From Podarcis muralis (taxonomy: Eukaryota), in contig NC_135671.1 in NCBI RefSeq assembly GCF_964188315.1, positions 39,060,001 through 39,124,000 on the forward strand: 64,000 bases of DNA, in the 5' to 3' direction. This document shows positions 1 through 64,000 of the stretch, piece by piece (the first letter of the stretch is position 1; each line of letters opens with the position of its first letter). Under the pieces are notes generated by a model. The model had not been told where the DNA came from. It made no database searches and saw only the letters and a list, made by a program, of their open reading frames with translations. Made by a program: the position numbers and the translations under genes.

Positions 1-703
1 AGCCTGGTCTGAGAAATAGACTGCTTTACTCAGAGGCAGCAGGCTTGTAAATAACCATGTTACTAGTTGCCTGCAGCTTGTAAGAATTAGCTCCAGGTGA
101 CTTGGCAGAGAAGCTTTCATAGTTTAGAAGACATACCCCACTTCAGACGCAGATGGCTAACCAGGTATATGAGATCAAACAGGCTAGTAAAAACTTTTGT
201 GGGCAAGTAAGTTTTGCTGACATCATCTCAGTGAGATAGCAGCCTAAGGCTTCATCTGCATAGGAAGTTGTTCCTTTACAAAACATGGCTCCCCTTGGTT
301 CTGGACAGCCATATTCATACACCTGTGCCCACACCTGGACAGAGTAGAGTTTGTGCTGTAAAAGGGACTGGGTAAGTGATGCAATTCTGCATGAGAGCAG
401 GAACAATGCAGATTGTGGTATCAGGGGGCAATTAAGCTTCCTGGGAATCTGACCTGCTGCTTTTTTAAAGCAAATTTCTAATCCTTGCAAATGTGAAGTT
501 GTGCCTGAAAGTGTGGGCTGAATAGTATTTCTAGGAGTCAGGAAGTAAGTGAGATGCATCATTCTCACTTTTCCACATGATTACCAAAACAAGGGTAGAT
601 TTACATTAAATGTTTTTATATACAGTATATAACTGCAGGATTCAGCAGTACAAGAGTAATACTGCATAATTTCTCAATTTCCACAACCTATCTGGGAGAC
701 ATG

Positions 704-843
704 GAATCATAGAATTGTAGAGTTGGAAGGGACCATGTGGGTCATCTAGTCCAACCCTCTGCAATGCAGGAATCTTCTGCCCACTGTGGGACTCAAACCC
801 TGAGATTAAGAGTCTCATGCTCTACCCACTGAGCCATCCCAGC
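704..843 (-). mobile_element. tRNA-Lys-derived SINE with CR1-type 3' tail
   Basis: The - strand reads GCTGGGATGGCTCAGTGGGTAGAGCATGAGACTCTTAATCTCAGG (tRNA-like head), then GGTTGGACTAGATGACC...TTCTATGATTC (CR1 tail). Confidence 0.75.
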
Positions 844-2040
844 TGCTATATATACATGATTCAGCTTTTGTTGATGAAGGATTTGGGTTGCCATTGTGCA
901 GAATTTTGATTTTACTTAATTCCCATTTATGTTCTTCCCATGGTGTATTTCATAGCCTGGACAGAGAAAAGGGGCCGCCATGAAGTAGAGGAAGCAGCAA
1001 AACAAGAATAAAATGGCAAAAGTGAACAAAAGGAAGAGGGTTGGCTGAACTTCCCCCAATCCTCTCTTCAGGACACGAGAGTTCAAGCTCGCAGCCCTGC
1101 AGGGCCAAGGCAGCTAGGAGTCCGCTGGGTTAGCAGAAGGAAGCAAGGGCACAGAGAGACCCCTTCGCTTGCCAGTTTTATCAGCAGAAGCCAAGGCAAA
1201 GCAGCGAGGGGATGGAGAAATGGTCCGCAGCCCTTCCCCCAACCCTCTTCACAAAAGCCTCTGAAAAATCAGAACTGACAACTTGGAAGCTGAACTCAAC
1301 CCAATGAGCAAGAGGGAAGAGAGAAAGCTCAGTTGGGAAAATGGGGAAAGGGGAATGAGTTGGCTGGAGAGAGAGAGGAATTAGGGGGATCTAGGTGCAA
1401 CCCCCACTGTGTATGGCTTAATACTTGCATGAGAACATGGTGTAGAGGTGGAGGTGCTGGAGGCTTGGTACCAAAGACAAGATCGGAAGGCGCTTTGAGC
1501 CCCTCTTGGAGGCATCTGTACCAGTGTGGTGGCGGAGGAGGGGAGGGGGAAAGGGGGTGTGTGATTGCACTGACAAGTGCAGAGGTCAGAAGTTCAAGGG
1601 CCTGCAGTCAGATTTATAGCCCACCGTATCCCACAGCATCAGCGCAGGTAAACAATACAAGTATTTGCTCTCTCATTCATAAAAACATGGCTTATTATTA
1701 AGAGAGGGAGAGGTTTCACTGATTGCCCTGCTTGAAATTTGTAATCTTATTTTTAAAAAGAATAAAATAAAGTTGTAAGCCACTTTGAATATTGTGATTG
1801 CAATAGAAGGATGAGAAATAACTCATCTTAATAAATACGCCATAAACAACCATTTTGTTTTAATGTTTGGTTTTATTATGGAAGCCACCCAGACAGGCAG
1901 GGTATGGAAATAATAATAATGTCTGTTGGGCATAAACTCCACCAAAGTTCACCTGCCAGCTTCCACCTCAGCTGATATTTAGATCACAGCATTTAAAAAC
2001 AGGCTGGTTCAGCCTTTTCTCTTCCTGAAGCTAAAGGGCA

Positions 2041-2044
<4 letters not shown>

Positions 2045-2119
<75 letters not shown>
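2045..2119. repeat. Compound microsatellite (CT)n(CA)n
   Basis: Directly visible. Confidence 0.97.
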
Positions 2120-2122
<3 letters not shown>

Positions 2123-3879
2123 CCTTGGTGTTCCTCTCCATGATGACAGACCCCTGAAGTGACCATCTTAGTAAACACCTGTGAGTTTGTCAAATCAAAA
2201 TAGTCAAAACCTGACATAATATCTGAGGCGGCAGCAGAACTATTTCTTTGCCTGGCAGAAAGGAAGGTTTGCAGTTGTTGGCTCTTTCATTTATTGAGCG
2301 TTGTGTTTTTGCTGCCTGGGAGGGGGGTTTTCTGCCTCAGGTGCCAAATAACTGAACTGGACCTGGGTCCTATGCAGCTTGACTTGTGGGTTGTGGGGGC
2401 TAAGCCATTTCTTGCTCTGCCTCAGGCAGCAACCATCCTGGGCCGGCCCTGCACAGCTGTGCCACATTTTGCTTCATGGCAGGGCAGTTTCTGTTAGCAG
2501 GAGAGAGAGGGGTTTGTTTTTCCAGAATATTTAACCTCAGCTTCGCTCTTGCTCAAAGCACCTGACTACAGTATGAAGTTTGAAACATTCTTGCTCACCT
2601 AAGATGCAGAATGGCAGAGTGGGGCAGACACCAACCGTGGGAATGGTGCCCAGCTTTGTAAAGCATTGGGGGTATAGGAGTGGTGGTAACAAGAGGTCTG
2701 GCGAGGTACTCAAAGAGGAAATTAGACCTAGTAGCAGGTAGAGGCTGCTGCCATAAGACAAAGCAGCTCCTTCAGTCTGTTATGGAACTAATGAAGCTTA
2801 AGCTTCAGGGCCCCTAATCCCAGAAGGGCCCCAGAAGTGACTTTAGTCCACCTTGCTTAAAATTTTGGGGTCTAGTAGATCTCATTTGTGGCTCACTGAT
2901 TTGAGTAAAATTGATCAATTTTTGTTGTTGTATATATTGTAACAATCCCAAAGTTTGAGAGTTAGTAGCACAGATATTGTAAAGTGTGGTGGCCTGTCGT
3001 GGAACAACCCCATTGAAGAAGAGAACAGTGGTTCCCCGGACCTTGTTGCTGGTTGCAAAGGTGACACTTCAAGCTTCAGGGCCCCAGAAGCGCAGGTCCA
3101 CCACTGCCTTCCGCCTTGTATATTTTCCAGTGGCAGAAAGGGAGACAAGGCCACATCTGCACCATGCATTTTGACCCTCATGGCTCCTCTCCCCTTGCAA
3201 AACGTCCTGGGAACTACAGTTTGTTACGGGTGCTGCTGAGAGTTGTTAGGAGACCGCTCTTCCCCTCACAGAGCTGCAGTTCCCAGCACTCCCTGGGAAG
3301 AGGGACTAGTTTTTAAGCCACTCTGGGAATATATGCTGTGCATGTCCAGATGTGACCAGCTAGGGTCCAATGCACTGTGCAAATATCCATTAAGATGAAC
3401 TGTCGTTTCGCAGGGCACATGCAGGAGGACAAGAGCATCTCAACCAAATTGTGCCCCACGCCAACTGCTGCGTGTGGTGCTGGGACCACTTGGCCTTCCT
3501 GGCTCCAATACCCAAAATGCCTTGAACCAGCCCTGCTAGTGGTCCCAGCCAAGGGGCACTGCCTTGGTGCCAGGATGGCTGGTGCCTGTGCTTGTCACAT
3601 TTTGAGCCCCAGAAGGGCTTTGAGTTGGCAGTCGAGGTTTGTTGTAAGATAGCAGTGAGCCTAGGCAGGTCCAGAATGGTGCTGTGATCCTGAGGAGGAG
3701 GAGGTGAGCAGCAGAGGAGCGCTGGGGCAGAGAGAGAATCGTTGCTGGCTGATCAACTCACCCAGCCTAGAGGAAGTTGAACGACCGGAACCCAAGAAGG
3801 GATGTTGCGTTACAATCAACAGCTTTGCTGTGCAAGGGTGTCTTAACAGGGGAAGTGGAAATTAGTGCTTTACAGGCGA

Positions 3880-5420
3880 GGGAGGTTACAGGGAGGCAGA
3901 GGACGCCCGGGTCCTTTTCCTGTCAGTTCGGCACGCGGGCACGGCGCACGGTCTTCTTTTTTCTGTACCTTCAGATCCTCACCTCCTGCCTCCAACCCCG
4001 CGACCACGTCTCTCCCGCTAAGAACCCGAGTTTGCAGTCACGCCTCGCCACCACCAGCAACAATATTCTCCCGTCTACAAAATCTGGGTCACATTTCTCT
4101 AGGTTTGGGTGGGGGGAGAGAGAGACAGAGACAGCGTTCCTCTCGCAGCCATATAAATGCAGCTGCAGTGAAATCCAGCGCGGCTGGTATTTGAGGCGGG
4201 AGCACCCCGAAGGGGGTGGCGTGTGGGCGGTGGGGAGGCCCCTGGCCGGCTGGAGGTCGGTCACGCAGCTGAGGACGGATGAGCAACGTCGCCCTGGTCC
4301 CCCGGCCCCCGAGCCAGGCCCAGGGGGGCCAGGAGAGCGCGATGCCGCCGCCACTTGCACCTGCAGGCAGATGTCCGGCTGGCTGCTCCCGACGCCCGCC
4401 CCTCGGCGCTGCGTTGGCGCAGCGGCCACCCGACAGCTGCCCACCCCTGGCCAGCAATGCCTCCCCTGGCACACAATGCCCTCCCCACCCCTGGCCTGCC
4501 CTTGCGTCCGCAGCCCCACCCCCGGCCCTCCCCGCGCAGCGATGCCCCTTGTCCGGCCCGCAGGCGTCGCCGGCTGCCCCCTTCTCCCCGCGCAGCCTCG
4601 CCCGCGCCCCCGGCTCCCCCCCCCCCGCAGCCCGCGCACCTCCCTCGGCCGCCGCCTCCCCAGGATCCCCCCCCCCCCCGCCGCCGCCAGCCTTACCTTT
4701 CACCTGCGTCTCGTACTCGGCCAGGCTGCCCCGCTCGCGGCGCGCCTTCCCCGGCGCGCTCATGCCGGCGGTGCGGGCCGGGGCGCAGCAGGGCCAGCTT
4801 GTCCGCAAGATGCGCCCGGCAGATGCGGCGCGGTGTGCCGGGCGAGGCGCCGCCCCCTTCCCTTCTTCTGCTGCTGCTTCCCTTCCCCAGAGGCAGAAGC
4901 TGGGGCTGGAGCGGCGCCGTTAACCCGCTGCGCTCCGGCTCCCCTCCTCGCGGTGCCAGCCACAAGCGCAGCCCGTGCCAGGCGCGCACTCGCTCGCTCG
5001 CTCGCTCGCTGCTCTCCCTCTCGCAGGGCTGGAGCCAAAGGCTTTGTGTCGCCCTGTCCAGCCCTGTGGCAACGCAGGCCCGGCCAGCAACAAGCCCCAG
5101 AGAGACGCGGGAGCGACGGTTGCACCACCAGATCACACCCTCCTCCTCCTCCGCCGCCGCCGCCTTCTGCGCATCAATTGAGCTGGAGTAACTGAAAAGC
5201 CGCCGCCGCCCCGTTTCCTGGCAATTACTAGCGACGAGTTAAAACTCAGCTCACACGGGTCTCTTCAACAACTGGGGCAACTGCACTCGTTCGCGGCGGC
5301 GGCGGCGTCTGGCGGGCTGCTGGGGGAGCAGGGTGCTGGGCGAGATGGTTGACCTGTGATCCAGCAGGGCTCTCCTTCGGAAACACGAGCGGCCCCCCCC
5401 CCCACACACACACCGCAGCA
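3880..5420. promoter_or_regulatory. CpG island, ARHGAP4 promoter/5' UTR/exon 1
   Basis: Very GC/CpG-dense stretch around the ARHGAP4 ATG, with (GCC)n and (GCTC)n runs; boundaries approximate. Confidence 0.8.
4697..4763 (-). CDS. ARHGAP4: Rho GTPase-activating protein 4, coding exon 1 (rest of gene lies left of the window)
   Basis: ATG at 4763 gives MSAPGKARRERGSLAEYETQVK, then G|gtaagg donor. Matches human ARHGAP4 N-terminus MAAHGKLRRERGLQAEYETQVK. 67-nt phase-1 exon typical of the srGAP family; synteny with NAA10/RENBP/HCFC1. No exon 2 found in 1-4696. Confidence 0.93.
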
Positions 5421-5691
5421 ATGTGTGGGTTGCCCCAAATGTTCAGGCATAGTCAGTTAGCCTGGGCTTATTTAAGCAGGCATCGGGACCCCAAAGTAAG
5501 CATGCGCGTGGGCACTGGGTAGGTAGAGGTGTCAGGGAAAGGTGCAGCCACCTTGTTACATGCAGAGATCCTGTGGGGATCTGTGAACAGCTGGATCTGT
5601 GAACAAACTCCAGGGCGACTGACTGTTTGAATCAGCAACACAGGAACTTGCCTGCTCTCGAGTCAGACCATTGTGTCTATTGAGTGCCATA

Positions 5692-5945
5692 TGTTTATTT
5701 GTTCATTTATTAAATTTATATACTGTACTGCCCTTCATCCAAGGATCATGGGCAGTTTTCAGTATAAAAACACAAACATACATAACATAATAAATAAATC
5801 AATAATCCCCCCACAAATTAAAAGGCCATATAGATAGTTTAATCAGCCAAAGTCCTGGGGAAAGAGGAATATTTTTGTCTGGCATCTAAATATAGGTACT
5901 GAAAGTGCCAGGTGAGCCTCCCTTGGGGAGCATTCCACAAACATT
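5692..5945 (-). mobile_element. Degenerate L2-type LINE 3' end
   Basis: TTTATT-rich tail followed by typical antisense L2 3' sequence (ggtgagcctcccttggggagcattccacaa). Confidence 0.5.
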
Positions 5946-5954
5946 GGATTAGAT

Positions 5955-6072
5955 CAGCCTTCCCCAACCTGGCGCTCTCCAGATGTTGTTCAACTACAAC
6001 TCCCATCATGCTTGGCCAATGGCTGATAGGAGTTGGGCATCCATCTGGAGGGCACTAGGTTGGGAAAGGCTG
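5955..6072. mobile_element. Palindromic hAT-type MITE
   Basis: TIRs CAGCCTTCCCCAACCT...AGGTTGGGAAAGGCTG with internal actacaactcccatca/ggagttg arms. Confidence 0.7.
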
Positions 6073-6200
6073 GATGAGGCGTTTTGTTCCTTCCATTGGG
6101 TCCTAACATGTTACAGCAGAACCCAGAAGCTCTCTGGAGAGGCAGATTACACCTCCACAGAGAAGTGAACTTACATCCGGAACCAGGATGCTCTTGTTTA

Positions 6201-6406
6201 CAGTGGTACCTCTGGTTAAGAACTTAATTCATTCCGGAGGTCCATTCTTAACCTAAAACTGTTCTTAACCTGAGATACCAATTTAGCTAATGGGGCCTCC
6301 TGCTGCCGCCATGCGATTTCTGTTCTCATCCTGAAGCAAAGTTCTTAACCCGAGGTACTATTTCTGGGTCTGTAACCTGAAGCGTCTGTAACCCGGGGTA
6401 CCACAG
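6201..6406. mobile_element. Tc1/mariner (Tigger-like) MITE
   Basis: TA-CAGTGGTACC...GGTACCACAG-TA; same family as the copies at 15340, 28448 and 33954 but in opposite orientation. Confidence 0.85.
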
Positions 6407-7104
6407 TATATGTTCCTTTATCCTGGGATGAATTCTTTGCTTTGGACCCCTTGTGCAGCATTTCACTTATCCATCAAATGCTTGGTTATTTGCCAGTGGT
6501 GTCGCATCCATCACCTGCAGATCTGGGTTCACAGGACATCGCTAACAGCAATATAGCTAAGTGCTTGGAGCTACCCTTCAGTGTTTCTATCTAGTATTTC
6601 AGAAACATGCAAATGTACAGATACTAATCAGCTATGATATTTAATTACTTGAACCGCTATGATTGAACATGAAATTGTCACCCTGAGGATTGGTTATAGC
6701 AGAAAGGCAGAATGCAATAAATAAACCAATACATTATGTAAGTCTTTAAATTGTAGAATGCACAACTTTGCACTGCTCTTTGGAAAAGACAAACGGAAGA
6801 CAGTTCAACTAAAAGACTAATGTCCCTGATTTTGTGCCCTCTATGACCGATAGCTGTGTGACCCAATAGAACTGTAGCTCTCCATAGTTAACACCCACAA
6901 GCTGCAACTGGAGCTTCCACACTCTGCAGTCCACGGCAAGTGGGACTTCCCAGCACAGGAAGCTGATTTGCTTACAATTCCACACCCTGCGCTGTCTCAG
7001 CAGAGTTCAGATGTCCTCTTGCATGCACACCCACCCCAGAGCAGCTGAACAGGCACTCTCAGAGTGGAGATTATCTACCCTCTGCCTGCAAAACCACACA
7101 TCTC

Positions 7105-7108
<4 letters not shown>

Positions 7109-7167
<59 letters not shown>
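7109..7167. repeat. (TA)n(CA)n microsatellite
   Basis: Directly visible. Confidence 0.95.
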
Positions 7168-7171
<4 letters not shown>

Positions 7172-9419
7172 CTTTATTTATATATAAACACATACACAAA
7201 GCAGATCTATTCAGAGAGTATTTTCACACTCCTCTCACAGGCAAAAGGGATTGGAGGGAGGCAGCAGGGTGGGGGGGGGGGCAGAGGCAGGGAGGGGGCG
7301 CACTGGCAAAAGCTGCAACAGCAAAATGCCTGCAGCTCAGGAGCCAGGAGGCCTCGGCAGGGCTGCTTAAGCAGACCAGAGCTGGCACTTGAGGAAAAAT
7401 GAGGAACTGAGAGGGGAAGGGACAGGGGGGTGGTGACAACCTCACTTTTTGGCCCCCAAACCACAGGCTTTCCTCTCCCTGGTCATCCAGCCCATTCCTT
7501 CTTGCCCATCACACACACTTAAAGCCCCCCTGCTAGCACTTTGTATAATCCAGTCAATGGGGGCACATGGAGAGCCACTGGGGAATGACTAGGTAAACAC
7601 AGGGTTCACACTTAACAGAGGCTTTTCATAATAAAGTGGTGTTTGAAGCTCTCAGCAGCAGCAAATCAAAAGGTAGTTAGGCGCTGGGGACGCCTGGTGA
7701 AGTGGGGGCTAGGGAGCAGGGCTCTCTGCCACATCACCAAGGTCCTGTCTGACAACCTCCTTGCAGAGCTTTCACCAAGCAAAGATGTGCTTACTTTGTC
7801 AAATTTTTGATGCTGCATTCACATGAAGGCCCAGTCCAGCCCCTCCCTTACACGCATAATTAGGCAGAAAGAGCCCTATACGCATAGGGCAGCTGGGGTT
7901 CAGCAGAAGGGGAAATTGTGGAGGGGAAATAGGTCTTCCTCTTTCTATTCAAGCTGCTGTTTCTACCGGGAGGCAGTAGGCTTCTTTAATAAGTTTTATA
8001 CATTTAAAAATCTATTTCTGAGCACTGATCTGAGCTCTAGAAAAGCAATACTACAGACATCTCCCTCCTTACGTTCCCGGGTACTGCTCCTATACATGAA
8101 ATCATGGATAGTGGGGAGGGAACACCATCTAAAACGCCACACACACGGCTTCTTGGGTTTCTCAGCACCAGAGGAAGATGATGATGCCTTGCATTTAGGC
8201 GCCATCTCAAAAAAAAAAAAAAAAAAAACCACCTCCAAAAATTCATGGGATTGCCGTTGCAAAGGCTCCTAGGACAGCTAGCTGTATTCCCTCTCTTTTC
8301 GGGCCATTTTTGTCCTTTTTATGTCTTTATGCAGATCAAATCTATTTATTTATTTATTTATTTATTTATTTCCTAATGCTGCACATATATGTGGTCACAC
8401 GCAAGTGGGGAGATGTATGATTGATTAATATCAATCACAGCTAGTAAGCGGTTGCAGCTTTTAGGTGATTCTGAAAGGGAGTGCCATCATCAGACAGCAA
8501 CTGTACTTAACTGGTTTGGTTGCAGTACACCTGGAAAACTGTGATGGGGAGTCATGAGTCACCAGGCACACTGAAACATGTGCTGGTGAGCCACAGCCAG
8601 GGCCAGCCCACCCATGAGGCAAGGTGAGGCAACTGCCTCAGACGGCAGGATCCACAGGGGCTGCAGATCCTGTTGTAGATCTTTATTCCTCTCTGGTTCC
8701 TGATGTAGATCTTCACTTCTCCGCTTCCCTGGTGGGAGGGGGGCACCATTTCATGGTTCGTGTCAAGGGCCAAAATGTTTTGGACCAGCCATGGCCAGAG
8801 CCACCATTGGCAGCATGCCTACTGCATGTTTGGGGACACAGCGAACACCAGTGTGACATGCGTGCAGTCAGGTGAAACATTATTGCCACGTGAAGTGGCT
8901 GATTAGGCAGACCCTTTCAATAGTATTGGTGCTTAGTGACCCAACCTGCACGCAGTCAATAATTTGCTACAAAGATTCTGGGTTGCTAATTGAAAACAAG
9001 CAGACACACATGATGTGGTCAGAACCTCCTATCTACTTAAGGCCCATTATAGTCCTGACTCCCGACTAATGGGGATTTCAGTGGAGAACAGATTGAAATG
9101 AGATGCTAATTTAGAATTTGGGTTAGAGTACAATTGCACAACTCTTTTCGAGCTCTCAAAATTGCAGAGAAGTTGACAATGAGACAGAGTTTACAGAAAA
9201 TCCTAAGAGATGCTGTGCCATTTTTTTAAAATGACCCTATACCAATACAATTCTGCACAATTTAATTTAGAGAGGTCTCACCATTTATGCAATTTTAAGA
9301 TTGTGTTTAACTTATTCATGGGAAGAGGCCAAGCAATCTGACCACCAGGAATTCTTCTTGCCTCTTCACCTGCCTCTTCACCTGATTAGTCCTTTATGAA
9401 TTGTGAGAGTTCATCAAAA

Positions 9420-10362
9420 ACTACTCAGAAAACTTTCAAACCTACTAGAATGTGATCTAAACCTCCCTTTAAATCCATCTCAGCCAAAAGACGGGAACTC
9501 ACTCAAACTCACCAACAGATGGTACCTAACACCACAGAAACTGGCGCTGATATGCCCAGGAACCTCACCTAAATGTTGAAGAGCCTGCACTTCCACAGGC
9601 ACATGCCTCCACATGTGGTGGGAATGCCCCCAAATCCAACCCTTCTGGAAATCAGTCCTACAAGAGATATGAAAAATAACTAAACAGGTATTTGAACCGG
9701 CCCTACCGAACATCTTCCGAGATAATAATGTCCACTCACATTATACAGAGCTTATAACCCACCTACTCTCAGCAGCCTGAAGCCTCATAGCCAGACACTG
9801 GAGAGACCTCTCAGGAGTAAACATGGACCACTGGTACCAAATGGGAAACAGCCTTACGAGAAAAGCTAACCAACAGACAAAGTGACATGGGGACAAATAG
9901 AAGAGGGCTCTTTCACCCCAGTATGGCTTCCCTTTATCTCATACACAGCCCAACAAGACGACAACAGCATACAAATCAATCTGGCTTACTTGACCCAACA
10001 ACCCCCCCCCCACTTCACAAATGCAAACAAACCTCACTGCAGACAATCACAGACAACCATCCACACCCTGGACCCCCCCAATCCCTCTCACTACCAAGGA
10101 AATGTAATAAGCAAATAGAAGGAGAACCTACCCAGTTGATGCTGGCACAAAACCCCACATGTACACTGTAAAAAAATAGAAATTTCACCACTATCCCTCC
10201 TCTCCCCCCATCTTCTTCCTGGCCTTATACTGTACTCAACACTAATGTCTCATAACAAATGTAGCTGATCTGTAGAAAAGACTGTACAGCCTGAAAAAAG
10301 AGACAAGGCACTTTTGTAAACCAAGAAAATCTTTAATAAAAAATAATTTTTTAAAAAAGAAA
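9420..10362 (+). mobile_element. L1-clade LINE 3' fragment (ORF2 C-terminus plus 3' UTR and A-rich tail), degraded
   Basis: Frame-broken RWYLTPQKLA...GTCLHMWWECPQIQPFW (L1 CCHC region), followed by AATAAA and an A-rich end. Confidence 0.8.
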
Positions 10363-10690
10363 ACTTGTAAGCCCCTTCTCATCAGTACAAGATTTACAAA
10401 CTTGTTTCTAAAAACAAGTGATAGCAGAGACCTTCCAGAGGCTGAGTTCTGTCCCACTGCCATATGGATGCATGGATAGTATTATGGGATACATACAGCA
10501 CTTATCTCTATGTGCTCTTCCATTCCTTTTCCACTCCACTCCCAGTCCTCAACAAGGTATTCAGAATTCTGTAATCAGAGGTTTAACAAAAAGTAAATCA
10601 CACTGGTGCCATGAAGTGTGCATAATTTGTTCCAAGCAGAGAAGTTTGTGTTTCCAAGGCCCATATACAGCAAAACCAATTATGCAACTA

Positions 10691-10696
10691 TTTATT
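10691..10696 (-). terminator. Candidate polyadenylation signal of NUDT16
   Basis: AATAAA on the - strand about 740 nt after the stop at 11433. Confidence 0.45.
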
Positions 10697-11432
10697 TGCT
10701 GATGAACTGAATGATGGCAGCTTCTTAGTCTTTAATTGACAATTCTTACACCCATGTCAGCACATCATCAAAATTGGAAAAAGAGAAACCAGTGGGAGGG
10801 AGACACATAATGACTGTCTCTAGTGGCCATTTACCACTTCCATATGAGCTAATAAAAAATATTATAGGAGTCAAGAGCCACAAAATGTCTTAAGCCATTC
10901 TTCAAGCCTAGTAAAAGATTAGAAAGGCGGACTCCAGCTGTGAAATGATAAAGTAATAATACACCAATAGGGGTGTGCAATGGGCTTTTGTGGGGAGGGA
11001 AACCCTGACTTCCATGATATACAAATACTGGAACTCAGAGACAGAAGGTTTGAAATTACAGATGGAAAAATAGAAACCACAGATGAGTCAGTGTGTTATT
11101 TGTAGTGCCATTCTCCAAGTGCAAGAAACCATGTGTGTGTGTCTTATATATCTACACACAGAGAAGATCAGATGGTTCACTCTTTTAACCCTTGCCTACC
11201 ATCTTCAATATTTTAAACAGGCATCTGGATGCTTAAATCCTTTTCAGGGCTAGATTCACCAGAACTGAGCCATCCACCTTGGGCAGGGGGAGGGAAAGGT
11301 CCATTGCCACTCTCTTCCCACATTCTTGGATTTCTCCGCTACATCTGCTCCATTCAAGAGTCCAAAGTTCATGGGGGAATTCAGTTACAGAACCGTCAGA
11401 GGCTGGAACGTGGCAGCCACAACCAATGCCAC

Positions 11433-14334
<2,902 letters not shown>

Positions 14335-15339
14335 CGCCCTCACTCGGAGCCCCTCGGCCGGGAGGAAAGAGGCACCGCGCCTCCAATCAGCGCGCACCGA
14401 ACTTTCCTTGCGGCCAATCAGAGGCTCCGGGGGAGGAAACCGGGGAGGCGCGCGAGGTCTCCCCATTCATGCAGTTGGGCGGCGTTGGCCGCGCGAGGGC
14501 GCCCGCTTGCCGCGCTCCGGCGAAACCTTGCGAGGCGACGCAGGAGCCCGTCGCCTTTCCTCTCCTCCTTGCTAGGACGAACCCCTAAATGCGCAAAGCA
14601 AAAGTGCACGCTCAGGATCGCTTGAGGGCCGAGGCCTGCGCCCTCCAAGCTCCCCTAGGAACCCCAGCAGTGTGGCTGGTAGGCTGCGAGGTGACCCGCC
14701 AGAAAGCGGCCCGGGTGGCCTACTTAAAGAGAGCCAGCCCTCTGCCTGGAGAAGTCCTCTGTTTGAAGGGTTATCCAGTCCCAAGCCTGAGGCGAGGGCA
14801 GTGGCGTAGCGTGGGTTGTCAGCACCGGGGCAAGGCAAGTAATTTGCGCCCCCTAACCCTAACCCCCAGGTGTTGCGCCCGGTGCGGCCGACCCCCCCCC
14901 TGCACCCCCCACGCTACGCCACTGGGCGAGGGGGGTTAGTGGTTTGTTTTCGTTGTGTTTTTAGTTTTTTTATCTTGCATTTTATGTTGTGCACCACCTT
15001 TAGATATACGGATGAAGGCTGGTATACAAATTTAATAAATAATAATATTGATGGAAATCAGTGAAAGACACATTGAGCAAGTACACAGGGCAGTCTCTCC
15101 CCCCCCCCCCCACATCCCGCCCCCGTTGCAACAACTTGTATTTCTATTTAAATTATAGCACTGCTTTTTAAAAATTTGCATCTATATAGTAGCTGATACA
15201 AATGTTATGTAAATCTGTTTTATGCCCCTTTATTTGGTGATGTGCCAATAGCTGCTGTATCTGGACTGCTGCCTGCCCTCCAGGCCACCCTGTAGTTAAG
15301 AGTGGCTGGGGAAACCCAGCCAGATGGGCAGGCTATATA

Positions 15340-15565
15340 CAGTGGTACCTCGGGTTACATACGCTTCAGGTTACAGACTCCGCTAACCCAGAAGTAGTAC
15401 CTCAAGTTAAGAACTTTGCTTCAGGATGAGAACAGAAATCGTGCTCTGGCGACGCAGCGGCAGCAGGAGGCCCCATTAGCTAAAGTGGTGCCTCAGGTTA
15501 AGAACAGTTTCAGGTTAAGAACGAACCTCTGGAACGAATTAAGTTATTAACTTGAGGTACCACTG
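15340..15565. mobile_element. Tc1/mariner MITE nested in an L2 3' tail
   Basis: TIR CAGTGGTACCTC...GAGGTACCACTG inserted at TA; the flanks gagtggctggggaaacccagccagatggg and taataataaactattttattatta are the split L2 tail. Confidence 0.85.
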
Positions 15566-16981
15566 TTAATAATAAACTATTTTATTATTATTAAGGCTGC
15601 CATTTTCTAACTTGAGCTCATTGGCCCCTTATAAGGGAGTTCTCAATGAGATCAGAAGTGATGGATGAGCTTTCCTGGAGGACTGCTTGCCTAACACTAC
15701 ATTCTTCAGGGATTTAAGGTACTGGGTGTGACCCAGGAGTCAGGACACATTCTCCATTCACACAGAGCAATGGCATGGTCCAGTGGTCCTGGGCAGGATC
15801 CCACATGGATTGAGCATGTGCCTAGATCTCCCAGGATCCTCTGCAACATACAGAGGTTGCTGAGCAGTGGACAAGTCCACACAGAGAGGGGCTCCCTGAA
15901 GCTGCTGTTTGGAAACCACGGCTTCAAAATTAGAACACTTGCACATTCTGCAGAATTAAATGGCAGTTAGCCTACAGTCAAACCACTGCAAACTGTAAAT
16001 GAGGGCCATGCTTTCAAGTACTTCCCTCCATAATTCCCTGTGTACTGTGCAAAAACTTAGCACATTAGAAAAAGATTGCCTCTCCATGATGGCTACAAGG
16101 TCTGGTTGGCTAATGGAGGAACCAAGACTGTTGGTCTATACAGAAGTCCTCCCAATTAGTTTAGGTGGATTTGGGGAGGGGGTGTCCTCTCCCTCTTCTC
16201 TAATATGAGGCTGTAGCTGGATTCAAACTCCAGACACAAGGAAAGTCCTCCTTTGAAGCCCCTATGCTCCAAGCATCTTTGAGTGGGCTTTCAAGTTGGG
16301 GGGAGCTACAAATGCCCTATGATACATGTCGCTGCTCACTGGAAGCCCTCCCTCCCCCGGCATGCAAAAGGTAAATTGATAACTTTCGCCTTCCTTCTCC
16401 CTGCTTCCCAATCTTGTCCCTTTTAGCCACTAGAGGTTCATGTTACTAGTAGATACCTCTCACTCACTTTGCTGCATGTTCTGGCCAGTTGGGGTGCTTT
16501 GTCCAGTCTTTTCCTCTATGGGTCCTTGAACCCAGAAGGGCACTGTGTGCACTCTCTGCAGGCCTTCTGCCAAAGGGGCTGTGTGGGGTCGGTGTTGCAC
16601 CGTCCCCGTCCCCCCGGAAGTGTACCACAACTGCACCACGCCAAATGAGGGAAGATGTCAGACACTGACATTGCTAACCCAGAAGTGGCATAGCAATAAC
16701 CAACAGATAAAAAGTGTTACCCTAAAATGTGATTCACCACCTTTCTCCCACTTCCACTGGAAATTGAAAGGTTGGTGTCTCTCAGAAAAGAGGGGACAGC
16801 CCTAGACTAAGTTGTGCAGAACCACGTAAGTAACTGAAATACAGAGGACAGGAGATTGGCTGAATAACTAGGTTACATGCAGAGGAGCTGTGGGCCTCCT
16901 CCATGCTCCCTCTCTATGCAAGCTTCACTGAAAAGACACACAAGCCATGCCAGCACACGCACCCCTCTGGTTCTATAAACC

Positions 16982-16987
16982 TTTATT
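16982..16987 (-). terminator. Polyadenylation signal of NAA10
   Basis: AATAAA on the - strand about 90 nt after the stop at 17076, followed by GU-rich sequence. Confidence 0.7.
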
Positions 16988-17075
16988 TCCAAACCCCCTG
17001 TAAGCACACATGCAAGCAAAGACACAGATCCTTCAAGGGCTGGGCTTCAAGTGAGTGGCCTGGCGAAAGCCCTTG

Positions 17076-26683
<9,608 letters not shown>

Positions 26684-27316
26684 GGCGGCGGCGGCGGCAG
26701 CGACGCTCTTCCTTCAGCCCCCGACGCGGCCGGAGCCCCCGATCCCTCTAGAGCCGGAGCACAGGCGGGTCCCCGAGCGGCGCCGGAAAGCACGCGTCCA
26801 TCTCCGCCCCGCAGCCAATGCCTGGGAAGAGCAGAGGGGGAAGCCGCTTAGCCAATCGCCGCGCACAGCTTTGCACCGCGGTCCCGCCCAAACCCTCCTC
26901 GGCACCCAATCAGACTGCGCCTAGAAAGTAGTCACGCCGACCAATTACGATGCCGCTTCCTGCATCTTGCTTTGGTCATGCGCGGAATCCTGCTTGTTTC
27001 GGTTCTTCCGCCCGCGACCAGTTAAGGGAGACGCGACGCTCATCCCCGCCCCTCGAGGGCTCGCGATCTGGCGGGGCGGCGCCTTCCCGCTCGGAAGAAG
27101 CCTAATTGATGGCCCGGTAAGTCAATCGTTTATCACGAAGGAGTTGAGTGACACGTTGAGGGCCCAATAAGCAACTAAGAGAAGGGCGGGACTACTATTG
27201 AAGTTTAGACAAACTCAGGCTTCAGGGGATTCGCTCTCAACTTTATAACCCGGTGAAAAAAAATATTAAAAAATATGGTAGTGTTTCGTAGAGGGAGGAG
27301 ATATAGTGCTGTAGTG

Positions 27317-27317
<1 letters not shown>

Positions 27318-27383
<66 letters not shown>
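27318..27383. repeat. (AAT)n microsatellite, tail of an L2 element
   Basis: About 22 perfect AAT units. Confidence 0.97.
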
Positions 27384-27496
27384 TTATTATTTATACCCCG
27401 CCCATCTGGCTGGGTTTCCCCAGCCACTCTGGGCAGCTTCCAACAGAACACTAAAGTACAACAACCTATTAAACATTAAAAGCTTCCCTAAACAGC
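27384..27496 (-). mobile_element. L2 LINE 3' end
   Basis: The - strand reads gttggaagctgcccagagtggctggggaaacccagccagatgggcggggtataa plus a (TAT)n tail; same terminus as at 15295-15339. Confidence 0.7.
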
Positions 27497-27674
27497 GATT
27501 AAATGAGATTAATTCCCGGGGGGGAAATGCGCTGGCTTGTAGTCCGCATTTCACCTGCCTAGCCAGGAATTCTCGGTTCCAGTGACGCCTCTGCCTTTGG
27601 CAAACCCCCCTCAGCCTCCCCTGCAATAGGGGGGCGCCAGTGGACGGGACTCAAGGCGGCTTGCAGATAAAACT

Positions 27675-27845
27675 GTTGTTGTTGCTTAGTCGTTTAGTCA
27701 TGTCCGACTCTTCGTGACCCCCTGGACCAGGCCCTCCTGTCTTCCACTGCCTCCCGCAGTTTGGTCAGATTGATGTTTGTAGCTTCGAGAACACTGTCCC
27801 ACCATCTCGTCTTCTGTCGTCCCCTTCTCCTTGTGCCCTCCATCA
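27675..27845 (-). mobile_element. RTE-BovB LINE 3' fragment
   Basis: Encodes MEGTRRRGRQKTRWWDSVLEATNINLTKLREAVEDRRAW, the BovB ORF terminus, with a (CAA)n tail. Confidence 0.85.
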
Positions 27846-28447
27846 TTTCTGTCTGCAACAGAAATATGAGAGTGTAGCTTGTGTCCTGTGTGTCAAGATA
27901 CCTGATAATTTTTGCTGAATATCTCTCCTGGCTAGTCTGGGCCATTCCTTTGAAATGGTAAATACCTATTGATACACAGAAGATGCTCTTTTGCCAGATC
28001 TGCTTTGCCCCTAACAAATATTTACCAGACCTGTTTTTAGAGAGGGTAGCCCTTATTCCAAGATGTTTATCTATTCACAGGATATGAAGGATTTGCAAGT
28101 GAAATAACTATTGGGAAAGGTTTTCCAAGATGAGCCCAAGCGGCTTTGGGATTGCTCTGTGTACTAAAATTAAGTGTAATTTTCTCAGGGAATATCTCCT
28201 AAATTTTGAAGGGTGAAGGATTGATATTCTCTGGAGTGTGTCCGCTATGTGTGTGCATCCTAAAAATATATATAGCAATATCATACTACAGTATATTATG
28301 ATTGTCTTGTATGTGTATTGTGGTTGGAAACTAGTATAGTGTAAAACAAATTAAAATAAATTTTGAGTATGGGATCAGGACTTTTTTTTAATGGCTTCCA
28401 ATATAACTGTTCCAAGAAAACCAACACATTCTGAGGACCTTTCAGTA

Positions 28448-28673
28448 CAGTGGTACCTCAGGTTACATACGCTTCAGGTTACATACTCCACTAACCCAGA
28501 AATAGTGCTTCAGGTTAAGAACTTTGCTTCAGGATGAGAACAGAAATTGTGCTCCGGAGGCGCGGCAGCAGCAGGAGGCCCCATTACCTAAAGTGGTGCT
28601 TCAGGTTAAGAACAGTTTCAGGTTAAGAACTGACCTCCAGAACGAATTGAGTACTTAACCCGAGGTACCACTG
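28448..28673. mobile_element. Tc1/mariner MITE
   Basis: TA-CAGTGGTACCTC...GAGGTACCACTG-TA; highly similar to 15340-15565 and 33954-34195. Confidence 0.9.
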
Positions 28674-29815
28674 TACTTTTATTTTTTTAGTTAGCACTGA
28701 GATTTTGAGAGTAATGATTGGGGTGATTGGCACAGAGATTGGCATCAAGGGGGGATTTTGTCACACACACACACCCCTCAGGGATGACACCCGGGGCGGC
28801 CTGCCCCCTACACCCCTGTCTGGATTGCTTCTGGGCCCAGTTTAAAATGCTGGTTTTAGCCCTTGAAGCCTGAGTTGGACTGCTTTCCTGAGAGGATCCT
28901 ATATATCAAGTTCAAAGCAGGCGCTTCAGCCAGCAAAACAACCTTAAGAGCCACCATAAAGTATGTGAGAATGGCTTTGCTGTATAAAAGTTAGCAAGGA
29001 AGGTGCCAGGTGAACCCACCCAAGGAGAGAGGTCCAGAGGTTCTCTGACGATGATTTTGGAGGGGATGAAGTCCTTGTCCAGGGCAGCAGATGGCAGCCT
29101 TAAGAGCTTAGGCTCTGCTAGGCTATGCAGAAGTACAGGCACACACTGTTTTGTACCATGAACTGAGCTCAGTGAGAGTGTGCGGTGACTGTAGATGAGG
29201 TTTGCCTTTGTCATGATGGGACTACCTGAATTTGCCCATTATTTGCTGGATAGCAAATGATTGTTTATCTGGGAATCAAAGTGGATGGTCTCCATCGGGG
29301 ATCATTGCAGTGCTCATCTGACCTGCTCTGCATGCATGGAAAACATCTGCAAACTGTCATTCTTCCAAAATCCAAGCACAGCTGAAGCAAATTTCCTCTT
29401 CAGTGCAGTTCAAGCGGTATATGTACAGAAATTTTGCAAAACAGTTCATCTCTTGGATGTCCCTGTCCTTATTTTTTCAGGAGGGGGTGGTTGGACCCTG
29501 TAGCTTCATTTCATTGCTTGTGCAATAATGTTATTTGGGGAATCAACCAGATGGTAGAACAACAATTGTGAATTTGCTTTTTGAAAAACTGGTTTTTATT
29601 AGAGAGAGTTCTCAAATAGCATAGTGGCCAAGAGTTTCTAAGCTATGCGTTAGGGCTCCCCATTCAGATATTGCTTCTTCCACGTGCTTACTTAAGAAAA
29701 CAATTCTCTCCCCACTTTAGCAATACCAGAATAATAACACAGGTCTATGTATTATATTTTATGAAAATTGCAAGAAAATGCATGTGACATACTTGAGAAA
29801 CACTCTATAGATGTA

Positions 29816-30061
29816 CAGTTGTACCTCCACTTACGTATCCCTCCGGTTACGTAAACTTCGGGATACGTGATGAGCGGCAAACCCGGAAGTATATTTCCGG
29901 GTTTTTGCCGCATGTACAGTAGCAGTAGACCACTTCTGTGCATGCACAGAAGCGCTCTAGCACCGCGCATGTGTGCACAGAAGTGGTCTTTCTGGTTGTG
30001 AAAACCTCGTATCTGGCCAGACCTCCGGAACGGATCCCATCTGCAACCAGAGGTACCACTG
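29816..30061. mobile_element. Tc1/mariner MITE, second family
   Basis: TA-CAGTTGTACCTC...GAGGTACCACTG-TA with an internal palindrome accacttctgtgcatgcac...gtgcacagaagtggt. Confidence 0.85.
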
Positions 30062-30231
30062 TACTTGGAAAGCATTGGTTTGCCAAATAATAGCAAACTC
30101 AGCACCAGCTAGACTTTATATATGCAGAATCAGCCTAGAATCCTATGCACACCAAGACTTCCTTCCCAAAAAAATGCATGGGACCTGGCTGGAACTGGCC
30201 TGAGTACAGTGCAGTCTGTTACCAATAACCA

Positions 30232-30377
30232 GTGCTTTTTTTATTTAAAAAAATGTTTAGGGGTGCTCTCATTTTCCTACTCATATTGAAATACTGCCCC
30301 TCAATGAGGCCAAAGTTAGATTCACAAAATGTTTAGGGGTATGCGTATCCCTGCTTCCCCCCAGAAAAAAGGCACCG
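30232..30377. mobile_element. Short DNA-transposon-derived MITE
   Basis: Ends CAGTGCTTTTT...AAAAAAGGCACCG; internal duplication of aaaatgtttaggggt. Confidence 0.55.
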
Positions 30378-30939
30378 CCCATAACAAAACTTGATACATT
30401 GACCATCACATTTCTCTTAATCCTGACAGTGGCTTTTAGACTCTTACAGTAAATGAGATAATATATAGATTTAGACAAAATAACTTTTAAAATGTACACA
30501 CAGTCAAATTGATCATGGCGGAGTGAACAACTACATATATGGTTAAAAGTGCCTGCATTAAAAAAATGTGTTGTCTGCATATTTCTTCTTTCCAAAAAAA
30601 GAGGAAGTGGACTGGAAGACTCAAGCAGGGCCAGGATGATAAATCTGCATGTCCTACTCCTGGGACTAAGATCGGAAGTTGCTCAATAGGACTGCTGACT
30701 GTATCATATGCTGCAGGCCCCAATGAGCCTTGTCAATTCCCAAAGTGGTGCAAACAAGCTTCACTTTGCTTTTAAGCTTCAGCCCTCTGATCCGAGATGG
30801 GCTACAGTCTAGCTCGTCTCAGGCCACTTAGCAGCCTGAGCTTTTCTTTTGGGAAAGCTGCCAGTTCTTCCTGACCCACAGAACACCCCAAAGCACAGGA
30901 TTACAGCAAGCCTTGCAGGATCACAGCCTAGATGTATGG

Positions 30940-31183
30940 TGTTAAGTTGTGGGCGAACATATCAGATGACACAGCGATTCTTCCAAAGCAGCTCTTTATT
31001 TGTAAGCTGGAACAGAACTAACTGAGGAGCTCAGTCAGCCTGCTTATATAGAGCTCCAGAACAATGTAACTTGCCATTTTCTAAAACTATCCAATCACTG
31101 AATGTCACTTTTTGATCCTTCATTTGCATAACTATCTACAGTACCCCCCTGCTGGCCCAGGGTGAGAACTTCAGTACATAACA
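30940..31183 (-). mobile_element. Solo LTR (244 bp) of an LTR retrotransposon
   Basis: TG...CA termini (TGTTA/TAACA); 5-bp TSD TATGG at 30935-30939 and 31184-31188; on the - strand it carries octamer ATGCAAAT, ATTGG, TATATAA and AATAAA in LTR order. Confidence 0.88.
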
Positions 31184-31366
31184 TATGGAGCAGAACAAAC
31201 TCACTACAGGGAAAGCCTCAGTCACTGCAGACTGTTCCTCACCATCATGCCAGGGTGGGCTGGGGAGAAAAGTGGCAGCTGAGAGGAATTTACTGGCAGA
31301 GCAGCCACGTGGTCCCTTCTTTCCAGGCATCCATTGTGCAACCAGGTCCAGAAGTCGTACCTGCCA

Positions 31367-31368
<2 letters not shown>

Positions 31369-31410
<42 letters not shown>
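31369..31410. repeat. (CT)n microsatellite
   Basis: Directly visible. Confidence 0.95.
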
Positions 31411-31414
<4 letters not shown>

Positions 31415-31859
31415 CCCCCTTTGCTCCCCACCTGACACCCAGCCCTACACAGGCCACCCGGGAGGTCACCATTGTTTGTCTGCCAGCGATGCTCCCTGAT
31501 CCCTTGGGGAGTTGCCAACCTACTTGTTCAAGAAAGGGTCCTTAACCCTCTGCAAGCTTTGTAACAAGGAGTTATGCAGCAGGTAATGGCCTCCCTAGTG
31601 TGGGGATGAAGCTACAAGGGACAGGACAACTGGGACTAGCCACATGAGCCTCACTGGGCTGAGCAGGGGCCACCTCATGAACACCATCTTTTACTCTCAA
31701 AACTCACGCCATTCTGAATGCTCTTTAAGAAGAGAGACATGTATAACTGTGCCTCATGTTGCCAGGGTTGGGTAGGAGTCTTTCTCCACATCCTGTGCTC
31801 CACCCTGTTTCCAGCTGGCCTCAGCATGAGACTCTACAGTGGTGGGCAAGGATCTAGCT

Positions 31860-32277
31860 CAGGCCAGTCTAACTTTTCATACCAAGTGGCCCACAACAGT
31901 ACTTTTGACACAGAACCTGTGGGCTGTCATGTGGGGTGAAGCGAGGCCAAAACTTGACACCCCGCCCAGCCTTCCCAAAGCTGGCTAAGCGAGGAGCCGG
32001 GCTTTGGGGAGGAGTTGCAAGCCTCTGGCGGTGCCCTAGAGCCCTCCCAACTCCTTCCTAAAGCTGGCAAGGTGCTAACTAGGCTTCGGGAAGGATGCAG
32101 GAGGACTCAAGGACCCTGTCAAAGCTCTCACACCTCCTTCCCAAAGCCCAGCACCTTGCTTACCAGGCTTTGGGAAGGCAGCGCGAGGGCTGAGAGAGGT
32201 GTCAAATGCTGTGGAGGGCTGCCAAAAGTCCTCAACAGCCACATGCAGTCCTTGGGCCATGCTTTGGACTTCCCTGA
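31860..32277. mobile_element. Degenerate hAT-type non-autonomous element with three internal stem-loop modules
   Basis: Imperfect TIRs TCAGGCCAGTCTAA / TTTGGACTTCCCTGA; internal repeats CCTTCCCAAAGC...GCTTTGGGAAGG. Confidence 0.5.
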
Positions 32278-33315
32278 TCGAGCTGCTCCTAGGACTCCAG
32301 GATAGTCACTCTCTGCCCAGTAAGGTACTTAGGCATACCAGGGATCACTGCTGCTGCTGTGTTAGCAGGGTGGAGAATGGGCCACCTTCGCTGGGTTGGT
32401 CTATCAGGCAAAATAGCAAGGGGGTGCCATTGCATCATGGCCCCAAAGGGATGGTTGGTACACACCAGAGCCTATTGGCTGCTGCTTCTGCACTCCTCAG
32501 AGACACTCTCGCAGGTGGACCTGCGGGCCCTCCCAGACATAAAGATAAAGGACCCCTGGACAGTTAAGTCCAACCAAAGGCGACTATGGGGTGCGACCCT
32601 CATCTTGCTTTAGGCCGAGGGAACCGGCGCTTGTTCACAGATAGCTTTCTGTGTCATGTGACCAGCACACGGAAACACTTTACTTTTCCTTCCTGCCACA
32701 GCAGTACCTATTCATCTACTTGCACTGGTATGCTTTCGAAATGCCAGGTTGGCAGAAGCTGGGACAGAGTCCTCCCAGACATACCTAAGTGGGAGGACAT
32801 GATCCTGGATTTTAAACCTGGGAGGCTCCTGCCTGTGAAACCTGAGCTCTTCCACCTGGCCAAGGCCCCTTCTGGACTGGGAGAATATAGAATGTGGCAT
32901 GCTCCCCCCCCCCCCACTGCACCCATCCAAGTAGCCCCTGCGACTCCCTGGAGAGGATTGCTCTCTCTGTCTCTTTAGAACTTCTTCTGAGTCTAGGCTG
33001 TAGGTTGGTCTTCACATGACAGATGGCTCCATTAAAAACAAATCACTTCACACAGAAAACAGGCATGTCAGGGAGAAGGCTAGGCTAGAACCTGTCACTC
33101 CAACATGCTTAGGTTATATGTTGAGAGGCAATTTTTGTGAGCCCCCCCCCCAGTCAGATATGGTATATAGCCCAGTCACTTCAGTGAAACTAGGCCTCTG
33201 GCAGACCCTCAAGCTCCATCCCCCAGTAGTGTCTCTCCCCATGAATAGGAAAAAAGCACAACAGGGTAGACCCAACACACTCCCATTTTCCATTCAGTGT
33301 GTATCTTTTATCTTT

Positions 33316-33321
33316 TTTATT
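33316..33321 (-). terminator. Candidate polyadenylation signal of RENBP
   Basis: First AATAAA I found on the - strand after the stop at 34217 (about 900 nt). Confidence 0.4.
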
Positions 33322-33953
33322 GTTTCTCAATTGCACAGATTCATTTGGACCCTCAAAGAAGAAAAGGCAAGTGGTGAACATCAGGCAAGGAAATGGCAAA
33401 GGCTCCCTAACCAGGGAGAGAACGAAAGCATTTTTTTAAAAAAACAACAACCCCAACGTTTTCCCACATTGAAAACAGTTAAGAGCCAAAATATTGCTCA
33501 CATTCACAGTATACATTTAAAGCACTCTTATACTGCTTTAACGGTCATGGAGAATCCCGGGAACTATGGTTTGTCAACAGTGCTAGGAATTGTAGGTTTG
33601 TTGGGTCATCACACAGAAACTACAGTTCCCAGGACTGTTTGGGGAAAACCTGACTGTTAATGTGGTATAAGAGTGCTTAATAATGTTTTAAAGGTATGGT
33701 CTGGATGTGACCAGCGGTTAACAGCCTATCTCCTCCTGTAAGAGAGCAGAGCCTGGGACCTGTAGCAAGTTTGTTCACGATGGAGTTCTGCAAAATCAAG
33801 GTTGGCCAGGAGTGTAAAATAGCCACTGGAACTGGGAGTGAGAAGTGGCTGGAAAAGGGTTCTTTAGTTTCTACCGTGGTTGAAGAAGAATGTGGCTGGA
33901 ATTAAGATTTATCCCAGGCAGAAAGTAGAGAACACCCATCCCTTCACTTAATA

Positions 33954-34195
33954 CAGTGGTATTTTGGGTTACATACGCTTCAGGTTACATACGCTTCAGG
34001 TTACAGACTCCGCTAACCCTGAAATAGTGCTTCAGGTTAAGAACTTTGCTTCAGGATAAGAACAGAAATCGTCCTCCAGCGGCGCAGCGGCAGCAGGAGG
34101 CCCCATTAGCTAAAGTGGTGCTTCAGGTTAAGAACAGTTTCAGGTTAAGAACAGACCTCCGGAACGAATTAAGTACTTAACCCGAGGTACCACTG
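33954..34195. mobile_element. Tc1/mariner MITE 22 nt downstream of the RENBP stop
   Basis: TA-flanked TIRs; internal tandem duplication of ggttacatacgcttca. Confidence 0.9.
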
Positions 34196-34216
34196 TAGAA
34201 AAGTTAGTGGAGTGTT

Positions 34217-37200
34217 TCATCCCTGGCTGGTCAATTGAGTTTCCCTTACGAGCGATTCCAGAATTTCTTCACAGATACAGAGCGCACGGGGGACATGGAA
34301 ACAGCCTGCAAAGATAGACATGGGGAGGAATGAAAGGGGGCAGGATAAAAATGCTTTAAATAAATGAGACAAGGCAGGGATCCTGTCTCCCAAACACCCT
34401 CTTTTACTGCATTTCCCTAACCACAGCTTGGTTTGGGGGCATTAAAGTATTGCAAGTCATGTGTCTTAAGCAAGTGAGCCAGCAAGGTTTAGTGGCAGAA
34501 GCAATGCTAACAGGAAGTAGATTTGGAACCCTCAGGGGCAGCTCTTGGCTCATTTGAACAGCTGTGGAGAAACTTCATAAAAATGAGGGAAATGGTAAAA
34601 AGAAGGTGGAAAAGGAAGTCAAGCAGTCATTTGTCTAATCCAGGCTTCCTCAACCTTGGCCCTCCAGATGTTTTGAGACTACAATTCCCAGCATCCCTGA
34701 CCACTGGTCCTGCTAGCTAGGGATCGTGGGAGTTGTAGGCCAAAAAGACCTGGAGGGCCAAGGCTGAGGAAGCCTGGTCTCCTTTCTCCAGAATGCCTGC
34801 AGGTTACTAAAAAATCACAACAATGCAAGTTTAGCTAGCAGAATGCATATTACAGATCAGAAAAAATACAGTGGTACCTCGCAAGACGAATGCCTCACAA
34901 GACAAAAAACTCGCAAGACGAAAGGGTTTTTGGTTTTTTGAGCTGCTTCGCAAGACGATTTTCCCTATGGGCTTGCTTCGCAAGACGGAAACGTCTTGCA
35001 TGTTTGTTTCCTTTTTCTTAAAACCATTAATACAGTTGCGACTTGACTTTGAGGAGCAACTCATAGCACGCGGTGTGGTAGCCTTTTTTGAGGTTTTTAA
35101 AGACTTTGGTGATTTTTGAAGCTTTTCCAAAACTTTCCCGACACCGTGCTTCGCAAGATGAAAAAAATCGCAAGACGACAAAACTCGCAGAACGAATTAA
35201 TTTTGTCTTGCGAGGCACCACTGTACCACCAAGGCTAAGAGGATTCCAGTGTGGCAAATCTTAAGATGCAAGCCTAACCCTATTGACCTAGGAGTAAGCA
35301 CCACTGAACTCAATATAAGCTATTTCTGTGTAGACATGGTTAGGATTGCATAATTTGTGCATGAACAACACAAAAAGTTTTTTGGGGGAAGCATACTTGC
35401 TTTGCTTCAAGAGGCTCCTCCATCTCATTGAGGTGTTTCCATTATTTTGTGGTATGTTATCCATTTCCCTTTGCCTGTCATCTCTTTTCTGTGAAAAACT
35501 TCTTGTGGTGAAACCCATACAGGTGTCTTTTGGTGCAACCGAGGTTTGCATTTATTCCAAATTCTTAATATGGCACTTTGAATACAGTGATTTTTAAAAT
35601 CTACATTAACTTTAACTTTATTATACCACAGATATCCATGCCATCCAAACCTTAGGTCATGTCCTATTTCTAAAGTCCTCTCCCTTCTCCAGGTCAACCC
35701 CTTCTTCATCCACATTAGACAACAGGCTGCAAAATACATTTCTCTGACTCCTGCCTTGTCTGGGGGGGAGCATTCCAATCTGCCATAAGGCACCAGTTTT
35801 CATATGCATAATCCCTCAGTCTATCCATGAATCCTTTATAAAAAGCTGATTTGTTATCATTTGGAGCATATATACCTAGATCCAAAATCATTTTTCCACA
35901 AATGTTAATTTCCACCCCAATAAATCTACCTTGTTCATCCAAAAGAATCAATTTTGGACAAAACTGGGAATGTATATATACAATATAACTCCATTTCTTT
36001 TCTTTGTTCCTGCAGAAATACATTCTTCCCCTAATTTCTTTTGAATCAATATTTTGTGTCTTTTTTCCTAATAAGTGTTTCTTGTGAACATCTTAAATCT
36101 AATTTCACTATACAGTATTCAAGTGATAAAATACATTTTTCCTCTTTTGTGAAGCATTTGCCCCACTTATATTCCATGTTAAAATTTTGTAATCCATAGT
36201 CAGTCAAGTTAATTTGTCACCTCTATACTTGATGCTCCCATTGCTGCATCTTAAGTCTCCTCCACTTGCACATCTTTAATATCAGATTTAAATCTTTCCA
36301 CAAATTCTCTTGCTCTCTGTACTGTATTAAGTCAGAATCCTTCTGCTGCATCCTATCTAAATTGGATTCTTTTCTGTTTAAGTTTATCTGTTAAGAAGCT
36401 GTATTCTTTTCTTTTATGTAGTATCTTAGGTGGAATTTCTTCCAGCACAGTCAAATCTGTATCGTCTCTAGGTGTTTTTTATCCTAACAAATTGGACCAG
36501 GACATCTCTTGGAAGTTTATTTTTCCGTAGCGTGTTGATTCTATAAATTTTATCCAATTCTGCTTCCATATTTCTAGCCTCCTTTTCCAGAAATTCCACC
36601 AGTAGCTCCTTAACTTTATTCCTGATTACTCCAATATATGACTATAGCAACAAGACTGCTATATGCACAAAGATGAAAAGATAGTCCTACCCACTATAGA
36701 AGAATGGCTGATGAAATTATTGGATTTGGCTGAGATGGCAAAGTTAACATGTTTTAATTAGAGAAACATCATTACATTTGTTAAGGACTGGAAATTTCTT
36801 AAGGACTTTTTGCATGAAAGAGAAAATGAACTTGTCAGAATATGAAGACTGAAAAAATACTGGTATATAGAAGATAAGATGATTGGATTTTAAGGAATAA
36901 ATATTATATGTAGCTGCAGGACAGAGAGACAGAAGTCCTCTTACTCTTTTCTATAGTTCTGTAGTTTTTCCTTTCTTCCCCTTTTCTCTCCCTTTTTTGT
37001 TTTTCAGGTCTCTCCTTTCTGACTTTGTTCTTTTTTAGACTAAGTAGCTGTCTTAGTATATTATAAAAAGTACTTTGTAATGGGTATGTATTTTTGTAGT
37101 ATCTATGAATAAATATCAATAAATAAGTTAATTAAAAAAGAGGCATTCCTTCCTTCCTTCCTGTGTGAGGGGTTGAGCCATGGGACCTGCTATCTTCAGC

Positions 37201-40200
37201 TTTCATAAATAATCTAGATGTGTTATAAACAAATAGCACTTAAATCAAGAGCACGTTGGTTGCCTATGAAAACAGAGTAATAGTTGTAAAACCTGAAAAA
37301 GCTGCAGTCCTAATGGGGATATTGCAATTCTCCCTCAATGTCCTTGAGGGAGAATGATAGTGCTATAGATAGTGCTATAGAAGCAATGATAGTGTTATAG
37401 AAGCATTAACATTTCAAACAGGGCAGTAGTAGTTTCCCCCTCAAAGCCCTACGGATGCATAAGGGCAGACTGGTCATAGGGGAAGTATGTCATTTTACTC
37501 CAAAAGCAGCAGGTGATCCCAAGAGAGCATTTACTTGAGGCAGGTATATGCTGCTGTCTCTTTCTGCCCACACTGCTAATTCTAGGCAGCTGTGAGTGGG
37601 TCTGGTTATCAGTAGCAGAGTGAACACACCATCTAGAGCCACTCTTGTTACACTGTGCTCTGCATTCTACCACTGAACTTCAGTACTGGAAAAAGGCCTT
37701 GCAGGTGTGCCTTGCTGACATTCTTGCTCAGATAAAATCTTATTACTGCCCCCCCTCCCCAACCATCACAATGAAGCCACCACACAGCCTCTTTACCTTT
37801 GAATGGCCCTCCTTTGATTGTGAGAGCCACCTTGCCTTCCTGGGTCAGATAGCCAAACCATTCACCTGCCTGTGGGTCACTGAACTAAGAGAAGAACAAG
37901 CAAAGATGGTGAAACTATGCGTATCAGATTATAAGATGATCTACAGTGTGAGATGTGAGCTATGGAGTGGTTTTAGGTTCCTGGTGCTACTCCCATAGGT
38001 TAGGAAGATGACGGTCACCATATTGACCAGTGGAAGCTGCCTTATGCTGCACCCAAGGAGCACCCAGCTCTGCAAGGTCTCAGGCACCGCTTCTTTCCCA
38101 GCCCCCAGAGCCTGTGACCAGGAAATGCACTTTCTTCAAACCTCATCTCACCACCTCTGCTCTAACTTAATGGCACCCCCTGCCCTCCATGGCCAGCCTT
38201 CAAGCTTACCTTGGCAAAGGCATATTTAGCCACTTGGACAAAGCGTTCCAGGAGCTCTTGGTCTCGAGTCTCAGCAAAGCCCATCAGAAATGCAATCATG
38301 GCTTCTGTGTGTGGCCACCAAAGCTTCATTTTCCACTCTAACTGAAGAAGAGAGAGGGGGAAAGTTGGGGGGTGGGAGGAAGCAACCCAAGAGATCCCAG
38401 GAGGAGGGCAGTTGTCAAATGCACGGTGAATGTAGGCTTTAGGGTCCAAGCTTCTGTACCTGCGTTGGGCAGAGGCCATCCACATCCTGGAAGGTAAAGA
38501 GTCCACCATGTTCAGGGTCCCAGCCCAGACGGAACGGCTCCTTCATGAACTTCTCCACAGCCTGGGCCACGAGGTCCGAGTCCTGCTGGCGCTGCGCGTA
38601 GCGGAGCAGGAACCAGCCTGCTTCAATCGCATGGCCTTAGAAACAAAAAATGGAGAAGAAACACCCCAGTGCTAGCTCAGAGTTCTGGGGCAGGCAACCT
38701 ACTGCCCTCAGACTAATTCCATGCAGGGGGCAGAGGGAGGGAAGGAGGGAGGGGTGATCCATCCACTCAGCACTGGCATGCAGCTCCCGGCAGAGAATGC
38801 TGAGGAAATGCAGCCCTTGGCAGGAAAAAATGGCTCCCACCCCATCCCAAGGCAGACTGATTATTTTATTTCTATATCACTTAATATATTAAAAATATCT
38901 CTAATAAGTGTACAGAAAATTGACATAACAACAGACAACTTACACAAAATATTACAAAAACACACATACAGAAATGTTACAGTAATACAAAGTTACTAAT
39001 ATATAAAAACCAGTATAAATTCATTTTCCTTTTGATACACCCTTCCTCTCTGTCTCCAGTAGGCCTGGGTGATGCATCAATACATTGCCCAGGACTGGTA
39101 TGAGGGGCAGACAGCAATGGCAGCTTCACTCAGTGGCATATTGCAAGTGAAACCACCAATGCTCCTGAGTTCCTTAGCCACCAGGAGGAGAACAGGGAGG
39201 GATGGTTGTTGTTGATTTTTTATTATAAAAAGTACTAATAATTTTGGTTAAACACACATACACATAAATAAGGAGAGCTAGAGAACCTGTGGTCAGGCCT
39301 ATGCAGGTTGTGGGGCAGCTGGGTCCACTTGCCTTGGGCCTTGGAGGGCTGGGCTGGCCGTGGGGTCCTGCCAGGGGCTTGCCAGACTTACACTGTCATG
39401 CTGAGAACAAGATCCTTGCCCCAGGCCTCAGGCAAGCTCTGCATGGGCCTGCCTGTGGCTCTCCAGATGTTAGTGGGCTCAAGTTCTCCTCAGCCCCAGC
39501 CAGCGTGGCCGATGGTCAGGGATGATGGGAGTCGTAGTCCAGGAGCATCAGAAGGAACACAGGTGGGGTAGGCCTGGGCAATGTATCAATTCATGAGGGG
39601 CAGACAGCAATGGCAGCTTCACTCAGTGGTATATTACAGGTGAAACAGCCTCCTCCTCAGTTCCTTAGCCACCAGTGCCCAGCGCGCCAAGGGAGAAACA
39701 AGCTGCAGCCGGGCACTGGAGGCAGAGGGACTCAGGGGCAGCGGCAGTTTCACCAGCGATATCCTGCTGAGTGAAGCTGCCGTCCCACTTTGCCCCCAAA
39801 TCGGCGCAGAGGGAGAAGCATGCTGCATCGGAGAGGGGCCAATACAGCTTGTTCCTCCCTTCACTTCTTTAAACTGCTTGGTTGAGAAGCATACACCTGC
39901 CATTGCTCAGCCAGGCAGTTTTATGGAGCCCCCTACACGCCACTGGCTTGCACCAGCTGGTGGCAGGATGGGGACTCTGTGAAACTGTTCCCGCTTCCCA
40001 GCTGAGCAGCCTGTCTCTCTCTTGCATAAATTGGGGATGGGAGAAAGAAAACTGTCACAAGGGGCAAGGGGGCTGTGGAGGCAGGGATGCTAGTAAGGAG
40101 CTGTGCCAGGGTCTAAGTGCCAATCTTTGCAGTATGAGAGGGTAGCTATCTGGGCTGCACCACTTCAGACTGCAGAGGACTGTGTACTTTTGAAGGCTCC

Positions 40201-43200
40201 ATGTAAAGACTCCCTGCACGTAGCAAGTGAGCACGGCTAACAGTAGCCCTGACGTGCCAACCCCCAACAACCTGGCAACCTCCAAATACTTTGGAATATC
40301 CAACACCCCCCAGCCCCAGCCAGCACAACCATACTGGTTGGGGCTGATGGAAATTGTAGTCCAAAACATTCTGGTGCAGAGGCACCAACTTCTCCAGAGG
40401 ATTGAGGGGACCTGATGCAACTTTGTGCAACATTGCAAGAAACCAGGGGGCAGAGCCAAACATCCTCTGAAAATTGAGGGGGCTGACATTGGGGGGGATG
40501 TCAAAATTGTCTCGGCCCCTAGGAGTCACCACCTATCTTATGGTGGGGGCAGGACATACCAGGCTGGCAAAATCTGAACTAGTTGGGCGTAGCCAGGATA
40601 TTTGTTAGCGAGTGCAGAAACTCAGTAAGCTATATATTTTTATTGATTTTTATTGATTTTGGGGGCAGCTGCCCCTCCCTGTCCCCTCTTGGCTAAGCCC
40701 ATGACTTGTTACATTAAAAATATGGTCCCTGCAATCTACAGTGGTGCAGTGCAGAGTTCCACCGCCTGATCCTGTGCAATCCAGGGCTGGAGAATGTGTG
40801 GACCTTGAGGTGTTGCTGGGAGTACAGTTCCCATCATTCCTGACTGTTGGCCCTGCTGCTGGGGCTGATGGGAGTTGATATCCAACATCTGGAGAGTTAC
40901 AAATCTCCCAGCAATGGAGTGCAATGCATACACCACCCAACTCTTCATTCAGGACCCTAACCTGTGGGTCTGACAGAGATATTTTCAAACTTTGCTCTAC
41001 TGCTAAACAGGCTAGAAATTTGTTTGCTAAAAGTCTAGATTCCTGGTGTTCTGGCTAACATGAAATTCCTCAGCAAAATATACGCTGCTGCACTTGACTC
41101 CCAAAGCATCCTGGCTCTTGGTCTCTTCTTACCAGGATTCTGTTGTCTTCCCAAACACCCTGGCAACTCCTCGCCCTCTTCAGAAACGTTCTCCAACACA
41201 GCAGCACCATCCCTCTGTAGCAAAATAAGAATTCTATTATAAAATGTATCAAACGTAGACAAAAGCAAGACTAAGGAGCGGGGGGGACCATTCCCACCCC
41301 TTTACCTGCACGTGCATGAGGATTCGCTGAGCAGACCAGCCTCCCAGCTCACTGAACCGGCTTGCAGCCTCTGCATCTCCTTCTGACAGCTGGTCCACCA
41401 GGTTGAGGAGCATCATGGGAACAGCCATGGAGTCATGTGGGATTGCCCCCGCCAGCAGTGGGCGTCCCAGCTCAGAGGGATCCTCCCTCACCCAGTGCAC
41501 AATGGCCTCCATCATTGCCAGGGCTTCCCTCTGCCAACAGGAACATCATTACAACCTACGAAAATACCCATTAGCCAAGTGGAAACCTAAGGCTAGGGCT
41601 GGTCCCACTCCCACAACATCCATGCCTGGAGTCCGGTTTCCCACTTCTCCAAGGGACTCAGCAGGCCTTGGCCAAACTCATTTGCTCACTGCTCAGGCTT
41701 CATCAGGGCTGATCGGCAGGGAGGGTGAGAGAGAGCAAGTGAAGAAGCCAGATAGCTGCCCAACAACCAACCACTCAGCACTCCTCCAACCAACAGAGAT
41801 ATGCGTTATAGTAGAGTTCCACTACCCAAGAGAAAAGGGTGAGAAAGAGCTGTCGCTCTCATGTGTTGCTTGAAGGCATCTGGTTGGCTAGTGTGGGAAA
41901 GAGGATATGGACGAAGTAGGCCTTTGGTCCGATCCAGAAGGGCTCCTCTTCCGTTCTTAAGCGCTCTTCTACAGAGGCAGAGCAGAGCCATCATGGTTAG
42001 TGGGCACTGATAGCCCTCGCCTCCTCCAAGAATTTGTCTAATCCTCTTTTAAAGCCATCTAAGTTGGTGGCCATCACTGCCTCCTGGGGGAGCAGAGGTT
42101 CACAGCGGGCCCCACAGCACCTCCCATGGACCAGTACTTTGGACAAGGGTCAACCCTACACAAGAGCAGACTCAACCTGCTGACCAGCCTCTTCCCCTAT
42201 GTAGATGATGGCTATTCTTCTTCTTGTTCTATCAACGGAACTCCAGTATCCATAGAGACAGGAAGACGTCCCTCAACCGCAGCACCATGAGGTAAAATGA
42301 GCTGGTCTCTCCACTCTGGGCCCAACCCTACAGCTGCGGTTTTATCAGCCATGTGCTAGGAGCTGTACCATAGCTTTGGGGAAAGGGTATTTTTGCTGAG
42401 GTAATAATCAGAGGGAGAAGAGAGGGAGGATAAGCAGGTTTAGATGCTCCCTGTTCATAGAAGGAGGCAGGCAGGCAATCAGGACATCTGTATCCAGCTC
42501 TCCTGACCTCACCTGGTAACGAGGTTCCCCAGTTGCTCGTCCAAGTTCATCCAGCCCGAGGACATAGAAGCACTCGCTGAAAATGGTGCGCTGGATTTTC
42601 ACAGGGCGTCCATCGCGAGTCAGGACAAAGGCACACTTCTGCGAAGGTGGGGCCACTCGCGCATGCGCTAACAGGAACTCCCCACCTCAGGGAAAGAAGT
42701 AGATTGGAGGAAGGCAGCTCTGCCCCTCTCTGCTACTGGCAACCAAATACCCAGAGCCCTTGGGCCAAGACCCCCCCCCCCAACTTTTATACTTTCTCCA
42801 GCTGGTCACAACCAGGGATTGAGCTATGAATTGGGAAGCCCCAGTACAAATTGCGCCTCTCCCACAGATGCAGTAGGTGAAGAAGAAGAGTTTGGATTTG
42901 ATATCCCACCTTTCACTCCCTTTAAGAAGTCTCAAAGCGGCTAACATTCTCCTTTCCCTTCTTCCCCCACAACAAACACTCAGTGAGGTGAGTGGGGCTG
43001 AGAGACTTCAGAGAAGTGTGACTGGCCCAAGGTCACCCAGCAGCTGCATGTGGAGGAGCAGGGAAGTGAACCCAGTTCCCCAGATTACGAGACTACCGCT
43101 CTTAACCACTACACCACACTGGCTCTCCTTAGGCAAAATCTCTCAGCCTCAGGCTCACTCTCGGGGGGCGGGGGGGGGGGGGCGGAATGGTTTACCATAC

Positions 43201-45296
43201 AAGGAGTACTCAGTTAACAGGAAAGGCTAACTGATTAGATTATGATGATGATTAATTGTGGGGAGACAACCCCTATAATCCCACCACCATTCCAAAGCAT
43301 CAGAACTTTCAAGCGTCTCTCAGCCCTCATCTCAACTCCCTGTCCCAGTCTACACAGACCTCTGTCTGCCCACCCAATATTATCCTTTCTTTGCCTTCAT
43401 TCCCAAATCCCATCCCTTCTGTACACAAGGTGGAAGAAGTTACCTGCTCGGGCTGCCTGCAGGAGCTCAGGGCGCCGGAATCTTGGTACTTTTCGATACA
43501 GCCGACTGTACATCCACACCTGTTTGGGAAGGGATGGAGAGGTAACCTGGGCCCTCTAGTCTCATGGCAGACATCTGCCTTGGCTAAGCCAGGGATGAGG
43601 ACATTTGCTCACTCCAGCACTCATCAGCCCCAGCCAGCAAGGTCAGTGGTCAGGGACGATGGGAATTGGACTCCATCCATTCGTGGAGGACCACAGCTTT
43701 CCTTTCCTTGGCTTAAGCCCCAGCACTGATGTCTGCCATTCAGGGTATGGCCTGTGAGCGTGGCTCTCTGCAGGCCTGGCCTATTCTTAACCTCTAAGGA
43801 GACAGGTGCTGGACCTCAGACTTGCTTGGAAATTCCTCGTGCAAAAACTTTCCTAATATGGGGGACTGATGGGGGAGCTGCAGTGTTGAGGCATTCTGCA
43901 CATGCTCAGAGAGACTTGTGCCATTTATTTATTAAGTTTGCTTTACCTGTTCATTCCAAGCTTTAAGGCCAGCACTGAAACCAGATTCTGAGGTCAATTC
44001 TGGCAAGCCAGGTTCCAGAGAAGCTGGCCCTGCCCAGCCTCATTTCCCACACCAGCCCCAACCACACAAAGGGGATCCCAACAGAAAATCTAAAAAGGTT
44101 TCCAAAATCCATGGCCCCTGAGGACCCCTACCTGCCGGCCTTGCAGCCAAACGTATTTCAAGTCATCATAAACTTTCCCATCCTGGCCCAGACATGTAAA
44201 GAACCCCCTAGAGAGAAAGAAGAGGCAGGGGTGAGAACCAGGAGGGGGGGGGCACAATTTCCTAGAGGAAAGGATGAGAGCAGGCCGGGCAGAGAACTAC
44301 TGACTAAAGAGGAACTTGTCGTAGGGCGTGGCTGAGTGGGGCTCCCCATAGCCCCTCAGCCAGCACAACAAATGGCCTGGGAAGATGGGAGCTGGAGTCC
44401 AAGGAGTTTTGGAGATTCCCCCACCCCTGGCCTGGGAGAAGTAAGACAGGAAGCTGCCTCTGGCAGTGTCTGGAGTTAGAGCTAAAGCAGGCGCAGCAAA
44501 CGCGGAATGCCTTGAAGAAGGGCAGGCAGATCTGGTTCACAGAGCACCATTTGCCAGGACATTCTGCTCCGCAAGCCCCACGGAAATGGAAGGAGAGCAT
44601 ATCTGGGGACAGCAGCACCTTGCCCACAGCTCACATTTGTTTCCATGAAGCTTGCAGAGGAGAATTTCCCAGTGGAATGTCATCCATGCTGGTCCAAGGA
44701 GCAACAGGGAGCCCTAAGCTCCGGGTAGTTCCCTTCAAGTCATGCATGACGTCACGTGTGAGTCAGGTGGGCACAGCCTCCCGAAAATAGTGGGCTAAAT
44801 GAAAAGGGTTGCCAAGCCAGAGGTGTCCCCCCCCCCCCCCGCATTAGAGGGTAGATTTGTCTGCCTCCGGCCATGTGAGGGGAGGGGAGGGGAAGTATCT
44901 CCTTGCATCTCAGTGGTATGTTCTACCCCCCCCCCTTCCTGGGAAGGGCTCCCCTGTTTCACATACCCTCTTCCCCCTCCCCATTTGGGCCGATTTCCTT
45001 AATGGCGTGTATAGCATCCCTATAAACATAACCTTCCCCCCCGCCCCATGTCGTGAGAGGGAGTCAGTGTGGTAGGTACAGGACTGGACTGCGGGAGAGC
45101 CGTGTTCAAATGCCCCCTCAGCCACAACCCAGGCTGGCTGCCCTGGGGCGACCGGGGGGGGGCCCTAGATGAATAGACAGGCAGCGATCCATCACCCGTA
45201 TTCTTCGTCGTGCGAATGCTGAAGCCAGAAATCCACCACGGCGTCCAGCTCTCGGGAGATGCGTCCATGCCAGCTCAAGAGCGACGCCAAATCCAT
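34217..45296 (-). CDS. RENBP: N-acylglucosamine 2-epimerase (renin-binding protein), 10 coding exons, 405 aa
   Basis: Exons 45296-45196, 44207-44132, 43519-43444, 42685-42513, 41530-41306, 41214-41133, 38635-38460, 38341-38210, 37884-37797, 34305-34217; phases are continuous. Motifs [46 protein letters not shown] and KGCFHVPR match human RENBP, including the catalytic His/Glu/His positions. Confidence 0.96.
34640..34777. mobile_element. Palindromic hAT-type MITE
   Basis: Near-perfect 28-bp TIR CCAGGCTTCCTCAACCTTGGCCCTCCAG / CTGGAGGGCCAAGGCTGAGGAAGCCTGG. Confidence 0.85.
34869..35223. mobile_element. Tc1/mariner MITE, third family, with CGCAAGACG internal repeats
   Basis: TA-CAGTGGTACCTCGCAAGAC...GTCTTGCGAGGCACCACTG-TA. 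Confidence 0.88.
35390..36580 (-). mobile_element. L1-clade fragment: ORF1 C-terminus and ORF2 AP-endonuclease N-terminus, degraded
   Basis: ORF 35715-36023 reads [15 protein letters not shown]...[14 protein letters not shown]...WCLMADWN (APE motifs); upstream [21 protein letters not shown] resembles L1 ORF1. Confidence 0.75.
36590..37139 (+). mobile_element. L1-clade 3' end with A-rich tail
   Basis: Frame-broken [21 protein letters not shown]...FVKDWK-type ORF2 terminus, pyrimidine-rich 3' UTR, AATAAA and A tail. Confidence 0.7.
38864..39055 (-). mobile_element. L1-type 3' UTR/tail fragment
   Basis: T-rich terminus ttattttatttctatatc and AT-rich 3' UTR typical of reptile L1 ends. Confidence 0.45.
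41865..42115. mobile_element. CR1 3'-end fragments in two orientations
   Basis: ggcatctggttggc...ggtccgatccagaagggctcctcttccgttcttaag abuts gaggcagagcagagccatcatgg...aatttgtctaatcctcttttaaagccatc. Confidence 0.6.
42879..43127 (-). mobile_element. CORE-type tRNA SINE (Squam3-like), full length
   Basis: Head GAGAGCCAGTGTGGTGTAGTGGTTAAGAGCGG, CORE gctgggtgaccttgggccagtcac, L2-like tail and (TTC)n end. Confidence 0.85.
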
Positions 45297-46120
45297 CCTC
45301 GCTGCTTTCTCCAGCGGCGATCCCTGTAGGGGCGCGAAGGTGCTTCTGGCCCAGGATCTGACCCCGAGAGGGGAGGGGGAGTCCCGAGACGCGCTGCCAA
45401 TGTCCGCGGGAAACTAGCATAAAACCACGCACAACGCCCCCCCCCCCAAAAAAACTTTAAAATTTACAGAAGTAGGGAACTGCTGGTCAGATGATTTGCC
45501 CGAGTCACCTGACACTAGCCCCACCCTTTCTCCCACGTGGGGGGGGGGCAAGACCCTGATTTGTTCCTTTTCCTCCGTTTCCATTTGTTAACCCTACAAC
45601 TGCCGTGATCCGGCCCAGAGATCGGCAGCTGGAATCCCAGAACAGTGATCGTGACAACAAAAGGGCAGCAATGAGGCACAAAGCAGTTAAAGGCTCCCAG
45701 TAAGGCTTCCTAACTCGGGTGGCTCCCCGCTGCCTCCTGCCCCGCTGCTGAGCGGAAGGGCCGAGGGGCGACTGGGAGCCGGGACGACCCCAAACGCGGC
45801 TGCGTGATGGCACCGCTACTGGGATGCCCCGCTCCTACGTCAGGGGAGGAATCCCCCTCGGCAGCAAAAGCCCAGCCGCTGCCGCCCCGTCCCAGGCGAG
45901 CTCTGGGGGGAGGGGGCGGTGCGTGTGCTTTCCCTCGAGGTCCACGTGGTTCGCTTCAAATATGGACCATCGCAAGGTGCCGAGGCATCCAAATAATCTT
46001 GCTGCCAATCTGGGGGAGGCGGGGAGGGACCTCTTGCTCTCTCCTACTTACTTCAGAGCCGCGTTTCACAGCTGGGGGGCGACTCCATGCGAAGGAGGCC
46101 TCGCGTGTCTTTAACAATTG
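45050..46120. promoter_or_regulatory. CpG island, RENBP promoter/first coding exon
   Basis: CpG enrichment around and upstream of ATG 45296; boundaries approximate. Confidence 0.7.
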
Positions 46121-48679
46121 GGCGAAAGCAGGAATTTAGTTGTTGTTATTTTACTTAACAGCATTTATATAACACTTGATTGCAGTCAAACCTTTAAGCA
46201 GTTTTAAAAACATTAAAAGTATCAATAAAAACAAAGAAGGATAAGCAGGTGGTTAAAATTAACAGCAACAAAATATCTAAACATGTAACTTCTACATGTC
46301 TAGGTAGGCTTTCCCAAAGCAAAAATGTTTTTAGCAGGTACTGAAAAAAGTACAGTAAAGGCAGTTGCCTGTTATCAATAGGCAACAGGCAGGGAGTTCC
46401 AAAGTGTAGTTGCTGCCGCACTAAAATACTGATTTTTCTTTCAACTGTGGAATGAGTATTATGTAGCACCTGCCACAGTGCCAGTTCTACAAATCAAAGT
46501 GGTCTGCTGGACATGTGTCAGGTAAGGCAATTGTGCAAATAAAAAGAATGCAGATTGAGCTTTTCTCAGCCCCACAGCAGGACAAACTGCCCCACCAGCC
46601 CCCCTCTTTTATGCAACTTTTAAAGATGCAAGAGACTTGTCTTCCCAAGAGGAGGCTGGGTAAAAAGAGGATTGGGTTCCTGCCAGGGGCACCATCTGGG
46701 GGGGCTGAAGCCCTCCCCGCCCCCAATTTTCAGAGGGGCCAGACTCCCTCAATATTCTGTGGCCTGCAAAGGGCCTCACCCAGCCTGTCTGTAGCTGCAC
46801 TGGGCCTTGTGGCCTCCTCCTGTCCTGTGACATCACATGTGCATGTTGTGCACATGATGTCATGTGTTTGCTCTGCCCCCCACCAAGTTGGAGGCAGCTC
46901 CAGCTTCTTTTATCAGCGGTACAGAAAAGGGAAATGCAGCAGATGTAGCTTACACAACAAGCTGCTCTGGCTGAAATTACCTACACAACAGTTAAAGGTG
47001 AAGGAATAGCCGCCGTCCTCCTCTTCTTTCTGTTCACCCTAACCCTACTTCCTTTGCATTTGGACATCCAAGGAAAGGCAGGTGGTCTACCGAGAGATCC
47101 CCTCCCTATCTATATTCCCATGCAGGCTTGTACACGTGCTATGGTGCAAGGGAGGTCACTCACTATCCTCTGCCCCATTCACTGGATGAATGTGCACACG
47201 TGGCAAAATAGATCCATGCGCATTTGTCACACATGATGGTGCACACAAGACACACTTGTGCGCCTTAAACAGCACCAAATAACCATCACACACTAACTGA
47301 TATGGTGCAAAATTATCTGGGAAGTTCTTGTGTGTAGGACACATTGAAAGTGGTGAGAGCATCCTTGACTGTTCCTCTGTGGTCTCCCCTACTATCAAAA
47401 TGTAGTTTGCAAATTCTGTGAGGCAGGGCCTGTCTGGCCCCTGGGTTTCCCCATATGTAATGCTTTATAAAGCTCCATGGCCTTTCCACACTTAACTTTA
47501 ATTATGTAACAATGCACATATTGTTCTTCTAAGATTCAACCTTTCCCCGCATTCCAAATGTACAGAAGCACATTTAGCTACCTAGTAGTGAGGAGCATAC
47601 ACAGCATTGGCTGAAGGTTGTGGGGTGGGACAACCATGGATTGTTCCAGAACTGAGCCAAGCTAGGTTTCCAGGGTCAGTGCTTCTCAAGGCATTCCTCA
47701 CACATCAAAAACAGGTGTTAATACGGCATTCCAGACCATGTTACAGTATATGTCTGAATTCACATGCATGTCCAGCACTCACATGTATTCATACACACAC
47801 ACCCAGAGATTTGGAATCTTTTGCTGGAGTTATAATGTGTACCCATTTACGAATATGTGTTTGCCTCTATCCCTGCTTAAATAAAACTCCTGACACCTAA
47901 TATTTAATTTTGTCCTGAGCTGGCGATCCTAAAGACCTCTTAAATGCCAGATGGGCAACCCAAATTTTTTTAGAGGCAAACAAATAGCTGTACATTAAGA
48001 GTCTTGAGACACACATTAAGAAAGAAAGCTTGGTTTATTATATCAAATGAAAATGACAGAATATACGAATGCAGTTTCAGAATCAGACAGGAAGGGAAAG
48101 GGCTGCCCAACAAGAGAGTTAGCAGGCACTGGCCAAGGGCTTAAGAAGACTTAGTTTGTGCCAGAACCAGAGGCTGATTGTGGTACTTGCAGAATGATTT
48201 GTTAAAACACGTATTTGCTTGTATCTGAGCATGTGCAGGGTGCCTTTTATTTCTCCCACCACTTGGATGAGCACAGCTGGGGGGGGATTGCTCGGACTTC
48301 CTTTCCCCCCTCCTGTGCAGCTGCCGCCTGCTCACTTAGCCTTCCCTTCTGGACCCAGGCCAGGCTGCCACTCCCTCGGATTGCTCAGAGGGAGTAGGTG
48401 AAGGGGTGGCAAAGAGGGGCAGCAAAGCAGGGGGCTGCAGTGGGGTGGGAGGGCCCTGCAGGGAGGGCTGAATGCCCCACGATGCGGACCCTGGATGCCC
48501 GTCCCACCCCATGGTTCCGAGACTAGGTTAAGGGTCAAGGGCAACGTTTCCTGAAAGCGCCCAGCACCAATCTCCGCAGAACTGTTGTGAGGATAATAGC
48601 ACCTGTGAACAGGTGTGTGAAGCTGATCTGATTTCTATGATTCATCTCTGTAGATCTTAATAAGCATTAAGATTGACTT

Positions 48680-49640
48680 AACTATGACATGCGATTCTCC
48701 ATCACGATCCTTGCTTCGCCTGGGCACAAGCCGGACCCCACCAGCCTCCCCTGAAAACGTGTCCGGAAGGCGCAGCCCCTCGCCCTTCCTCCTCCCTGGC
48801 GCCGAGCAGCCGACGGGGAGGGCGAGAGCGAGCAGCTGCGAGGAGCTCCAAGCAGCGCCCGCCCTTCTTCGGAGCGAGTTTGAGGGAGGCTGTGCCGCGC
48901 CGAGGGGGCTCGGGGGGGGGGGGCACGGCCGGGGAGGGGCTTCGGGGCCGAGGACTGAGCAGGGAACCCCCACAAAGGTCGCGGGAATCCACGCCTGGCC
49001 GCGGGGGGGGGGGTCTCGACGGAGGCTCCCGTTCCCGAGCTGCCCCCGTAGGGCTGCCCTCACCCGCCCGTCTCTCCGCAGGTTCTGGCGCAGACGCCCC
49101 ATGTTCAGACGTTCCCACCTCAAGATCCTGCTGATCGGCAATTCCGGGTAAGCACAAGGGGCGCCTGGATGGGGAAGGCAGGCCCGCCGGGAGAGCCGGG
49201 CTCCGGCGGCTAAGCGGGTGTCGGGGCTCCAGGCGGGCGGGAAGAGGAAGGCTTCCCGGGATCCTGTCCCCGTTTGGCAGCCAAGGGGTTAAGGCGGCAG
49301 GCGGAGGGGGCGCAGGGGGCGCCGCCGCGCAGAGGCAGGGGCAGCCCGTCCAGTGCAGCCCGGGGAGAAACTTCCGCGAGGCTCTGCTGCCTCCACAACC
49401 ACCCGCCCGGTATTCTCTGTAGCTCAGGCTGGGAAGCGTGCGGCCCCCACGGCCTGGAGCGCGGCGCCCGCTTGGAGAAGTCTTCTGGATTCGCTCCCCG
49501 AGCGCCTCAGTCTCTGAGATCCCGGCGCGCTGCACGCCGCTCTCCTGTCCCACCTCCTTCCAAGTCCTTAAAGTACCTGCAGCAAGTGGGACCACGTTGC
49601 AGCTTCCCGGGCTCCGTGTGTACCAGGACAATTTTATGGG
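48680..49640. promoter_or_regulatory. CpG island, promoter of the RAB7-like gene
   Basis: CpG-dense stretch enclosing ATG 49101 and the gtaagc donor at 49148. Confidence 0.75.
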
Positions 49641-52600
49641 GCGCAGCTGAACTAGACCAGCTGTTTGTTCCCAGAATTAAAGCAGATGGAAGAGGCAACA
49701 CCAAATAACTAGAGGCCAAGTCAAGTGACTATTTTCCTATGGACGCAGTGGTATTACCATTGCCTGAACCCGGAGAGCATCGATGCAATAAAAAGGTGCT
49801 TTTTAAGAAAAGAAAAGCCTGCAACCTGTATGTTTTATGCACAACTGTGTTTTGTTCTCTTCACATTATTTTGCCATTTTAAATATGTTGCATAATTTAG
49901 ACTGCAGGAGTACAACCCTCTTGAACTCAGTGGGATTTACCTCTGAGTAGACAGGTGCAGGGTCAGGCTGCAAGTCTGCACTTGCTAGTCATGGGGAGCT
50001 AAATGGAACATGAGAACTTACTGCATTTTTATTCAGCTTCCCCTCTAGTCGAGCATGCTTGAAAAATTAGCATAACTTCACAAGTGTTAACAAAAACACC
50101 TGTACATCAAAATACTCAGAAAAATGTGCTTGCTTAACCTTCCCCTATCAACCTGACTCTGAAGAGCCTGGTAGCAGCTGTCGTTGCAACTAATTTATTA
50201 AGTAACTACAGCTTTATGGCAGTGTAGTAATAATCCTTACTGTATAATTATAATTAACACTCACTTTCAACTTTTTATAACCATTATTTAAACATTTGTT
50301 TAAATAGTGTAGTTTTTATGTATTGAGTAAAATAATTTGGTTATTTCCAATATCTGTATCTAAACTCAAAATGGGCCTTAGTATGTGTTTAAGATATTAT
50401 GAATGCACACAACTGTCCAATGCAATGAGGATTTAAGATTTCTCATTTACCTTTTATGCCAAAAAGTAAGATAGTTAGGATTAACCTTTATCTACCAAAT
50501 GTGAAGAAAAACATACAAGAAGAGAAGGGCTCAAGCACTGCCAGACACAGTGCAGGCAAAGCACTGAATATCATTTTGAAACCATGTCAGTTGTTTGATT
50601 TTTGTCCTAATCATTTCAAACACAAAGCTTTGTACAAAAGTGACAAAGTAAAAAAAGGGCACCATCAGAAAAGGCTTCTGGAGACTTTGTACATGCAATG
50701 CCAAAGCATTTTGATGCAAGATATGCTTTTGCCATTGTTTGATTTTAAGCATATTTTACCAAGATGACTTATTTTGCCTTTGGAGTTGCATCAGCCATTC
50801 CTTATGCCTTTTTCAAACCTTTGTACTCAATAGGCCAATTGAGCCTCACACAGTGCGTTTCCTACAGTAGCCAACTAGATATTCCTCGGAAGGCCACAAG
50901 CAAATCATCAGACCTTCCCATCCTGCTGCTGTGCCCCAGTGACTGCTACTCAAAAGGCCTTTGCCATCTTACCATGGGATTCCCCACTGCTGCCACCAAA
51001 AAGGATTTATCACAAGGCTGTGTGCATGTGTGCAAGAGGCAGTTCAGGAGCAGAGAACCAGCTCCACCTCTGCAGCCCTGTGCTGGTTGATGAGGCAGCG
51101 GGGTGTGGGGGAGGTTACTGACTAGACCTCCGCATTTTAAAATGTCAACCGTCCTCCGTTCCCCACAGGGCGGGCAAATCTGCCCTGATGAACCAGTATG
51201 TTAACAACCGCTTCAGCAGTCGCTACAGAGCCACCATTGGAGCAGATTTCCTCAGCAAGGAAGTAAACATTGATGGACGCAAACTGACCGTGCAGGTAGG
51301 CTCAGCAGAGGCTCCCTGTTGGGCAAAGATCGCCCCCTAAGCTCATCCCATGTTACCCATTAAAAAAACCCTGTGCTCCAGCCTAGGGCAATTTTAGCAA
51401 CATACTCCATTTCCAGCTCCCATAATCCCTAAGCCATTGGCCATGCTGGCTGAGACTGGAGGGAGCCTTAACACCACCTGGAGGCCACAAGTTCCCCACT
51501 TCAGGTCTAAAATTATCCTATATGTGCCTTATGTAGCCAGAATGGCACCCTTCGTGCACAAGATGGAGGGAGCAGTAGCAGGGATCCAATTTCTGTACAA
51601 GCACCTATTTCAGGAAAATATTTAAAGGTGTGTGTGTAAGGGAGAGAATCTAAAATGGGCAAGTGAATTGACGGTTGTGCTCAGTGGCAATTGTGGTGGC
51701 AAATAAAATACAGGAAAATGGAACAGAATATTCTAGAAAAGGGGTCCTCTGGTCCCCTCAGTATGAGCACCCCAAATCTGCTATGTTTCGTTACAAGTGC
51801 CTTGTTTTAGCTTTATTGTGGCAGCCTTAAGAGAGTCAATAAGATACAGGCATTTGTGGACTAAAGCCTATCACCATGAGACAGGCCCCGGGTGGGGTGC
51901 CACAAGCATATTACAATGTGGACTCTAGCTATTTGCTAAAAATCAGTTCTTAGTTACAGCAAACACCCTTTCCCTTCTAGAATTAATGTTAATGACAATG
52001 CTGAATTCTTATTTCCATTTTTTGCAACCCCAATTTGTACAGAAGCAATATGCACAACTAAAAGAAATGAAATTTCAATATTGCTGCAGTCCCAAATATG
52101 CAGTGGCCCAACTCTTACGAATGAACACAATTCTCCATTGGGCTGCAAGGTCAACGTGACACACCTACACTTGGCCCTTCCTGTAAGGAGCTTACCATAT
52201 GGCTTCCAAAGTGATCTTCTATCTATGCAAAAGCTTACAAAGCTAGACCAGGTTAGCCTCAAGCTGAGCAGAATTTACACCACATGTGTTCAGATCATTC
52301 TTTGGGATCATGTTATCATTTGTTCCATGCAAAGTTTTATCAATTCATAGACAATTATGATGGCCAATGCCATACCAACAGGGCAAAATTAAACACCATC
52401 CATCCAAAAAAGCAAAAGGAAAAAAAACCAAGAGCATGGCAGAAAAGGCACCTTTACAGCAAACACCCCTGATCGAAGTGCATGAACCAAGATAGGGCCC
52501 CCCACCCCCACCCCCCAAAGATCCTTTACAATGCTAGCAGCCAATTTGGCTTGAGGAAAGGCTTCCAACCCGGAAGTTAGTGTGGGAGTGTGGTGAAGCC

Positions 52601-54963
52601 TGGGACGTGGTGAGAGGGAACATGGCGCCGAGCGGGCCGGCCTCGGCTGCTAAAAGAGAAGAGAACGCCATTATCCTAATTGGAGAGAGGGCTTAAGAGG
52701 AAGACGCTGTGTGGTGTTTAAATCCTGGATAAGTCATCGTTTGTGCCCAGGCTGCTGTCATAGAGGGCTGAGAGGCCAGTGGAGCCAGGACATTTGGCAC
52801 CCTACCCCCTAGACATCTTGAGGCTGTCACATTTCAATACTTCCCCTTGTGAAAAGCTTCTGCAAACTGGGTCCGAGGTGTCCACGAAAGACTGATGCTG
52901 TAAGTGGATTTTACTGCAGTGAAGAGGAAAACTTCACTATTATTATCCATCCAAGGAGCTTTCACCCACGGTGCCATCTTCTGGTGGTCTTAACTATCTT
53001 AGTTGTGTGTTAAATGTTATGTTATTTTAAGAATCGTATAATCCTTGGCCTGAGGAAAGTATGGGTCAGAACAAACGCTTGAGAGACTTTGACGAGCTTC
53101 CAACCCATATAGCAAACTAGTCGTGTCCATGTACGTCTGCACCACGCAGATCCAAGTTCTGTGACAAAGCTGAATTCAGCAGCTTGTGTGGTTTCTCATT
53201 TTGCACAATTGTCAGTTTCCACTAATCATAGGAAGCAACACTCAACATGACAGGGCTGCAGTCCCCATCTAATTCAGTACTTTTTCTGGCTGCTGGTTTA
53301 ATCCAAGATTGCCAACTTTTATGGCAAAACAGCACATCACAGCACTCGTTTTCTGGGTGCCAGTAACAATGGACAGCTGGCACCTGAAATGTAGAAGTAT
53401 GGATCATTGTTCTGCACTCCCAGAAACGTAGCTTGGGAGATGGGGTTCAAGAAAGCTGCTCCATCTCTTTATAGCCATTTGGTATTATATACATTCTGAT
53501 GTGTAGATTAGTTGTTGGCAGAATTGTGGCAGCCACTCAACCCTGGTCAAACATGGTGGAAGAATCCAGAACATCAATTGAATAAAGAAACGGGAGACTC
53601 TAGTCCACACCGTCATATGGCATGGTATCCCCTGATGCCCCCAGACAGCAAAACCTATGCTTGCTAACCTTTGTGAGAACCAAGATTAATGGAGGTAAGT
53701 CACCAAGGACCCAGGGATGTCTTGAAATCAAGGTCTCAGCTTCTACCCCTTCTTGCACCTAGATTTGGGACACAGCTGGTACAGAAAGGTTCCAAGCACT
53801 GGGGACTGCCCTCTACCGGGGGTCAGACTGCTGCCTTCTCGTCTTCGATGTCACATCTGTCAGCTCTTTCCACGCCCTGGAGAAGTGGCACAAGCAGCTC
53901 CTGTTGCAGATTGAGCCAGAGGAAGAGCCCACTTTCCCCACTGCTGTCATTGGGAACAAGATGGACCTGGAGAACCGTGAGGTGGGGCAGAGGTGGTTTT
54001 AGGGGAGTGCCACTGGTTCACCCACACTGGCTGCCAAGCTAAGGGGGCCCTGCAACAATAGCACACAGCGGAAGGCGAGAGGCGCCACCCCCACCCTCCA
54101 GATTTTGGCATTGCACAGTGCACTGCTGAAATTTTAAAGCCCAAAGTCTGCCACTGGGCAGGGCTACATATGAAGCCAGGTGCAGGGCACAAGTCCACAT
54201 CCTGTATGGCTCTCAGACATATTGGGTTGGAGTAGCTAGGGGTCAGAACTCTTTAGGGGTTCTGTTAGGGGGCTGTAAGAACTCTTTGCAATGACTCAAG
54301 GAGATGGGGAGTGGACAGAAAGTTCAGGGAATATTGTATCCTAATGAACAGCTTCACCAGAGGACTTTGGCATAATTGTTGAGCAGAGATGTAGAATTTG
54401 GTATCTGGGGAAGAATTATATTATCTTAAAGATTTGCTCTCATTGTGTACACTAAAAAGACCACAAGCTTTTTGATTAAGAGCTGCAGATGGAATTGGGA
54501 AGAGAGCAGAGTATGCCCAAGCCCTGTTTTTCTCCAGGTGTCTTCTGAGGAAGCAGAAATGTGGAGCAAGCTTCATGAAGCCAAATACTTTGAAACCAGC
54601 GCCAAGGAAGCCACCAACGTGCAGGAGGTGTTTGAGTGGGCCATACGGGCCGTACTAAAGAATGTAAGAAACCTCATTTTCAGCCCTGCCCTTATAAGGC
54701 CCCAGACAGACCACATACCTTTGAGATTGCTTTTATCCCTGAAAAAAACACCTCTCCCAGCTTTCAACTTTCTTATAAGACAAAGTCCTTCCCAACAGCC
54801 TGCATCTCATGCCCTTTGCCCATCTGCATCAACCACTTGCCCCCTCACCACTTTTCTTTTTGTTTCACCTCAGCGGAGGGTACCGGAAGAGCCACAACCG
54901 GACTCAGTTCACCTGGAGACCAGGCCACCAGAAGGGGCAGCCAGAGAGAAGTGTAGCTGCTGA
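49101..54963 (+). CDS. RAB7A-like small GTPase (divergent Rab7-family paralogue), 5 exons, 202 aa
   Basis: Exons 49101-49147, 51169-51295, 53763-53981, 54538-54663, 54874-54963 (47/127/219/126/90 nt; same phases as RAB7A, with the 127- and 219-nt exons equal in size). G1 GNSGAGKS, effector [10 protein letters not shown]3 WDTAGT, G4 NKMD, G5 ETSAK, C-terminal CSC. Open frame throughout, CpG-island promoter, AATAAA at 55203. Confidence 0.92.
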
Positions 54964-55202
54964 TCTGACCAAATACAGATGGGAAGATTCCTTCTGTCTG
55001 AGGGGGTGGGCTCTTCATGCTCTGCAATCCCGAAGGGTGAAAGTGCAACCCCACAGAACAGCCCCAAGGACATTTGGCAAGGCTGCAGCACACAGCTTCT
55101 GGAGCTGGATCCCAAGGTAGACCTTTGTTCTCTGGATGACACAGCCTAGCGCACTTGGGAGAGCTGGATCATATCCCAGGCTACTCTTCCCAAGCACATG
55201 GA

Positions 55203-55208
55203 AATAAA
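55203..55208 (+). terminator. Polyadenylation signal of the RAB7-like gene
   Basis: AATAAA 240 nt after TGA at 54963, followed by T/GT-rich sequence. Confidence 0.65.
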
Positions 55209-55381
55209 GCTGAATACCAATATTGTGCTTTTCAATGGTGAAAACACTTGTGTCCCAGCCCTCCCACGAGGGTAAGAGGGCTCTTCTCCCAAAAGGTAGC
55301 CAGAAACTCCCTAGTACGAGAAGAGGATGAGGGAAAGATCTAGTTTCACAGACAGAACCTGGTTTCCAAAAAAAGGAGGTC

Positions 55382-55387
55382 TTTAAT
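55382..55387 (-). terminator. Candidate polyadenylation signal of HCFC1
   Basis: ATTAAA on the - strand at the end of a long low-complexity 3' UTR (about 1.4 kb after the stop at 56803). Confidence 0.5.
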
Positions 55388-56802
55388 TGTTCAAAATAGC
55401 ACAAAAACGACAGATACGCAGCACTAGGGTGAGGGGGAGCGGCGGGGTGGACAGCCATGGGGAACTCCTAGGAGGACTGTTCCTGTCTCAAAGGAAAATA
55501 AATGGGGTAGGAGAATAGGGTAGGAAGAATCTTAGGGTCTGAACAGGAAGGGGACACAGCGAAATACATTATAATACAAAAGACCAGGGCACAGAGCAAG
55601 TTGATGGGGAAGGGGGTCTGCTCCTGGGTTTGTTTGCTATTTTTTGGAGGGGGCCTGCTTTACCTGCCAAATCTCTTTGACAATGGAGAGGTAGGACATA
55701 GCAGTCAGTGCAGCTGTTTGCATTTCATTTTATAGCCTATTCCCCACCATCTCTGAAGAATAAGCCCTGACTGCTCTTCTCCCTTCCCCTCTGTGGAATG
55801 TACAGAGAGGCAGCGAGTGGAGGGGGTGTACATATTCCTCTGGAGTGGGAGGGAACCTAGATCCCTACCCCAGCCAGAGGGAAAGCTGTACTTCAACAGG
55901 CAAAAGTATTGTCCCGCAGTCTTGTTCCTAGCTTATCACCCTGACCTTGTGGGGTCAGACTCCATCCCTCCAAAATGTCTCCCCCTCCCCCCTAAAAAAG
56001 GGTTTTATATAAAACGATGGAGAGGAATGGCAAGGCATTTTTGCCTAGACATGCCGCCTTGTGGTCTGGAGAGGGAAGAGCAGAGGGAAAAATCAGCTTG
56101 TGCTGTTAGAGGAATTGCTGCATGTGTAGAGAAGAGGGGGGTGGGTTGAAGCCACAAGCGCCCTGGGCTCAGCATCTGAACAGCTGTTGTAGAATGAGCT
56201 GCATCCCCCCACCCACCCCCAAAAGTAGCTGCATTGGTGGTCCAACCACCTCCCGCCCCTCCCTCCCCAAACAGCCCCTCCCTCCCTCTCTCTCCGTTAC
56301 CAACGCAGACACTAAAAACTAAACTGAGGGAGAGGGTCTGTACAGAGGCAAGAAATGGAGGCAGGGAGAGTAACCCTCCCACCCCCAAGACACAGGATGC
56401 TGGGGTATACAAAAAGAACTTCATTCCTGTAACTGCAACTTGTAAAAAACCCAACAGCCCCCCTCCCCCCATAACAATTCCCCCCTCCAAACCCACCCCT
56501 AACATCAGCGTCCATGTTAAACGGGGCAGCAGCAGGGGGCAGGGGAGGAACTCCAGTCCTTCTCCCCCCTCCCTAGGCTGGGGCATGGCATGGCATAGCA
56601 TGGCATGGCACAGCGATGGCCCCTGCTTGGGGCTCCCTCACTTGAGCCTCTGCGTCCTCCGCCCCAAGAGTCCAGCCCCGTGGTGTGTGAAATGTGCTTT
56701 CAGCGGTTCCATCTTCCTCCACACAGAGGGGCGGCTGACTGGCTGGGGGTTCAGGTGGAGGCTGTGGAGCAGGCAGGAAGAGGGGAGAGCAGGGGATGCC
56801 CT

Positions 56803-63813
<7,011 letters not shown>

Positions 63814-64000
63814 CTAGATGCTGGGGATGCTGGACTTGGCATCAGAAGGCTGGGCGATGGAAAGGCAAACTTGGCATCATCTTTGGAGAGCTACTTTACT
63901 GAGTCTGTCTCTGCCTCACAAGGTTTGCTAGCAGCTTTTAGGCAACTTGCAACATTAAGGCAGAATTGCTTATGCTGGATCAGACTGAAGGTCCATCTGG

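Follow-up and report, generated by a model that had tools for sequence, protein, structure and literature searches.

The 64,000-nucleotide stretch of Podarcis muralis DNA analysed here (the window) carries, between RENBP and HCFC1, a third Rab7-type gene that is intact and distinct from RAB7A, as the initial annotation had proposed, and that is spliced, expressed and constrained. We hold with high confidence that the gene is orthologous to Rab7c, of which it is the lacertid form; Rab7c is an old Rab7a paralogue present across jawed vertebrates. This confidence applies to the explanation as a whole, conditional mechanism included. The family is already named and not new, since according to the available text of Mackiewicz and Wyroba (BMC Evol Biol 9:101) the name Rab7c was given in 2009 from one zebrafish and one Xenopus sequence (Danio NP_001013496.1 and Xenopus tropicalis NP_989167.1). 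The gene can thus no longer be called undescribed, while its description as functionally unstudied stands as far as the literature search goes: no functional paper on Rab7c was found, and searches with the motif WDTAGTERF and with the accession numbers returned nothing. Most text matches to 'Rab7c' were 'Rab7CA' constructs or plant and amoeba genes.

Gene structure and transcripts

The complete 202-residue open reading frame over five coding exons was confirmed at 49101-54963 on the forward strand (CDS of 609 nt), with GT..AG at all borders. The features of the gene are the following:

45640..45699, + strand: 3' end of the 5' exon (start not mapped), spliced to 49082; holds an in-frame ATG at 45671
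48801..49600, no strand: CpG island around the ATG exon, GC 66-74%, CpG o/e 0.72-0.86
49082..49147, + strand: exon with the conserved start codon and the first half of the P-loop, CDS from 49101 (coding part of coding exon 1, 49101-49147, GT..AG border)
51169..51295, + strand: coding exon 2, second half of the P-loop (GKS) and switch I (F31, Y35, R36, T38)
52572..53095, no strand: 524-bp insertion within the second coding intron, with 11-bp direct repeat flanks
53763..53981, + strand: coding exon 3, interswitch, DTAG, switch II and NKxD; Thr65 codon ACA at 53781-53783
54538..54663, + strand: coding exon 4, carrying G5 ETSAK
54874..55225, + strand: last exon (coding part 54874-54963), hypervariable tail, CSC, stop codon at 54961-54963 and 3' UTR; end approximate

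RNA-seq runs, with coded tissue labels, supported all four coding introns by 11-20 stranded raw junction reads each (16, 11, 20 and 13 raw reads for introns 1 to 4). The first coding junction (49146/51168) was also present in 3 contigs, and a single 1035-nt RNA contig covers all five coding exons. At the 3' end the contigs extend 144 nt beyond 55059 within the last exon, whose end coordinate is approximate, and the predicted polyA signal was found as AATAAA at 55203-55208, 240 nt past the stop codon.

The exon 49082-49147 is bordered by an acceptor AG at 49080-49081 and a donor at 49148, and 14 raw reads join it to a further, non-coding exon, which lies upstream and has its 3' end at 45699; the gene thus has at least six exons. 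These reads carry about 60 loose letters ahead of 49082, the consensus of which fits 45670-45699 with one mismatch and without chance matches, and a GT directly follows 45699. Most Rab7c transcripts start at this upstream exon rather than at the CpG island at the ATG. The island that had been assigned to the gene as its own is present, but the main start lies upstream, near RENBP. Since one RNA contig reads unspliced straight through 49060-49081, the island may serve a second start as an alternative promoter. The ATG at 45671 could add 16 N-terminal residues in Podarcis muralis; a conserved N-terminal extension was rejected because this ATG is absent in P. lilfordi. The 524-bp insertion is missing from P. 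lilfordi and from one RNA contig of the same organism, in which the joint lies at 52560/53096 with 11 letters fitting either side, and it is no part of the function of the gene.

The RAB7A-type introns reported initially were confirmed, their positions and phases (2, 0, 0, 0) being identical to those of a Rab7a-type gene. Coding exon sizes are 47/127/219/126/90 in Podarcis Rab7c versus 53/127/219/129/96 in a killifish Rab7a-type gene, and the Rab7c sizes are kept from gar to anteater. With four coding introns, a 5' UTR intron and a dN/dS ratio of about 0.1, the gene is neither a retrocopy nor a processed pseudogene. Pairwise dN/dS values were 0.09-0.11 among the window, Pogona, Varanus and Gekko (0.07-0.10 for the G domain) and about 0.24 for platypus versus anteater. 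No ratio is given against Xenopus because dS was saturated.

Orthology and phylogenetic analysis

Full-length searches were carried out with orthologues as queries; an open in-frame stretch of the window, 54430-54960, which runs from exon 4 through intron 4 into exon 5, had served as the first query. A search of a representative library with exon 3 yielded mostly Rab7 fragments and no outgroups. Rab7c orthologues match Pfam Ras PF00071, and the AlphaFold2 model, with a pLDDT of 78 (at least 90 for 92 residues), folds like a Rab; its TM scores to Rab7 models are 0.75-0.80. The greater closeness to RAB7A that had been claimed was borne out both among solved Rabs (217 bits versus 189 for RAB9A) and among the best 30 Swiss-Prot structural matches, all of them Rab7 or Rab7a, with no mammalian RAB7B among them.

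The first tree gave 100/100 support to a Rab7c clade of 49 rows on a stem of 0.44, and the internal order of the clade follows the species tree; when mammals were added (53 rows) support was again 100/100. Mammalian-type RAB7B was left out of both trees. The clade includes sharks, ray-finned fishes, amphibians, squamates and mammals, and the published Xenopus protein NP_989167.1 shares a 90% cluster with clade member P0045. The lizard protein also carries the His in place of Leu8 that is diagnostic of Rab7c in the available text of BMC Evol Biol 9:101 (SHLKILL aligned to VLLKVII of RAB7A). Rab7c most likely dates from the genome duplications of early vertebrates.

Several NCBI names ('ras-related protein Rab-7a', as on P0004 and P0003) imply that the locus is simply the squamate RAB7A orthologue, a reading in keeping with the shared intron positions and with RAB7A as the best solved and Swiss-Prot match (48-49% identity). 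The tree, however, separates the Rab7c and Rab7a clades at 100/100, and normal 207-residue RAB7A proteins, which in the tree hardly differ from that of the rat, exist alongside Rab7c in Pogona, Anolis and Python (P0272, P0282), which shows that the locus is not RAB7A. The separate RAB7A was demonstrated in squamates other than Podarcis muralis, and RAB7A is also present in Scyliorhinus, Bufo and Lithobates. Moreover, the RAB7A hallmarks GDSGVGKT, K38 and Q67, strictly conserved in Rab7, are replaced, and the locus has its own neighbours in all species examined (see below). For squamates in general the RAB7A reading is already refuted, and for this locus it retains almost no probability.

The automatic UniRef/UniProt name 'Ras-related protein Rab-7b' on several clade members suggests instead a diverged orthologue of mammalian-type RAB7B, also a divergent vertebrate Rab7 paralogue that is missing from some lineages, and the trees were built without it. 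Against this, the table in the available text of BMC Evol Biol 9:101 lists Rab7a, Rab7b (NP_001096381.1) and Rab7c (NP_989167.1) as distinct genes of X. tropicalis, and each clade has a synteny of its own, a point taken from the literature. Plant and fungal Rab7 proteins appear among the best 30 structural matches, yet mammalian RAB7B does not. The Tamandua Rab7c gene lies in the RENBP-HCFC1 interval and not at the RAB7B locus. The human RAB7B locus is at 1q32. An orthologue of RAB7B is consequently considered very improbable, and assignment to Rab7c is preferred.

Genomic neighbourhood

Neighbouring genes were assigned via annotated orthologous loci, and the following features flank Rab7c in the window:

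45201..45296, - strand: first coding exon of RENBP, head-to-head with Rab7c; translates to a 32-residue N-terminus
45476..45563, no strand: putative promoter block, conserved, between the first exons of RENBP and Rab7c; E-box-like sites GTCACCTGAC and CACGTG
55500..64000, - strand: 3' part of HCFC1, tail-to-tail with Rab7c, running off the window; the P. lilfordi Kelch_HCF gene maps here

The orthologous P. lilfordi locus, with 91-97% identity to the window, has RENBP (GlcNAc 2-epimerase, - strand) upstream and a 2203-residue Kelch_HCF protein (HCFC1, - strand) downstream; the 5' end of its GlcNAc_2-epim gene maps to about 45315. The window ORFs 59721-60392 and 60151-60480 show 82-98% protein identity to the downstream gene of gar, Pogona, Varanus, Gekko and platypus, and a Pfam scan of raw window ORFs gave weak RENBP and fn3 matches only.

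The order RENBP(-), Rab7c(+), HCFC1(-) was found in Podarcis, Pogona, Varanus, platypus and Tamandua, and the synteny check proposed initially revealed the order Rab7c, HCFC1 in Xenopus and gar as well. HCFC1 lies tail-to-tail downstream of Rab7c in gar, Xenopus, four squamates, platypus and anteater. The Rab7c clade thus has its own conserved synteny, which is at odds with the RAB7A reading.

About 350 bp separate the main Rab7c promoter from the first coding exon of RENBP. The block 45476-45563 is 81% identical to Pogona by blastn, and a Varanus match at 72% (45470-45648) takes it in; a promoter role is predicted for it. Transcription of Rab7c runs divergently from the RENBP promoter region, and the gene ends tail-to-tail with HCFC1.

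Active site and predicted GTPase cycle

As annotated initially, the five G boxes are intact (G1 GNSGAGKS; G2 Thr, T38; G3 DTAG; G4 GNKMD; G5 ETSAK) and the lizard protein ends in the prenylation tail CSC, a CXC terminus kept across nearly the whole clade. From these motifs the nucleotide-binding apparatus reads as complete. The residue after DTAG is Thr65, aligned to Gln67 of RAB7A, and the catalytic switch II glutamine, usual in Rabs and not universal, is therefore replaced. All 49 non-eutherian members of the first tree have WDTAGTERF, and all 49 have GN[SA]GxGKS, a few with D, S or H for N. All Rab7/Rab7a sequences compared have GDSGVGKT and WDTAGQERF, with one arthropod and one unnamed sequence showing N for D.

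In RAB7A numbering, the clade is set apart by D16N and T22S (P-loop), K32R, K38R (switch I; 91% of members have Arg), Q67T, and F77L (switch II). Rab7c resembles RAB7A in fold, introns, the CXC tail, the CC pair after switch II and F33/Y37 of switch I; it differs by these substitutions and the His for Leu8, and its hypervariable tail is unrelated. Ser72, a Ser in at least 90% of the aligned sequences, is Ala in Podarcis muralis.

Loss of the catalytic glutamine could mark a decaying duplicate, that is, a transcribed pseudogene. Decay would agree with the eutherian copies, whose stem is long (0.63) and whose conserved motifs show odd changes, and with a human Rab set in which Rab7c is not known. 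The open reading frame is nevertheless intact, its division into five coding exons is unchanged from gar through to anteater, the mRNA shows correct splicing, and the dN/dS values given above indicate constraint. The invariance of the Thr in 49 of 49 non-eutherian members, from sharks to echidna, indicates selection for Thr and not decay. A non-functional gene is accordingly judged improbable, and a functional Rab7c is retained.

RAB7A, a gene mutated in Charcot-Marie-Tooth 2B, encodes the master switch for late endosomes and lysosomes. Rab7c is likely to be an endolysosomal Rab whose intrinsic GTP hydrolysis is very slow, as judged by analogy with better-known GTPases. Loading with GTP would depend on a tri-longin exchange factor of the Mon1-Ccz1 or BLOC-3 type; the F-x3-Y-basic motif of switch I on which such factors rely is kept, with Arg as in Rab32/38. 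In Ypt7/Rab7, K38 is the catalytic lysine in Mon1-Ccz1 exchange, and Rab32/38 have Arg there (PMC5216073, PMC12383261). Rab32 and Rab38, substrates of BLOC-3, belong to a different Rab subfamily, whereas Rab7c sorts with Rab7 in sequence searches.

Slow hydrolysis would be comparable to that of Rap1, in which Thr replaces Gln61 of Ras, a residue crucial for GTPase activity (PMC2265111). Rap1 belongs to the Ras family and is no relative within the Rab family, so the likeness is one convergent residue. With slow hydrolysis of its own, Rab7c would be switched off only through a GAP giving catalytic residues in trans. Rap GAPs supply an Asn thumb. TBC-type Rab GAPs bring their own Gln, for which reason Thr65 need not make Rab7c constitutively active. 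The protein would act on endolysosomal membranes with an effector set unlike that of RAB7A. Exchange factor, GAP, kinetics, localisation and effectors are all predicted here by analogy.

The Thr might instead be irrelevant to cycling, Rab7c going through a normal TBC GAP cycle and duplicating RAB7A function in some tissues. Arg and Gln fingers are reportedly given in trans by TBC GAPs (the work of Pan and colleagues in 2006), and Rab7c retains switch I, the prenyl tail and the CC pair, which can be palmitoylated. Across the clade, however, seven residues of the active site or the switches are fixed in a form different from Rab7a. The RILP-binding regions of RAB7A, both N-terminal (Leu8 to His) and C-terminal, differ in Rab7c, and its retention over this span, next to a RAB7A that hardly varies, speaks for a role of its own. 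A normally cycling Rab7c that is redundant with RAB7A is thus somewhat unlikely. A stronger form of the slow-hydrolysis proposal, in which Rab7c is a naturally GTPase-deficient, 'locked-on' endolysosomal Rab and a counterpart of Rap, with its off-switch wholly via a dedicated GAP, membrane extraction or turnover, is regarded as less likely than not.

Distribution and comparison with previous descriptions

The initial annotation described the gene as kept in squamates and lost in eutherians. Squamates do have Rab7c, but that range is too narrow for a gene found across jawed vertebrates, and the second claim is contradicted by Tamandua, whose five-exon copy is intact and lies precisely in the space between RENBP and HCFC1, and by intact clade proteins in armadillo, elephants and manatee. 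Platypus and echidna also have intact copies. For three of the proteins (echidna P0047, Hemicordylus P0009 and armadillo P0345) no contig was found. Rab7c may have been lost in human. If the locked-on reading is true, the repeated loss of Rab7c (in human and other boreoeutherians and, apparently, in marsupials, crocodilians, turtles and birds) would point to a branch of lysosomal traffic that is ancient yet dispensable and that shares its regulation with RENBP, the neighbouring sugar-salvage gene.

The Rab7c of Mackiewicz and Wyroba (BMC Evol Biol 9:101) belongs to the same orthologous clade, with His for Leu8, a position apart from vertebrate Rab7a and its own synteny. In the available text of that paper, which dealt with two anamniote sequences, loss of Rab7c in amniotes was assumed and neither the Gln-to-Thr change nor the adjacency to HCFC1 is mentioned; squamates, monotremes, xenarthrans and afrotherians are added here.

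Fish, frogs, lizards, monotremes and some placentals have an extra constrained Rab7 paralogue with a Rap-like active site, apparently unstudied, which constitutes a natural experiment on Rab7 without the catalytic glutamine. Work on zebrafish and Xenopus takes rab7a and rab7b as the entire family, and Rab7c could compensate in fish and frog rab7 knockouts. The expectation of purely generic annotation was correct, as the gene appears as 'Rab-7a-like', 'Rab-7a' or 'LOC...'; such automatic names, 'Rab-7b' among them, mask Rab7c and mislead orthology tables. The zebrafish genes rab7ba/rab7bb were considered as the same gene and rejected, being 88% identical to rab7a and of the Rab7a type.

Gene model and constraint

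Splicing of the five proposed exons of Rab7c (48601-55400 was read) has given a 609-nt frame of 202 codons, with GT..AG borders at every coding intron. The translated exons contain the P-loop GNSGAGKS, the switch I Thr, DTAG, GNKMD, ETSAK and a C-terminal CSC, and Thr instead of Gln directly follows DTAG. Two features flank the coding exons:

48801-49600, CpG island (GC 66-74%, CpG o/e 0.72-0.86)
55203, polyA signal AATAAA

The feature is real and was well described in the initial annotation, whose complete five-exon frame, G boxes, CSC, CpG island and polyA signal were all confirmed; the claimed RAB7A-type phases also stood, intron positions and phases being those of a Rab7a-type gene. Coding sequences recovered exactly from the fetched loci have exons of 47/127/219/126/90 nt in squamates, 47/127/219/126/81 nt in Xenopus and 53/127/219/126/93 nt in gar. 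The AF2 model shows a Rab fold, and its top Swiss-Prot matches are without exception Rab7 or Rab7a. Among proteins of solved structure, RAB7A scores highest (217 bits), followed by RAB9A (189 bits) and Ypt7.

The 3' exon is present in RNA runs from the same organism. In a stranded raw-read run (49060-55059), the four proposed coding introns were backed by 16, 11, 20 and 13 reads exactly at the modelled borders, with a strand pattern that agrees with plus-strand RNA, and all five coding exons were joined in one assembled 1035-nt contig. Pairwise dN/dS among four squamate genes was 0.09-0.11 (G domain 0.07-0.10, tail 0.14-0.31). Between platypus and anteater it was about 0.24, with dS near saturation.

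A clade distinct from RAB7A

The open stretch 54430-54960 matched squamate proteins named 'Rab-7a-like', and a search with the profile built from them (A1) gave two tiers of relatives: squamates (74-100% identity to the Pogona query) and, at 49-64%, amphibians, echidna, bichir, gar, paddlefish, teleosts, sharks and rays. Behind both tiers, at about 48% identity, comes true Rab7a. Every member of both tiers carries GN[SA]GxGKS (a few with D, S or H for N) and WDTAGTERF; every Rab7/Rab7a, from alga to frog, carries WDTAGQERF, and nearly all GDSGVGKT (two with N for D). In the ML tree the 49 WDTAGTERF proteins form one clade (support 100/100, stem 0.44) whose internal branching tracks the species tree, Zootoca adjoining the window protein (97% identity). 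A canonical 207-aa RAB7A is recorded in Pogona, Anolis, Python, Scyliorhinus, Bufo and Lithobates, each also with Rab7c, and the possibility that the window gene is RAB7A itself was rejected on this ground. By sequence comparison, Rab7c is a paralogue distinct from RAB7A, as the initial annotation had proposed.

The name 'Rab7c' was given by Mackiewicz and Wyroba (PMC2693434) to a well-supported pair of divergent zebrafish and X. tropicalis sequences that share synteny and have His in place of the Leu8 of other Rab7 proteins. The frog Rab7c in its table, NP_989167.1, shares a 90% cluster with a member of the present clade (P0045), and the diagnostic His is present in the window protein (SHLKILL). 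The window gene adds an amniote member to a family that received its name in 2009. Rab7b also stands in that table as a gene of its own in X. tropicalis, and on this evidence the automatic UniProt label 'Rab-7b' on many clade members is a misnomer. Record names otherwise vary (Rab-7a, Rab-7a-like, rab7, rab7-like, LOC), and in Pogona 'Rab-7a' names both Rab7c and true RAB7A.

Literature searches turned up no further paper on vertebrate Rab7c, it goes unmentioned in recent work on rab7 in zebrafish and Xenopus, and PMC2693434 does not discuss the glutamine. Retention in amniotes (squamates, monotremes, xenarthrans, afrotherians) and the invariant Rap-like Thr appear to be unreported so far, as does the linkage to HCFC1.

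Distribution and eutherian copies

Querying with the canonical echidna protein brought in the eutherians Tamandua, Dasypus and Loxodonta; Elephas and Trichechus belong to the elephant cluster. In the tree these sequences join echidna within the Rab7c clade (100/98), the eutherian stem being long (0.63). The initial view of a squamate gene lost from eutherians was overturned by these intact copies in anteater, armadillo, elephants and manatee, and by the clade's presence in amphibians, fishes, sharks and echidna. All eutherians found have full-length proteins, and the anteater gene keeps five coding exons (53/127/219/126/81 nt). The anteater, armadillo, elephant and manatee proteins (P0344, P0345, P0401, P0405) are intact and fast-evolving, with otherwise invariant motifs altered: Arg replaces the second P-loop Gly in armadillo, anteater has DAAG for DTAG and SAR for SAK, and in elephant the Thr of the catalytic position is changed to Ala. 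Relaxed constraint or a newly acquired role may lie behind these changes. Neither search (profile A1; echidna query) had a protein from marsupials, boreoeutherians, birds, turtles or crocodilians among its 120 listed matches, which is suggestive of absence from these groups.

Synteny and origin

The order RENBP(-), Rab7c(+), HCFC1(-) was found in P. lilfordi, Pogona, Varanus, platypus and Tamandua, with NAA10 beyond RENBP in Tamandua; in human we take RENBP and HCFC1 to be neighbours. In Xenopus the order is LEM-domain gene, Rab7c, HCFC1. The LEM-domain gene (1-2600 of X. laevis loci L002/L003) is possibly emerin, whose human counterpart is likewise at Xq28. Since it stands in place of RENBP, adjacency to RENBP may be an amniote arrangement. 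The gar order is kinase gene, Rab7c and a gene for 2179 aa, whose exons show 82-88% protein identity to the window HCFC1 exons. The pairing in gar, Xenopus and amniotes dates the tail-to-tail arrangement back to early bony vertebrates at the latest. RAB7A (3q21), RAB7B (1q32) and the Xq28-type Rab7c site presumably lie near PLXNA1, PLXNA2 and PLXNA3, a proximity that would agree with descent from the two early rounds of genome duplication. Such an origin is also proposed in PMC2693434.

Active-site substitutions

Seven sites set Rab7c apart from Rab7a, each with at least 85% conservation within either clade (RAB7A numbering): I13L, D16N, T22S, K32R, K38R, Q67T and F77L, all in the P-loop or switches. 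In Rap1, Thr likewise stands in place of Ras Gln61, on which GTPase activity crucially depends (PMC2265111). Mon1-Ccz1 pushes the K38 lysine into the nucleotide pocket, and Rab32/38 have Arg there (PMC5216073, PMC12383261). The equivalents of F33 and Y37 are retained in Rab7c, with Arg at the K38 position. The Ser72 position is Ala in the window lizard and several other squamates, and Ser in at least 90% of aligned sequences. In the proposed scheme, a tri-longin exchange factor would load Rab7c, intrinsic GTP hydrolysis would be very slow, a GAP acting in trans would switch it off, and the altered Leu8, F77 and tail would give it effectors unlike those of RAB7A. We consider the chances of this scheme as a whole to be evenly balanced.

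Upstream exon and transcript variants

Fourteen reads stop at 49082 and run on in letters matching 45670-45699, which places a further 5' exon upstream, beyond a first intron of 3.4 kb. On the opposite strand lies:

45201-45296, minus strand, RENBP first coding exon, about 350 bp from the upstream Rab7c exon

Because the P. lilfordi RENBP 5' end maps to about 45315, the two genes lie head-to-head. One RNA contig is unspliced through 49060-49081, which points to a possible second start in the CpG island around the ATG. Within the 5' exon, an in-frame ATG (45671-45673, purine at -3) would lengthen the protein by 16 residues upstream of the conserved start. Pogona isoform X1 likewise opens with MRH..., but a deletion destroys this ATG in P. 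lilfordi. Between the two first exons, about 90 bp (45476-45563) are conserved in Pogona and Varanus and contain GTCACCTGAC, which we take to differ by one base from the lysosomal CLEAR consensus, and a CACGTG E-box. The block is possibly a shared bidirectional promoter element.

A 524-bp intronic insertion (52572-53095), flanked by the 11-bp direct repeat GCTTCCAACCC, is absent from P. lilfordi and from an RNA-run contig of the same organism, and probably represents a mobile element that is polymorphic at this site. A single open frame, 177 codons long, runs through coding exon 4, the 210-nt intron and exon 5 (54430-54960). The intron is kept, with the frame still open, in a Logan contig (P0001), and isoform X1 of P. 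lilfordi (P0002) has a 19-aa insert from the open stretch 5' of exon 4 (alternative acceptor). Splicing is the form favoured by the raw reads. The annotated platypus protein (locus L008, 10501-10675) has a 16-aa insert inside the P-loop from an acceptor 48 nt upstream, shared by echidna isoform X2; the canonical acceptor is intact and is used by echidna isoform X3.

Follow-up and report, generated by a model that had tools for sequence, protein, structure and literature searches.

The window is a 64,000-nucleotide stretch of the Podarcis muralis genome (contig NC_135671.1, forward strand). It contains a Rab gene, referred to here as Rab7c, in the order RENBP, Rab7c, HCFC1. Pfam matches to GlcNAc_2-epim lie upstream of Rab7c, and an fn3 match lies downstream on the minus strand. 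The NCBI annotation of the gene is 'Rab-7a-like'. Its features, in positions of the window, are listed below.

49101-54963, plus strand: Rab7c gene, five coding exons, 202 amino acids, intact reading frame.
45640..45699, plus strand: alternative non-coding first exon 1a; its 3' end is mapped exactly (45699) and its start approximately; donor gtaagg.
48580..48612, plus strand: alternative non-coding first exon 1b, verified in its 3' part alone; donor GT at 48613.
49082..49147, plus strand: first coding exon; ATG at 49101; encodes 15 residues and two bases of a P-loop glycine codon.
51169..51295, plus strand: coding exon 2; remainder of the P-loop (GNSGAGKS) and switch I (F33, Y37, R38, and T40 in RAB7A numbering).
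53763..53981, plus strand: coding exon 3; switch II (WDTAGTERF), the Cys-Cys pair, and NKMD (G4); AG acceptor and GT donor.
53781..53783, plus strand: threonine codon ACA at the RAB7A Gln67 position, within exon 3.
54538..54663, plus strand: coding exon 4; G5 motif ETSAK.
54874..54963, plus strand: coding exon 5; hypervariable tail, C-terminal CSC prenylation motif, and stop codon.

The gene model was compared with RNA data across positions 49050-55049, using two stranded bulk RNA-seq runs with the same species label and contigs from two other runs. All introns are of the GT..AG type. All four junctions between coding exons are present in the contigs and in both stranded runs, with 16 and 18 reads for 49147|51169, 11 and 17 for 51295|53763, 20 and 3 for 53981|54538, and 13 and 18 for 54663|54874. 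Coverage is restricted to the exons, continues beyond exon 5 into the 3' UTR, and has first mates that map to the minus strand, the usual sign of plus-strand RNA in stranded libraries. The window gene is thus transcribed and spliced as modelled. Exon 1a is defined by 14 reads of run X23 that join the acceptor at 49082 to letters matching only 45676-45699. This exon and the minus-strand RENBP gene are arranged head-to-head, and 45699 is near the RENBP 5' end. Exon 1b is joined to the same acceptor in contigs of X1 and X2.

The feature of interest is in exon 3, where positions 53763-53810 on the plus strand read ATT TGG GAC ACA GCT GGT ACA GAA AGG TTC and the product contains WDTAGTERF. An earlier note on this DNA had described a RAB7-like protein in which threonine replaces the catalytic glutamine of switch II, and had judged a sequencing error unlikely. 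Both points hold. Exon 3 aligns with RAB7A residues 61-133 without gaps (E = 4e-26), which places the threonine of codon 53781-53783 on RAB7A Gln67. Conversion of a glutamine codon (CAA or CAG) into a threonine codon (ACN) requires two base changes. The codon is covered by approximately 20 reads in each of the two bulk runs, with zero differences from the window. At 53798, 53816, 53858, and 54651, all of them synonymous third positions, the same runs carry letters other than those of the window, which indicates that the RNA came from other individuals. With these individuals in agreement at the threonine codon, error in assembly or sequencing is excluded.

The protein is a Rab of the Rab7 type. 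Pfam Ras (PF00071) matches exon 3 of the window alone with E = 3e-20 and the Pogona orthologue with E = 2e-53. The best match among PDB structures is RAB7A (E = 1.5e-62), followed by Rab9 and Ypt7. Bit scores are 214 for RAB7A, 194 for Rab9A, 177 for Ypt7, and 119 for Rab30, the next Rab. The first three score well above the other Rabs, and the window protein is closest to the Rab7/Ypt7 type, as is characteristic of the Rab7 subfamily. The G motifs are intact (GNSGAGKS, T40, DTAG, NKMD, and TSAK) and are conserved in 79 to 81 of the 81 clade members described below. The C-terminal prenylation motif is CSC in the window and has the form CXC in 75 of 81 members. The glutamine that normally follows DTAG is absent from the window protein and from every clade member. 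This glutamine is a catalytic residue and is no criterion of Rab or Ras membership; Rap also lacks it.

Orthologues were collected in two rounds. The first query was the open frame that runs from exon 4 through the fourth intron into exon 5, of which only the exon 4 part was scored. It matched the squamates Podarcis lilfordi, Zootoca, Pogona, Phrynosoma, Naja, Candoia, Varanus, and Salvator, and every squamate match spanning switch II contains WDTAGTERF. A profile built from three squamate proteins was then used, and the switch II motif was read in each of the 120 best matches. These fall into two groups. One has WDTAGTERF and a P-loop GK-S, and is composed of squamates, echidna, frogs, salamander, caecilians, bichir, paddlefish, gar, many teleosts, sharks, and rays. 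The other has WDTAGQERF and GK-T, and is composed of every RAB7A-type vertebrate sequence, hagfish Rab7, and all invertebrate, algal, and protist Rab7 sequences.

Threonine occupies residue 67 in all 81 near-full-length clade members recovered. These were aligned with 12 glutamine-type sequences using MAFFT, and residue 67 is the sole position that is completely fixed within both groups and differs between them. The alignment of orthologues that the earlier note had proposed as a check supports the sequence-level part of its reading, with threonine in members from sharks to lizards and no recovered orthologue carrying glutamine. That note had treated the threonine as a peculiarity of lizards, whereas it defines a whole gnathostome paralogue of ancient origin, named Rab7c earlier (PMC2693434). 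Other clade-fixed differences from RAB7A are T22S, K38R, K32R, F77L, and I13L, with D16N nearly fixed. The six clade-fixed substitutions are concentrated in the P-loop and the two switches. At residue 38 the window protein has arginine, as do 76 of 81 members; the other five have lysine. Within Rab7c there is no variation at Cys83 and Cys84, at the hydrophobic triad, or at the switch II residues adjoining the threonine.

A tree was constructed from 53 sequences with a careful IQ-TREE run under LG+C20+F+G4. The threonine set is split from all glutamine sequences with 100/100 support, and this split is present in 100% of bootstrap trees. The clade is placed within metazoan and vertebrate Rab7. 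Its inner topology is that of the species tree, in which chondrichthyans branch first and are followed in turn by ray-finned fishes, amphibians, and echidna with squamates. This pattern indicates a single replacement of glutamine by threonine before the radiation of jawed vertebrates.

The neighbouring genes are conserved as well. The window is collinear with the flanks of the Pogona gene, and in both Pogona and Varanus the locus contains (left to right) a GlcNAc_2-epim gene (RENBP, minus strand), the Rab gene (plus strand), and a gene of approximately 2,200 amino acids (minus strand). An HCFC1-type gene lies tail-to-tail downstream of Rab7c in the window, Pogona, Varanus, and Xenopus laevis. 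The large neighbour in X. laevis carries Kelch_HCF domains, which identify it as HCFC1. In Gekko the downstream neighbour is on the minus strand. In the gar, an unannotated neighbour of approximately 2,180 amino acids has the same position and orientation as HCFC1. The HCFC1 neighbour is thus common to lizards and Xenopus, and probably to the gar. Rab7c is best explained as a paralogue of RAB7A that is older than the jawed-vertebrate radiation and has been kept beside HCFC1.

The coding exon sizes of 47, 127, 219, 126, and 90 nucleotides are identical among squamates, and the middle three (127, 219, and 126) are also common to the gar and Xenopus. Squamates encode the threonine as ACA, the gar as ACC, and Xenopus as ACG. 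For the genes of the window, Pogona, Varanus, and Gekko, pairwise dN/dS by the Nei-Gojobori method is 0.09-0.11, which shows strong purifying selection. At least 13 squamate species have an intact Rab7c, as does the echidna, where the protein is complete except for an insert in the annotated isoform. No bird, turtle, crocodilian, or therian Rab7c was present among the 120 best profile matches. This suggests that the gene may have been lost in these groups, and absence from the 120 best matches is no proof of loss.

These results bear on whether the threonine could be an artefact (an assembly or sequencing error or a private variant) or a mark of decay in a pseudogene copy of RAB7A. Everything observed stands against such a reading, which is regarded as refuted and given next to no credence: the RNA reads agree at the codon, the frame is intact with canonical splice sites, dN/dS is approximately 0.1, and the threonine is fixed in all 81 orthologues across jawed vertebrates. 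A retrocopy of RAB7A was considered separately and rejected because the window gene has introns at conserved positions. Together, the phylogeny, synteny, exon and codon structure, and dN/dS results argue that the gene is functional and that its threonine is maintained by selection.

The clade has been named once before. Mackiewicz and Wyroba 2009 (BMC Evol Biol 9:101, PMC2693434) described a well-supported 'Rab7c' clade of two 'highly diverged' sequences, from Danio and Xenopus tropicalis. It branched off basally to vertebrate Rab7a, had histidine at position 8 and a conserved synteny of its own, probably arose through the genome duplications of early vertebrates, and was assumed to have disappeared in amniotes (PMC2693434). 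The window protein begins with MFRRSH, with the histidine aligned to RAB7A L8, and groups with the Xenopus and teleost members with 100/100 support. Histidine is the commonest residue at this position in the clade (49 of 81). The histidine and the grouping identify the window protein as Rab7c, and by its phylogenetic placement the window gene is the lacertid orthologue. The conserved synteny found here is linked to HCFC1; in the text of PMC2693434 the syntenic genes are left unnamed. Two sequences represented the clade in 2009, and it now includes at least 13 squamate species and the echidna. Judging from these gene sequences, squamates and the echidna contradict the statement of PMC2693434 that amniotes have lost Rab7c.

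Rab7c should be distinguished from further Rab7-type paralogues, namely tetrapod RAB7B and zebrafish rab7ba and rab7bb, particularly as several Rab7c sequences are labelled 'Rab-7b' by automatic names in UniProt. RAB7B forms a separate clade with its own synteny in the 2009 phylogeny (PMC2693434). Zebrafish rab7a, rab7ba, and rab7bb are approximately 88% identical to each other and fall outside the threonine clade. Identity of Rab7c with rab7ba or rab7bb was rejected on the basis of this similarity to rab7a and of the glutamine carried by cyprinid 'RAB7b' sequences.

A term search of PMC2693434 found no mention of residue 67, glutamine, or hydrolysis, and within the searched literature the 2009 paper alone uses 'Rab7c' for a vertebrate clade. 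WDTAGTERF and DTAGTERF were absent from that literature; DTAGTE gave only a Rap2 paper and unrelated text, and no usable review of Rabs without the catalytic glutamine came up. The universal threonine of the Rab7c clade is apparently so far undescribed. Also added here are the persistence of the gene in squamates and a monotreme, a transcript-backed gene model, and a list of clade-defining substitutions.

Compared with RAB7A, Rab7c matches over the full length with approximately 55-60% overall identity. It keeps the four-residue insert before NKxD, Cys83-Cys84, the CXC end, F33, Y37, and T40, the hydrophobic triad (F45, W62, and Y78), and the positions L129, K157, N161, and V162 associated with CMT2B. 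It differs by Q67T together with the five fixed changes and D16N given above, and Ala replaces Ser72 in most squamate members, including the window. The effector surface of RAB7A (RabSF1 and RabSF4) is not retained. Position 8 is histidine or threonine, positions 180-183 are unconserved within the clade, and the VELY segment found there in RAB7A is gone. In RAB7A, L8, V180, L182, and Y183 of these surfaces reportedly contact RILP. Rab7c can be summarized as an expressed and constrained Rab that lacks the cis-glutamine and is predicted to bind nucleotide and to be prenylated.

What loss of this glutamine does to a GTPase varies in the literature. RAB7A Q67L is the standard GTPase-deficient, 'locked-on' form, and the earlier note had argued from it that the lizard protein is slow-hydrolysing and biased toward GTP. 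Its statement that Rap carries threonine at this site agrees with the literature, in which Rap requires a special GAP that supplies the catalytic residue (PMC2265111). Rap1 and Rap2 have a natural DTAGTE with threonine for the catalytic glutamine, as in Rab7c (PMC2265111). They differ in belonging to the Ras/Rap family, in using a RapGAP with an Asn thumb, and in having a CAAX end, whereas Rab7c is a Rab with a CXC end. A catalytic residue brought in trans by the GAP, as in Rap (PMC2265111), would apply to Rab7c by analogy at most.

The published work also agrees that TBC GAPs provide a glutamine in trans (PMC6176412, PMC3919270). They insert an arginine and a glutamine, and the Rab's own glutamine is flipped away in the complex (PMC6176412), where it merely contacts the GAP backbone (PMC3919270, PMC6176412). 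TBC GAPs stimulate Rabs without the glutamine at a rate up to approximately 10-fold lower (PMC6176412, PMC3919270). Langemeyer et al. 2014 found that mutation of the glutamine cuts the basal hydrolysis of Rab5 more than 5-fold and changes that of Rab1 and Rab35 less than 1.5-fold (PMC3919270). In Rab1 and Rab35 the loss acts on the GAP reaction instead, with TBC-stimulated hydrolysis strongly reduced, and for Rab35 on GEF action also (PMC3919270). Q67L is a less safe basis than the earlier note took it to be. Because published glutamine mutants behave differently among Rabs, slow and GAP-dependent hydrolysis of Rab7c is a property that we infer; by analogy it is a reasonable expectation, less secure than was stated. 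Threonine is also polar and might itself position the water, which would count against slow hydrolysis.

With a probability of roughly 0.6, Rab7c would be a cycling switch of the Rab7 type whose off-rate is set by a GAP and not by intrinsic hydrolysis, and whose set of partners is shifted from that of RAB7A. It would still act as a membrane-bound GTP/GDP switch. Loading would be carried out by a tri-longin GEF, either Mon1-Ccz1 or, given the Y-R motif, a BLOC-3-like GEF. Mon1-Ccz1 holds F33 and Y37 and places K38 in the Mg site, and this Y-basic motif is found in substrates of tri-longin GEFs, with arginine in Rab32/38 (PMC5216073, PMC12383261). Retention of F33, Y37, and a basic residue 38 in Rab7c is consistent with continued activation by a tri-longin GEF. 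The missing cis-glutamine would lower intrinsic hydrolysis, as in Rap, and active Rab7c would persist until a GAP with its own catalytic residue acts, such as a dual-finger TBC GAP. Since the surfaces specific to RAB7A have diverged (L8 to histidine, and loss of VELY at 180-183), the effector set probably differs from that of RAB7A.

The main rival to this reading is that Thr67 is kinetically near-neutral and that Rab7c cycles as an ordinary Rab7, with the threonine, T22S, K38R, and F77L marking a changed interface for GAP, GEF, or effector. Intrinsic hydrolysis by Rabs is slow in any case and TBC GAPs supply their own glutamine, so that little may depend on the residue; the backbone-only contact in the TBC complex and the small basal effect in Rab1 and Rab35, where GAP and GEF action were mainly affected, fit this view. 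The grouping of the six clade-fixed substitutions in the P-loop and both switches, and the divergence of RabSF1 and RabSF4, also point to altered partner recognition. However, the use of RAB7A Q67L as a GTPase-deficient form argues against neutrality at this very position, as do the more than 5-fold loss in Rab5 and the special GAP needed by Rap, the natural threonine precedent. A near-neutral Thr67 is accordingly judged somewhat unlikely.

A further possibility is that Rab7c is constitutively bound to GTP and has no GAP, with control through expression, prenylation, membrane extraction, or degradation, as in atypical Rho proteins. Absence of the catalytic glutamine through the whole history of the clade fits such a protein, as does the strong reduction of TBC-stimulated hydrolysis in Rab1 and Rab35. 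T40, F33, Y37, and basic residue 38 are nevertheless under selection, which is expected only if exchange and cycling still matter, and TBC GAPs can act on Rabs without the glutamine. Because the residues related to exchange are still constrained, a constitutive, GAP-insensitive Rab7c is considered improbable.

The reading preferred here, of a cycling Rab7c turned off by a GAP, can be extended. Rab7c may be a Rap-like fourth switch of the late-endosomal or lysosomal type, with negligible intrinsic GTPase activity and inactivation wholly by a trans-acting and possibly dedicated GAP. It would operate in fish, amphibians, squamates, and monotremes, and would have been overlooked in the Rab7 genetics of zebrafish and Xenopus. 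This extension draws on the analogy with Rap and is offered tentatively, at less than even odds.

RAB7A controls traffic of the late endosome, lysosome, autophagosome, and mitochondrial contacts, and in vertebrates it has an old sister, Rab7c, on which hardly any work has been done. With Rab7c retained by squamates and a monotreme, the published account of its loss in amniotes stands corrected. In zebrafish, the study of rab7 triple mutants covered only the three RAB7A-like genes (rab7a, rab7ba, and rab7bb), without Rab7c, and loss-of-function work on Rab7 in zebrafish and Xenopus may omit this paralogue. Most non-therian vertebrates have a second conserved gene of the Rab7 type with a residue other than glutamine at position 67, and the clade constitutes a natural experiment on the role of the cis-glutamine in Rabs.

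Two non-coding first exons are used alternatively by Rab7c, and each is spliced to a common acceptor at 49082. These exons and the two neighbouring genes are located in the window as follows:

37650-45540, minus strand, RENBP, with Pfam GlcNAc_2-epim matches at 38165-38636
45640-45699, plus strand, distal alternative first exon of Rab7c
48580-48612, plus strand, second alternative first exon of Rab7c
55400-64000, minus strand, HCFC1-type gene, with an fn3 match at 60169-60423

A few hundred bases separate the first coding exon of RENBP (minus strand, open frame 45195-45413) from the distal Rab7c exon, which ends at 45699. This proximity suggests a bidirectional promoter common to Rab7c and RENBP. 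Both neighbours of Rab7c, RENBP and the HCFC1-type gene, are collinear with the orthologous locus of Pogona (L001).

A Rab7c form lacking coding exon 2 is represented by the joint 49147|53763 in the contigs of RNA-seq run X1, with a depth of 29 compared with 81 for the normal junction. The skipped exon is 127 nucleotides in length, and its loss therefore shifts the reading frame. This form was not detected in the raw-read RNA-seq runs.

The Podarcis lilfordi NCBI isoform X1 (P0002, 221 aa) contains 19 additional residues through use of an upstream exon 4 acceptor. The stretch for this longer form is located upstream of exon 4:

54481-54537, plus strand, stretch for the longer exon 4 form

No junction reads supporting it were present in the RNA runs compared with the window. 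The RNA runs differ from the assembly at positions 53798, 53816, 53858, and 54651, all of which are synonymous third-position changes. All four RNA runs compared (raw reads and contigs) are fixed for two of these changes, 53798 A>C and 53858 T>C.

The zebrafish triple mutant described as "complete Rab7 loss" covers only rab7a, rab7ba, and rab7bb (bioRxiv 10.1101/2023.03.09.531857). The Danio Rab7c gene, reported in 2009 (PMC2693434), was left out of that study.

The codon for residue 72 (RAB7A numbering) is found in exon 3:

53796-53798, plus strand, Rab7c codon for residue 72

RAB7A has a phosphorylated Ser72 (QSLG) at this residue, whereas Rab7c of the window has Ala (QALG), as do most squamate Rab7c. 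Ser72 is kept in Pogona, Gekko, and all non-squamate Rab7c.
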